From: Kofleriaceae bacterium
GTDB taxonomy: Bacteria > Myxococcota_A > Polyangia > Haliangiales > Haliangiaceae
Direction: 5' to 3'
DNA: 64,000 nt
Assembly (NCBI GenBank): GCA_046597055.1
Contig: JBKJLC010000079.1
Span: 1-64,000, forward strand
Shown here: positions 1 through 64,000 of the stretch, piece by piece
How the letters are laid out: each line of letters starts with the position of its first letter
Position numbering within the stretch: the stretch's first letter is position 1
Notes under the pieces: generated by a model
The model's input: only the letters and a program-made list of their open reading frames with translations
Told to the model about the DNA's origin: nothing
The model's database searches: none
Translations under genes and position numbers: made by a program

Positions 1-115
1 ACCTGCTGCTGCAGCGTTGCGACCAGCGCGACGAGTTCGTCGTATGTGGGCGGCGTCGAGATCCTGGTATTCAGATCCGATCGCTGCGGAAGTCAAGCAG
101 GACGTGAACGGTTAC
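1..115 (-). mobile_element. Left end of an IS66-family insertion sequence (terminal IR plus N-terminus of a DUF6444-type transposase), continuing out of the window
   Basis: Minus strand from 115 reads GTAACCGTTCACGTCC, an IS66-like terminus, then TTGACT, then a frame reading STPPTYDELVALVATLQQQV, typical of IS66/DUF6444 transposase N-termini. No ATG is visible (ATC at 62-60). Confidence 0.65.
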
Positions 116-225
116 AATCGAACTTCTTCAAGCCGTCGCTGCCCAGGTCTGTGGGAAGTGGAATCGTTGCAAATCCGTGGCCGTCTGGACGTCGGCTAAA
201 GTTTCAATTTCTGAAGGAGCACTCA

Positions 226-606
226 ATGCAAATTCGCTATGTCATCATAAAAGTGGACGATCAGGACAAGGCTCTTGCCTTCTACACAAACGTCCTGGGC
301 TTCAACAAACAACAAGATCGTCCAGGTGACATTCGATGGTTGACGGTCTCCTCGCCCGAGGGAGCCGACGGCGTCGAACTGGTGCTTGAACCCAACCACT
401 TTCCGCCTGCGCAAGCAGCCCAGAAGGCACTGTATGATGGCGGATTCCCCGCCACCGTTCTGTCCTCGACGGACATTCAAGCCGACTACAAACGCTTGAA
501 GGCAGCCGGTGTTGTGTTTCACGGTGAACCTCGCCGCGTTGGCCCAGTCACGGCGGTTCGGTTTGAAGATACGTGCGGCAATCACATCATGTTGGTGCAG
601 CCATAG
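226..606 (+). CDS. VOC/glyoxalase/bleomycin-resistance family protein
   Basis: AAGGAG RBS then ATG at 226; VDDQDKALAFYTNVLGF, RWLTV and FEDTCGN motifs; visibly lower GC than the rest of the window. Confidence 0.9.
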   Translation: MQIRYVIIKVDDQDKALAFYTNVLGFNKQQDRPGDIRWLTVSSPEGADGVELVLEPNHFPPAQAAQKALYDGGFPATVLSSTDIQADYKRLKAAGVVFHGEPRRVGPVTAVRFEDTCGNHIMLVQP

Positions 607-1244
607 TATCCGACGCACGAGGCACGTTCTGGCGTGAGCGATCGCGGGGGCGCATCGTGACGGTCGATGGCGGACACGACCGGCAGGTGGCAGAAGCGGG
701 TGTTAGGGAGCCGGCCCGACGACGGGACAAGGACGGGACGGAGCGGGCTGCGTGATGGCGGTGGCCTGAGACGCCATCACGCATGGAAGTCGGCCCCGGT
801 CCAGCTGGTCGAGGACGATGACTCCGCGGTCGCAAGGGCTGGGCACAGGGCGAAGCCAGATTTCGCAGAAGGGGTGAAAGGCGAAAGCACGCGCGGGGGG
901 CCTGAGAAGCCGGCCGGCGGGCATACCTCGGAACGGTGCCAAGACGGCCTGGATTGCGTTCTGCGTTCGCAACTGCGAAATCACGTGCGAGCGGGCTGCG
1001 CCTGGGCATCGCCGCGGTCGCCGCGCTGATCGCGCGGCCGGCGGCGAGCGTGGTCGCGTTGGCGACCCGGCTCCGCGCGACGCCGCGCGCGGTGGCGCGC
1101 GCGATCGCCCCGCCCGCGATCGCGCCGCTGGTGGAGCACGACGCCGGCGGCCGCCTCACCGCCGCGCCGGGCGCGACGAGCGCCACCCTGCCCCGCCCGG
1201 ACCGGCTCACGCTCCCGACCGCGACCGCCGCAGCGCGTGTCGCG

Positions 1245-4207
<2,963 letters not shown>

Positions 4208-4373
4208 GGGATCAGCGCCACGGTACCCGGCCCGCGCGCCGGAGGGAAGTCGCCGACGGACGCGGCGAGCTCCGCCGGCCCGACCCGGATGACGCGGCGG
4301 CGGGACCCGATCTCGGCGATCGCGCGGGGCCCGACCGCTTGCGCCGCGCCCGCCGCCGATCGAAGGTGCCGCC

Positions 4374-5261
4374 ATGAGCGAGCGCTTCTCGGTCGACCGC
4401 ATCCGCGCCATCGCCGTCCTCGGCGCCGGCACCATGGGCAACGGCATCGCCCACGTCGCCGCGCTCGCCGGCCTCGACGTGCGGCTGTTCGACGTGGCCC
4501 CCGAGGGCGCGGCCACCGGCGTCGCCAGGATCACCGCCAATCTCGACAAGGGCGTCGCCCTCGGCAAGCTCGCCCCCGACGCCCGGGCCGCGGCGGTCGC
4601 CCGCCTGCGCGCCACCGCCGACCTCGCCGCCGCCTGCGCCGGCGCCGACCTGGTGATCGAGGCCGTGCCCGAGCAGCTCGCCCTCAAGCAGGAGCTGTTC
4701 GCCGCGGTCGACAAGCTCGCGCCCGCCCACGCCCTCTACGCGACCAACACCTCGTCATTGCCGGTCGCCGGGATCGCTGCCGCGGTCGCCGACCCCGCCC
4801 GCATGGTCGGCATGCACTTCTTCAACCCCGTGCACCTGATGAAGCTCCTCGAGGTCGTCCGCCACGCTGGCGGCGACCCCTCGGCGGTCGACACCGCGGT
4901 CGCCCTCGGCGCGGCCTGGGGCAAGACCCCGATCGTCGTCAACGACAGCCCCGGCTTCGCCTCCAGCCGTCTCGGCCTGGTCCTCGGCCTCGAGGCCATC
5001 CGCATGGTCGAGGAGGGCGTGGCCACCGCCGACGCGATCGACACCGCCATGAAGCTCGGCTACGGCCACCCCATGGGCCCCCTCGAGCTCACCGACTTGG
5101 TCGGCCTCGACGTCCGCCTCGGCATCGCCGACTACCTCTCCGACGCCATCGGCCCCGGCTTCGAGCCCCCGGCGCTCCTGCGCCGCCTGGTCGCCGACGG
5201 CAAGCTCGGCAAGAAATCCGGCGAGGGCTTCTACCGCTGGGTCGACGGCAAGCGGGCGTAG
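4374..5261 (+). CDS. 3-hydroxyacyl-CoA (3-hydroxybutyryl-CoA) dehydrogenase
   Basis: GAGTMGNGIA Rossmann motif, IEAVPE, NTSSL, GMHFFNPV, PMGPLELTDLVGLD. Confidence 0.95.
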   Translation: MSERFSVDRIRAIAVLGAGTMGNGIAHVAALAGLDVRLFDVAPEGAATGVARITANLDKGVALGKLAPDARAAAVARLRATADLAAACAGADLVIEAVPEQLALKQELFAAVDKLAPAHALYATNTSSLPVAGIAAAVADPARMVGMHFFNPVHLMKLLEVVRHAGGDPSAVDTAVALGAAWGKTPIVVNDSPGFASSRLGLVLGLEAIRMVEEGVATADAIDTAMKLGYGHPMGPLELTDLVGLDVRLGIADYLSDAIGPGFEPPALLRRLVADGKLGKKSGEGFYRWVDGKRA

Positions 5262-5499
5262 CGCGCGCGCACGGCCTCGCGACCGGTCGATCCCCGACCA
5301 ACGACCAGCCGGCGCTCGTCGTCGGGCGGCCGAGCTCGCGTTGGTGCCGGACGTCCTCGAGATCGCGGGGCCGCAGGCCAGGCTCGAGGGCCTCGACGAC
5401 AGCGCGCCACGCATCGGCCGATCTCGCTGTGAGCGCGCGCAGCCGCGCGATCGCCAGATCGCTGCCACGTCACTCGAGCTCCCGGGCGGTCGGTCGCGG

Positions 5500-5928
5500 C
5501 TACCACTCGCCGACGTTCGGCATCGTCGTCCACGGCTCCTCCGGGGCCCTGGCGTCGCCGCGCTGGAGGAGCTCGACGGAGATGAGGTCGGGCGAGCGGA
5601 CGAAGGCCATGCGACCGTCGCGGGGCGGGCGGCTGATGGTGTAGCCGTGTTCGATCATGCGCTGGCAGGCGGCGTAGACGTCGTCGACCTCGTAGGCGAC
5701 GTGGCCGAAGTTGCGGCCGGCGGGGTAGGGCTCGGTGTGGTCCCAGTTGTGGGTCAGCTCGAGCTGGGGGCTGTCGCCGGTGGCGCCGGGGTCGGCGAGG
5801 AAGATCAGGGTGAAGCGGCCGCCCTCGTGGTCGCGACGGCGGACCTCGCGCAGGCCGAGACCGTCGCAGAAGAAGCGCAGCGCGGCCGGGAGGTCGCGCA
5901 CGCGGATCATGGTGTGCAGGTAGCGCAT
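5500..5928 (-). CDS. gloA: Lactoylglutathione lyase (glyoxalase I)
   Basis: [46 protein letters not shown]. Confidence 0.88.
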
Positions 5929-5981
5929 CGGCTCCGGTATGTCAGCTGGCGGGCGGCTTGCCCAGCCCGCGCGCGGCGCCG

Positions 5982-7511
5982 CTACTCGCCGAGGGCGAAG
6001 AAGCTGCGGATGCGGCCGAGCAGGTCTTGCTTGACGGTGGCCAGGCGCTTCTTGCGGGAGTCGTCGGCCTGGTCGCGCGCGGACGCGAGGCCCTCGCGGC
6101 GCTCGGCCAGGATGTCGGCGACCTCCTCGGCGAGCTCGGGGCGGTTGCGCAGGAGCTGCTCGAAGAGCGGCTTGTCGAGGCGGTAGCACTCGAGGTCGCT
6201 GGCCGCGATCACGGTGGCGGAGCGGGCCTCGCCCGTCATCAGCGACATCTCGCCGAAGAACGTGCCGGGCCCGAGGCGCGCGACCTCGCGGCCGGCGTCG
6301 CCGGTGCCGATCCGCACCGCGGCCTCGCCGCGCACGATGATGTAGAGGCCGTCGTCGGTGTCGCCCTCGTGGGTGACCGCCTCGCCGCGCGCGAACGGCG
6401 CGTAGCGGAGCTGGTCGGCCAGGCGGTTGCGATCTTCGTCGCCGAGGGCGTTGAACAGGTCGACCTTGCCGACCGCGGCCAGCCGTCGCGCTTGCTCCTC
6501 GCGCTGCTTGCGGACCCGGCGATCCTCGTTGTCGTCGGTGACGAAGATCGCGTGGGCCGGGATCGCGAGGGCGATGCCGGCGCGCTGCAGGGCGAAGTAG
6601 ACGCGGGTCCGCACCTCGCTGTCGGTGGGATCGTCGACCGCGAGGTCGGTCAGCCAGTAGCGGACGGCGTAGACCGCGTAGCTGTCCTTGATGCCGAAGA
6701 AGAGGACCTGCGGCGGCGGGTCGAGCGCCATCCGCGGCACCGGGTCCGAGCCGAGCTCGCCGCGCAGCACCGCGATGACCTCGGTCGGCGGCGTGCGGTA
6801 GTCGACGTTGAACTCGAGGTGGCGGCGCAGCATCAGCGGCTCGCCGGTCCGGCGGCCGAGCACGATCACCACGCCCTTCATGAGCACCGAGTTGGGGACG
6901 ACCACCGTCTCCCAGCCGCGGGTCTCGATCGCCGTGTAGCGCCACCGGATCTCGGTGACCTGCCCGGTGGGCTGGCCGGGCCCGAGGTTGATCCAGTCGC
7001 CGACCTTGATCGAGCTGTCCAGCTGCAGCGCGAGGCCGCCCATCAGGTTGCCCAGGGTGTCCTGCATCGCGAAGCCGATCACCGCGGTCAGGACCGCGCT
7101 GGTCGTGATGAGGCCGGCGACCGAGAAGCCGGCGCGCTTGCCGACCGCGATCATCGCGACGATGCCGGCGATCGCGGTGACCACGTCGACCACGATGCGC
7201 GGGACCCGGACCCCGACCTGCGGCAGCGCGATCCAGAACACCAGGACCTGGACCAGCCCGATCAGCGCGAGCAACACGAACGCCAGGCTCGCCACCCACA
7301 CCGGGGTCGCGACGTAGCCCGACGCGTCGAGGCCGGCGCCGACCACGACCAGCACCATGTGCAGCACCAGCATCGCGGTCGGTACCCGCAGCCGGGTCCG
7401 CGCCAGCGGCGCGCCCACGCGGGTCGCCATGGAGACCACGCCCCACGCCAGCAGCGCCCACAAGGTGAGGCCGTGGCGTAGCTCGTGGAGGAGCACCTCG
7501 GGGAAGCTCAC
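5982..7511 (-). CDS. MscS-family mechanosensitive channel with C-terminal cyclic-nucleotide-binding domain
   Basis: TM helices; [15 protein letters not shown] and IKVGDWI (MscS); [17 protein letters not shown] (cNMP domain). Confidence 0.92.
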
Positions 7512-8206
7512 GGCTCGCTAGTCCTTCGACCGGGGGCTCGTGATCCCGCCCCGGCGCTGAGGGGCACCTGCCGCGGGAGGCGGGGGCCAAGGGCGACTGC
7601 CGGTTGTTCGGGACGCCATTCTGCGACGACCACTTGCACGGCTTGCAACCACCTGGTGGCCATCCTAACCCGGTCGTCCGCAGCCTGTACCGCCTCGCAT
7701 GGCAGCATGATGGCCCCACGATCGAGGTCGAGGCGCGCAGCGCGCGGTCCCAGGGCGACCTCGCGCGCGGGCTTCGGGGTTGCAACGCGGGCCGTCCGGT
7801 CGCGTTCACGCGTCCGACCACCGGACACCGTCTGCGACCTGCCCGCCGCGGGGTGTGGCGCTCCCGCGCAGGCGGCCTGGCCGCCCGGCCGCATGGCCGC
7901 AGCCAGACGTCCGATATCCGGACAAAGCAACCGGGCCAGCGTGGGGCGGTCCGGCTACGGGGATCGCGCGTCGAACCGACCGCCGCCGCCCTGACCCGGT
8001 GGCCCGCGCGGCCGCCCACCGCTGCGCGCTTGCTGGCTCGGGTTTCCACCTCGTGCCAGCGGTTCGGGCCTTCGCGGGCAGGAGTGGTCGAGTGCCTGCC
8101 AGGTTGGGGGCGGGGCCGGTGTCGCGACGATGGCGCGCACGCGGCGCGACCGCAACTTCGCCTGGCTCGGCCTACCGAGATCCCCCAGGATGCGCATCGA
8201 GTGGGT

Positions 8207-9124
8207 ATGCACGTGATCGACTGGTCGGGTCCGGCGTTCCTGTCGTTCTACCTCCTGGCAGTGGTGGTCGCGCTGGGCGCGTGGCTCGCGATCCGCGCGC
8301 GCCAGCGCGGCGTCGTGCGCGAGGGACCGCCGCCCGACCTCGACACCTACGAGCTGGCGTTCCTCCGGGGCGGCTTGGTCGCCGCGGTCGAGACCGCGAT
8401 CATCGCCTTGCACCGGCGCGGCACGGTGGCGCTCGACCCCGCCGGGTATCGTGGCGTGGCCAGCGCGCCGCCGCCCGGCGAGCACCGCTTCGAGCAGCGC
8501 CTGGCTGCGGCGCTCGACGGTGGCGCCGCGACGCGCCGCGACCTCGCGCAGCGGCTGTCCGCGACCGGCGAGGCGTCCGAGGCCGCGCTGCTCGCGCGCG
8601 GGCTGCTGGTGGATGCGTCGGTCCGCGCCGGGCAGAGCGTGATCGCCAAGCTCGCCCTCGCCGCGGTCTTCGCGCTCGGGAGCGTCAAGCTCGTCGTGGG
8701 CGTGGCGCGCGAGCGCCCGGTCGGGTTGCTCCTCGCCCTGCTCGCGATCACGGCCGTGGTGCTGGTGAAGCTGCCGCGCCTGTCACGCCGCACGCCGCGC
8801 GGCGACGACGCGCTCGCCCACCATCGCCGCCGCCACGCCGCGCTGCTGGTCACCGCCACCCACGCGCCCGAGCAGCTGAGCGACGACGCGGCGGTGCTCG
8901 CGTACGCGCTGGCCGGCGCGGCCGTCGGCGCCGCCCTGCTGGTCGCGCTCAACGGCCGGCCTCTCGCCGGTGACTCGTCGTACCCGACCAGCGCGATGAT
9001 CGCGGCCGGCTGCGGCGCTGCGTGCGGCAGCACCTTCAGCTGCGGCAGCGGTGGCGGGGGTGGCGATGGTGGCGGGGGTGGCGATGGTGGCGGGGGCTGC
9101 GGCGGCTGCGGCGGTGGCGACTGA
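8207..9124 (+). CDS. TIGR04222-domain membrane protein with Cys/Gly-rich C-terminal tail
   Basis: [26 protein letters not shown] and RRTPRG motifs; tail [18 protein letters not shown]...GCGGCGGGD. Confidence 0.88.
9050..9096 (+). repeat. 18-bp tandem repeat (GGTGGCGGGGGTGGCGAT, ~2.6 copies) encoding GGGGGD units
   Basis: Read directly from the sequence. Confidence 0.9.
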
Positions 9125-9960
9125 TGACGGCGTGGGTGGCCGGCGCGGTCGGGCTGGGCTGGCGTCCCGAGACCGCGTGGCTGTGCGGGGACGGTGCCGC
9201 GGCCGGGGTCGACTTCGTCGAGGTCCTGGTCGAGAGCCTGCCGCGCGGCCCGCTGCCGACGCCGCTGGCCGCGCTGGTCGATGCTGGGGTGCCGGTGATC
9301 CCGCACGGCGTCGGCCTCGGCCTCGCCGGCGCCGAGCCGCCGTCGCCCGCGCGGCTGCGGCGGCTCGCGGACGTCGCCCGCGCGGTCGGCGCCCCGCTGG
9401 TGAGCGAGCACGTGGCCTTCGTGCGCGGCGGCGGGCGCGAGGTCGAGCACCTGTTGCCGGTGCCGCGCACCCGCGCCGTCCTCGACCTCGTGGTCGACAA
9501 CGTCCGGCGCGCGCAGGACGCGCTGCCGGTCCCGCTCGCGCTCGAGAACATCGCCGCGTTGTTCGGCTGGCCCGACGCCGACCAGGTCCCCGAGGGCGAG
9601 TTTCTCGCCGAGCTGCACCGCCGGACCGGATGCGCTCTGCTGGTCGACCTCGCCAACCTCCACGCCGACCGCCACAACCATGGCAGCGACGCCGAGGCTT
9701 TCCTGCGCGCGATCCCGCCGGCCGCGGTTGCCTACCTGCATGTCGCCGGCGGCGTGGTCCGCGACGGCGTCTACCACGATACCCACGCCCACCCGGTCGA
9801 CCGCGGGTCGCTCGAGCTGCTCGCGCGCTGGCGCGCGCTGCACGGCACGCCGCCGCCGGTGCTGCTCGAGCGCGATGCCCGCTTCGGCCCACGCGCCGGG
9901 CTCGAGGCCGAGCTGACCGCGATCGCGGCGATCGCCCGGGGTGTCCCGCATGCGGCGTGA
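9124..9960 (+). CDS. DUF692 / multinuclear non-heme iron-dependent oxidase (MNIO)
   Basis: ATG overlaps upstream TGA (TGATG); GLGWRPE, PHGV.L, SEH, LEN, DLANL, HVAGG, HDTH and LERD motifs. Confidence 0.93.
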   Translation: MTAWVAGAVGLGWRPETAWLCGDGAAAGVDFVEVLVESLPRGPLPTPLAALVDAGVPVIPHGVGLGLAGAEPPSPARLRRLADVARAVGAPLVSEHVAFVRGGGREVEHLLPVPRTRAVLDLVVDNVRRAQDALPVPLALENIAALFGWPDADQVPEGEFLAELHRRTGCALLVDLANLHADRHNHGSDAEAFLRAIPPAAVAYLHVAGGVVRDGVYHDTHAHPVDRGSLELLARWRALHGTPPPVLLERDARFGPRAGLEAELTAIAAIARGVPHAA

Positions 9961-10159
9961 CGAGCTGGCCGCGCGTCAGGCCGCGGTGGTCGCCGCGCTG
10001 CTCGACGGCGCCCCGGCGCCGGCCGGCGTCGACCTCGCGGTGGCGCGCCAGGTCGTCGGCCGCAAGCGCGCGCACCTCGCCGCGGACCGCCGCCGGCGCG
10101 GCCGCTGGGCGCGCGTGATCGCGTGGATGCGCACGGTGACCGCGCGGCGCGACCGGTAG
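9950..10159 (+). CDS. Small DUF692-associated partner protein (SCO6045-like)
   Basis: LAARQAAVVAALLDGAPAPAG.D...KR pattern; overlaps the end of the MNIO gene. Confidence 0.65.
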   Translation: MRRDELAARQAAVVAALLDGAPAPAGVDLAVARQVVGRKRAHLAADRRRRGRWARVIAWMRTVTARRDR

Positions 10160-10211
10160 CCGTCGCCCCTCCCGCCGGGCGCCGGGCGCCCTCGGGATCC
10201 CGCCCATCTTT

Positions 10212-10446
10212 CCGGTGTCCCTGAGCCAGGGCGAGCGCACGCGAGCTTGCCGTCGAAGGGCAGCCCGTCGGAGCGGCGTGCGGCTCCTTGCCGCTCTGCC
10301 GTTCGACGCGGCGCCTCCGGCGCCGGCTCAGGGACACCGGGAAAGGGTGAGCGCTTCCGATCACATTTGGACTTGTGATCGATGCTGAGGGGCGCCCTTC
10401 GACTCCACCCGTCGCTTTGCGCCGGGCTGCGCTCAGGACGAACGGG
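10212..10446. repeat. Cluster of three REP-like elements of the CCTGAGC...GTCGAA(G)GG type
   Basis: Perfect 16-bp IR at 10212-10227/10325-10340; inner CGTCGAA/TTCGACG; third copy CCCTTCGAC...GCTCAGGACGAACGG at 10395-10446. Confidence 0.8.
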
Positions 10447-10542
10447 GCATGGACTGCGGACCAACGAGCATGGCGCCGTCGTACGAAACGAATCCAGCGA
10501 GCGCGGGTCCGGTGTTCGAGTCCAGCACCGAGGACGAGCCGA

Positions 10543-10680
10543 GGCGGGGCCGAGGTCCCAGGCGCGCTCGTAAATTCCACGGCCGGGTGGTGCATGCGTC
10601 GGCGGGTTGGGGCAATGGCACCGGCGTGCGTCACGCCCGGGGACCCCGGATCGAGCAAGCGCCGGGACCTCGGCCCCGCC
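10543..10680. repeat. Long inverted repeat (MITE/REPIN-like)
   Basis: GGCGGGGCCGAGGTCCC (10543-10559) is the exact reverse complement of 10664-10680. Confidence 0.75.
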
Positions 10681-10827
10681 GACGGTGAGCCCGGCCGCGC
10701 GGGACCCCCGCACCCGCAGGGGTGGAAGCGGGAGCGCGTTCCAGTCACCGCGAGAGAAGTGATCAATCCCGAGGTCTGCCGTCGACACGGCGCTCGCGTC
10801 GGCGCAGGGCCACCGGAAAGCGAGCGC

Positions 10828-11841
10828 TCAGGTCAGGCCGACGCCGAGCAGCTGGCCGATGCCGTAGGTCGCGGCCCCGGCGGCCCCGCCGATGGCCAGC
10901 ATGCGCAGCCCGCCGCGCAGCGCGCCACGCCCGGCGAACAGGCTCAGCGTCGCGCCGATCGCGAGCAGGCCGGTGCCGGCGAGCGCGATCGACAGCGGTA
11001 GCGCCTGCGTCAGCGCCAGCGCGAACGGGGCCAGCGGCAGGCCCGCGCCGGCGGCGAACGCGAGGAACGACGACAGCGCGGCGCCGGTCGGCGAGCCGAG
11101 GTCGTCGGGGTTGAGGCCGAGCTCCTCGCGAGCGAGGGTGTCGAGCGCCTTGGCGTGATCGCTGATCAACGCGAGGGCCACGGTGCGGGCGGCGTCGATC
11201 GGCACGCCGCGGGCGGCGTAGATGAGCGCGAGCTCCTCGGCCTCCTCCTCGGGATAGCGGTCGAGCTCCTCCTCCTCCTGGCCGATCTGGTACTCGAACA
11301 TCTCGCGCTGCGAGCGCATCGACACGTACTCGCCCGCCGCCATCGAGAACGCACCGGCGAGCAGGCCGGCGATGCCGGTGAGCAGCACGGTCCGGTCGCC
11401 GGCGCCGGCGCCGGTGACGCCGAGCAGCAGGCTGGTGTTGGAGACCAGGCCGTCGCTCACGCCGAACACCGCGGCGCGCAGGGTCCCGCCGCCGGCGCCG
11501 CGATGGCGGGCGCCGATGCCCTCGGCGGTGGTCGGCATGGCATGGCCGCCGGCCGCGACCGGCCCGTCGTACATCGACATGCCGCGCACCTTCATCGCCG
11601 CCAGCATGCGGCGCGCGCGGCGGGGGCCGACCCGGCCGACGATCGCCGCCACCACCCGGGCCCGGAGCGACGGCGTGAACGCGGGCGCCGGGCCGCCCTC
11701 GAGGTAGCTGCCGCCCTGGCGCTCGGCGGCGACCGCGAGCTGCTCGAAGGTCGTGCGCTTGACCGGATCGGGCTCGTGGACGGCGACCACCCGGTACAGC
11801 CACGCCGACTCGATCTCGGCGCGCCAGCGCGGGTCCGACAT
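10828..11841 (-). CDS. VIT1/CCC1 family iron/manganese transporter with N-terminal ferritin-like extension
   Basis: LRAAVFGVSDGLVSN, AGAFSMAAGEYVS, EEAEEL..IY, REELG; N-terminal E..SAWLY..A..E. Confidence 0.92.
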   Translation of the reverse strand: MSDPRWRAEIESAWLYRVVAVHEPDPVKRTTFEQLAVAAERQGGSYLEGGPAPAFTPSLRARVVAAIVGRVGPRRARRMLAAMKVRGMSMYDGPVAAGGHAMPTTAEGIGARHRGAGGGTLRAAVFGVSDGLVSNTSLLLGVTGAGAGDRTVLLTGIAGLLAGAFSMAAGEYVSMRSQREMFEYQIGQEEEELDRYPEEEAEELALIYAARGVPIDAARTVALALISDHAKALDTLAREELGLNPDDLGSPTGAALSSFLAFAAGAGLPLAPFALALTQALPLSIALAGTGLLAIGATLSLFAGRGALRGGLRMLAIGGAAGAATYGIGQLLGVGLT

Positions 11842-12098
11842 GCGCGCAGTGTAGCGGGGGTCGCCGCGGCCACCAGCCGGTGCGCCCGCGTTCGCCGCGG
11901 GTACGGTCACCACCCGCGCTCACCCCGACGTAATGCCTACTCCGGCTTGACCTTCACCGCGGCGAAGGCGGCGTCGACCACGGCGGCCTTGCCGGCGACC
12001 TGGACGACCAGGTGCTCGTTGGCCAGATCGACCGCCGCGACCTTGGCGACCGCCGCCGGGGTCAACGACGCGATCGCGAGCGCCCGGCCGACGAAAAG

Positions 12099-12132
12099 GT
12101 TTGCATGCGAATCAAAAGTCATTAACATGCGA
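12099..12132 (+). promoter_or_regulatory. Probable MarR operator (tandem CATGCGAA near-palindromes)
   Basis: TTTGCATGCGAA and TTAACATGCGAA in an AT-rich patch directly upstream of the marR gene. Confidence 0.55.
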
Positions 12133-12137
12133 AGCAG

Positions 12138-12605
12138 ATGAGCGAGGCCCCGGTGGAGCGCCGCTTGTTCCTGCTGCTCGACCGGGCTGCCCACCGGGTC
12201 CGCGAGCGGCTGGAGCAGGTCTGCCGCGAGCGCCTCGGCATCACCGCGGCCCAGCTCGGCGCAGTGATGCACCTGGCCAGCCACGACGGCGCGCGCGCCA
12301 GCGAGCTGGCCACCGCGCTCGGCGTGCAGCCGGCGGCCATCACCGGCCTGTGCGACCGCATGGAGACCGCGGGCCTGGTCCGGCGCCGGCCGTGCCCCGA
12401 CGACGCCCGGGTCCAGCGCCTGTGGCTGACCGCCGCCGGACGCCGGGCCGGGGCCGGCTCGCGCCCGATCATCGCGGCCGCCAACCGCCGGCTCGCCGAG
12501 CAGTTCACCCGCGACGAGCTGGCCACCGTCGCCCGTTTCCTCGCCGCGATCGGCGAGCTCGACCTGGCCGCATCCGCGACCGACCATCCAGGAGCCGCGT
12601 CATGA
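12138..12605 (+). CDS. MarR family transcriptional regulator
   Basis: ITAAQL, ELA..LGV, DRME..GLVRR.PCPDDAR, LT..GR. Confidence 0.92.
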   Translation: MSEAPVERRLFLLLDRAAHRVRERLEQVCRERLGITAAQLGAVMHLASHDGARASELATALGVQPAAITGLCDRMETAGLVRRRPCPDDARVQRLWLTAAGRRAGAGSRPIIAAANRRLAEQFTRDELATVARFLAAIGELDLAASATDHPGAAS

Positions 12606-13378
12606 CCTCGACCCCGTCCGCGCATGTCCGTGTCACCACCGCCGGTGGCGTCAGCCGCATCGTCCTCGACCGGCTCGCCAAGAAGAACGCGCTCGACGCC
12701 GCCATGTACCGCGGCCTCGCCGACGGGTTCACCGCCGCCAGCGCCGATCCGGCGGTGCGCGCGATCCTGCTCACGGGCGGCCCCGAGGTGTTCACCTCCG
12801 GCAACGACCTGGCCGACTTCGCCAGCGTCCGGGCCGGCACCGGCGGGCTGGCCGCGATGGACTTCCTGACCGCGCTGGTCGCGTGCCCCAAGCCGATCGT
12901 GGCCGCGGTCGCCGGCTGGGCGGTCGGCATCGGCACCACGCTGCTCCTGCACTGCGACTTCGTCTACGCGGCGCCGAGCGCGCGCTTCCGGACCCCGTTC
13001 GTCGACCTCGGCGTGTGCCCCGAGGCGGCGTCGAGCTTGCTGCTGCCGGCGACCATCGGGCCGCGGGCGGCGGCCGAGATGTTGCTGCTGGGCGCCGAGC
13101 TCGACGCCCACCGCGCGGGCGAGCTGGGGCTGGTGACCGCGGTCGTCGACGACCCGGTCGCGCGCGCCGAGGCGACCTGCGCCGAGCTGGCCCGGCGGGC
13201 GCCGGGCGCGGTGCGGACCACCCGCGCGCTGATCCGCGGGCACCAGCGCGCCGCGATCGCCGACGCGATGGCGACCGAGGGCGCCGCGTTCCTGGAGCGG
13301 CTGCGCTCGGACGAGGCGGCCGAGGCGGCGATGGCGCTGATGACGCGGCGCGCGCCCGACTTCTCGCGGTTCACCTGA
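12602..13378 (+). CDS. Enoyl-CoA hydratase/isomerase
   Basis: KKNAL, FTSGNDL, AVGIGTTLLLHCD, PFVDLGVCPEAASS; start overlaps the marR stop. Confidence 0.93.
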   Translation: MTSTPSAHVRVTTAGGVSRIVLDRLAKKNALDAAMYRGLADGFTAASADPAVRAILLTGGPEVFTSGNDLADFASVRAGTGGLAAMDFLTALVACPKPIVAAVAGWAVGIGTTLLLHCDFVYAAPSARFRTPFVDLGVCPEAASSLLLPATIGPRAAAEMLLLGAELDAHRAGELGLVTAVVDDPVARAEATCAELARRAPGAVRTTRALIRGHQRAAIADAMATEGAAFLERLRSDEAAEAAMALMTRRAPDFSRFT

Positions 13379-13426
13379 CGATCGGATCGAGGCCGGTGGT
13401 CGGCGCCCGCGCGCGCGCGGACGCGA

Positions 13427-13879
13427 TCAGTCGGGCACCCGGACGGTGAGCACCGGCACCAGGCTGTGGCGCACGATCTTCTCGGTGACGCTGCCGAGCA
13501 CGACGTGGGCCAGTCCGGTCCGGCCGTGGGTGCCCATCACGATCAGGTCGGCGTGCTCGCGAGCCGCGGTCTCGGCAACCTCGGTGGCGACGTGCCCGGC
13601 CACGCTGACGACCGACACCTCGACGCCGTCCTTGCGCAGCCGTTCGGCGAGGTCGGCGAGGTGGGCCTCCGAGGCCCGGAGCGCGTACTCGCGGACGCCG
13701 ATGGGAGCGCCACCGCCGTCGGGGATCACGGTGGCACCCGGCCCGAGCATGGGCGGGAGCTCGGCGACGTGCAGCAGCACCAGCCGTGCGCCGTGGATCT
13801 TGGCAAGGTCCCGGGCGAGGGCCGAGGCGTGGTTGGCACAGCGCGAGAAGTCGTGGGGCACCAGGATCGTCTTCCACAT
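13427..13879 (-). CDS. Universal stress protein
   Basis: ILVPHDFS and DLIVMGTHGRTGL..VVLGSVTEKIVR motifs. Confidence 0.95.
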   Translation of the reverse strand: MWKTILVPHDFSRCANHASALARDLAKIHGARLVLLHVAELPPMLGPGATVIPDGGGAPIGVREYALRASEAHLADLAERLRKDGVEVSVVSVAGHVATEVAETAAREHADLIVMGTHGRTGLAHVVLGSVTEKIVRHSLVPVLTVRVPD

Positions 13880-13924
13880 GGAGGCCATCCTCGCACAGTC
13901 GGTCCGCCCCGCGCGGCAACCGGC

Positions 13925-14077
13925 TCAGGCCCGGGGCGCCACGTTCATCGCCCTCGCCAGGGTGGTGATCACGGCCGCGTCGATCACGTCACCCGCCAGC
14001 CCTTGGCCCTCCAGCCGGCGCTGCAGCGACTCGATGATCGACCACAGGCTCAACGGCTGGCTATCGCGCTTCTTCAT
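13925..14077 (-). CDS. Small hypothetical protein (50 aa)
   Basis: GGAGG RBS 6 nt before ATG; MKKRDSQPLSLWSIIESLQRRLEG... Confidence 0.55.
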   Translation of the reverse strand: MKKRDSQPLSLWSIIESLQRRLEGQGLAGDVIDAAVITTLARAMNVAPRA

Positions 14078-14262
14078 GGTCTGCCTCCAACGGGCAAGGG
14101 CGGCCGCGGATCTGTCAGGCCTGCCTGCCTCGTTGTGCAGACACCTCGGTGCGCTTCGGGTTGCGGCGCCTGCAACCGGGGCATGTCGCGTAAGCAACGT
14201 CACAGCCACGGAAAGTTTGGGTGCAACGCCCACCGGTGGGCATGCCATAACGCGCCCGCCGC

Positions 14263-16749
14263 ATGCGCCGACTCTCATCCTGTGTCCGCTCGTTTGCCCT
14301 GGCCTCGCTGTACGCCGCGCTCCTCGCTGCCTGCGGCGACAACGTCGCCGGCTCCGCTGACCCCGACGGCTCGACCGTCGATGCGGGCGCGGGCGACGCG
14401 AGCCCCGATGCCGGGCCGGATGCGCCCCAGCCGACCGAGACGGTGCAGTGCCCGACCCCGGTGCCGGCCGCGACCGCCGGGATCTGCGACGCGACCACGG
14501 GCACCGGCGCCGTGTTGATCCGCGGCAACGTGCTCGGCGACGGCGTCAACTACCTCGACGGGGCGGTGCTCTACCAGGGCGACCGCATCGTGTGCGTCGG
14601 CTGTGATTGTGGCGCCGCGCCCGAGGCCGCGGGCGCCACCGTGGTGTCGTGCGGCGGGGCCGCGATCTCGCCCGGCCTCATCAACGCCCACGACCACCTC
14701 AACTACAACAACCGGGCGCCGCTGGCGTCGACCGCGCCGGGCGGCGTCCGCTTCCAGCACCGCCACGACTGGCGCGGCGGCACCCCGACCCCGCCCAACC
14801 AGCACGGCACTGGCGTGAACGACGCCGGCATGCGCTGGAACGAGCTGCGCCACATCCTCGGCGGCACCACCTCGATCGCGGCCTCGACCCTGGCCGCCGG
14901 CGGGCTGCGCAACCTCGACGAGCTCGAGGGCCGCGACACCACGCTCGGCTTCCAGCAGATCACCTATCAAGTGTTCGCGCTCGGCGACAGCAACGAGACC
15001 TTCCGCCCCGACTGCGGCTGGAACTTCGTCTACGGCGAGTTCCAGATGTCGCAGTTCCCGGGCATCGTCACTCACACGGCCGAGGGCATCAACGCGTACG
15101 CCCACGAGGAGTTCCGCTGTCAGTCGATGAGCTTCATGGGCGCGCGCGACTTCGTCGAGCGCAACGTCGGCCACATCCACGGCGTCGGGCTCAAGACCGT
15201 CGACTACTTCAACATGGCGCGCGACCAGTCGAAGCTGGTGTGGTCGCCCCGCTCGAACGTCTCGCTCTACGGCAACACCGCGCAGGCGCCGATCTTCGCC
15301 CGCTTCGGCGGCGTGATCGCGCTCGGCACCGACTGGACCTACTCGGGCTCGGCCACGCTCAACCGCGAGATGAAGTGCGTCGCCGACCTGAACCCGACCG
15401 CCTACGACGGGTTCTTCAGCGACGAAGACATCTGGAAGATGGGCACGAAGAACGCCGCCCTCGCCACCGGCACCCAGGTGCTGATCGGCGCGCTCCTGCC
15501 CCAGAAGCTGGCCGACCTCGCGGTCTATCGCGCCGCGCCCGGCCAGCTCCACCGCGCCGTGATCGACGCCACCACCGACGACGTCGCGCTGGTCGTCCGC
15601 GACGGCGACGTGCTGTTCGGTGAGACCGACGTGGTCACCGCGCTCGGCCAGACCTGCGATCCGATCGACGTGTGCGGCGAGGAGCGCCGGGTGTGCGCGT
15701 CGCGCGAGTTCGCCGGCCAGACCTACGCCCAGATGGAAGCCGCGGTCAGCGCGGCGCCGGCCGCCTACCCGGCGGTGTTCTGCGGTACGCCCGCCAACGA
15801 GCCGACCTGCATCCCGAGCCGACCCGGCCCCGGCGCCCCGTACCGCGGGCCGACCGAGACCGATCCCGACGGCGATGGCATCGTCGCCGGCGACAACTGC
15901 CCGACGATGTTCAACCCGATCCGTCCGATCGACGGCACCACCCAGCCCGACGACGACGCCGACGGCGTCGGCGACATGTGCGACCCGACCCCGCTGCGGA
16001 CCGATCTCGATGGCGACAGCCTCGAGAACCTGGCCGACAACTGCCCGTTCGACTCCAACCCGACGCCGACCGACGGCGACATGGACGGCAAGGGCGATGT
16101 CTGCGATGCGTGCCCGACCGTCCCCAACCCGGCTGGCGTGTGTGGCCCGGCCGCGACCACGATCGCGAACATCCAGAACGGCACGATCGCCGAGGGCGTG
16201 CCGGTGACGGTCGAGGGCGCGGTGGTCACCGCCATCGACAGCCGCGGCTTCACCGCCCAGGACCCGACCGTGACCAGCGGCATGTACGCCGGCGTGTACG
16301 TGTTCACCGGGTCGCTGCCCAGCGTGATGATCGGCGACCGGGTCGACTTCTCGGGCGTCACCGACGAGTACTTCTCGATGACGGAGATCGCCTCGGGCAT
16401 GATCTTGCGCCGCAGCGCGGGCGCGCCGCTCGCGCCGATCCCGGTCACCGTCGCGGTCGCGGCCACCGAGCCCTACGAGGCCGTGCTGGTGACCCTGACC
16501 GACGTCACCAAGGTCGACTACCCGTACTCGTGCATGCCGGACGGCGCGACCTGCGTCGACCCGCGGCTGTTCGAGCTCAACGACTCGATCATCGCGTGGG
16601 ACAGCGCGTACGGCGAGGGCGCGACCAGCTGGGACGCCGAGGCGACCGCGGCCGCGGCCGACATGACCCCGACCGTCACCGGCGCGATGTTCTTCCGCTT
16701 CGAGCGGCGTCGGATCATGCCGCGCACGGCCGCCGACCTCACGCCGTGA
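14263..16749 (+). CDS. Lipoprotein: amidohydrolase domain + thrombospondin type-3 repeats + OB-fold C-terminus
   Basis: Lipobox LAAC; PGLINAHDH, HTAEG, WSPRSN, GTDW; DxDGDG..DNCP repeats; GF..QD...YAGVYVF...GDRV...G...EYF..TE. Confidence 0.85.
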   Translation: MRRLSSCVRSFALASLYAALLAACGDNVAGSADPDGSTVDAGAGDASPDAGPDAPQPTETVQCPTPVPAATAGICDATTGTGAVLIRGNVLGDGVNYLDGAVLYQGDRIVCVGCDCGAAPEAAGATVVSCGGAAISPGLINAHDHLNYNNRAPLASTAPGGVRFQHRHDWRGGTPTPPNQHGTGVNDAGMRWNELRHILGGTTSIAASTLAAGGLRNLDELEGRDTTLGFQQITYQVFALGDSNETFRPDCGWNFVYGEFQMSQFPGIVTHTAEGINAYAHEEFRCQSMSFMGARDFVERNVGHIHGVGLKTVDYFNMARDQSKLVWSPRSNVSLYGNTAQAPIFARFGGVIALGTDWTYSGSATLNREMKCVADLNPTAYDGFFSDEDIWKMGTKNAALATGTQVLIGALLPQKLADLAVYRAAPGQLHRAVIDATTDDVALVVRDGDVLFGETDVVTALGQTCDPIDVCGEERRVCASREFAGQTYAQMEAAVSAAPAAYPAVFCGTPANEPTCIPSRPGPGAPYRGPTETDPDGDGIVAGDNCPTMFNPIRPIDGTTQPDDDADGVGDMCDPTPLRTDLDGDSLENLADNCPFDSNPTPTDGDMDGKGDVCDACPTVPNPAGVCGPAATTIANIQNGTIAEGVPVTVEGAVVTAIDSRGFTAQDPTVTSGMYAGVYVFTGSLPSVMIGDRVDFSGVTDEYFSMTEIASGMILRRSAGAPLAPIPVTVAVAATEPYEAVLVTLTDVTKVDYPYSCMPDGATCVDPRLFELNDSIIAWDSAYGEGATSWDAEATAAAADMTPTVTGAMFFRFERRRIMPRTAADLTP

Positions 16750-16813
16750 TCCGCCACCCTCAGGATCCAGCAAAGTCCCGTCCGGTGGCGAGCTGTGATC
16801 GATCCTGAGGGTG

Positions 16814-17596
16814 CTAGCCGCCCCGTGCGTCGCTGAAGTCGGCGACCACCGGCGCGTGGTCGGAGGCGTCGCGACCCTTGCGGGCCTCGCGGTCGATCGT
16901 GCACGCGGTGAGGCGGGCGGCCAGCGGCGGGCTGGCCAGGATCGCGTCGATGCGCAGGCCCTGGTCCTTGAAGAACGAGACGCCGCGGTAGTCCCACCAC
17001 GAGTAGGCGCGTCCGTCGGGGTGGTGCGCACGGTAGGCGTCGGTCAAGCCCCAGCCGGCGACCTCGCGCAGCGCGGCGCGCTCGGGCTCGCTGCACAGGA
17101 TCGCGCCGTCCCAGCGCGCCGGGTCGTGGACGTCGCGGTCGTCGGGCGCCACGTTCCAGTCACCGCACAGCGCCAGCGGCCGGCCCGGGTCGGCCTGGGT
17201 GTCGAGCCAGCGGCGAAGGCGCGCCAGCCAGGTCAGCTTGTACGCGTACTTGTCGGTGCCAACGGCCTGTCCGTTGGGCACGTACACCGACGCGATGCGC
17301 ACGCCGGCGACGGTCGCGACCACGAACCGCGCGTGGTCATCATCGCCGCCGTCGCCGAAGCCGGTGACGACCTCGGTCGGCTCCCCGCGGGTCGCGATGG
17401 CGACGCCGTTGTAGGTGCGCTGGCCGTGGACCACGACCTGGTAGCCGAGGGCCTCGAACGTCAGGCCGGGGAAGCCCGCGTTGTCGACCTTGATCTCCTG
17501 CAGGCACAGGACGTCGGGCCGAGCCTGCTCGAGCCAGCCCTTGACCCGGGTCTCACGGACCCGGATCGAGTTGACGTTCCACGTCGCGATCCGCAC
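16814..17596 (-). CDS. xth: Exodeoxyribonuclease III
   Basis: ATWNVNSIR, LQEIK, YNGVA, YVPNG, GDWN, YSWWDYR, SDHAP. Confidence 0.96.
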   Translation of the reverse strand: MRIATWNVNSIRVRETRVKGWLEQARPDVLCLQEIKVDNAGFPGLTFEALGYQVVVHGQRTYNGVAIATRGEPTEVVTGFGDGGDDDHARFVVATVAGVRIASVYVPNGQAVGTDKYAYKLTWLARLRRWLDTQADPGRPLALCGDWNVAPDDRDVHDPARWDGAILCSEPERAALREVAGWGLTDAYRAHHPDGRAYSWWDYRGVSFFKDQGLRIDAILASPPLAARLTACTIDREARKGRDASDHAPVVADFSDARGG

Positions 17597-17608
17597 GGGC
17601 GGTGCCGG

Positions 17609-18496
17609 TCAGGCGGTGTGTTCGCCGGTGATCCGCATCGCCGCCTCGGCGGCGCGATCGACGCGGACCGGCGGCGGGAGGCGGTCGACCACGGGCTGCC
17701 CGAGCGGCAGCACCGCGGCGTTCGTCGCTGGCCCCGCGGCCTGGCCTGCCTGCTTGGCGACCAGCGCCTGGTAGCCTTCGATCCAGCGGCCGATCGCCGT
17801 CCACGACGACAGCACGCCGCAGATCGCCAGCGCGATGCCAGCGGACGGCTTCATCCACGCGATGGTGCTCTCGGCGGCGCCCATCCAGGCCGCCACCAGG
17901 GTGCCCAGCGCCACCAGGACGATGCGCTCGGCGCGCTGCATCGCGCCGACCTTGAGGTCGAGCCCGAGGCCCTCGCCGCGCGCGCGGGTGTAGCTGACCA
18001 TCAGCGAGCCACCGGCCGCGCCCATGACGGCGAGCAGCCAGGGGGTCTCGCGCAGATACCAGGCGTAGCCGGTGAAGAGCGCGAGCTCGGCCCAGCGGTC
18101 AGCGACCGAGTCGAACAGCGCGCCGGCCTGGGTCTGGCGACCGGTCGCGCGGGCCAGCCGACCATCGAGCAGGTCGAGCATGCCGCCCAGGATGTAAAGC
18201 CACGCTGCGGTGGCGAGGTGGCCCAGCGCCAAGGCGAGCCCGGCGCCGGCACACGCGGCCAGCGAACCACCCGTGATGAGGTTGGGCGAGACCTTCGACC
18301 GGATGAGCACGCGCTCGACCGGGAGGAGCAGCCAGACCACGTAGCGAGTCAGGAAGGGTCCGAAAACTTCGTTGGATTTGAAGTTGCCGACCTCCGGGCT
18401 TTTCCCGGTCCAGCAGCGCACGCAGTACACGGCGAACATGCCCAGGATGTAGGCGGTCGCGGCGACGGCGGGAGCCAGGATGTATAACCGTTCCAC
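17609..18496 (-). CDS. CDP-alcohol phosphatidyltransferase
   Basis: PNLIT, DLLDGRLAR...GALFDSVADR, VSYTRARGE, RAER. Confidence 0.92.
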   Translation of the reverse strand: MERLYILAPAVAATAYILGMFAVYCVRCWTGKSPEVGNFKSNEVFGPFLTRYVVWLLLPVERVLIRSKVSPNLITGGSLAACAGAGLALALGHLATAAWLYILGGMLDLLDGRLARATGRQTQAGALFDSVADRWAELALFTGYAWYLRETPWLLAVMGAAGGSLMVSYTRARGEGLGLDLKVGAMQRAERIVLVALGTLVAAWMGAAESTIAWMKPSAGIALAICGVLSSWTAIGRWIEGYQALVAKQAGQAAGPATNAAVLPLGQPVVDRLPPPVRVDRAAEAAMRITGEHTA

Positions 18497-18603
18497 AGGG
18501 TTACTTTCAGTGACGGAGCGTGCGGAGCTTTACCACCTGACCCCCACACCAGCCAAGGGACATTCCGGCGCCATCGGATACGGGCGACACCGAGCGCTCC
18601 GCC

Positions 18604-19131
18604 ATGATAGGAGCGAGTGCAAGCGCGGTGACAAGCACGGTCAACCCCTTCGTCTCCGTGCTCTCGCGCATCATTGCCACGGCGGGAGGTGCCGGATATT
18701 CACCGGTTGCACCGGGAACCTGCGGGACTTTCGTGGCTGTGCCACTGGCATGGGTGTGTCGAGGATCTGACACTCCCGTCTACCTGGGTGTCGCCGTGCT
18801 CATCACACTGATTGGCATTGGTGCGGCGCACCTGGCCGATCGGGTATGGGGCACTCACGATTCGGGCAGGATCGTCATCGACGAGGTCGCTGGCTACCTG
18901 ATCACGGTCGCCCTGGTCGATCGCGGTGATCTGTGGGTGCTGGCGATCGGCTTCGTGATCTTCCGCGCGCTCGACATCATCAAGCCCCCACCGGTGCGGT
19001 GGTTGGACGAGAACCTCCCGGGCGGGTGGGGCGTGGTCCTCGACGATGTCGCCGCCGGGGTGATGGGCGCCGTTGCCATGGTGGCCCTGGACGCCGCCGG
19101 CGCGTTCGACGCGCTCGCGCGGCTCGGCTAG
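18604..19131 (+). CDS. pgpA: Phosphatidylglycerophosphatase A
   Basis: G.SPVAPGT.GT, HD...IVIDEVAG, FR.LDIIKP.P, GVVLDDVAAG; the true start may be GTG 18628. Confidence 0.92.
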   Translation: MIGASASAVTSTVNPFVSVLSRIIATAGGAGYSPVAPGTCGTFVAVPLAWVCRGSDTPVYLGVAVLITLIGIGAAHLADRVWGTHDSGRIVIDEVAGYLITVALVDRGDLWVLAIGFVIFRALDIIKPPPVRWLDENLPGGWGVVLDDVAAGVMGAVAMVALDAAGAFDALARLG

Positions 19132-19197
19132 CCGCCGGCGCTCCGCCCGGGGTCGGCATCACTGTCCATCGCCGGGGGTTTTGGTACCCTGAGCGCG

Positions 19198-20517
19198 ATG
19201 TACCGGGTCCTGCTTTTGACCGCGGCGCTCCTGGCCGCGGTCGCCCCGGCCGCGCGCGCCGACGGGCGGTTCCCCGACACCGCCACCGTGACGTTCCGGC
19301 AGGGGTCCACCGAGGAGATCTACCTGGGCGTCACCTTCGGCCTCCTGGTCAGCCGGGACAACGGCGCCAACTTCTACTGGGTGTGCGAGCAGAACATCGG
19401 CTTCAACGACGGCGACTACGACCCGAACTACCGGGTCGCAGCCGACGGGACGATCTATGCAAACACCTTCGACGGCCTGCAGGTCAGTCGGGATGGCGGC
19501 TGCTCGTTCGAGACCGCGACCCAGGACGCCGCGGCCGATGATTCCGGTCGGATCGCGGACAAGTGGATGGATGCCTTCGACATCGGCCCGGACGGCGCGG
19601 TGTGGGTCGGGACCACCGACGGCGGGCGGCCCAACGAGGTCTACCGGTCCACCGACGCGGCGCGCACCTTCCGGCCGCTCGGCCTGCGATCGGAGGTCGT
19701 GTGGTGGAAGAGCATCCTTGCGGCGCCGAGCGCAGCCCGGCGGGCCTACGTCACCGGCTACCAGGTGACGCAGACGGCGCCCGACGGCGGGACCATCAGA
19801 GCGACCGTGAACCTGTACCGGACTGACGATGCCGGCGACACCTGGGTGCCCCTGCCGATCACGGACTTCCAGCTCGCGACGAGCCCGCTCGTGCTGGTCG
19901 AGGCGGTCGCGCCCGACGATCCCGAGCTGGTGTTCGCGCGCTCGGTGCTGGCAGCGGGGCTGGGAGACAAGCTGTACCGATCGAGCGACGCCGGGGCGAC
20001 CTGGACCGAGGTGGCCGCGACGACCGACACGATCCAGGACGTCGTGATGCGCGCGGATGGCTCGGTGTTCGCCGCGACCAAGAGCGGTACCTACCGGTCG
20101 CTCGATCGGGGCGTGACCTTCGAGCGGTTGCCGACCGCGCCCCGGGCGCGCTGCCTCGGCGATCGCGGGGATGCGCTGTTCTCGTGCGGGGACAACTGGG
20201 AGCCGGACCTGTTCGCGCTCGGCCGCTCGTTCGATGGCACCAGCTGGTCCAAGGTCACCCGGTTCGTCGAGGTGAAAGGGCCGCTGTCGTGCCCGGCGGG
20301 CACCGCGCAACGCGACGTGTGCGAGGCGGAGAAGTGGGCGCTCCTCCGGTCGACGTTGGGGATTCCGGCGCCGCCGGCGCCGCCCGAGCCGCCGCCGCCG
20401 CCCGAGCCCGAGGGCTGCGCGACGTCGCGCACCGGCGTCGGGCTCGGCTCGATCGCGGCCGCGGTCGTCACGGCCGGGCTGCTGATGCGCCGGCGCCGCC
20501 GGCGCTGCTGCGAGTAG
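19198..20517 (+). CDS. Secreted BNR/Asp-box beta-propeller protein with MYXO-CTERM-like tail
   Basis: Signal peptide; repeated S.D.G..W/F boxes; Pro linker, GC, TM helix, RRRRRR. Confidence 0.8.
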   Translation: MYRVLLLTAALLAAVAPAARADGRFPDTATVTFRQGSTEEIYLGVTFGLLVSRDNGANFYWVCEQNIGFNDGDYDPNYRVAADGTIYANTFDGLQVSRDGGCSFETATQDAAADDSGRIADKWMDAFDIGPDGAVWVGTTDGGRPNEVYRSTDAARTFRPLGLRSEVVWWKSILAAPSAARRAYVTGYQVTQTAPDGGTIRATVNLYRTDDAGDTWVPLPITDFQLATSPLVLVEAVAPDDPELVFARSVLAAGLGDKLYRSSDAGATWTEVAATTDTIQDVVMRADGSVFAATKSGTYRSLDRGVTFERLPTAPRARCLGDRGDALFSCGDNWEPDLFALGRSFDGTSWSKVTRFVEVKGPLSCPAGTAQRDVCEAEKWALLRSTLGIPAPPAPPEPPPPPEPEGCATSRTGVGLGSIAAAVVTAGLLMRRRRRRCCE

Positions 20518-20534
20518 CGGTCGCCCGTGTGGGG

Positions 20535-21422
20535 CTACGCCATCGCGGCGACCAGCGCGTCGCGCCACGACGGATAGCGCGGAGCCCAGCCGAGCTCGCG
20601 GGCGAGTCGGCTCGCGTCGATGCGACGATCCGCGGTGAGCATGCCCGCGACCTCGGGGTCGACCGCGGCGACCGCGACCCTCGGCGGTGCTGGCAGTCCG
20701 AGCGCCGCGCAGGCGGCGACCGCGAGCTCGCGCGACGTGCACGGCGCGCGATCGGCGACGTTGTAGATCGGCCCGGGCGCCTCGGCATCGCCAGCCGCCA
20801 GCACGGCCGCGACCAGGTCATCGACGTGGATGCGGCTGACCTGGGTCTCGCCGTCGCCCACCATGCGGTAGGTGCCGGCGCGCAGCCGCGCCACCACGCC
20901 GCGATCGGGACCGTAGATGCCCGCCACCCGCAGGCGCACGCACGGCACGGCACCGGCGGCGAGCGCGGCCTCGGCGGCGACCCGGGCGCGACCGGCGCCG
21001 GTGATCGGCGCGCTCGCGAAGTCCTCGTCGACCCAGGCGCCGGCCGCCGGCGCGTACACCCCGGTCGACGACAGATAGACGATGCGGCGCACGCCCGCGA
21101 TCGCCGCGGCGGCGGCCAGCCCGGCCTCGGCGGTGCCGTGCTCGTCGATCGGCGGCGCGGTCACGACCACCGTCGTGCCCGCGGTGAGCAGCGCGGTCAA
21201 CGACGACGGCGCGGCCAGGTCGACCACGGCCGCGCGCGCGCCAGTGCGGGCGGCGACCTCGGCGGCGGCATCCGCATCGCGGCGGGTCGCGATCACCGGG
21301 GTGCCTCGGCCCGCGAGCGCCGCGGCGACCCGCGCGCCGGTGTAGCCGGCGCCGACGACGATCCAGGCCGCGTCCGATCGACCGGGCCCCGGTGCGGCGT
21401 CGTGGCCCCCGCGCGCGCTCAC
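20535..21422 (-). CDS. NAD-dependent epimerase/dehydratase (atypical SDR)
   Basis: GAGYTG, YLSSTGVY, RVAGIYGP, SRIHVDDL, YNVAD. Confidence 0.88.
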   Translation of the reverse strand: MSARGGHDAAPGPGRSDAAWIVVGAGYTGARVAAALAGRGTPVIATRRDADAAAEVAARTGARAAVVDLAAPSSLTALLTAGTTVVVTAPPIDEHGTAEAGLAAAAAIAGVRRIVYLSSTGVYAPAAGAWVDEDFASAPITGAGRARVAAEAALAAGAVPCVRLRVAGIYGPDRGVVARLRAGTYRMVGDGETQVSRIHVDDLVAAVLAAGDAEAPGPIYNVADRAPCTSRELAVAACAALGLPAPPRVAVAAVDPEVAGMLTADRRIDASRLARELGWAPRYPSWRDALVAAMA

Positions 21423-22186
21423 GCGGCGACGGACTCGTCGACCAGGCGGGACTTCGGCGCGAGCTTGCGCGCGAACGCGGCGTGCTCCGACGCCGCGGCG
21501 GCGTCACCCTCGGTGGCAGCGGCCTCGGCGGCGATCGCGTGGAGCTGGGCCCGCGCGCCCTCGCCGAGGCGGACGTCCTTGACCAGCGGCATCACCAGCG
21601 CGCGCGCGCGGGCCGGATTGCCCTCGGCGAGCGCGATCCGCGCCTCGCACTCGACCGCGATCAGCTCGACGCCGGCCGCCGGGATCAGCCGGCGGAACGG
21701 CTCGACGACCTTCTGGTAGGTGCGGCGGGCACCGGCGCTGTCACCCGCGCCAGTCCGGGTGTGGATGTCCGCGGCGGCCCACAGCAGGTGCCAGCTGCGG
21801 GTCGAGCGCTGGTTGGCGCGGACCTCGGCGGCGTCGAGCGACGCGCGGGCGCCGGTCCAGTCGCGCCGCAGGTTGTGGGCCATCGCCTGGAAGATGTAGA
21901 GCGGCATCCGGGTCGCCGGCACCAGGCGGCGCGGCAGCTCGCGCGCGACCAGCTCGAGCAGCTTGTCGGGATCGCCGATGCTCGCGAGCCGGCTGGCCGA
22001 CGCGTGCACGCGCAGCCGGCGCAACCCCAGATAGATGAAGAGCACCGCGACGAAGAACAGCGCGGCGACCGCCTCGGCGATCGCGCCGGCGCCCGAGGTG
22101 AACACCAGCGCGGCGTACAGCGCGGCGCCGACGATCGGGATCAGCAGGCTCTCGCCATGCCGGCGCAACCAGGCCGCCGGGCTCAC
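21419..22186 (-). CDS. Hypothetical membrane protein with TPR-like helices
   Basis: Two N-terminal TM segments then Ala-rich helical repeats; GTGA coupling on both sides. Confidence 0.7.
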   Translation of the reverse strand: MSPAAWLRRHGESLLIPIVGAALYAALVFTSGAGAIAEAVAALFFVAVLFIYLGLRRLRVHASASRLASIGDPDKLLELVARELPRRLVPATRMPLYIFQAMAHNLRRDWTGARASLDAAEVRANQRSTRSWHLLWAAADIHTRTGAGDSAGARRTYQKVVEPFRRLIPAAGVELIAVECEARIALAEGNPARARALVMPLVKDVRLGEGARAQLHAIAAEAAATEGDAAAASEHAAFARKLAPKSRLVDESVAA

Positions 22187-23541
22187 CGCGAGCTCCGGCC
22201 CGGCAGCGGCCGCCGCAGGTGGCGCGCGACCAGCAGCGCGAGCTCGAGCGCTTGCTCGTAGTTGAGGCGCGGGTCGACCCGGGTGTGGTACGCGCGCTGG
22301 AGGTCTTCGGCGGCCAGGCCGCGCGCGCCGCCGATGCACTCGGTGACGTCCTCGCCGGTCATCTCGAAGTGGACGCCGCCGAGCACCGAACCGAGCTGCT
22401 CATGCACCTCGAAGCTCTCCTCGAGCTCGGCCAGGATCTTGTCGAAGCGCCGGGTCTTGTAGCCCTGGGGCGTGTTCTCGGTGTTGCCGTGCATCGGGTC
22501 GGCGACCCACAGCACCTTGCGGCCGGTGTGGTTGACCGCCTCGAGCAGCCGCGGCAGGTGGGCGGCGACCTTGCCGGCGCCCATGCGGTGGATCAGCGTG
22601 ATGCGGCCGGGCTGGTGCTCGGGATCGAGCACCGCGAGCAGCTCGGTCAGCCACTCGGGCGTCATCGCGGGGCCGATCTTGATGCCGAGCGGGTTGCGGA
22701 TGCCGCGGTGGAACTCGACGTGGGCGCCGTCGAGCTGGGCGGTGCGCATGCCGATCCACGGCATGTGGGTCGACAGGTTGTAGGCGCCCGGGCGGCGCGG
22801 CACCGCGCGGGTCTGGGCCTGCTCGTACAGCAGCGCGAGGCCCTCGTGGCTGGTGAAGAAGTCGATCCGGCGCAAGATCGCGCTGTCGATGCCGGTCACC
22901 GCGGTGATGAACGAGATCGACTCGCGGATCTGGTCGACGATCTTCCGGTACTCCTCGACATGGCGCGCGCCGTCGGCGAACGAGATGTCCCAGTACTCCG
23001 GGTGGTGGAGATCGGCGAAGCCACCGTCGGCCAGCGCACGCACGAAGTTGAGCGTGAGCGCGGCGCGCTCGTACGCGCGCAGCATGAGGACCGGGTCCGG
23101 CGTGCGGTCGCCTTCGGTGAAGGCCTCGCGGTTGACGCTGTCGCCGCGGTACGAGGGCAGGGTCACCCCGTCCTTGGTCTCGGTGTCGGTCGAGCGCGGC
23201 TTGGCGTACTGACCGGCGATGCGCCCGACCCGGATGACCGGGCGCCGGGTGCCGTGCACCAGCACCAGGCTCATCTGCATCAGGATCTTGAGCTTGGCGG
23301 CGATCGCGTCGGGGCGGCAGTCGTCGAAGCTCTCGGCGCAGTCACCGCCCTGCAGCAGGAACGCCTCGCCGCGGGCGGCCTTGGCGAGCTGCTCGCGCAG
23401 GCTCTCGACCTCCCACGACGTCACCAGCGGCGGCAGCCGTCGCATCTCCTCGACCACCCGCGCCAGCGCGTCGGGGTCGGGATAGCTCGCCTGCTGCTGG
23501 GCCGCGCGGGTCTGCCACGACTCGGGCGTCCAGGCGGTCAT
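22183..23541 (-). CDS. Class II DAHP synthase (3-deoxy-7-phosphoheptulonate synthase)
   Basis: LQGGDCAESF, GRIAGQYAKPRS, TSHEGL, DPMHGNT, DPRLN. Confidence 0.96.
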   Translation of the reverse strand: MTAWTPESWQTRAAQQQASYPDPDALARVVEEMRRLPPLVTSWEVESLREQLAKAARGEAFLLQGGDCAESFDDCRPDAIAAKLKILMQMSLVLVHGTRRPVIRVGRIAGQYAKPRSTDTETKDGVTLPSYRGDSVNREAFTEGDRTPDPVLMLRAYERAALTLNFVRALADGGFADLHHPEYWDISFADGARHVEEYRKIVDQIRESISFITAVTGIDSAILRRIDFFTSHEGLALLYEQAQTRAVPRRPGAYNLSTHMPWIGMRTAQLDGAHVEFHRGIRNPLGIKIGPAMTPEWLTELLAVLDPEHQPGRITLIHRMGAGKVAAHLPRLLEAVNHTGRKVLWVADPMHGNTENTPQGYKTRRFDKILAELEESFEVHEQLGSVLGGVHFEMTGEDVTECIGGARGLAAEDLQRAYHTRVDPRLNYEQALELALLVARHLRRPLPGRSSR

Positions 23542-23726
23542 GAGCCGACTCGCGGGGCGCGCCGTTCGCGCGCCATCCCCCACCGATCCTGAGACATGGA
23601 ATGCAGCACCGCCGCAATGTACCGCAAGCGTGCGGACGCACCACGTCGACGTGGACGAGCGCCGCTCAGATCGGCTGTCGCGGTCGCTCATGTCGTACTC
23701 TGGCACGGAGCGGCTATAAAGGACCG

Positions 23727-24452
23727 GTGACCACCCCGCCGCGAGACCTGCTGCGCGGCGCCTGGAGCCAGGTCGGCCGGGTGACGATCGTCCCCGAGGC
23801 CGCCGGGGGCCCGGCGCCGTGGCCCGGCGCGCTCGTGGTCGCGACCGGCATCGCCGTCGGCGCGCTGGGGTGGCTCGGGAGCTGGGTCCTCATCGCGCTC
23901 GGCGCCGCGCCGGCGCTGGGCGCGCTGGTCGCGGTGGTGCTCGCCATCGTCGGCGGGGCCGCGCTGGTCGAGCGGGGCGCGCATGCCGCCGTCGAGCGCT
24001 GGCTCGGCGCGCGGTGGGCGCCGCTGGTCCTCGGGGGCGCCGTGCTCGCGCGCCTGGTCGCGCTGTGGTCGATCGCGCCGCGGCTGTGGCTCGGCGCGCT
24101 GGTGCTGGCGCTTGCGGTCGGGCGGTGGGCCGCGGTCGCGCTGCAGCGGCTGGGGGATGTTGCCGCGGCGGGCCGGGGCCGCACGCTCGTGATCGGAACG
24201 GTCGGGTGGCTCGAGCTCGCGGTCGCCTCGATCGTCGTGCTCGCGCTGGCGATGCTGGTGGGCGGCGGCAGCGGCGTGCTGATCGTGGTGGTGGCCGGGC
24301 TGGCTGCGGGTGGGCTCGGGCTCGGGGTGCAGATCCTCGACCGCGAGCTGGCGGGGGACAGCCTGGCCGCCATCGCCACCGCGATCGAGCTGATCGTGCT
24401 GGTCGGGCTGGCCGCGGCGGCACCCGCGGCGATCTCGCCCTTCGTGCGGTAG
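23727..24452 (+). CDS. Polytopic membrane protein, divergent CobS-like
   Basis: About 7 TM helices; GRWA and C-terminal GD.LAA...IE resemble CobS. Confidence 0.5.
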   Translation: MTTPPRDLLRGAWSQVGRVTIVPEAAGGPAPWPGALVVATGIAVGALGWLGSWVLIALGAAPALGALVAVVLAIVGGAALVERGAHAAVERWLGARWAPLVLGGAVLARLVALWSIAPRLWLGALVLALAVGRWAAVALQRLGDVAAAGRGRTLVIGTVGWLELAVASIVVLALAMLVGGGSGVLIVVVAGLAAGGLGLGVQILDRELAGDSLAAIATAIELIVLVGLAAAAPAAISPFVR

Positions 24453-24463
24453 GCTCACGAGAC

Positions 24464-25294
24464 GTGCGGTTCCTGGGCTTCCTGCTGGCCGCGTTCGTCA
24501 CCGTGATCGGGGCGTCGACCCGGCCGGCGGCCGCGCAGCATTGCCACGTCCCGGATGCGGTCGAGGCCGAGCGCGCGTGGTGGTTGCGCGGCTCGGCGAC
24601 CGTGGTCGCCGGCAGCACTGATCTGCTCGGGGAGACCCGCGAATACCAGGGGCTTGGCGTCGCGGTGCAGGCCGGGACCGGGCGCTTCAGCGGCCGGGTC
24701 GCGCTGCCGGCCTACCGCATCGCCAGCGACCGGAGCGAGCTGGGCGATCCGACCGCCGATGCGGGACCGGGGCTCGGCGACGCAACCCTCGCCGCCGCGG
24801 TCGACCTGCTGCCGCGCGGCGCTCGAAGCCGCGCGGGGCTCACCGCGACGCTGGGACTGCCGACCGGCAACGCAGATCGCGGGCGCGGCATGGGTCACGT
24901 CATGGTCACCGGCGGCGGGTGGCTCCGGCGGCGGCACGGTCGCGCTGGCTACGGGGTCAGCGCGGTGTGGTCGCGCACGCTCGGCGACGACGCCGCCCAC
25001 GCCGCCCACGCGCGGGGCGGCCAGGCCGGCTGGCCGCTGGTCGATCCGATGAACCCGAGCGAGCTCATGATCGACGTGTCGGCGCTGGTCGCGGTGGTGC
25101 CGGGTCACCTGCGGACCGGGACCAGCGTCACCTACGCGACCCCGGTCGAGGTGACCGGCGAGCGACGCCTGGTCGCCGCCGCGGTCGCCGAGGTGCTGCG
25201 CGGGCCCTACACGCTCGGGCTCCAGGTCGGCGTCCCGCTGATCGGCGATCCGTACGTCGCCCGCGGCACGCTCGAGCTCGCGTATCGATACTAG
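24464..25294 (+). CDS. Putative outer-membrane beta-barrel protein
   Basis: Signal peptide; GLGD and LGLPTG...GRG.G motifs; C-terminal LELAYRY; His-rich segments. Confidence 0.6.
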
Positions 25295-25376
25295 ATCACG
25301 TCGAGCGATGTGCCGATGTGACCGCATCGGACGCGCTGGCCGGCCGCCGACCGCGCCCGCCGCGCCGCAGCCGCGG

Positions 25377-25682
25377 TCACGCCGGTCGCAGCTGGGCGAC
25401 GGTCGCGCCCCAGCCGCCGTCGCGCTCGCCGGCCAGCGCGAAGCTCGCCACGCCGGCATGGCGCTCGAGCACGGCGTGCACGGTGCGGCGCAGGTTGCCG
25501 ATGCCCTTGCCGTGGATGATCCGCACCCGGGTGAGGCCGGCCGCGCGGGCGGCCTCGACGTACTCGGCCACCACGTCGCCGACCTCGCGGGGCCGGAAGT
25601 TGTGCAGGTCGAGCTGGTCGGTGATCGGGACCTGGACCACCGCGTCGGGATCCCACGGTTCGTCGTCCCCGTCGTCGCTCAC
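25377..25682 (-). CDS. Stand-alone Smr domain protein
   Basis: [22 protein letters not shown]. Confidence 0.9.
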
Positions 25683-26530
25683 CCCGGCCACACCGAGCCA
25701 TCGGGGACGAACGCCTGGGTCCGCGCGCGCAAGGCCGGCGGCAGCCGGGCGTCGAGGATGCCGGCGACCTCGTCGGGCTGGTACAGCTGCGAGAAGTGCA
25801 TGAGCACGAGGTGCGGCATCGTGAAGGCGTCCGCGCGCTCGATCACCTCGTCGAGGTGGATGTGGCAGCCGGCCCGCGCGGCCTCGAGCGACTTGCGGTC
25901 GTCGAGGAAGGTCGCCTCCATCACCAGCACCTTGCTCGCCAGCAGCTCGGGCGCATGCTCGACCGCCTGGATCAGCGTGTCGGTCGCGTACGACAGCTCG
26001 ATGCTTTCGCCGGTGTCGAACAGGTCGTCGCCGGCCCGGCGGCGCGCCGCGATCTCGGGTCCGGTGAGGCCGAGGTGCGCGGGCTTGAGCTTCTGGACCC
26101 GGCGCACGAGCTGGTACGCGAGCGACGGCACCGGATGGAAGGTGCGCAGCGCGCGCACGATCAGGTCCTTGCGCAGCGGGTGCTCGTCGCCCGGGCGCAG
26201 GCCGATCGCCTCGACCTCGAGCGGGTAGCGCTGCAGCTCGCTCATCGCCCGTAGGGTCGCCAGCACCGGCTCGACGATCTCGGCTGGCATGATCATGCGC
26301 AGCGGCGCCTTCTGGTTGTGGAGCGCGCGGATCCCGAGCAGCCCGGGCAGGGCGCCGACGTGGTCGGCGTGGCCATGCGAGAGCAGCAGCGTGCCGACCG
26401 CGGCGGTCGTGCGCAGCGGCATACCGACGTCGAACAGCACGTCGAGCTCGGGCACGTGGATCGACGTGCACACGCCGCCGACCGACACGCCGCGAACCGT
26501 GTAGGGCCCGGCGCGCACCGTGGACAGCAT
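25679..26530 (-). CDS. Metallo-beta-lactamase-fold RNase Z-like protein (TM-type tRNase Z-like)
   Basis: GVSVGG, HGHADH, HPVPS, KLKP..LGL.G.EI, EATF, HIH, HFSQ. Confidence 0.8.
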
Positions 26531-26535
26531 CTGGG

Positions 26536-27222
26536 TCACTCCACGCTCAGCTCGGTGCCGCGCCAGGCAACCCCGCCTTGGCCGTCGCGGACCGCGACGA
26601 ACAACCAGCCGCTCTCGGCCTCGTCGTCGACCACCAGCTCGGCCGGGTTCGACTGGTAGCGCTCGATGGTCCCCGCGATGGTGTACCAGGCGAAGCGCGC
26701 CTGGTCGCCGGGCGGCGGATCGGTCACGACCATCAGCGGGAGGGTCTCGCCGCGGCGGACGACCACCGTGCCGGTCATGCCGTCGCTGGGGCCGATCGTC
26801 AGGCCGGTGATGACCGGGTTCCGGGTGCTGATCGGCGCGATCACCATGACCTTGATCGCGGTCAGGGGCGTGGCCCCGACGCCGTCGATCGTGATCTGCA
26901 CGGTGTCGAGCGGCGGCGGGTTCCCGGGCCGCGCCGGCACCGGGTCGGGAGCGATGTAGCGAACCCCGAGGTCGTCCTCTTCCAGGCGACCGAGCGGCGC
27001 CACCCCGGGGTAGGTCTCGATCAGCGCGTAGGTCCGGGTGAGCCCGATCAGCACGCCACTCCCGTCGACGACGACGGTGTCGAGCCGCGAGGCCTCGCCC
27101 GCGGCGACCACCGGTGGCTCGGCGGTGACCGCCAGGATCGTCGGCTTCTCCAGCGACGCCGGGGTGGCGAAGTCGGTGCAAGCGGCGAGCAGGACAGACA
27201 GCAGGACGACGGCGAGACGCAT
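26536..27222 (-). CDS. Hypothetical lipoprotein
   Basis: Lipobox LAAC; ILAV.AEPP; VRDGQGG..W. Confidence 0.75.
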   Translation of the reverse strand: MRLAVVLLSVLLAACTDFATPASLEKPTILAVTAEPPVVAAGEASRLDTVVVDGSGVLIGLTRTYALIETYPGVAPLGRLEEDDLGVRYIAPDPVPARPGNPPPLDTVQITIDGVGATPLTAIKVMVIAPISTRNPVITGLTIGPSDGMTGTVVVRRGETLPLMVVTDPPPGDQARFAWYTIAGTIERYQSNPAELVVDDEAESGWLFVAVRDGQGGVAWRGTELSVE

Positions 27223-27327
27223 ACGCGCGGCGAGTATAGGGCCGCGCTGGCGAGTGACCACCCGAACCGTTCGGGTGTTAGGATTGCCGCTCTTGTCCGC
27301 GGCCGGCTGCCGTCCGCTGGAGGTTGC

Positions 27328-28734
27328 ATGACCTGGTACTGGTACGTCCTCGTCGTCCTCGGCGCGCTCTTCGCCGTCTCGATCGCCCTGCCGGTGCCCC
27401 GGCGCATGTGGGCGTTCGTCCTGTATGCCTCGAAATACGTCTGGCTGTGGCTGCTTGATGCCACCCGGCTGCGCAAGCTCTGGTTCAAGCTGCGGGGCAA
27501 GCCCTACCGCCCGCTGACGCGGCCCCAGCTCCTCCGCCTGTTCTTCGAGGACATGGGCCCGACCTTCCTCAAGTTCGGCCAGATCATCGCGTCGTCGGCG
27601 GGCCTGTTCCCCGATGCCTACGTGAAGGAGTTCGCGAAGGTGCTCGACCGGGTCCGGCCGTTCCCGTTCGAGGACGTGCGCCGCATCCTCGACCAGGAGC
27701 TCGGCGAGCGCGCCAGCCAGGTCACCAAGATCGAGACCAAGCCGCTGGCGTCGGCGTCGATCGCTCAGGTCCACGGCGCCGAGCTGGCCGACGGCACCAA
27801 GGTCGTCTTCAAGGTGCAGCGCCCCGGCATCGACAAGCGCACGACCGCCGACATGAAGATCATGCGCTTCATGGCTGGCGTGGTCGCCCGGTTCGCCCGC
27901 GACGCCGAGCTGGCCAACCCGGTCGGCGTGATCAACGACTTCGCCGCGACCCTCAGCGACGAGCTCGACTTCCGCAAGGAGGCGGCCAACCTCGCCCGCT
28001 TCAACGACATCATGCGCGAGCTCGGCCACAAGAACATCCGGGCGCCGGTGCACTACCCCGAGCTGACCACCCGCCGGATCCTGGTGATGGAGCGGTTCAG
28101 CGGGGTGCGGGTCGATCAGTACGACGAGATCCGCCGCCGCGGCATCAACGGCGAGGAGAAGCTGGTCGCCGGCCTGCGCGCGTGGTTCCAGTGCGTCGTC
28201 TTCTACGGCTTCTTTCACGGCGACGTCCACGCCGGCAACCTGATGCTGCTCGACGACGAGGACATCGGCTTCCTCGACTTCGGCATCGTCGGACGCTTCG
28301 ACGAGAGCCAGCGCTTCCTGGTCACCGACTACATGATCGCGTTCGCGTCCGGCAACTACCGCCGGCTCGGCGAGGTGATCATCGAGATGGGTGGCGCGGT
28401 CAGCGAGAAGGCGATCGACATGGAGGCGTTCGTGAAGGATCTGGGCGAGACCTACTCGCCGCTCCTGAAGCTGTCGTTCGGCGAGGTCAACTACGCCAAC
28501 TTTCTCCCCGGCATCCAGCGGGTCGCGACCCGCCACCGGGTGAAGATGCCCAACGAGTTCATCCTCATCACGAAGCAGCTCCTGTACTTCGACCGCTACG
28601 CGAAGGCGCTGGCGCCCAAGCTCAACGTGTTCACCGACCCGCGCCTGATCTTCTCGATGATGATGGACATCCAGAAGGCGCGGGCGGCGATGCCCGCGGG
28701 TCAGCCCAAGCCGCGGCCGGCCCAGGCCTCGTAA
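27328..28734 (+). CDS. ABC1/AarF/UbiB family atypical kinase
   Basis: [48 protein letters not shown]. Confidence 0.93.
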
Positions 28735-28746
28735 CCGGGGCCGCGC

Positions 28747-29637
28747 CTGCCCGCCGCAAATCCGTTCCTCGCCGGCAAGTCCCGGCCGATCGTGGTCGGG
28801 CATCGCGGCGTGCCGCTCCTGCACCAGGAGAACACGCTGGCCGGGTTCCGCCGCGCGGTCGCGCTCGGCGTACCGGCGATCGAACTCGACGTCCAGCTCA
28901 CCGCCGACCGTCGCGCGGTGGTGCTGCACGACGGCAACCTGCTGCGCCTGACCGGGACCGCGCGTCGGGTGGTCGATCTGACCTGGGATCAGCTGTCGCG
29001 CTTGCGGATCCGGCGCGACCTCTCGATGGGGACCGACTTCCACGGCCATCCCGTCATCGTGCGCTATCAGCAGGAGGAGTCGATCCCGCTGCTGGCCGAG
29101 GTGCTGGCCGAGGTCGCCGGCGCGATCGCGATCAACATCGAGCTCAAGCTCGAGCTGCCGCGGTTCTGGCCGGTCGACATCGGCGCGGTGGTCGCCGCCG
29201 AAGTGGCCCGCGCCGGCGTGCAAGACCGGGTGATCATCACGTCGTTCGACTTTCGCAAGCTGCGGGCGGCGGGCCGGGTGTGCCCGGGGCTGGCGGTCGG
29301 CTTCTGCTTCGACGACACCATGCTCGACTTCGTCGGACGGCTGCTCGACAGCCGGCGGGCGCTGCGCCGCATCCTCGACTCGCACCTGGTCGGTCGCCTG
29401 CTCGCCGGCCGGGTGGTCGGGGCCGAGCACACGCTGGTCGGGGCCGACACCGTGCGCCGGCTGCACCAGCTCGGGGTCGCGATCGGCACCCACACGATCT
29501 TCCCGCTGGGCTCGACCACCGGCAAGAAGATCGCCGCGAGCGCCAGCACCGCGGCCGAGGTCGAGCGGCTGGTCGCGCTCGGGGTCGACTGGATCGAGAG
29601 CGACGATCCCGAGCGACTGCTCGCGCTGATCGGCTAA
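28747..29637 (+). CDS. Glycerophosphodiester phosphodiesterase
   Basis: [30 protein letters not shown]; start uncertain (CTG 28747 or GTG 28792). Confidence 0.88.
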
Positions 29638-30608
29638 CGACGACGACGGCCGCGACGGCGGCCGGTGAGGCCGGCGACGAGCAGCATGGCGAGCCCGGCA
29701 TGGGGCGGCGACGGCGCGGCCGAGCAGCCATCGCTCGACGCGCCGCTGATGCCGCCGGCATCGACGTCAGTGGCCGGGCCGGCGTCGACGGGTGTGGCCG
29801 CTCTGCACTCGAGGAGGACGTCGATCGGCTCGGCCGCGAGCGACAGGGCGGTTCCCGGCAAGGTGGCGCGCATCTCGACCCGGTGCAGCCCGGCCGGCAG
29901 CGTGGTGACGTCGAACGGCGGGCCGCAGACCGTGTAGACGATGTCGCGACCGCGACCGAACCAGCTCGCGCCGGGGGGAAGCGGCTCGATGATGCTGCGC
30001 TGGGGCGTCCACAGCGCGCCGTCGACGCGCGTCTCGAAGTGGAGCGCATCGCGCCAGAGCGCGGCCTCCCGGCTCCCGTCGATCACGAGCTCCACCTCTC
30101 GGACCTCGGCCTCGCGGCTGCAGGTGCCCCCGGCCGCGAGCTCGCGCACGAACTGGCCGCCCCTGGGGATCCCGAGCCGCCCGAGCCCCACCGGCAGCTC
30201 GGCGGCGGGCCCGACCGCAAACACGACCCGCGGACCGAGGACGGAGTCCTCCGGGCAGGTGGTCGCATCGGTCAGCAGGTAGCGGGTGCCCGCGACCAGC
30301 GGCGCGTCGGGGACGAGCAAATAATCGTCGTTCGCGAGCCGGGTCGCAGTGAACGGTAGCGGCGTGGTCGGCGCGGCGGTGGTGGCGAGCGTGACCCAGC
30401 GCGGGTCGGCGATGCTGCCACCCTGAGGGTCGAGCACTCGCATCGGACGCCAGTAGATCGCGGGCAGGTTGGCCGGGACCCGGGTGCCGTTCCCGGGCAC
30501 GAAATGCCCCGGCCAGCACCGTGGGGCTGTGCACGCGTCGGCCGGACGCGCGCTGGCGCTCGCCAGCAGGGCCACGACTCCGAGCCCGACGAACGAGATG
30601 GATCGCAT
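29634..30608 (-). CDS. Secreted hypothetical protein with MYXO-CTERM-like tail
   Basis: Signal peptide ADAC, VPAN, C-terminal DGC..AP, TM helix, RRR. Confidence 0.75.
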
Positions 30609-30616
30609 CGCTTACC

Positions 30617-32602
30617 TCAATCGCATTTGCCGGCCGCGCACATACACGGGCCGTCGCACTCGTTGACCACCACGCCGGTCTCGAAGAACTGCCGCATCTG
30701 CCGGCGCGACGCCGCCTGGTTGCGCGTGAGGTCGTGCATGCCGGTGTCGAGCGCGGGCTCGTTGGTGAGCGGGAACGGTGGGGCGCCGCCGTCCATGATC
30801 ACCAGGGCCGAGCCGTTCGCGATCGGCCCGGCGACCCCGGTCATGCCGTAGGGCAGGTAGGACGACCCCGGCAGCAGCGCCGGGATGCCCATCGTGCGCG
30901 CTTGCCACTCGGTGGACAGGTTGGGCACCTGCTCGTCGCCGACCGCCATGTGCAGCAGCACCTGCTTGGGCGGCACCCCGGTCGGCGTGCCGGCCAGGAC
31001 CACGTTGGCCACGCCCGAGGTCTCGGTCTGATCCCAGCGCTGCTGGAAGAGGTTGACCGCCATCACCACGTCGAGCGGATCCGGATACGCGCCGATCATG
31101 ATCATCCGGTAGCCCGGCCAGTCGGTCGAGCGCTCGAGCATGGTCGAGTAGTTGCCGCCACCGACGCCGAGCACGCCGCGGCGGACCGTCGGCAGGTAGG
31201 CCATGTGCGCGGTCCCGAAGATGTGGCCCTGCGACAGGCCGTAGTAGTAGACCCGGCTGGGGTCGGCGAGCCGGGCGCCGCTGCGGCAGCCGGTGGCGGT
31301 GGCGTCTTCGGGCCGGCACACGAACACGGTCTCGGCGAGCACGGTCTCGAGCGCGCGGGCGAGGGCGACGTGGTTGACGATGCCCTGGACCAGCACCTCG
31401 AACACCGCGCCGGCGTTGTTCAGATCGGTCAGCGCCCGGGCGATGTTGACGAGGTCGCGCTCGGACATCCCGCGCATGTCGGTGCCCGCGACGATCACGC
31501 ACAGCTCCTGCGCGGTCGTGCGCAGGAAGTTGGCGGCCGCCTGCGCGCCCGAGCCGTTCAGGCCGTGGCCGTAGATCATCATCGCGACCGGGGTCGCGGC
31601 GGTGTACGCGCACGCCGGGATGATCGCGGTGAACGGGATCTCGTACATCCGCTGGAAGACCGGCAGCCCGTCGGGGCCGGTCGCCAGCTCGGTGCCGGCG
31701 GCATAGACGCCATCCTGGGTGAGGAACAGCGGCGCCGTGACGAAGCCATCGACGCGGCGACGGGTGAGCACGCCATCTTCGATCGGCTCGTCGCGCACGA
31801 GGCGCGCGGTCTGCGGCGTGCGGTCGAGCTCGACGATCGCGCGGTCGCGCGCGGCGGTCGGCAGCCGGCGCACGTGCTCGTCGGACGCGACGGTGAAGTC
31901 CCACGCCTGGACCAGCTCGGTCCGCGGCACGCCGGCGGCCTCGAGCGCGGCCACGGTCGCCTCGAGCCGCGGGCGCGCGCGCTCGAGCAGGGGATGCGAG
32001 GTCGCCGCGCCGTCGAGCACGGCGCGGAAGCCCGGCGAGATCGGAAGCGCGCCGCCGGTCTTGCCGCGCAGCGACGAGCGGATCGCGACCGCGTAGCGAC
32101 GGTTCGCGATCAGCCGCGCCGCCGGGCGCAGGAACAGCGCCTGCCGATCGGGGGTGGCGGCCGCCGGTACGTCGACCTCGGCGAAGTGGGCGACCCGCTC
32201 GCCGGTGGTCAGGTCGAGGAGCACGGTCGGGCTGGTGTCACCCAGCGAGTCGGCGAAGTGGGCCTGGTCCACCAGGTTGGCCGGATCGACGCCGCCCGGG
32301 AACGCGGTCACGATCGCGGCGGCCGCCGAGAAGCCGTCGGCGAGATTCCAGGGCGCCGGGTCGATGATCTGACCCTCGACGTGCGTCAGTAGCGTGCCGG
32401 TGGGGATCGCGAGCCGCTGCCCGGTGCGGGTGGTCGCGTCGGGGACCTCGAAGACCGACGACGGCCACGGGGCCATGCAGTGCTGGTAGCCCAGCGGGTT
32501 GCAGCCGTCGGCGACTGGCAGGGCGCCATCGTCGCCGCAGGCGCCGAGGGCGCTGACGGTGGCGAGGGCGGCGGCGAAGGCATGACCAACGAGCGCTCGC
32601 AT
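30617..32602 (-). CDS. Lipoprotein with alpha/beta-hydrolase (lipase-like) domain
   Basis: Lipobox LGAC; PWPS, DGFS, YGHGL, GLSQG nucleophile elbow, D.QVPN. Confidence 0.7.
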   Translation of the reverse strand: MRALVGHAFAAALATVSALGACGDDGALPVADGCNPLGYQHCMAPWPSSVFEVPDATTRTGQRLAIPTGTLLTHVEGQIIDPAPWNLADGFSAAAAIVTAFPGGVDPANLVDQAHFADSLGDTSPTVLLDLTTGERVAHFAEVDVPAAATPDRQALFLRPAARLIANRRYAVAIRSSLRGKTGGALPISPGFRAVLDGAATSHPLLERARPRLEATVAALEAAGVPRTELVQAWDFTVASDEHVRRLPTAARDRAIVELDRTPQTARLVRDEPIEDGVLTRRRVDGFVTAPLFLTQDGVYAAGTELATGPDGLPVFQRMYEIPFTAIIPACAYTAATPVAMMIYGHGLNGSGAQAAANFLRTTAQELCVIVAGTDMRGMSERDLVNIARALTDLNNAGAVFEVLVQGIVNHVALARALETVLAETVFVCRPEDATATGCRSGARLADPSRVYYYGLSQGHIFGTAHMAYLPTVRRGVLGVGGGNYSTMLERSTDWPGYRMIMIGAYPDPLDVVMAVNLFQQRWDQTETSGVANVVLAGTPTGVPPKQVLLHMAVGDEQVPNLSTEWQARTMGIPALLPGSSYLPYGMTGVAGPIANGSALVIMDGGAPPFPLTNEPALDTGMHDLTRNQAASRRQMRQFFETGVVVNECDGPCMCAAGKCD

Positions 32603-32659
32603 TGGGCGCGACCCTACCTCGTCCGCCCGCCGCGGTGAACCCGCTTCGGCGCTCCGTTG

Positions 32660-33277
32660 TCATGCAGGTGAGGTCGCGGCGAGGGCGCGCCGGAGGTTGG
32701 CCCGCGCGGCCGCGTCGAGCCGAGCGTGGAACCCGTCCGAGCAGTAGATGCGCGGCGCGGCCAGGAGCGCCGCCAGGAACCGGCCGCGGCCGGCCCGGTA
32801 GGCGGCGGCCGGGACGTGCGCGAACTCGAGGGCGATCGCCGCGTCATAGGCGTCGAAGCGGGTGGGTGGGGCGCCGAGGATCGCCATGTCGCAGTCGACG
32901 AAGCGGGCGGCGTCGCGATCGAGCGCGCCGCCATCGAGGCCGCCGTGGCGCGCGGTCAGCAGGATCAGCGCCTCGACCCGATCGAGCTCGAGCCCGACGC
33001 CGCGCAGGTGGGCGCCGGCCAGCTGGCGGGCGAGGCCGGCGGAGCGCGCCTCGTTGTCGCGCTGGCCCGCCACGTAGATCGCGTCGTGACAGAGGATCGC
33101 CCAGTACACCTCGCCCGGCTGGTCCCAGCCGTCGGCGGCGGCGACCCGCTCGTACTCGCCGACCACCTCGTCGACATGGGCGGCCGAATGATAGGCGCGC
33201 GGTGGTCGCGCGTAGGCCGCCCGCAGCGCGGCCTCGGCCGCAGCCGGCAGCGGGAAGGGCGGACGCGCGCCGAACAC
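32660..33277 (-). CDS. HD-domain metal-dependent phosphohydrolase
   Basis: RAYH..AH, HDAIY, NEARSA, DCDMAILG, YRAGR..FL. Confidence 0.85.
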   Translation of the reverse strand: MFGARPPFPLPAAAEAALRAAYARPPRAYHSAAHVDEVVGEYERVAAADGWDQPGEVYWAILCHDAIYVAGQRDNEARSAGLARQLAGAHLRGVGLELDRVEALILLTARHGGLDGGALDRDAARFVDCDMAILGAPPTRFDAYDAAIALEFAHVPAAAYRAGRGRFLAALLAAPRIYCSDGFHARLDAAARANLRRALAATSPA

Positions 33278-33332
33278 GGCCCGAGCGTACCGCGGTGGCA
33301 CCGCGCCGGCGGGCGCGGTAGCGTGAACCTCG

Positions 33333-33863
33333 ATGGGCCTCTCGCTGCGTGGCGCGTTCGCGACGGTCGTGCTCTGCGTCGCCGTCGCGCTCGGCGGCTG
33401 CCCGGCCAGCTCCGGCGGTGGGGCCGTGGTGGGCCCCGGCGGCGGTAGCGCGCGACCCGGGGCCGGGACCGACGGCGGCCGCACGGTCGGGGGCGGCGGC
33501 GGCGGCAGCGCCGGCTCGTCGGTGGCGACCGGTGGGCTGGCGGTCACGGGCGCGGCGTGTCCGGACCCCGGCTGCGGGTTCCACCCCGGCGAGGCCGCGT
33601 ACTTCAGCTGCCTGTCGGGCGGCGCCGGGGCCTGCTTCCACTTCGGGGCCCGCTGCGCGCCGGCCGACGCCTGCATGTTCGATCCGGCGGTGAAGCGCTA
33701 CCACCAGTGCGCCGAGCCGGTCGAGGGCACCTGCGCGCGCTACGGCGCCCCCTGCACGCCGGCGTCCGCCTGCGCGTTCAACCCGACCGATGGGCTCCAC
33801 CACAGATGCGAAGCGTGGTCGGGTGGCGCGTGCACCCGCTGGGGTGCGCTGTGTGCGCCCTGA
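33333..33863 (+). CDS. Cys-rich lipoprotein with three ~33-aa repeats
   Basis: Lipobox LGGC; Gly linker; three 4-Cys repeats. Confidence 0.75.
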   Translation: MGLSLRGAFATVVLCVAVALGGCPASSGGGAVVGPGGGSARPGAGTDGGRTVGGGGGGSAGSSVATGGLAVTGAACPDPGCGFHPGEAAYFSCLSGGAGACFHFGARCAPADACMFDPAVKRYHQCAEPVEGTCARYGAPCTPASACAFNPTDGLHHRCEAWSGGACTRWGALCAP

Positions 33864-34084
33864 CCCACCCGGCGCGCTGACCGGGAGTGGCCGACCGGCC
33901 CCGGTTCGGGCGTGCTTGCGGTGAGCTGAGCTACGTTCCGACCTCGATCGCGACCACGATCCAAGGACTTGGCGTGTGCGAGGTCCGGGGAAGAAAACCG
34001 TTTTCGATTCCGTACTACGGGATGGAAGGCGATGACGGAAACCGAAGCGATTGCGGTGGATTGCGATCGACCCAGAGATGGGTC

Positions 34085-34116
34085 TTGACGAAGCTGGTGT
34101 TGAAAGGCATTTTCAA
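34085..34116 (+). promoter_or_regulatory. Sigma70-like promoter overlapped by a Fur-box-like palindrome
   Basis: TTGACG (34085-34090), 17 nt, CATTTT; palindrome TTGAAAGGCATTTTCAA (34100-34116) just upstream of bfd. Confidence 0.7.
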
Positions 34117-34131
34117 ACTCGGAGATTTGAA

Positions 34132-34386
34132 GTGATCGTTTGTCTCTGCCACGGCGTGCGCGACCGCGATATCGACGCGGTGATCGGCGATGGCGCCGAG
34201 ACCGTCGAGGACATCGGTGACCAGTGCGGCGCCGGCACCGGTTGCGGCGCTTGCATCCCCGACATCGAGGACAAGCTCGAGCGTGCCGGCTGCGAGCGCG
34301 AGCGCGCCGGCGACTGTCCGCGCAGCCTGGGTCTGGTCACGATCGGCCGCGCGCCGTCGATGGACGAGACCCGCGACGCCGCCTAG
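34132..34386 (+). CDS. bfd: Bacterioferritin-associated [2Fe-2S] ferredoxin
   Basis: IVCLCHGV...GTGCGAC; GGAG RBS; lies upstream of bfr. Confidence 0.9.
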   Translation: MIVCLCHGVRDRDIDAVIGDGAETVEDIGDQCGAGTGCGACIPDIEDKLERAGCERERAGDCPRSLGLVTIGRAPSMDETRDAA

Positions 34387-34516
34387 GCGGCGGTCCACAG
34401 GGAGCCCTGACCGCACCGGGTCGGCGACCGAGATGGGGCCACCGGGCCCTGCTCGCTCCGCCGAATGTTCCGGCAGGTCGTTTGTTCGAGACCGCCTCGG
34501 TGCGAACATGCGCGCC

Positions 34517-34987
34517 ATGAAGGGTCACGCCGAGGTTCTCACGCTGTTGAACGAGCTGCTCACCAACGAGCTGACGGCGATCAACCAGTACTTCATCCAC
34601 GCGAAGATGTGCAAGAACTGGGGCTACCTGCGCCTGGCGCAGAAGGTCCACGCCGAGTCCATCGACGAGATGAAGCACGCGGACACGATCATCGAGCGCA
34701 TCCTGTTCCTCGAGGGGATCCCGAACCTGCAGCGGCTGAACAAGCTGCGCGTCGGCGAGACGGTCAAGGAGCAGTTCGAGAGCGACCTCGCGCTCGAGTA
34801 CAACTCGATCAAGAGCCTCAACGAGTGGATCGCGACGTGTGTCCGGCTGGCGGACAATGGCACCCGCGAGCTCCTCGAGAAGATCCTGGTCGGCGAGGAG
34901 GAGCACACCGACTGGCTCGAGACCCAGCTCGCCCTGCTGGTGTCGATCGGCGAGCAGAACTACCTCGCGCAGCAGCTGCGCGACTGA
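34517..34987 (+). CDS. bfr: Bacterioferritin
   Basis: MKG, ELTAINQYFIH, ESIDEMKHA, ILFLEG.PN, EEEH.DWLETQ. Confidence 0.97.
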   Translation: MKGHAEVLTLLNELLTNELTAINQYFIHAKMCKNWGYLRLAQKVHAESIDEMKHADTIIERILFLEGIPNLQRLNKLRVGETVKEQFESDLALEYNSIKSLNEWIATCVRLADNGTRELLEKILVGEEEHTDWLETQLALLVSIGEQNYLAQQLRD

Positions 34988-35114
34988 CCCGCGGCCGGCC
35001 CGGGCCCGGCGCGCCGCGTGCCAGGTTGGCAGCCGCGCGGCCCCCGGCCTGTCCTGGTGGCACGCCCCGGGCGCAGGAGCCGCCCAAGTCAGCGGCGCCA
35101 CGTCGGCGCCGGCG

Positions 35115-35129
35115 TGGCCCGCGGCTTGC
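35115..35129 (+). promoter_or_regulatory. Putative sigma54 -24/-12 promoter
   Basis: TGGCCCGCGGCTTGC has GG-N10-GC spacing, 15 nt before ATG 35144. Confidence 0.5.
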
Positions 35130-35143
35130 GCCAGGAACCGCCC

Positions 35144-35503
35144 ATGATGCTCTATCGCAGCCTCGTGGTCGGACTGCTCGGGGCGATCGCGATGCTGGTC
35201 GCGGCCCGACCGCCGGCCCCGGTGGCGTCGGCGCCCACGGGGGTTGCGGAGCCTGCGCTGGCCGCGCCGCGCGACACCCTCGTCGATGCGCGGCTCGGCG
35301 CCGGGCCGGTGCTCGGGCTGCTCGGCCTGGCGCCGCGCGAGCACATCGTCGCGATCGACGACGTGGGTTGCAGCGCCTGCGAGGAGGACCTCGAGGCGCG
35401 CTGGCGGCTGACGGTCGCGCGCGAGTACCTCGACGTCACGGTCGCGACGCCGCGCGGTGAGCGCCGCGTGCTGGTGCTCGCCCATCCCGCGATCCCGCGC
35501 TGA
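35144..35503 (+). CDS. Small membrane-anchored protein with degenerate PDZ-like domain
   Basis: N-terminal TM; LGL...EHIVAIDD, LDVTV, RRVLVL. Confidence 0.6.
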   Translation: MMLYRSLVVGLLGAIAMLVAARPPAPVASAPTGVAEPALAAPRDTLVDARLGAGPVLGLLGLAPREHIVAIDDVGCSACEEDLEARWRLTVAREYLDVTVATPRGERRVLVLAHPAIPR

Positions 35504-35566
35504 CCGCGGCGCCCGCGCGGCCCGCCTCGCGTTGACAGCGCGCGCGGGTCGGGCGATGAAGCCGCC

Positions 35567-36505
35567 ATGCTGAGCATCGATCTCCGTGGCAAGCGCGCGC
35601 TGGTCGCCGGCGTCGCCGACGATGGTGGGTTCGGGTGGGCGATCGCCCGGGCGCTGGCCGAGGCCGGCGCGACGGTGTGCCTCGGCACCTGGCCGCCCGC
35701 GCTGAGCCTGTTCCAGAAGCTGCTGCAGTTCGGCAAGCTCGACGCGTCGATGGTGATGGCCGACGGCAGCAAGCTCGCCTTCGAGAAGATCTACCCGCTC
35801 GACGCCGAGTACGACCGGCTCGCGGACGTGCCGGCCGAGGTGGCGCAGTCGCGCCGGTACAAGGACCTCGGCGACTTCACGATCCAGGGCCTGGCCGCGC
35901 GCATGAAGGAAGACTTCGGCGACGGCGCGATCGACATCGTCGTGCACAGCCTCGCCAACGGGTCCGAGGTGAAGAAGCCGCTGCTCGAGACCAGCCGCAA
36001 GGGCTACCTGTCGGCGGTGTCGGCGTCGGCGTACTCGATGGTGTCGATCGTCCAGGCGTTCGGCCCGATCATGCGGCGCGGCGGCGCCTTCGTGTCGCTG
36101 ACGTACATGGCGTCGGAGCGCGCGGTGCCCGGCTACGGCGGCGGCATGTCGTCGGCCAAGGCCGCGCTCGAGAGCGACACCCGGGTGCTCGCCTACGAGG
36201 CCGGCCGGGCCTGGCGCCACCGGGTCAACGTGATCTCGGCCGGGCCCTACGCGTCGCGGGCGGCGTCGGCGATCGGGTTCATCGATCAGATGATCGACTA
36301 CAACAAGCGCAACTCGCCGCTGCCGGAGGCGCTCACGGCCGAGGAGGTCGGCGCGACCGCCGCCTTTCTGTGCTCGCCGCTCGCCAGCGGGATCACCGGC
36401 TCGACGGTGTACGTCGACAAGGGGTACGCGGGCATGGGGGTCGCGGTCGATCGCGAGGCGGCGGCGGCGGTGCCGGCGGCCGGCCCTGCGACAACTGCTG
36501 TGTAA
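35567..36505 (+). CDS. fabI: Enoyl-ACP reductase (NADH), Chlamydia/plant-type
   Basis: [48 protein letters not shown]. Confidence 0.93.
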
Positions 36506-36588
36506 GCGGCTGACTACCAACGGTTTCAGGCACGCAACCGGGGAGCGAGTGCGACGATACGGGCGCCAACTCGTTCCCGAGGTGCCTC

Positions 36589-38193
36589 CTGAGCCACGAT
36601 CGTCGCCGCCCTGATTCCAGCTCGTCTTCCTCGAACCCGTCTCCCTCGGCCGGTCGCGCGGGCGCCGGTCGCACGCTCAGCCAGAGCCTGCCCCGGACGA
36701 CCGCGCAGCTGGCGCGCTGGACCCAGCGGCGGGCCGCGCCGGCTGCCACCGGCGAGTCGGCACCGGTGGACGCGGACGTCGGCGCGATCGCCGCCGCCGG
36801 CGTTGCCGGCCCGTCGGGCACGCTGCCGTTCATCGACGAGATCCAGGGATCGTTTGGCCGCCACGATGTCCGCGGCGTCGGCGCCCACGTCGGGGCCGAG
36901 GCCCAGACCGCCTCGGCCGCGCTCGGCGCTCATGGCTACGCGACCGGCAACGACGTCGCGTTCGCGGCCGCGCCGGATCTGCACCTCGCGGCTCACGAGG
37001 CGGCGCACGTGGTCCAGCAGCGGGCCGGCGTCCAGCTCGCCAGCGCGATCGGCGAGGCCGGCGACCCGTACGAGCGCCACGCCGATCGCGCCGCCGACGC
37101 GGTCGTGCGCGGCGAGTCGGCGGCCGGCATCCTCGACGAGATGGTCGGTGGTGGCGGCGGGCAGCCCGCGGTCCAGCGCGAGGAGGATGGCACCCATGGC
37201 CTGCGCGCGACGATGATGGGGCTGGGCGCGGACCTCCCGCCCGACGCCCGGTTTCCGCTGCTCGAGTACGGACAGCAGGTCCCCGCGCTGCGCGGCGCGC
37301 GCGGTCCGGATCGCCTCAAGATGCTGCAGGCGGTGGAGCCGCGCCGGGCCCACGCGCTGCTGAAGGAGCTCGAGCTCGACCTCGACGAGCAGTTCGTGAT
37401 CTACGACGAGGTGCCGTACCTGCTGGGGATGGCCTCGCTCAACACGCTCTATCCGCTGTTCGAGGTACCCCACGGTCGCAGCAACGTCGAGAGCCGGATG
37501 TTCAGCAAGCTCGACCTTGCCATGCAGCTGGACCTGTTCGAGCGGATGGAGGTGCCGCGCAAGGCACGGCTCTATCCGTTCGGCGCGCGACCGGCCCACC
37601 AGGCCGCGCTGCTCGCCACCCTGAGCGACGGCGACCTCACCCAGCTGCTCACGCTGCTGGACGACGACTTCGTCATGGAGATGGCCGGCAACACGCCGCC
37701 CCATGTCGCGGCGCGCATCAAGCGCTGCATCGAGGTGGTGCGGCCGATCGCATGGGCGGCCGGTTACACGATCGAGAGCGACGTCGATGCTGCCGAGCGT
37801 GAGGGCGGGATCTTCGGGGACGCCCCGGACAAGGCGGCCGCGGTCCCGCGGACCGACGACGAGCTGCTGGCGCGGGTCATGAGCATGGGCAGCGGCGAGC
37901 TGGTGCCGTTCTACGCCAAGGTCCCGTCGTACAAGCGCCGGCTGGTCCTGACCGTGGCGTCGCCGGCCCAGCTCGCCGCGCTGTTCAGCACCGTCTCCGA
38001 TGGCAACGCCGCCGAGCTGTGGCTGCACGCCCTGGGCGCGGCCGGCCCTGACACGATCACGGCGGCGCTCCGCCGGCTCGCGCCCGACCAGGTCAAGCGT
38101 CTGCACTTCCAGCTCGATCCCGGGCAGCAGGCCCAGCTGGTCGGCGTGCTACCCCCCGAGCTCGCCGATCTGATCGTCCCGCCCGAGGCGTAG
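36589..38193 (+). CDS. DUF4157 (eCIS core) domain protein
   Basis: LPF...[31 protein letters not shown]; start probably CTG 36589 after GAGGT (ORF track gives 36766). Confidence 0.85.
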
Positions 38194-38195
38194 CG

Positions 38196-39059
38196 TCAGG
38201 CCGGACCGACGTGGGTCGCTGCCGCCTCGATCGCCGCCGCCATCGCGACCGCGTCGGGGTAGCGGTCGGCCGGTTCCTTGGCGAGCGCGCGCAGGACCAC
38301 CGCGATGACCTCGGGCGGGACCGCGTGCGCGCCGTCGACGTCGAGCGGCGGCGGGTCGTCGTGCAGGTGGGCGCTGATCAGCTCGAAGTCGTCGGTGCCG
38401 GCGTACGGCGGCCGGCCGGCGAGCAGCTCGTAGAGGATGATCCCCATCGCGTACAGGTCGCTGCGCGGGTCGGCGGGCTTGCCACGCAGGCGCTCGGGCG
38501 CGAGGTAGGTGAGGCTGCCGACCACGTGGCCGCGCTGGGTGAGCTTGGCGCCGCCCTCGAACGCGGCGAAGCCGAAGTCGATCAGCACCACCCGCTCGAC
38601 CGGACCCGGCGACGGCTCCAGCATCAGGTTGGCCGGCTTGAGGTCGCGGTGGAGGATGCCCTCGGCGTGGACCGCGGCCAGGCCCTGCAGCGCCTGCCAG
38701 GTGTAGCTGAGCGCGCGGGCCGCCGGCACCGAGCCCTTGGTCTTCACCACCTGGCGCAGCGAGGTGCCGCGCAGGAGCTCGACCACGATGTAGGGCTCGG
38801 CCAGATCGGTGAGGCCGCCGCCGTACAGCGCGGCGACGTTGCGGTGCCGGATCAGGCCCTGGACCTGGGCCTCGCGCTGGAAGCGCGCCACCGCCTCGAC
38901 GTCGCGGGCCTGCTGGTTGCGCAGGATCTTGAGCGCGACCGCGGTGCCGTCCCGGGTGTCGAGCACCCGGTAGACGTCGGCCATGGCGCCACGGCCGATC
39001 AGCTTCTCGACCTGGTAGCGGTCGTCGATGAGAGTGCCGGCACGATCCGGGAAGGTCAT
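38196..39059 (-). CDS. Ser/Thr protein kinase
   Basis: IGRGAMADVY, VALK, HRDLKPAN, DFG, YLAPE, SDLY. Confidence 0.95.
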   Translation of the reverse strand: MTFPDRAGTLIDDRYQVEKLIGRGAMADVYRVLDTRDGTAVALKILRNQQARDVEAVARFQREAQVQGLIRHRNVAALYGGGLTDLAEPYIVVELLRGTSLRQVVKTKGSVPAARALSYTWQALQGLAAVHAEGILHRDLKPANLMLEPSPGPVERVVLIDFGFAAFEGGAKLTQRGHVVGSLTYLAPERLRGKPADPRSDLYAMGIILYELLAGRPPYAGTDDFELISAHLHDDPPPLDVDGAHAVPPEVIAVVLRALAKEPADRYPDAVAMAAAIEAAATHVGPA

Positions 39060-39176
39060 GGCGGGGCGACGACGATACACCGGCCCGGGCCCGGCGACAG
39101 CGCCGTGCCACCGGCCCGGCGCACACCGCCTCGCCCCTGGGCTTGACCGGCCCGGGCCAGCGCGCTATCCGAGGCC

Positions 39177-40160
39177 GTGGCCACCCGGACGTTTCCGCAT
39201 CGCCACCTGCTCGGGATCGCCGAGCTCGAGCCGGACGACGTCCTGCAGATCCTCGACCTGGCCGGGCGCTACCACCAGGTCGCCGCCGAGCCGGTGAAGA
39301 AGCTCACCACCTTGCGCGGCCGCACGGTGATCAACCTGTTCTTCGAGAGCTCGACCCGGACCCGGATGTCGTTCGAGCTCGCCGCCAAGCGGCTGTCGGC
39401 CGACGCGGTCAACATCAGCCCGTCGACCTCGTCGACCACCAAGGGCGAGACGCTGCTCGACACCGCCCGCAACCTCGACGCGATGGCGCCCGACGTGATC
39501 GTGGTGCGCCACCCGATGGCCGGCGCCGCCCACGGGCTGGCTCGCCACCTGCGCTGCGCGGTGGTCAACGCGGGCGACGGCCAGCACGAGCACCCGACCC
39601 AGGCGCTGCTCGATGCCGCCACGATCCGTCAGCACAAGGGCCGCCTCGACGGGCTCGAGGTCGCGATCGTCGGAGATCTCGCGCACTCGCGGGTCGCGCG
39701 GTCGAACCTGCTGCTGCTGACCCGCATGGGCGCGCGGGTCCGGCTGTGCGCGCCGCTGACGCTGGTGCCGCGCGGGATCGAGGAGATCGGCGGCGAGGTC
39801 AGCCGCGACCGGACCCGGGTGACCACCCGGCTCGAGGAGGCGCTCGACGGGGCCGACGTCGTGATGATGCTGCGGGTGCAGACCGAGCGCACCGCCGGCG
39901 AGGCGCCGCGGTTCCCCAACGCCCGCGAGTACGCCCGCACCTACGGGCTGTCGGCGCGCACGCTCGGGTTCGCGCGGCCCGACGCGATCGTGATGCACCC
40001 GGGGCCGGTCAATCGCGGCGTCGAGCTGGCGGCCGACGTCGCCGACGGGCCGCGCGCGGTGATCATGGACCAGGTGAGCTGGGGGGTGGCGGTGCGGATG
40101 GCCGTGCTCGAGCTGGTGGGCGCGCCGGCGGCGGCCGCCACGGTCGCGGCGGTCGCATGA
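39177..40160 (+). CDS. pyrB: Aspartate carbamoyltransferase catalytic subunit
   Basis: [31 protein letters not shown]. Confidence 0.96.
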
Positions 40161-40182
40161 GCGCGGGTCGGAGGAGGCCGTG

Positions 40183-41159
<977 letters not shown>

Positions 41160-41163
<4 letters not shown>

Positions 41164-42425
41164 TCGCCCAGCGGAAACGGGCGGGGCAGCCCGACTGGCT
41201 GGTGATCGCGCGCCGCGAGTTCCTCGAGCGCGTGCGCACGCGCTGGTTCGCGATCGTGACGCTGCTCGGTCCGATCCTGCTGATCGGCGTGATCATCATC
41301 CCGGCGCTGCTGGCGCGGGCGGCCGATAGCACTGCGCGCGTGCAGATCGTCGACCACAGCCGCCGGCTCGGCGCGCCGCTGGTCCAGGGCCTGACTGCGG
41401 CGAAATGGCGGCCCGAGCTGGTGCCGGCCGACACCACCGAGGCCGAGCTGCTGCATCGCATCGATCGCGATCAGATCGACGGGTTTCTGGTGATCTCGGA
41501 GGAGATGCCCACCGCCGGCAAGGTGGAATACCAGGGCGACAACGCCACCAACGCCCAGGCGATGCGGGAGCTGTTGCAGGTGATCAGCGCGTCCGTACAC
41601 GGCCTGCGCGGGCTCGACGCCAACGTCCCTCAGGCGACGCTGACGCAGGTGCTGGCGCCGGTCGACTTCTCGCCGCGCCACACCACCGGCAAGGCCGGCG
41701 GCAGCTCGGGCTTCGCCGCCTTTGCCGTGGGCTACGCGGTGATGTTCGTCCTCTACATGTCGATCCTGCTGTACGCGGCCAACGTGCTGCGCAGCGTGGT
41801 GCAGGAGAAGACCAACCGGATCATGGAGATCATGGTGGCGGCGGCCAAGCCGCACGCGCTGATGCTCGGCAAGATCCTGGGCGTCGGGGTGGTCGGGCTG
41901 CTGCAGATCGCGATCTGGGGAACCATGGCGATCCTGACCATGACCTACCGCGGCGCCGTGCTGGGCGCGTTCGGGGTGGCCGCCGCCGACTGGAGCGTGC
42001 CGCCGCTGACCGTCATCGACGTGGTGGTGGTGCTCACCTACTTCCTGCTCGGCTACTTCTTCTACGCGGCGATGTACGCTGCGATCGGCGCGATGGTCTC
42101 GAGCGAGCAGGAGGCGCAGCAGGCGCAGACGCCGGTGATGATGCTGCTGATCATCCCGGTCGCCAGCGTGCAGCTGATCGCGAACGATCCGCGCGGCCCG
42201 GTCGCCGAGGCGCTGACGCTCATCCCGTTCTCGTCCGCCATCCTGATGCCGATGCGGTGGCTGCTCGGCGGCGCCAGCACGGCCAGCCTGCTGACGTCGC
42301 TCGTGATCCTGGCGGCGTCGACGCTGATCGTGACGCGGCTGGCGGCCCGCATCTACCGGGTCGGGATCCTGATGTACGGCAAACGCCCGAGCCTGCGCGA
42401 GCTGGCTCGCTGGCTGCGCTACTGA
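41160..42425 (+). CDS. ABC transporter permease (NatB-like)
   Basis: IARREF, EK..RIME, GKILG, IYRVGILMYG. Confidence 0.92.
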
Positions 42426-42463
42426 CGCGCGGCGGTGGGCACTGACGGGGCGCGCCGTGGTCG

Positions 42464-43177
42464 TCAGTCGTCGCGGCGACGGGCGGTCGCGGCCGGCAGC
42501 TCGGCGCGCTGGCCGCGCAGCGCCTTGGCCTCGCGCTTGGCGCGGCGGCGGGCGTCGCGGCTGCTCTCACCGGGGAGCCGGGTCTCGATCGAGACACCGC
42601 CCATCACCGCCAGCCCGGTGATGCGCAGGATCGGGCGATCGGGGTCGGGGTTGGTCGGCGCGCGCTGGACGTGGTCGAAGCCGCCCATGATCGCCGACGC
42701 GTCGCACTCGACCGCGAGCCACGGCGGGACGATCACCTCGAAGCCGCCCATCAGGGTGATGATGAGCAGCTCGGTCTCGCCCGGGGCGAGTTCGGCCTCG
42801 CGGAAGTCGAGCGTACCGCCGCCGCACATCACGACGGCGCGCAGCTTGCGCGGGCAGGTCCAGGCGCCGCTCTTCTCGAGGCCGCCGAAGATCGCGAACA
42901 AGCTCCGCGTCTTCGGCCAGCGATCGAGCGCGGTGGTGGCAGCCGGGCGCGGCGCCAGCGCCGTCGCGGGCGCACCTCCGGCGACGCCGAGGTCGACGGT
43001 CAGGACATCGAGCGAGGCCACGTCCTCGGCGCGGTGCGCGAGATCGAGGCGGCGCTCCAGCTCGTCGACGTCGAAGGTGTCGCGCGCGAACTCGGCGGTG
43101 AGCTGCGCGATGACCTCTTCACGGCGATCGCGCACGGCGACGAGCGCACCCTTCGGCGGCGGGGGAGCTGCGGGCAT
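42464..43177 (-). CDS. DUF1707 (SHOCT-like)/LiaF-related domain protein
   Basis: REEVIAQL...FA...ELERRL; AIFGG, LDFREA, MGG repeats. Confidence 0.8.
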   Translation of the reverse strand: MPAAPPPPKGALVAVRDRREEVIAQLTAEFARDTFDVDELERRLDLAHRAEDVASLDVLTVDLGVAGGAPATALAPRPAATTALDRWPKTRSLFAIFGGLEKSGAWTCPRKLRAVVMCGGGTLDFREAELAPGETELLIITLMGGFEVIVPPWLAVECDASAIMGGFDHVQRAPTNPDPDRPILRITGLAVMGGVSIETRLPGESSRDARRRAKREAKALRGQRAELPAATARRRDD

Positions 43178-43239
43178 GGGGCGAACATACCGCCGGCCCG
43201 CGGCCGCGGCATCGCCGAGTGCAGGTGGTACGGTGGCAC

Positions 43240-44058
43240 GTGCTCGTCGACCTGCACTGCCACTCCACCTGCTCCGACGGCTCGGCGGCACCGGCCGAGG
43301 TCGGCCGGCGGGCGGCCGCGCGGGCCCCGGTGGTGTTCGCGCTCACCGATCACGACACCTGCGCCGGCCACGCCGAGGTGGTCGCCGCGGTGCCCGGCGC
43401 GATCCGCGCGGTCGAGCTGACCTGTCACGACGACGGCCGATCGGTCCACGTGCTGGTCTACGACGCCGCCGGCGACGAGCGCTGGCGCGAGCTCGAGGTG
43501 GTGCTGACGACCCAGGTCGCGGCCCGCCGCGAGCGGCTGCGCGCGATCTCGACCCGGCTGTGGCACCTCGGGGTGGTGCTCGACGTCGAGCCGATCCTGA
43601 AGCTCGCGACCGCCCAGCACGGCCGAGCGGTCGGCCGGCCCGACATCGCCGCGGCGCTGGTCGCGCAGGGCGTCGTCGCCAGCCGCGACGAGGCGTTCTC
43701 GCGCTGGCTCCACGACGGTGGCCCGGCCGATGTGCCGCTGGCCCGGCTCGGGATCGGCGAGGCGCTGGCGGTGGTGCGGGCGATCGGCGCGCGGGCGTCG
43801 CTCGCCCATCCCCACCAGCACGGCGAGCGCGCGCCGCGCATGCTCAAGAAGTTCGCGAAGGAAGGGCTCGACGGCGTCGAGGCGTTCTACGGGCGCTACG
43901 ATCCCGGCGAGCGCGGGCGCTGGCTCAAGGTCGCCGACGGGCTCGGGCTCACCGCGACCGGCGGCTCCGACTGGCACGGCGAGGACGGCGGCACTCTCGG
44001 CGTCGAGGTCCCCGACGAGCGCGGCGCGCGCCTGCTCGGCTGGCTCGGGCGGGCCTGA
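43240..44058 (+). CDS. PHP-domain phosphoesterase
   Basis: DLHCHSTCSDG, LTDHD, AHP, GGSDWHG. Confidence 0.92.
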   Translation: MLVDLHCHSTCSDGSAAPAEVGRRAAARAPVVFALTDHDTCAGHAEVVAAVPGAIRAVELTCHDDGRSVHVLVYDAAGDERWRELEVVLTTQVAARRERLRAISTRLWHLGVVLDVEPILKLATAQHGRAVGRPDIAAALVAQGVVASRDEAFSRWLHDGGPADVPLARLGIGEALAVVRAIGARASLAHPHQHGERAPRMLKKFAKEGLDGVEAFYGRYDPGERGRWLKVADGLGLTATGGSDWHGEDGGTLGVEVPDERGARLLGWLGRA

Positions 44059-44139
44059 GCCAGTCCTGAGCCCGGACGCCGGTCCTGACCGGCCGGGCAG
44101 GTGGGCGCGACCCCGGGAGGCTCTAGACTTGCAGAGCTT

Positions 44140-44847
44140 ATGACCCAGCTGTCCGTCCAGGTCTGGTCCGACATCGCGTGTCCCTGGTGCTACGTCGGCA
44201 AGCGCCGGCTCGAGGCGGCGCTCGCGTCGTTCCCGCATCGCGACCAGGTCGACGTCACCTGGCGCGCGTTCGAGCTCGACCCGACCGCGCCGCGGGTGCG
44301 CGACGCCGCGGTCTCGTACGCCGCGCGGCTGGCGCAGAAGTACCGGACGCCGGTCGACCAGGCCGAGACGATGATCGATCGGATGACCACCACCGCCGCG
44401 GCCGACGGGCTCGACTTCCACTTCGAGAAGATCCGCCCGGGCAACACGTTCGATGCGCACCGGGTGATCCACCTCGCGACCGTGCGCGGCAAGGGCGATG
44501 CGGCCAAGGAGCGCCTGCTGCGCGGCTACCTGACCGAGGGCGAGCCGATCGGCGAACCCGAGGTGCTGCTCCGGCTGGCGGTCGAGGTCGGCCTCGACGC
44601 TGACGAGGTGCGCGCGGTGCTGGCCGGCGACGCGTACGCGCGCGAGGTCCGGGCCGATGAGGCCGAGGCCCAGGCCAACGACATCAGCGGGGTGCCGTTC
44701 TTCGTCATCGGACGCTACGGCATCTCGGGCGCGCAGCCGGCCGACGTGCTGCTGCAGGTGCTGACCAGGGCGTGGGACGAGCTCGCGGTGACCGCGCCGG
44801 TCGCGCTGGTCGACGGCGCGGCCTGCGGTCCCGACGGCTGCGCCTGA
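44140..44847 (+). CDS. DsbA/FrnE family oxidoreductase
   Basis: WSDIACPWCYVG, FELDP, NTFDAH, GVPFF, SGAQP. Confidence 0.93.
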   Translation: MTQLSVQVWSDIACPWCYVGKRRLEAALASFPHRDQVDVTWRAFELDPTAPRVRDAAVSYAARLAQKYRTPVDQAETMIDRMTTTAAADGLDFHFEKIRPGNTFDAHRVIHLATVRGKGDAAKERLLRGYLTEGEPIGEPEVLLRLAVEVGLDADEVRAVLAGDAYAREVRADEAEAQANDISGVPFFVIGRYGISGAQPADVLLQVLTRAWDELAVTAPVALVDGAACGPDGCA

Positions 44848-44973
44848 GGTCGACGCCGGTCACGGCGCGTCAGGGCGCGCACCCGATCGCGACGGTGTGT
44901 GGGGCCAGTGCGCGGCGCCGGCGGCGGCCGACCCCTCGATCGTGTGGTCGCGCGGGCCGACCGCGCGGCGCGG

Positions 44974-47199
44974 TCAGTCGTACGGGTCGCGGACGGTCAC
45001 CGTCCGGCCGGCGGCCTGGTCGCCGAGCAGCTCGCCCAGCAGCTCGTGGATCTCGGCGGTCTGGGTCGGGTCGATCACCTCGGGGGGATTGATCGCGACC
45101 AGCGGCGGGTACATCGGCGAGTAGTTGCGCTGCTCGATCCGCTTGCGAAGTGCGGCGTGGCCAGCGCGGTTCCAGACCACAAAGGCCGCGGTGCGACCGC
45201 CTGGGAGGTTGCCGCTCACGGGCCCGGTGAGCGCGGGCAGGGTCACGCTGCGCAGCAGGCCGAGCCCGCCGGGCGGGGCCGCGGTGCCGGCCATGGTCAT
45301 GTGACCGAGCCCGGCGGCGGCGGCAAGCATCTCGGTCGAGTCGTTGGGCACCCACACGTCGCCCCATGCCATGCCCATGACGAGGTTGGCCGGGGTGCCG
45401 CCGCGCAGGCTGCCATCGGTCAGTGCGGCGGCATAGGCGATCGAGTCGCCGCGCTCGACCACGCCGTTGAACAGCGAGACCAGCGGATCAAAGCGCGCGT
45501 CCTTCTGGGGGTCCCACAGGGTGACGCGCTCGTCGAGCGAGAACGGATTCACCAGCACCCCCAGGAAGACCCCGGAGAAGTTGGGGCTGTGCATCATCGC
45601 GGGGAAGGGCAGGCCGGCGGCGGCGCTGGTCATGTACGCGCTCGCGATGCGGGGCTCGACCGCGACCGCCGCGGTGCCGATCAGCCCGCCGAGCGACTCG
45701 GCGATCAGCGCGACGTCGTCGCGGAACGTGACCGAGGTGGGCACGCCGCCGCGCGCCGCCAGCACCGTGTTCAGCGGGGTCCAGTCGCCGTCGGCGATCA
45801 GCTCGACGAGCGACACCAGCTCGAGCGAGGCGGCCCGCAGGTTCTCGCCGGTCGCGCGCGGGTGGCCGGCCGCGATCCCGCCCGAGGTGCCGATCAGGTG
45901 GAACAGCTGGACCGGCGCCGACAGGCCGGGATGATCGCCGAACCCGTCGGGGGTCGGCGTGGTCTGGTCGCCGGTGCCCAGCAGCTCGTTGAGGATGTCG
46001 GTCGGCATGGCGGTGCGGTCGCCGTGGCGATTGAGGTCGATCGCGAGGACGGCGAAGCCCTGGCGCGCCGCCGTGTTGATCACGGCCAGCATGTCGAGCC
46101 GGGTCCGCCCGAGCCCGTGCACGTAGAGCGCGACCGGGACGTTGGTCCAGGGGTTGGCGCGGGGCAGGGCGAGCGTGAACCGGGCCGGGCGGGTGCCCTT
46201 GATGGTCGGGACGCCGCCGACGAACGACGGGAAGCCGTCGTCGGCCGCGGTCGCGCTGAGGAAGCTCGGCAGCTGCACCGTACCGTGCACGATCACCGCC
46301 ACGTGATTGTGGGGTTGCGCGCCAATGTTGTTGCTGTCGGTGCCCGGCACCGCGTCGGCGACGGCGTTGCCGACCAGGGTCTGCAGCCCGGTGGCGCCGG
46401 TCTCGGCCGGCCCGTAGATCGCGCTGATCGTGATGGTGGGCGTGGTCGCCGCGAGCACGGTGCGCATCGCCGCGGTGTCGGCGACGTCGGTCGCGGTCCG
46501 GAACACCGTCGCGCTGGCCAGCTCCGCGCGGGTGGCGGCGGGGAGCACGTCGAGCAGCGGGCGCAGGTGCTGCTGGGCCGCGGCGATCGCCGGATCGGTC
46601 GGGACCGTCGCGAGGTCGATCGCGGCCACGAAGGCTGGCGCCGGCGCGAGGGGGGTGGCGTCGGCCGCGGTCGCGGCCCGGGTGAGGATCGCGCCATAGC
46701 GGTGGCCGGGGCGCAGCACCACGCCGATCCGCGGCGCGATCACCACCGACGCGAGATCCTGGCGATACAGCACCTCGGCGGGCACCTCGACCAGCTGCTG
46801 TGCGGTCGACCGGTCGAGGTCATAGAGCTTGGCCGCGCCCGCGACGCTCGCGCCGGCCAGCGCGCCGTCGATCGGGAAGTAGACGTTCGCGCGCAGGCTG
46901 GCGCCGGTCATGCTCGCCAGGCCGTCCTGCAGCGCCGCGACCGCACCCGGCTCCGGGCCGGGGCCGGTCGGTACCGTGGTCAGCTTCAGGTGACCGGTGG
47001 CATCGAGGTACAGATCGGACGGGTAGGGCACGGCGCCCCAGTCGGCGCCCGCCATCGGCGCCGGCGGCACGAAGTGCGCGGTCGCGGCCGCGGTGGGCGG
47101 GCCGTCGTTGCGAGCGTCGATGGCGGGTCCGCTGCCGCCGCCTCCACCACAGGCAGCGCCAGCGAGCATGAGGCAACAGACGATCCGTGGCGAACGCAT
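44974..47199 (-). CDS. Lipoprotein with alpha/beta-hydrolase-like domain
   Basis: Lipobox-like GAAC; PYPSD, VHGL, AID...HG.R, AESLGG, D.WVPN. Confidence 0.7.
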   Translation of the reverse strand: MRSPRIVCCLMLAGAACGGGGGSGPAIDARNDGPPTAAATAHFVPPAPMAGADWGAVPYPSDLYLDATGHLKLTTVPTGPGPEPGAVAALQDGLASMTGASLRANVYFPIDGALAGASVAGAAKLYDLDRSTAQQLVEVPAEVLYRQDLASVVIAPRIGVVLRPGHRYGAILTRAATAADATPLAPAPAFVAAIDLATVPTDPAIAAAQQHLRPLLDVLPAATRAELASATVFRTATDVADTAAMRTVLAATTPTITISAIYGPAETGATGLQTLVGNAVADAVPGTDSNNIGAQPHNHVAVIVHGTVQLPSFLSATAADDGFPSFVGGVPTIKGTRPARFTLALPRANPWTNVPVALYVHGLGRTRLDMLAVINTAARQGFAVLAIDLNRHGDRTAMPTDILNELLGTGDQTTPTPDGFGDHPGLSAPVQLFHLIGTSGGIAAGHPRATGENLRAASLELVSLVELIADGDWTPLNTVLAARGGVPTSVTFRDDVALIAESLGGLIGTAAVAVEPRIASAYMTSAAAGLPFPAMMHSPNFSGVFLGVLVNPFSLDERVTLWDPQKDARFDPLVSLFNGVVERGDSIAYAAALTDGSLRGGTPANLVMGMAWGDVWVPNDSTEMLAAAAGLGHMTMAGTAAPPGGLGLLRSVTLPALTGPVSGNLPGGRTAAFVVWNRAGHAALRKRIEQRNYSPMYPPLVAINPPEVIDPTQTAEIHELLGELLGDQAAGRTVTVRDPYD

Positions 47200-47432
47200 C
47201 CCTTCATGATACCGGAGCGGCCGCGCGCCCGGGGACCAATCCCCGTGGACCGTGACGGTCGCCGCATCAGCGCCGTGCTCAGGGGCGGCGATTCTTGGTA
47301 TCCCCCGGCTCGCCCCGGCGGACCGTCCGGAGGTGCCGACGTCGGGGGCACTCACCCGATGGGACCCCGCTGGTCGGCGCTTTTCGTGCGCGTCCATCGC
47401 TGGGTTCGGGCGTCCCCGGTAGCATCGGGCGA

Positions 47433-48683
47433 ATGGTCGTCATCGCGCTGCTCGCGCTCGCCGCCACGCTGGCGATTGCGCTTGGCTGGCGCGTGCGCTG
47501 GGCGCCCGCCGCGGGCGCGGTCGCGGGGGTCGCGATCCTGGCGGCCGGCGGGCTGGTCACGGTGGACGACCTCGTCGGCGGGCTGGGTGCGCTGTGGCGC
47601 CCGCTGGTGACGATCTCGTCGATCATGCTGATGACGACCTGCGCGCATCGGATGGGGCTGCTCGACCGGCTCGCCGCGGTGATCGAGCCGCGGACGCGCG
47701 GCCCGGTGCGCCACGCCTTCCGGATCGTCTTCGGGTTGTCGGCGGTGTCTGCCGCGGTGCTCTCGAACGACGGGGCCATTCTGGTCCTGACCCCGACCGT
47801 GGTCGTGCTGCTCCGCCACGTGTACCCGCGGCGCCACCCGAAGTTCGTCGTCCCGTTCGCGTTCGCGGTGTTCTGTGCCGCGGGCGTCGCGCCGCTCGTG
47901 ACGTCGAATCCGATGAACCTCGTCATCGCCGATCGCGCCGGGATCGGCTTCAACGCCTACGCGGTGCGGATGATCCCGGTCGCGCTGGTCGGGTGGCTCA
48001 CGACCTACCTCGCGCTCGCGTGGGTGTTCCGCGCCGACCTCGCCGACGAGGCGCCGGCGCTCGGGATGTGGGAGGCCGGCGAGCCGCTGTCGCGCCTCGC
48101 GTGGGTCGTGCTCGCCGCGCTGGCCGCGGTCCTGTGCGCGTACCCGATCGTCTCGTACTTCGAGGGCCCGCTGTGGGGCGTCGCGCTCGGCGGCGCGATC
48201 GCTTGCACGGCGGCGACGCTCGCGAGCGGCGTCCGGGCCCGCGAGCTCGCCAGCGGTCCGTCGTGGGAGATCCTGCCGTTCCTCGCCGCGGTGCTGATGA
48301 TCGCCGTCGGGCTCGAGCGGGTCGGGGTCGTCGACGCGCTCGCCGACCTCTACCAGGCGACCCCGGTGCCGATCGTGGTGGTTGGCGTGGTCGCCGCGGT
48401 CGGCTCGGCGCTGATCGACAACCACCCCATGGGCGTGCTGGGCTCTCTCGCGATCGCGCGCGCGGGTGGCGACCACGTGCTCGTCCTGGCCGCCCTGGTC
48501 GGTGGCGATCTCGGCCCGCGCCTGTCCCCGATCGGCTCCCTGGCCGGGCTGCTGTGGCTCGGCGCGCTGCGGCGGCAGGGCGTGACGATCGGCGTGGGGG
48601 AGTTCATTCGGGTGGGCGCGCTGGTCACGATCCCGACCCTGGCGACGACGCTGGCAGCCCTGTGGCTGGTCACGCGGTTCTGA
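47433..48683 (+). CDS. ArsB/NhaD family membrane transporter
   Basis: SNDGAIL.LTP, SNPMNL, DNHP, GSLAGLLW; many TM helices. Confidence 0.88.
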   Translation: MVVIALLALAATLAIALGWRVRWAPAAGAVAGVAILAAGGLVTVDDLVGGLGALWRPLVTISSIMLMTTCAHRMGLLDRLAAVIEPRTRGPVRHAFRIVFGLSAVSAAVLSNDGAILVLTPTVVVLLRHVYPRRHPKFVVPFAFAVFCAAGVAPLVTSNPMNLVIADRAGIGFNAYAVRMIPVALVGWLTTYLALAWVFRADLADEAPALGMWEAGEPLSRLAWVVLAALAAVLCAYPIVSYFEGPLWGVALGGAIACTAATLASGVRARELASGPSWEILPFLAAVLMIAVGLERVGVVDALADLYQATPVPIVVVGVVAAVGSALIDNHPMGVLGSLAIARAGGDHVLVLAALVGGDLGPRLSPIGSLAGLLWLGALRRQGVTIGVGEFIRVGALVTIPTLATTLAALWLVTRF

Positions 48684-48699
48684 TCGCGCTGAGGCGTGC

Positions 48700-49212
48700 T
48701 CACGCGTGGCTAGAGCCGTCATCGCCGACCGCCGCGGCGACCAGCTCCGCCTGGTAGTCGACCAGCGCGCGTGCGTACGGTCCGAAGCCGTCGGGGCCCG
48801 CCGCGGCGAGCGCGGCCTCGAGCATGGTCGCCAGCGCCAGGGTCGGGTGGCCGGCGCTGTGGAGCGCCAGCGCGAGGAACGCGCGCAGCGGCGCGTGGTC
48901 GGGATAGTCGAGCGTCGCCTCGGCGAGGCGGGCCACGGCGTCGTCGGCGCGCCCGACGTTGCGCAAGGTCGAGCCGAGTCCGACCAGGAAGCCGGGCCGC
49001 TCGTCGGCCGGCACGCCCAGCTCCCACGCGCGCTCGTAGTAAACGATGGCGTCCCGCTCGAGGCCGAGCCGATCGCACGCGAAGGCGGCCGCCATCTGGG
49101 CGCGCACGTCGTGCGGACCCGCGCGCGCGAGGTCGGTGGCGTGGACGTGGGCCCCGGCATGGTCGCCCGCGGCCTGGAGCGCGGCGATGGTGGCGAGCTC
49201 GGCGTCGATCAT
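48700..49212 (-). CDS. Tetratricopeptide-repeat protein
   Basis: D.LG.E..A..YYE, GLGSTLRNVG, FLALAL. Confidence 0.85.
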   Translation of the reverse strand: MIDAELATIAALQAAGDHAGAHVHATDLARAGPHDVRAQMAAAFACDRLGLERDAIVYYERAWELGVPADERPGFLVGLGSTLRNVGRADDAVARLAEATLDYPDHAPLRAFLALALHSAGHPTLALATMLEAALAAAGPDGFGPYARALVDYQAELVAAAVGDDGSSHA

Positions 49213-49249
49213 GGCGTGAGCCTACCGCCGGTGCGGCCGGGTGTACCCC

Positions 49250-49870
49250 CTACTTGCGCTTCTGAGCGGCGCGAGTCCGCGCGGCCCTGGGCGCGGCGGC
49301 GGGGGCAGGCTTCCGCGCGGGCGCGGCGGCCGGCTTGCGCGCGGCGGCAGCGGGTGCGGCGGCCGGCTTGCGCGCGACCGCAGCGGGTGCCGGCTTGCGT
49401 GCAGCGGGTGCCGGCTGCTTCGCCAGCGCGGCGATCACGTTCCATTGCTGCGCGGTCACCGGCTGCACGCTGAGCCGGCTGCCCTTCTGCAGCAGCACCA
49501 TCCCGTCGAGCGCCGGGGTCGCGCGCAGCTCGTCGAGCGTGACCATCCTGGGCAGCTTCGCGACCAGCTCGACATCGACGCAGGTCCACCGCGGGTCCTC
49601 GCGGCGGCTGCCCGGATCGTGGTACCGGCTCGACGGCTCGAACTGGGTCTCGTCGACCACGCCCGTGCGCGCGATCCGCGCGATCCCGACCACGCCCGGC
49701 GGCGCCACGCTCGAGTGATAGAAGAACGCGAGGTCGTCGACCTGCATCGCGCGCATGTGGTTGCGCGCCTGGTAGCTGCGCACGCCGCTCCACGGCTCGG
49801 TCCCGACCCGCACGAGGTCGTCGATCCCGAACCCGTCGGGCTCGCTCTTCATCAACCAGTAGGCGGGCAT
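49250..49870 (-). CDS. EVE domain protein with basic Ala/Pro-rich tail
   Basis: YWLMKSEP, W.GVRSYQARN, FFYHS, RLSVQPV; tail of RKPAAA repeats. Confidence 0.93.
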   Translation of the reverse strand: MPAYWLMKSEPDGFGIDDLVRVGTEPWSGVRSYQARNHMRAMQVDDLAFFYHSSVAPPGVVGIARIARTGVVDETQFEPSSRYHDPGSRREDPRWTCVDVELVAKLPRMVTLDELRATPALDGMVLLQKGSRLSVQPVTAQQWNVIAALAKQPAPAARKPAPAAVARKPAAAPAAAARKPAAAPARKPAPAAAPRAARTRAAQKRK

Positions 49871-49923
49871 GCGCGGACGCTACCGCACGGCTCGCGGCGC
49901 GTGGTAGCTGGAGGCGTGATCGA

Positions 49924-50868
49924 TCACGGCGGCGCCGTGCCGACCACCTGACCCGGCGCCAGCGCGCGGATCTCGAAGTCGCGCGAGATCCGCGCGATCT
50001 CGTCGGGAAAGCCGGCCAGGTTCACGTTGAGCGAGAACGTCATCGGCGCGGCCAGCGGCTGGAAGAAGTCGTCGAAGTGGTGCGGCACGATCACGCGCGG
50101 CTCGATCCGCCTCAGCAGCCGCGACCAGTAGCGCGCGGTGAACCGCCGGCCCGAGATCCCGCACAGCAGGTAGTCGACCTGGCGGTGGCGGATCGCGTCC
50201 TCGTCGAGGTCGCACGAGCCCTGGTGGTAGAAGGTCGCCCCGGCCACCTCGACGTGGATCGCCCAGATCTCGCCGCACCGGTAGCGCTGCGGGATCAGCT
50301 CGTCGGTGTGCTCGCAGGTCAGCTCGCCGGCGTACGGCGTCCACAGCCCGCCGGCGAGCTTCGAGTGCTTGCTCGGCACGAAGGTCAGCGTGAACGGCCG
50401 GTACCGGTAGGGCCGGTGCGGCTCGACCTCGACCGCGAGGTCGCCGTGGCCGTGGGCCCGCATCAGGTTCGCGAGCGAGCGTCCGCCCAGCGCGGGGCAG
50501 CCGGCGCGGGCGGCCAGGGCGGGGACGTCGAGCGCGTGATCGAAGTGGGTGTGCCCGACCGCGATCACGACCGGGTCGGGCACCGCGGCCAGCCGCGCGA
50601 GATCCGCCGACACCAGCCGGCGGCGCACCAGGTCGGTGAACGACAGTCGGGTGAGGTAGGGATCGATCAGCAGGTGTTGGCCGCGGTAGCTCAGCCGGAA
50701 GCCGGCGGTGCCGAGCCAGGCCAGCTCGAGGCCCGGCGGCAGATCACCGGCGCGGGCCGAGCGCTCCCAGGCCAGGTCGCGATGGGTCGCATGGTCGCCG
50801 CTGCTGCGCGCGTCCTTGCGGGCGCGCCAGGCCAGGAGCGACGCGAGGTGACCGATGGGCCCGAGCAC
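49924..50868 (-). CDS. MBL-fold metallo-hydrolase
   Basis: WLGTAGF, LIDPY, HTHFDH, PHHFD. Confidence 0.88.
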   Translation of the reverse strand: MLGPIGHLASLLAWRARKDARSSGDHATHRDLAWERSARAGDLPPGLELAWLGTAGFRLSYRGQHLLIDPYLTRLSFTDLVRRRLVSADLARLAAVPDPVVIAVGHTHFDHALDVPALAARAGCPALGGRSLANLMRAHGHGDLAVEVEPHRPYRYRPFTLTFVPSKHSKLAGGLWTPYAGELTCEHTDELIPQRYRCGEIWAIHVEVAGATFYHQGSCDLDEDAIRHRQVDYLLCGISGRRFTARYWSRLLRRIEPRVIVPHHFDDFFQPLAAPMTFSLNVNLAGFPDEIARISRDFEIRALAPGQVVGTAPP

Positions 50869-50973
50869 GCACGCAGCCTACCGCCGAAATCCCGGGGCCG
50901 GCGGGGATGCCGTCTCGAGCCGCGGTGGTAGGGTTGGCGCCTTCGCAACGATCACGATTCAGAGGAGACGATC

Positions 50974-51567
50974 ATGGCTTTCACCCTCCCCGAGCTGCCG
51001 TGGGCCAAGGACGCGCTGGCGCCCGTGGTCTCTGCCGAGACCATCGACTACCACTACGGCAAGCACCATCAGGCCTACGTCACGAACCTCAACAAGCTCG
51101 TGCCCGGCACGAAGTACGAGTCGATGTCGCTCGAAGAGGTCGTGAAGGCCAGCCACGGCCAGGCCTCCGAGAAGCCCGTCTTCAACAACTCCGCGCAGGT
51201 GTGGAACCACACCTTCTACTGGCACTCGCTGGCGCCCAACGCGGGCGGTGACCCGACCGGCCCGATCGCCGCCGCGATCGACAAGGCGTTCGGCAACTTC
51301 GCGAGCTTCAAGGAGAAGTTCTCGACCGCGGCCGCCACCCAGTTCGGCTCGGGCTGGGCCTGGCTGGTGAAGAACGCCGACGGCACCGTCGGCATCGAGC
51401 AGAGCGCCAACGCCGAGACCCCGTTCGCGACCGGCAAGACCTGCCTGCTCACGATCGACGTCTGGGAGCACGCCTACTACATCGACTACCGGAACGCGCG
51501 CCCCAAGTACATCGAGGAGTACTGGAAGCTCGTGAACTGGGACTTCGCGAACAAGAACCTCGGCTGA
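50974..51567 (+). CDS. sodB: Superoxide dismutase [Fe]
   Basis: HYGKHH, FNNSAQVWNH, QFGSGW, DVWEHAYY; GAGGAG RBS. Confidence 0.95.
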   Translation: MAFTLPELPWAKDALAPVVSAETIDYHYGKHHQAYVTNLNKLVPGTKYESMSLEEVVKASHGQASEKPVFNNSAQVWNHTFYWHSLAPNAGGDPTGPIAAAIDKAFGNFASFKEKFSTAAATQFGSGWAWLVKNADGTVGIEQSANAETPFATGKTCLLTIDVWEHAYYIDYRNARPKYIEEYWKLVNWDFANKNLG

Positions 51568-51754
51568 TCGCCGCGGTCGCGCGACCGGTCGAACACCGCG
51601 CGAGCATCGCCGGGGTGAGCGCGCCGCGCGGGCCCGGCTGCACACGGCGACCGCGAGAGCGGTGGTCGCCGACAGCGTCGTCATCTCGTCGTCGCACAGC
51701 GCGCCCTCGGGACACTGCCAGTCGCCGATGCACGCGATGGTGATGCCGCTCGTG

Positions 51755-52219
51755 ATCGCCTGGCGCTATCCCAATGCGCGCGCGATCTTCATCACCGCCG
51801 ACGCTGGCGGCAGCAACAGCTATCGCTCGCACGTGTGGAAGGAGCAGCTCCAGCAGCTCCAGCAGCTCGCAGACAAGCTCGGCCTCGCGGTCCACGTCAG
51901 CCACTTCCCTCCCGGCACCAGCAAGTGGAACAAGATCGAGCACCGCCTGTTCTCGTTCATCTCGATCAACTGGCGCGGTCGACCCCTGCGGACCTACGAG
52001 ACCGCCATCAACCTTATCGGCAACACGACCAACCGCAGCGGCCTCGTCGTCCGTGCACGCCTCGATCGTCGCCGTTATCCGATCGGCAGGAAGGTCGCCG
52101 CCAAGGACCGCCGCGCGTGGAAAATCGAGCGAGCTGACTTCCATGGCGACTGGAACTACGTCATCCAACCGCGCGACGAGATGCGGTGATCGACCGAGTT
52201 ACCCATTCGAGGGCCCTAA
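51755..52219 (+). pseudogene. 5'-truncated ISAzo13-family transposase with putative element end
   Basis: YP.A..I.ITADAGGSN, HFPPGTSKWNKIEHRLFSFISINWRGRPL, FHGDWNY; N-terminal part absent; ...GGGCCCTAA after the stop may be the terminal IR. Confidence 0.85.
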
Positions 52220-52247
52220 CTGTGCGCGCCAGTCACCACAGATTTCT

Positions 52248-52571
52248 TCACACGATCGTTGACCGAGCAGCGGTGACGCAACCAACTGCGATGACCCTGT
52301 ATCCGTCGAGCAACTCGATCAGGCTGCCCTGGCCGAGCCACTCCGTGGGTACCGGATCTTCCGAGATCAATCGAAGAGTGGCCATGCCCCGGTTCGTCGC
52401 TTGGTCGAACGCGATGCTCGTACATTCGACATCTCGGGCGCGCTCCAGGTGCTCGCGAAGATACCGTTGCCACCGAACCGTTGGCCGCATTCCGAGATAG
52501 GGCTCAGAGCGGAGGCCTCCCAGTTCGCACGGAATCCAGAGGAACTCGACCTCGACTACTATGGGGCTCAC
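52248..52571 (-). CDS. Putative Rhs immunity protein resembling EF-Tu domain III
   Basis: GTG start overlaps the Rhs TGA; 107 aa; GG..SEPY.GMRP and G..IEL.DG.RVIAVG.V. Confidence 0.7.
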   Translation of the reverse strand: MSPIVVEVEFLWIPCELGGLRSEPYLGMRPTVRWQRYLREHLERARDVECTSIAFDQATNRGMATLRLISEDPVPTEWLGQGSLIELLDGYRVIAVGCVTAARSTIV

Positions 52572-55500
52572 TTCGGCACCGGGGTGATCAGCGGAAGGTC
52601 GCTGCACTCGACGCAAAATCCGGGCCCGGTACCGTCAATGTTCGGGTGCCGATAGCTGCGCTCATACACAGACCTTGGCACACGGCCCTCCACGACGTCG
52701 TCGAGGCCGGGCATGTTCTTCCGGAACCACTCAGCGCCCTGACGTGATTCGGAGAACCACTTGCTTTCCATAGATCGTCCCGCGGGATCGGGTCGGAAGC
52801 CGTACCTGGCGATGTCGTCGTCCTCGGCTCTCGACACGGCGCGCCAGCCCGTCACCGCGTCATCGGCGCCCCCGGCCGCCGGTGTGGGCAGAGACGCTCC
52901 TGGCGCGCCAGGCGGCGGACGCTGTCCCCCGGCTCCATTGGGTAGGCGAAGGCCTGCATCATCGATCCATCGACTGCCGGAGCCGGGCGCAGCAAGCCTG
53001 CCGATCCGGCCTCCGATGTGTCCTCCGATCACTTTGCCTACTCCGACACCGAGCCTCGCAACGAGGCCGCCCGTGCCGAAGCTCAGCACGAGCTCGGCGA
53101 TCAGCGGCGGCGGCTCGAGCCCGCGCTCGGGCAAAAGGACGTTGCCCATGTGCTGCCCGTTGCGGTCAAACAGGGCGAAGCGGGGACTCCCCGAGGTGCC
53201 CTCTCTGCGCTCGTAGCCGACCAGATCGTAGGTGGTCACGCGCGGGGAGAGTGGACTCCCGGTCTCGAACTCGCGTGCCACGCCGAGGGCCGTGATGCTG
53301 CCCCACCCGCCGCCCCGCCCGCTAGTGACGAACTCCCGCTCCCATGCGCTCGTTCCGAAGTCGCTGATGCCGGCAAGCCACTCGGCCGCCGCCGGGCTCG
53401 GAATACCGATTTGGATGCCGACAGCCTGGCTGCCCAGACCCATCGGGTCACGGAAGGCAAGGGGCGCACTGCCGACGAAGGCGAAGAGGCTGGGGCCGCC
53501 GGCGAGGCCGATGGGGTCGGGGGAGAGGAAGCGGCCCAGGGCGGGGCGGTAGGTGCGAGCGCGCATGTCGACCAGGCCGAGCGCCAGGTCGTGGGGCAGG
53601 CCGTGGTAGCCGAAGGGGCTCGGCATCGCGGACGCGGGCACCTCGTTCATCTGGCCGTCGCGCAGCGTGACGTCGCCGTAGGCGCTGTAGCGCAGATGAC
53701 GGACGGGGAGGCCCTCGCGATCGGTCAGGAGGTAGACCGAGCCTTGTCGATCTTGGTGGTGATAGAGGCGGGCGCCGAGCTTGTCGAGGGTGACCACCGG
53801 CTGGTCGAGTCCCTCGGCGGCGATGACGGTCTCCAGGAAGCCGGTGGGGCGCCCGATGAAGACGAGCTGGACGCCGTCCCAGCCGTAGCGGGTCACGGCG
53901 CCGGTGGTGGGGTTGGTTTCGGTCACGACGCGGCCGAGAGCGTCGCGCTGGTAGCGGCGGCCCTCGCCGCCGGCGGCCGTCGGTTTGACCGAGGCGAGAT
54001 AGCCGAGCGCGTCGTAGCTGTACGCGGCGGTGTCGTCGGCGACCAGCGCGCCGCGCGCGTCTCGGCCGGTCGCGGTGGCGCCGATCGCGGTGACCGCGTC
54101 GCGCGCATCGCGGGTGTAGCTCGTGGCCTGCGCCGCCACGGTGCGGGACGTCCAGTTGTTGCGGCCGTCGAACGCCCACTGGGTGCGACCGGCGTCGGTC
54201 GCGGCCAGGGCGGTTGCGGTGGCGGCGGCCGACCCGTCGAACGCGCCGAGCTGGAACGTCGCGGTGACGCCGGTCTGCTCGGCGGCGAGCCGCCCCAGCG
54301 GGTCGATGCCGTAGACCGTGACCGCCGGCTCGGCGGTGATGCCGCGCTGGTCCCGCAGGCGGCGCGGGACGCCATCGAGCGGCAGCTCCCACTCGAGTGA
54401 GGCGAGGAGCGCGCCGGTCTGGGTGTGGCGATCGGTCACGCCGGTGAGCCGCGAGAGCGCGTCGTAGTCGTAACCGGTGACCACGCCGTTCGCGAGCCGG
54501 CGATTCCGCGGGCCGCCCAGGCCGCCGTACTCCCACATCGCCGTGGGGACACTCTCTGCGCCGATCGTGAGCTGCTGCTGCCGGCCGAGCGCGTCGAACC
54601 TGCGCGTGACGGTGGCCTCGCCGCCGTAGATCGAGCGCACCCGCTGGCCCAGGCCGTCGAAGGCGTGGCGGCGCGCGTTGGTGGTGCCGAGGATGTCGTC
54701 GGACTCCTCGGCGAGATTGCCCAGCGAGTCCCACCCGAACGTGCTGGTGACGGTGGCGCCGGCGGCGCCGCCGTCCTGGCGGGTCGCGCGCCGCATGCGG
54801 CCGAGCGTGTCGTACCCGTAGCTGAGCACCACGCGCGCGCTGGCCTCGGGCGGCACCAGCTCGGCGCGCTCGAGCTCGCCGCCGATGGCCCACGTGAACG
54901 CAGTGCGCACACCGCGCGGATCCAGCCGGGTCTCGGGCAGGTCGGTCACGCCGAGGTACGCGGTCGCGGTGATCGCGCCGACCGGGTCGACCTCGCGCTC
55001 GAGGCGACCCAATGCGTCGTACCCGTAGCCCCAGCTCGACGGCAGGCTGTCGGCGCCGGCGAGGCTGGTGCGGGCCACCGGCCGGTCATCGCCGTCGTAG
55101 CCGACCTTGACCTGCTCCTGCATGCCAGCGTCGGGCAGCGTCGTGAAGGTCGTCTCGCTTCGATCGAACGCGTCATAGGTCATCCTCGTGACGACCCCGC
55201 TCGCATCCGTCCGGCCCCCGACCCGGAACGGGTCGTCATAGGCGAGGGCCTCGAGCACGCGGAGCTCGGTGCCCCGCTCGACCGCACGCTTGCCGACCGC
55301 GCCGGTCGCGGTGAGGTTGGTGACCTCGTCGATCACGCCCCCGATGCCCGGCCGCCGGGTACGCACGGTGCGCCCGCCGTTGTCGTAGCGGGTCGTGAGG
55401 GTGGTGCCGTCTGGCAGCCGCACCTCGCTCGGACGCCCGGCGCCGTCGTAGCTCGCGCGGGTCGTCTGGCCCCGGTCGTCGGTCACGCTGACCGTGCGCG

Positions 55501-58500
55501 CCACATCGTCGTGGTGATAGGTCGTGACCGCGAAGCCGTCGCCCTGGGGCACGCCGCTGGGGTTCAGGTGCCAGCGCTTCTCGGTCACGAGCCGCGCCCG
55601 GCGGTCGTACTCGAGCTCGACCGCCGCCACCAGGCCCACGGTCCCGACCACGGGCGGACCCGCCGGCGGGCTCCCATGGTTGTAGTGCGCTTGCCACACG
55701 ACGTTGCTCAGCTCGTCGTAGCCGGTGCGGATCGAGCCGCCGTCCGGGTGGCGCTCGAAGATCGGTCGCCCGAAGCCGTCGTACTGCCAGGTCGTCTCCA
55801 GCCCACGGGCGTCGATGGCCGCGAGGAGCTGACCGTTTGGGTGATAGCGGTAGGTCGCGATCGTCCCGGCCGCATGGCTGCCGGACACGCGCGCCGGGCA
55901 GGCGTCATCCCACTCGGCCGCGGACGGCCCCAGGGCCCCCGCCATGATCGACGTCACCCGGCCCTCGCCGTCGTGGCCATAGCGGGTGCGGATTCCCTCG
56001 GCGCTCACCGTCTCGAGGATTCGCCCCGCCGGGCCCTGCTCCTGACACCGGGTCGCCGGCAGCAGACTCCCGTCGAGCGCGCGCCGCGTCGCGGTGACGG
56101 TCGCGCCGGTGGCGTCGTAGGTGATGTCCACCGCCTGGCGTGCGCCGGTGATCGTCTCGACCTGCGCGTCGTCGTCGTACCCGTAGGTCACTGCGCGGGT
56201 GAGCCCGTCAGCCTCCCAGCCGCGCCCGTGCAGCAGCGGCCCTTCCCAGTCGAAGGTCTGGACCAGGCCGAGCGGGGACACGGACCGGGTCGGGCGACCT
56301 GCGGCGTCGCTCATCACTTCGCTCCGCGCGGGCACAGCGCCCGCGACATCGACGATGGTCGAGCGCACCGTGCCGTTGGTGCGGTCGTAGGCGATCTGGG
56401 TCACCGCACCATCGGGGCCGGTCACCGTCGCAGGCGCGCTGCGGTCGGGGCCGGGGCCGCCGACCAGGCCGAGCCGGGTGACCAGGCCGTCGGCCGCGAT
56501 CACCGCGCGCAAATTGCCCGCGCTGTCGTATTCGCGGCGCTCGAGGATGCGCGACGTATCGCGCGGATCCCACACGACCGACATGCGGGCCGGCCAGTCG
56601 GTCCATCCGAGCTGGCGGCGGATCGGGGCCCCGCCGTCGGCGGGCAGGTCGAGCACGCGCGCCAGATTGCCTCGGGGATCGTACGTCAGGCACTGGCGTG
56701 CCCCGGTGGGCGTCAGAACGCCGACGACGCGGCCGTCTGGATCGTAGTTCATCCACGAGGCCGCCCCGGTGTCGTGGTTCCGTGTGTGCACCAGCCGCCC
56801 GGCCGCATCGGCGTAGTAGGTCCAGAACGCGCCGTGCAGATCGTGCAGCACGGTCGCCTGGGTCGGCCGCGGGCCGCTCCCCCAGTCGATCCCGACGGGC
56901 GTCGACGGATCGCACGGCACCTCATGCACCGTGTCGAGCCGATCGGCGTCGCTGTAGAACAGGTCCGCGGGCGGCATCGCGGGCGGGTAGGTCAGATCGG
57001 GCCCGGTCTCGTCGCTGAAGTGGAAGACGTAGAGCGGCTCGGTCGCGGCCAGCCCCTCGTCGCCAGGTCGTGCCGCGGGCGCGCTGAACAAGGGCACGCT
57101 CGCGTAGAGCGGCTGGGCCCGCAGCTCGGCCAGCTTGGCGGCGGAGCTGCTCGCAGCCACCGTTCGCTGGTAGCGGCCATTGCCGTGGCTGACGAGCACG
57201 AGCGGCGTCCGCACCGGCGCCAGCGCGCTCGGGCGGAAGTGGCTGCTGGTGATCGACGCCTGCCCCGTGCGCGCGAACGCCGCCGCCGCGCCGTCCGGCG
57301 CGAGACTGGCGAGGGGCGCCGTCCACAGATCGCCCTTGTCGCAGGCGTCTTCCGGCGTGATCGACAGCTCGTGCTCGCCGGTGCGCTCGACGTGGAACGG
57401 CCGGGTGCAGGCGCCCGCGGCCATGACCGCGGCGCTGGTCGGGCGCCCCGGGTAGACCCGGATGGAGACGCCGTCGCCCCATACCGTCAGCCCGCCGACC
57501 TGGCCGAGGCGCACCGCCGCCGCCTTGTCGCCGGCGACGGCGACTGCACCGCCCGGATCGAAGGTCAGCACGACCGTGCCCTCGGGCAGCGCCAGCTCGA
57601 GCCGGTGCGGGGCCTTGTCGAGCGGGGAGCGCGACGCAACTCGCGCCGCGATCGTGCCGGTGCTGCCGCCCGTATCGATGCGCACGAAGGTCGGCGCCAG
57701 CCGGGTCGTTGCCTTGAAGGTTGCCTTGACGAACGACCAGCCGCCGAGCGGCGTCTCGTCCGGCCCCACCGCCGGGAAGTCGAACATCACATCGCCCCAC
57801 GGCACGATCAGGTGGCGCGGCGGCCTCACCGGTTCGGCCGTGCACGCGTACGGACAGATCGTCGGGGGGCGGAAGTCCGCGGGCGCCGCGACCATGCCGG
57901 CCGCCCACGTCGCCGGCGCCGAGTTCGCCGCCGTCAGATCCACCCGGCTCAACGCCGCCGTCCGCGTCCCGTAGCGCTGAGCGGTGACGGTGTCGAAGTC
58001 GGGCGATGCGAGGTCGGTACCGTAGGTGTTCTCGAGGTACAGCGCCCCGTTGCCGTCGGTGACCCGCACCAGGTTGAAGTTCAGGTCCGCGAGATAGCCA
58101 TACTTGGGCCCCACGAACGGCCCGCTCGCGTGGGCGTCGTCAACGCACGCCGCCGTGCACGACGTCTCGCACGTGCCCGCCAGGTCGAGCCCGGTGCAGT
58201 AGGTCGCGCAGTCATTGACGTGACAGCCCGCCGCACAGGCCGCGCCGCAGTCCGCCCGGCAGCCGGAATTGCATCCGCCCCTGCAACCTCTGTCGCAATC
58301 GTCATAGCAAGCGTTGCGTGCCTGCCTGAGGCACCCGTAGTTCTCGCTCCACGTGCTCGCGGTGCCCGCGCACTCGATGAGGTCGTTGTATTCCTGGCTG
58401 CCAGGTGCCGGCGTCAGCCTCGCAAGGTCCGCGCACCCGCCAGGTGCGGGACAGTCGCTCACGTGGCCGAAGCCGAGGAACGTGTTTTTACACTCGTCCT

Positions 58501-60478
58501 CGCAGCTCGCGCCGGCGGTACACCCGCCGCCATTGCAGTCGTCTCCGTAGGCGCAGCAGTTGGCGATATCCGTGTGGCAGATCTGATCCTTGGCGGCCTC
58601 GGTATGCCTCCAGGTACAGCCCTCCCAGGGCGGCCACCTCCACCCCAGACAGCCGAACGTCTCCATGACCGCCGTGACCGAGACGATGAATGCATCCAAC
58701 GTGTCCTCGACGAGGTCGTGCGGTCCATGCCAGCGCGAGCATTCCGCTGGGACCTCGACCGAGGTGGTCGTATTGCCACCCTGGCCTGCTCCGACCGGGA
58801 TGTTGACGACGCCCGCCGCGCATTGGAAGACCGCTTCGCACTGACCGCCCGTCTCCGCATCGCACGCGTCCGCACAGGCCGCGCACCCGGCCGCGGCGGT
58901 GTCCTGGTACAGGTCCTCGCAGTACGACCGGAGCGAGTCGAGTTTTTCGGGTGTGGTGCACTCGTCGAAGCACGAGTCCCCACATGCTCTGCCGCAGCCG
59001 GTCGAACACTCGTCTTCGCACGCGTCGGTGCACGTCTCGTTGCACGCCGGACACGCCGCCAGGCACGCCCCGGTGGCCGCACGCACCGGCGCATCACACG
59101 CGCCACCGGCGTCGCACGACCGCGACGAGACCGCGCAGGCGTTCGCGCACGTGCGCTCGAGCTGCAGCTCGGGGATCCAGGGCCCCACGGTGCGCCCGGC
59201 CTGGACGTCGTACTCGTAGCGCTCGCTCCGTCCGTCGGCGCGGCGCGCGAGTTCGAGCCCGCCGTTGGCCCCGTACTCGTAGCTCGCGGACATCCCCGAC
59301 CGCGCCTCCGCAACGCGCTTCAGCCGATCGCTCCCATCGTAGGTGTACTCGATGCGGCGCCCCACGCTGTCGGTCACCGCGGCGAGGCGCCAGTCTTGCT
59401 GCGCCCCCGGCTCCCATCCGAACGTCAGGCCGATCCCGTTGGCATCGGTCCACGCCGCCAGGAGGCCCCGGCCGTCGAAGCGACGGATCTCGCCGCCCCG
59501 GTCGCGCAGCTCCCACGTGATCGCGTGCGCGCCCTCGGTCCCCACCAGCGAGAGGTCCGCGACGTCGCTCTGATAGGTGACGCGCTGCGCCTGCCGCGAG
59601 ACCTCCCGGAAGCGAAACGTCGCGCCGGTCCCCGACGACAGCAGCATGACCGGCCCGCAGATCGGATCCTGGTTGATCTCATCCGGGACCGGCAATTCGC
59701 CTTGCGGCCCCGTGGGGGTGCTCGTCGTCGGCGCCGAGAACGACACTGGGGCCGGAGCCGCGACCAACCGCTGGTTGTAGGAGACGTCCCAACCGGGCCC
59801 CAGCGGTCCCCGGTACTCGAGGCGGCTGCGGTAGATGCGGCGATGCGCGAAGCTCACGCCGAAGCCGGGCAGCGCCAGGTCGACATGCTCGATCACCAGC
59901 TCGCCGGTCACCGGATCGATCGGATCCGTGATCCCGTCCGCGACCTGCGCCGTCGGCGTGCTGCCATTCGGCGCCACGAACCGAGGCCCACCCTGGGTCT
60001 GGGGGAGTGGCACCGGTCCCCCTCGATTGCTCCACCACGAGGCCAGCAGCCGCTCGGTCGTCACCCGCCCGGTGGCGGCGCGGTCGGCCAGGTCCGTGTT
60101 GGCCGCCCAGAACGCCGCCGCCGTCGCTGGCGCCCTGCTCGCGTGGAACGACTCGACCGGAGGTGCCTCCAACGGAGGAGGCCGCACCTTCCGTTCCACT
60201 GCTCCGAACAGCGTCGCGCCGCGGTCGGCGCCGAGACTGCGACCGATCACCGGCTCGATCCGGCTTCCCCCGCCGGTGTCATCAGGGGCCCATGTGGAGA
60301 TGGTCTCGTCGCACTCCAGGCACGCATGCAGCGGCGCCGACGGATCGCAGTCGGGTCGGCGCCGGCACACCTCCGCGTTCGCGGTTGTAACCAGCGACGA
60401 GCCCGCCACGCCCAGCGCGGCCGCGATTGCCAGCGCGCCGGCGACCGCGACCAAGACACCACTTCGATGACGCCTCAT
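52568..60478 (-). CDS. Secreted Rhs/YD-repeat polymorphic toxin (signal peptide, DUF6531-like region, Cys-rich insertion, Rhs core, C-terminal toxin tip)
   Basis: N-terminal signal peptide; DPIDPVTGE...R.YRS...GPLG.GW; many YD..GR repeats; YHQDRQGS, GRFLSPDPIG, PLAFRDPMGL. Confidence 0.93.
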   Translation of the reverse strand: MRRHRSGVLVAVAGALAIAAALGVAGSSLVTTANAEVCRRRPDCDPSAPLHACLECDETISTWAPDDTGGGSRIEPVIGRSLGADRGATLFGAVERKVRPPPLEAPPVESFHASRAPATAAAFWAANTDLADRAATGRVTTERLLASWWSNRGGPVPLPQTQGGPRFVAPNGSTPTAQVADGITDPIDPVTGELVIEHVDLALPGFGVSFAHRRIYRSRLEYRGPLGPGWDVSYNQRLVAAPAPVSFSAPTTSTPTGPQGELPVPDEINQDPICGPVMLLSSGTGATFRFREVSRQAQRVTYQSDVADLSLVGTEGAHAITWELRDRGGEIRRFDGRGLLAAWTDANGIGLTFGWEPGAQQDWRLAAVTDSVGRRIEYTYDGSDRLKRVAEARSGMSASYEYGANGGLELARRADGRSERYEYDVQAGRTVGPWIPELQLERTCANACAVSSRSCDAGGACDAPVRAATGACLAACPACNETCTDACEDECSTGCGRACGDSCFDECTTPEKLDSLRSYCEDLYQDTAAAGCAACADACDAETGGQCEAVFQCAAGVVNIPVGAGQGGNTTTSVEVPAECSRWHGPHDLVEDTLDAFIVSVTAVMETFGCLGWRWPPWEGCTWRHTEAAKDQICHTDIANCCAYGDDCNGGGCTAGASCEDECKNTFLGFGHVSDCPAPGGCADLARLTPAPGSQEYNDLIECAGTASTWSENYGCLRQARNACYDDCDRGCRGGCNSGCRADCGAACAAGCHVNDCATYCTGLDLAGTCETSCTAACVDDAHASGPFVGPKYGYLADLNFNLVRVTDGNGALYLENTYGTDLASPDFDTVTAQRYGTRTAALSRVDLTAANSAPATWAAGMVAAPADFRPPTICPYACTAEPVRPPRHLIVPWGDVMFDFPAVGPDETPLGGWSFVKATFKATTRLAPTFVRIDTGGSTGTIAARVASRSPLDKAPHRLELALPEGTVVLTFDPGGAVAVAGDKAAAVRLGQVGGLTVWGDGVSIRVYPGRPTSAAVMAAGACTRPFHVERTGEHELSITPEDACDKGDLWTAPLASLAPDGAAAAFARTGQASITSSHFRPSALAPVRTPLVLVSHGNGRYQRTVAASSSAAKLAELRAQPLYASVPLFSAPAARPGDEGLAATEPLYVFHFSDETGPDLTYPPAMPPADLFYSDADRLDTVHEVPCDPSTPVGIDWGSGPRPTQATVLHDLHGAFWTYYADAAGRLVHTRNHDTGAASWMNYDPDGRVVGVLTPTGARQCLTYDPRGNLARVLDLPADGGAPIRRQLGWTDWPARMSVVWDPRDTSRILERREYDSAGNLRAVIAADGLVTRLGLVGGPGPDRSAPATVTGPDGAVTQIAYDRTNGTVRSTIVDVAGAVPARSEVMSDAAGRPTRSVSPLGLVQTFDWEGPLLHGRGWEADGLTRAVTYGYDDDAQVETITGARQAVDITYDATGATVTATRRALDGSLLPATRCQEQGPAGRILETVSAEGIRTRYGHDGEGRVTSIMAGALGPSAAEWDDACPARVSGSHAAGTIATYRYHPNGQLLAAIDARGLETTWQYDGFGRPIFERHPDGGSIRTGYDELSNVVWQAHYNHGSPPAGPPVVGTVGLVAAVELEYDRRARLVTEKRWHLNPSGVPQGDGFAVTTYHHDDVARTVSVTDDRGQTTRASYDGAGRPSEVRLPDGTTLTTRYDNGGRTVRTRRPGIGGVIDEVTNLTATGAVGKRAVERGTELRVLEALAYDDPFRVGGRTDASGVVTRMTYDAFDRSETTFTTLPDAGMQEQVKVGYDGDDRPVARTSLAGADSLPSSWGYGYDALGRLEREVDPVGAITATAYLGVTDLPETRLDPRGVRTAFTWAIGGELERAELVPPEASARVVLSYGYDTLGRMRRATRQDGGAAGATVTSTFGWDSLGNLAEESDDILGTTNARRHAFDGLGQRVRSIYGGEATVTRRFDALGRQQQLTIGAESVPTAMWEYGGLGGPRNRRLANGVVTGYDYDALSRLTGVTDRHTQTGALLASLEWELPLDGVPRRLRDQRGITAEPAVTVYGIDPLGRLAAEQTGVTATFQLGAFDGSAAATATALAATDAGRTQWAFDGRNNWTSRTVAAQATSYTRDARDAVTAIGATATGRDARGALVADDTAAYSYDALGYLASVKPTAAGGEGRRYQRDALGRVVTETNPTTGAVTRYGWDGVQLVFIGRPTGFLETVIAAEGLDQPVVTLDKLGARLYHHQDRQGSVYLLTDREGLPVRHLRYSAYGDVTLRDGQMNEVPASAMPSPFGYHGLPHDLALGLVDMRARTYRPALGRFLSPDPIGLAGGPSLFAFVGSAPLAFRDPMGLGSQAVGIQIGIPSPAAAEWLAGISDFGTSAWEREFVTSGRGGGWGSITALGVAREFETGSPLSPRVTTYDLVGYERREGTSGSPRFALFDRNGQHMGNVLLPERGLEPPPLIAELVLSFGTGGLVARLGVGVGKVIGGHIGGRIGRLAAPGSGSRWIDDAGLRLPNGAGGQRPPPGAPGASLPTPAAGGADDAVTGWRAVSRAEDDDIARYGFRPDPAGRSMESKWFSESRQGAEWFRKNMPGLDDVVEGRVPRSVYERSYRHPNIDGTGPGFCVECSDLPLITPVPK

Positions 60479-60748
60479 GTGCCGGCCTTATCCTCCAGCT
60501 GGCTCACGGGTTGCGAGCAAATCGAAGAAAACAACATTCTCGAGTTGCCTGGGACACCTGCGTCAGCCTCGAGGTAGTCGGGTAAGTGTCGGGTGCGGGG
60601 GCTTACGCTCTTGTCGACGAGCGTTGGCGGTCGCGAGGGGTGACCGCCGACGACGCGGCGCCGTCGGCGAGCACAACCGCGAGGCCGCGTCGCTGGTGGG
60701 CGCGTGGCTGGCGTGACCGGCGATCAGGGTGCGCCGGCGGCCGCCGCA

Positions 60749-61306
60749 TCACAGGCTGACGCCCAGCGCGACCGCGCTCGCCACCGCGGTCGCCGCGCCG
60801 GCGACGAAGCCGACCGCGAGCAGCGGCCACGGCTGGGTGGGGGCGCCCGCGGGCGCCGGCGCCAGCGCCATGCCGAGGTCGAAGCAGACCTCGTGCACCA
60901 CACCGGCGGTGGCGTCGACCAGGGCGACGCCGACCGCGCCGTAGGCGACCTGGTACTCGAGGAGCTGGCGGCGAGTGGCGCTGTTGCCGAGGCGCGGCGC
61001 CTCGCCGCCGGTCTTGACCTCGGCGACCCAGCGCTCGCCGTCGCGAGTGACGAGGTAGTCGCAGCGCAGGGCGGCGGCGTGGGGCGCGCCGTCGACGGTC
61101 AGCTGCCAGGCGTGGGTGGCCTGGGCGTCGTCGATCGTGAAGCCGGCGGCGGCCAGCAGCTCGACCGCGGCCAGCTCACCGGCGCGCGCGACCCGGGCCC
61201 GACGCCGGGCCGTGCGGCTGCGGCCGCGCCGCGCGATCGCGCGGACCAGCACGACCGCGAGCACGACGAGGGCCGCGCCGGCGCCGGCGAGGGCGAGGTC
61301 TCGCAT
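60749..61306 (-). CDS. Membrane-anchored PD-(D/E)XK nuclease-like protein
   Basis: TM at both ends; GE..A..LL...G, DYLV, AEVKTG, RQLLEY. Confidence 0.7.
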   Translation of the reverse strand: MRDLALAGAGAALVVLAVVLVRAIARRGRSRTARRRARVARAGELAAVELLAAAGFTIDDAQATHAWQLTVDGAPHAAALRCDYLVTRDGERWVAEVKTGGEAPRLGNSATRRQLLEYQVAYGAVGVALVDATAGVVHEVCFDLGMALAPAPAGAPTQPWPLLAVGFVAGAATAVASAVALGVSL

Positions 61307-61426
61307 CCGGGCGAGCGTGCACCGACCCTCTGATCGCGGTCCGCGCGGCCGGCCTGGAGCCCACGGCCCGCGCGGTGGCACGGGCCTGGTGCCGTTCGGC
61401 GCGGCCCCGCATCGTCGCGCGCGCGG

Positions 61427-62581
<1,155 letters not shown>

Positions 62582-62710
62582 GGCTTGTCCGATCGACCAG
62601 CGTCGAGGGCTGGCCTATTCCTGGATAGGCCGTGCCAGCCGAAACGTAAGAACCCCGCGGCTCCCCGATCGGGGAGGCCACGGGGCGTGCGCGCACGCAC
62701 ACCGGCGCGA

Positions 62711-63865
62711 TCAGGGCGGGAAGATCGTGGCGATATCCGGGACGATCCGCTCGGCCGCGACCTTGGGCACCACGCCGGGAACCCGGGTCCGCTCGGTGAG
62801 CACGTAGTACTCGGTCGTCGGCTGCGGCGCTGCCGGGGGCTTGGTCGGGTCGGTCACGGCGGTCGGATCGGTCACCGCCGCCGGCTCGCCCGGCTTCTCT
62901 TGCTTGAGCAGGTCGAGGCTGCCGAGCACCTTGCCGCGCGCGTCGCGGTAGGTGAGCTTGACCACGTTGCCGAGGCTCTTGGCGTCGAGCTTGGACTCGA
63001 AGCTGGTCGGCCGCAGCTTCTCGACCTTGTCGATGAAGTTGGCGGCCGCGGTGTCCGCGGCCTGGCCGGTGCCCCAGGTCTCGATCTGCTCGTCGTCGGT
63101 CGCCCCCGGCCCGTGCGGGTTGGGCTGCTTGTCGTCGGCCGGCTTCTTCACCTTGATGCGACTGACCGTCTTGGTCTTGCCGGCCGCGGCGATCTCGATC
63201 TGCATCGCCTCCTTGGGATCGAACGAGCGGATGTCGCTCGGCTTGAGCGCGCCCTCGCCGCCCTCGAGCGGCGTGATGAGCGAGCCGAGGATCACGAAGC
63301 CCTTGCCGGTGTCGACGTCGAGCACGTAGCGATCGCTGCCGCCGTAGACCCGGCCGCCGAGGACCAAGGTCTTGGCGCCATCGCGCATCACCAGCGAGAT
63401 CGTCTTGCTGGTATCGAGCAGCTCGTAGTCCTTCTTGGACGCCTCGGTCACCACCCCGAGCGACTTGATCGCGCGCATGCGGGCGAGGTCCTTGATCACC
63501 TTGTCGCCGGGCTCGCCGATCGGGAACTCGCGGGTGACCAGCTCCTCGGTGTACTCGGGCGCGGGCGGCGGCGGCACCGGGGCCGCCGGATCGGTCGGGG
63601 GCGGCGGCGGCGGCACCGGCTTGGCCTTCTTGGTCGTCTTGGTCTCGACGCCCCACCAGTAGGCGGCGGCGCCCTCGCCGCGGCGCTCGAGGCGCACGGT
63701 GCGCTCGGCGGTCGCCAGCTCGATCGTCTTGAGGTCGGCCTCGGTCCGGCTCCACATGACGACGTCGCCGACGGTCGGCTTGACGGTGTCGTCCTGGGTC
63801 CAGGTCCGGTAGCCGTAGACCAACATGACCGCGAGCAGCGCGGCGTGAACGATGACGCCTCTCAC
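62711..63865 (-). CDS. DUF4340-like protein
   Basis: N-terminal TM; YEL, LVLGG.V..G.DRY; coupled (GTGA) to the upstream gene. Confidence 0.65.
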   Translation of the reverse strand: MRGVIVHAALLAVMLVYGYRTWTQDDTVKPTVGDVVMWSRTEADLKTIELATAERTVRLERRGEGAAAYWWGVETKTTKKAKPVPPPPPPTDPAAPVPPPPAPEYTEELVTREFPIGEPGDKVIKDLARMRAIKSLGVVTEASKKDYELLDTSKTISLVMRDGAKTLVLGGRVYGGSDRYVLDVDTGKGFVILGSLITPLEGGEGALKPSDIRSFDPKEAMQIEIAAAGKTKTVSRIKVKKPADDKQPNPHGPGATDDEQIETWGTGQAADTAAANFIDKVEKLRPTSFESKLDAKSLGNVVKLTYRDARGKVLGSLDLLKQEKPGEPAAVTDPTAVTDPTKPPAAPQPTTEYYVLTERTRVPGVVPKVAAERIVPDIATIFPP

Positions 63866-64000
63866 GACGCCTTCTCCTGGCGAGCGGTCTTCTTGGCCGG
63901 CTTGCGGCGCGAGCGGCTCGCGATCATGAGCCCGAGGCCGAGCACCGCCAGCGGGGCGACGATCGTGCTGCCGGTGAACCACGCGGCCTGGCGCCGGGGC
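63862..64000 (-). CDS. C-terminal end of a membrane protein (possibly GldG-like), truncated by the window
   Basis: WFTGSTIVAPLAVLGLGLMIASRSRRK...stop, overlapping the DUF4340-like start. Confidence 0.5.
   Translation of the reverse strand, partial: PRRQAAWFTGSTIVAPLAVLGLGLMIASRSRRKPAKKTARQEKAS

Follow-up and report, generated by a model that had tools for sequence, protein, structure and literature searches.

A predicted ART-fold Rhs toxin tip paired with a putative immunity protein related to EF-Tu domain III

Toxins of the Rhs family cleave themselves at a DPxGL motif, and the C-terminal tip is delivered into a competitor. The origin of the immunity proteins that accompany polymorphic toxins is largely open; to our knowledge most have no recognisable ancestor. 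Several polymorphic toxins exploit the elongation factor EF-Tu: Tse6, for example, binds its domain I. As described in the accessible text of PMC9825190, TreTu of Salmonella Typhimurium docks on helix D of domain I and modifies EF-Tu at Asp21; its R6 and E12 are both essential, and its immunity protein TriTu – a five-stranded sheet with two helices – forms a lid on the toxin. CdiA-NC101 binds EF-Tu domain 2 (PMC5737660, passages), and Rhs2 of Serratia, for which EF-Tu serves as a cofactor, binds at the GDP site (bioRxiv 10.1101/2025.10.28.685041, passages). The initial annotation of the locus reported here appealed to such precedents. They hold insofar as TreTu modifies, and CdiA-NC101 binds, EF-Tu, but in the passages available neither does so on domain III (PMC9825190, PMC5737660); nor is an EF-Tu-derived immunity protein described in the sources available for Rhs2, CdiA-NC101 or Tse6.

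A further set of tips – RhsP2, TreThr (RhsF), Tre23, TreX and Tne5 – resembles the tip described below in its ART (ADP-ribosyltransferase) fold, unorthodox triad and downstream immunity gene, but differs in that the targets, according to the accessible text, are RNA, FtsZ or NAD itself (PMC13617354, PMC13324451, PMC13285283). Among these, TreThr/RhsF modifies tRNA and is countered by an all-helical immunity protein, RhsFi (PMC13617354, PMC13324451, in the parts available), while Tne5 is an NADase (PMC13285283, likewise).

The locus considered here lies in a 64,000-nucleotide stretch of DNA from a Kofleriaceae bacterium (the window). It encodes a pair that very probably represents a new toxin–immunity family, one in which bacterial EF-Tu is the source of the immunity protein. 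The ancestor is in this case identifiable as EF-Tu domain III, and is joined to the present-day copies by a graded series of divergence. Judged from titles, the opening parts of abstracts and passages, full-text literature searches turned up no account of an EF-Tu-derived immunity protein; the first 300,000 characters of a 2012 survey (PMC3482391) do not mention EF-Tu, and in PMC11996579 and PMC12136450 the factor appears solely in the references. Supplements and subscription papers fall outside this scope and could hold an unnamed entry of the family.

Layout of the locus

All features lie on the reverse strand. The carrier is a Rhs/YD-repeat protein of 2636 aa (52568..60478), in which Pfam and NCBIfam recognise RHS_repeat (E 2e-38), YD_repeat_2x, Rhs_assc_core and DUF6531. 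Its N-terminus is basic and then hydrophobic, and to the eye resembles a Sec signal peptide (residues 1-35; 60374..60478). There follow the DUF6531 domain (residues 185-240; 59759..59926; Pfam E 6.6e-15), a cysteine-rich insert in the Rhs shell, also noted by eye and with approximate limits (about residues 440-790; 58110..59160), and the Rhs-associated core (53435..53689), which ends in the DPxGL self-cleavage motif (53435-53449). Beyond the motif come a pre-toxin stretch of the C-terminal extension – a Gly/Ala/Pro-rich linker of about 190 aa without family match (52871..53434) – and the toxin tip, 100 aa of predicted ART fold (52571..52870) with conserved R10, S13, E16, G24, K37, F39 and D79 (tip numbering). 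Neither Pfam nor NCBIfam has a match for the last 296 residues of the Rhs protein.

The gene that follows is an ORF of 107 aa (52248..52571), likewise without a match in Pfam or NCBIfam, whose product is the putative cognate immunity protein. It does start on the Rhs stop codon, as first annotated: the TGA at 52570-52568 overlaps the GTG at 52571-52569 (GTGA), and the ORF ends at 52248. Judged by its architecture – YD/RHS shell, core with DPxGL, variable tip and small downstream gene – the locus has the layout of an Rhs polymorphic toxin–immunity system. Pfam finds no PAAR domain in the Rhs protein, and VipB was not found in the source genome, which is 94% complete; the signal-peptide-like start (by eye) contrasts with the PAAR/T6SS delivery of TreTu.

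GC content across the tip and the small gene is 0.61-0.67, versus 0.72-0.76 in the Rhs shell. Changes by codon position relative to one related locus (L009) number 9/2/17 in the small gene and 3/3/12 in the tip, and third-position changes dominate in both genes when more relatives are considered (an 86-codon block in seven relatives of the small gene; an 83-codon block in six of the tip). On this pattern of substitution both are real coding genes, and the small gene is under purifying selection.

The small protein and EF-Tu domain III

A central issue is the identity of the small protein. The initial annotation matched it by eye to EF-Tu domain III. The peptides quoted in support are present, but the pairwise match is insignificant: BLASTP against domain III of the genome's own EF-Tu gives E 0.58, and an HMM built from 23 EF-Tu domains and nothing else gives 0.0 bits, a score that 20 of 200 shuffles equalled. 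Homology is nevertheless significant, because structure and family profiles supply the depth that a single sequence does not.

The AlphaFold2 model of the small protein (pLDDT 88.7) is predicted to adopt the six-stranded barrel of translational GTPase domain III, with one short helix. Among the matches listed by Foldseek for this model there is only EF-Tu (best E 2.9e-4 with TMq 0.62; TMq range 0.58-0.69). An independent aligner (VIA) gives Z 11.3 against domain III of GTPBP1 (rmsd 2.5, 84 aligned) and Z 10.4 against EF-Tu 300-394 (rmsd 2.6, 87 aligned); the third domains of GTPBP1, aEF1A, Hbs1 and EF-Tu all fall within one Z unit, and the 19 best rows are domains of the translational GTPase family. 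No immunity chain occurs among the 50 best structural matches.

Family profiles lead to the same place. Of 28 candidates 23 proved to be close homologs, and a search without length filter reached 127 cluster representatives (E<=0.001), with lengths of 90-125 aa in nearly every case (typically about 100). Aligned to EF-Tu by HHalign, the 24 closest relatives give a probability of 3.4%, the 96-member family 93.7% (E 1.9e-7), and a wide set of 16 small proteins, which contains no EF-Tu row, 98.0% (E 1.4e-13). Of the 60 matches listed for the wide profile among PDB sequences, 59 are EF-Tu (best E 4.6e-8) and none is eEF1A, SelB or CysN; since the profile finds EF-Tu but not these relatives, the source is bacterial EF-Tu specifically. 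The same profile has matches in 179 of 251 genomes; these lie mostly in frames of about 400 aa, and the 22 such loci that were examined are tuf. The small protein on its own returned nothing useful from PDB sequences (top HtrA2, E 0.7), and the close-family profile gave WD-repeat matches only, which we rejected as artefacts.

The gap between the window protein and EF-Tu is bridged by its relatives. On the EF-Tu-only HMM tip-adjacent relatives score 34.7, 35.6, 38.4, 15.8 and 12.2 bits, with 0 of 200 shuffles as high. One relative encoded by a stand-alone gene, L009b, reaches 32.6 bits on PF03143 (GTP_EFTU_D3), above the 27-bit cut-off; across the family PF03143 appears at E<=1 in 8 of 96 members (best 7.7e-4), the window protein being without match. 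In L009b, L040 and L079 there are also matches to NCBIfam EF-Tu models, over residues 303-395. The series is thus graded, from copies that match tuf by BLAST (a tblastn search with L079 retrieves annotated tuf genes, 31-38% identical) to the window copy, recognisable by profile and fold only. FastTree places the window clade farthest from EF-Tu, a weakly supported position in a tree that has long-branch joins and leaves 24 of its 39 inner branches open; single versus repeated capture is not inferred from it.

On the strength of the fold model and the family profiles, then, the small protein is a homolog of EF-Tu domain III, descended from bacterial EF-Tu, and the original identification is borne out. 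It lacks the G domain and domain II, and the source genome retains two intact tuf genes. What the small proteins share with domain III (PF03143) is the barrel and, recognisably, GxRP, an EGGR loop and, at the end, an EG.R.V.G hairpin; position by position, the residues kept from EF-Tu fall in the GG loop, in GxR and in this closing hairpin. They differ in standing alone at 90-110 aa, in an identity of 11-30%, in a changed Thr382 position (discussed below) and, in the window clade, in some ten extra residues. The family also has an insertion of its own at about residues 35-47.

The toxin tip and its association with the small gene

The model of the tip (pLDDT 91.1) shows a split beta-sheet ART fold. 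Foldseek gives no match at E<=0.001, and its rows hold tRNA 2'-phosphotransferases (the best, at E 0.012), ParT, exotoxin A, diphtheria toxin, PARPs, TreTu and Tne2. With a wide structural aligner the best match is diphtheria toxin (Z 8.5, rmsd 3.7, 94 aligned), followed by TreTu (Z 7.1, rmsd 2.5, 84 of 113 aligned) and, tied with it, RhsP2 (Z 6.9, rmsd 3.0, 89 aligned); Tne2 and TreX stand at Z 5.9 and 5.8. Individually these Z values are middling: the ART assignment, which agrees with the first annotation, follows from the fact that a single superfamily fills both lists. We conclude from the model that the last 100 aa of the Rhs protein are an ART fold, and the tip probably ADP-ribosylates something in rival cells.

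The details of the active site are less orthodox. R10 and E16 are spaced as R6 and E12 of TreTu, a correspondence of spacing and not of residue-level superposition. The strand-1 Arg is conserved; the canonical R-S-E or H-Y-E triad is absent, the family has no conserved Glu near the C-terminal strand, and strand 36-40 reads S-K-W-F-S, without His on strand 2. Tip profiles match nothing in PDB sequences, and 13 tips have no match in the Pfam copy used (whose PF24691 content is unverified). Atlas feature scores point to the TreTu family (PF24691, 0.86) and to Tox-ART-HYD1 (PF15633, 0.87), both as leads only. Tox-ART-HYD1, as its name implies, has His at the first triad position; we rejected it for the tip, which has Arg10 where that His is expected. 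SelB was likewise set aside as a tip relative (phmmer E 0.3, a helix-only chance match). Among the best 7999 candidates scored, the tip forms the end of at least 45 longer proteins; Rhs/YD domains occur in most of them, PF14449 in one and PF04830 in another. Named sources include Chitinivorax, Acidovorax and a Deltaproteobacteria bin.

The resemblance to TreTu/TriTu lies in a tip of about 100 aa on an Rhs protein, a minimal ART fold, a strand-1 Arg with Glu at +6, a small downstream immunity gene and a link – presumed for the window pair – to EF-Tu. The differences are as plain: there is no sequence match, TreTu has His31 where strand 2 of the window tip has K-W-F-S, and the last 12 or so residues of TreTu, its EF-Tu-anchoring helix, lie outside the alignment with no evident counterpart. 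TriTu, moreover, is a flat sheet with two helices and the window protein a predicted barrel with one short helix. The window pair shares its layout with the described systems; it lacks features of the TreTu family and differs in predicted immunity fold.

Evidence that tip and small gene travel together, as the initial annotation had proposed to check, comes from both directions. Starting from the small gene, 19 metagenome loci have the tip directly upstream in 13 cases and no tip in three, the remaining three being too near a contig end; the proportion among testable loci is 13/16, or 11/14 after merging two near-identical pairs. One additional pair was found (L027), and one candidate (L028) was discarded as a false positive. 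Starting from the tip, nine loci – drawn from the source genome's phylum, a Deltaproteobacteria bin, Ralstonia and Nonomuraea, and for the most part with a tip roughly 27-36% identical to that of the window – have a domain-III-like gene directly downstream in eight, at E 1e-26 to 7e-3 with a leave-one-out profile in which related loci support each other and L035 and L040 are weak; L040 nonetheless scores 35.6 bits on the EF-Tu-only HMM. The ninth, L049, has no profile-detectable partner, its downstream ORF aligning by eye only. L009 holds a second, distant pair of tip and partner. As a control, the source genome has 11 Rhs cores, and none of the ten other loci has a domain-III-like match; a six-frame scan of that genome finds tip and small gene solely at the window locus. 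On gene context the two families are a cognate pair that co-occurs in many unrelated genomes.

The pairing is not exclusive. In 251 genomes, among the matches listed, there are at least four stand-alone genes beyond those used to build the profile: L079 follows a truncated tip, and L052, L056 and L080 have none. That three of these four lack an upstream tip, and that L049 lacks a detectable partner, weakens the case for exclusivity. Matches occur in 1 of 20 genomes of the class of G201. One further genome search overlapped earlier sets, five of its six matches being repeats, and a further match, H2, stands at E 0.7. Viral contigs yielded neither tip nor small gene.

Orphan copies (L020, L021, L026 and the three just named) would be expected were the small gene no immunity gene at all but an accessory chaperone, or a decayed tuf fragment travelling with the cassette. 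We regard this as very improbable. Purifying selection, the fixed position on or just past the toxin stop codon and the near-uniform length of about 100 aa across the 127 representatives all speak against it, as do the surroundings of two of the orphans: Barstar lies beside L020, and DUF4304 with a PT-HINT fragment beside L021, neighbours of immunity type such as orphan immunity genes would have. The window, furthermore, offers the Rhs protein no second candidate immunity gene between its end and an IS remnant. Gene order and conservation make it highly likely that the small protein is the immunity protein of the tip.

A target decoy and its alternatives

How the small protein might protect is a separate matter. 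Our leading reading, to which we give a probability of about 0.45, is that it acts as a decoy of the toxin's target. The Rhs protein would be exported, cleave itself at DPxGL and deliver the 100-aa ART-fold enzyme into a competing bacterium; there the enzyme would bind NAD+ through Arg10 and Glu16, dock on domain III of EF-Tu and ADP-ribosylate either EF-Tu or its tRNA, so that translation stops. An ancestor of the family would have captured domain III from tuf, and the producer would co-translate the free-standing copy, which would bind the tip in EF-Tu's place, through a shared interface, and block it. After capture the copy may have evolved in step with the tips of each clade, coming to bind its own tip more tightly and specifically; the window clade would be the most remodelled. 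Stated generally, and with the same tentative standing, widespread ART toxins may attack EF-Tu via domain III and be countered by a domesticated domain III, its acceptor-face Thr replaced, at several stages of divergence.

The reasoning behind this reading concerns recruitment. A housekeeping fragment would come under selection as an antidote only where it bound the toxin beforehand; we therefore infer that the ancestral tip bound EF-Tu domain III, which may have been its substrate, a docking site for the bound tRNA or a cofactor.

The last of these roles leads to an alternative that accounts for the recruitment of domain III equally well: the tip may need domain III for folding, entry or activation, with the small protein blocking the dock. 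Rhs2 of Serratia and CdiA-NC101, which make such use of EF-Tu, lend it precedents; in the accessible text Rhs2 requires EF-Tu binding to intoxicate bacteria but not for its DNase activity (bioRxiv 10.1101/2025.10.28.685041). Yet an entry cofactor would need no blocking inside the producer, and the precedents are nucleases whose contacts are with different domains of EF-Tu and whose immunity proteins are unrelated; we think this reading quite improbable.

The decoy reading gains some support from one position. The EF-Tu Thr that we equate, by its distance from the C-terminus, with E. coli T382 survives in none of 19 immunity-like proteins, and 76 of the 96 members of the window family have Val in its place, as expected of a non-modifiable decoy. 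In closed EF-Tu T382 is buried against switch II, and its phosphorylation keeps the factor open (PMC5851678, in the part available); the loss would be explained equally by loss of the contact with domain I.

Other observations weaken it. When the window protein is aligned with domain III of its own EF-Tu, no more than 17 of 94 residues are identical, mostly glycines, and it has conserved residues of its own family that are unlike EF-Tu (W12, R33, Q35, E86); it appears to be the copy most diverged from EF-Tu, at best a remodelled mimic. TreTu acts on domain I and is countered by an unrelated lid of sheet and helices; other ART-fold Rhs tips, in the accessible text of their descriptions, have FtsZ or RNA (tRNA, rRNA and others) as their target, or just hydrolyse NAD. 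The low identity and family-specific residues would also suit a plain active-site lid on an EF-Tu-derived scaffold, its contact with EF-Tu lost, guarding against a tip that hits an unrelated RNA or protein or hydrolyses NAD. Lids and plugs are the usual immunity mode of ART tips in the sources available (TriTu, RhsFi, Tni5), and the tip itself is compatible with such a target: a tRNA 2'-phosphotransferase heads its Foldseek rows, RhsP2 ties with TreTu, and the canonical catalytic Glu is not conserved. But a plain lid leaves the recruitment of EF-Tu domain III unexplained, and several clades still carry the EF-Tu-specific motifs EGGR..P...GYRP and EG.R.VG at 24-30% identity. We consider it rather unlikely.

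If the decoy reading is true, polymorphic toxins would have a new protection strategy, in which the immunity gene alone names the target, and EF-Tu a new vulnerable surface. Even without a decoy, a new family of ART-fold toxins is defined, and database clusters of stand-alone 'EF-Tu C-terminal domain' proteins find an explanation; in the ESM Atlas both proteins fall in unnamed clusters, those of the small protein carrying PF03143 on 10-13% of their members.

Carriers of the tip and a possible route of export

The tip family makes use of more than one type of carrier, since in Nonomuraea gerenzanensis (L049, 1916-2791, + strand) the tip is fused onto a short non-Rhs protein bearing a signal peptide. 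At a further locus, L032, a stand-alone ORF of 112 aa (910-1245, + strand) that is weakly tip-like (tip profile, E 6e-4) lies directly 3′ of a domain-III-like gene; searches of this ORF against Pfam and NCBIfam gave no match. The shell of the window Rhs protein contains, after DUF6531, a cysteine-rich insert of ~350 aa (58110-59160, − strand) and this, together with the signal-peptide-like start of the protein, suggests Sec export and disulfide bonding – features in which it would differ from T6SS Rhs proteins. The same genome encodes 10 more Rhs proteins (contigs C10, C50, C83, C133, C142, C204, C209, C227, C243 and C262), the tips of which are unrelated to that of the window; at least one appears by eye to be HNH-like.

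Signs of mobility and decay of the cassette

The window cassette is bounded, ~60 bases past the small gene (− strand), by a convergent 3′ fragment of an ISAzo13 transposase (51662-52189, + strand; Pfam match, E 1.7e-51, in agreement with NCBIfam). Elsewhere, a single contig (L009) carries two orphan cassettes of the window family (3324-4141 and 6735-7696, both + strand) that belong to separate clades. Nearly the same sequence stands in front of both, which points to the swapping of cassettes. A number of copies have suffered truncation or interruption (L022, 1759-2288; L023, 620-1149; L020, 3336-3698; L041; L079), often with IS or integrase remnants adjoining; in these the small gene is mostly intact.

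Possible origin and divergence of the domain III homologs

L076 (460-1773, + strand) encodes a divergent EF-Tu paralog in which the domain III motif is altered; paralogs of this type could seed captures of domain III. Three residues of the window copies (all − strand) depart from well conserved positions: D17 of the tip (52822-52820; in place of Ala) and, in the small protein, L20 (52514-52512; in place of His) and C98 (52280-52278; in place of Arg). Drift and altered specificity are both possible explanations.
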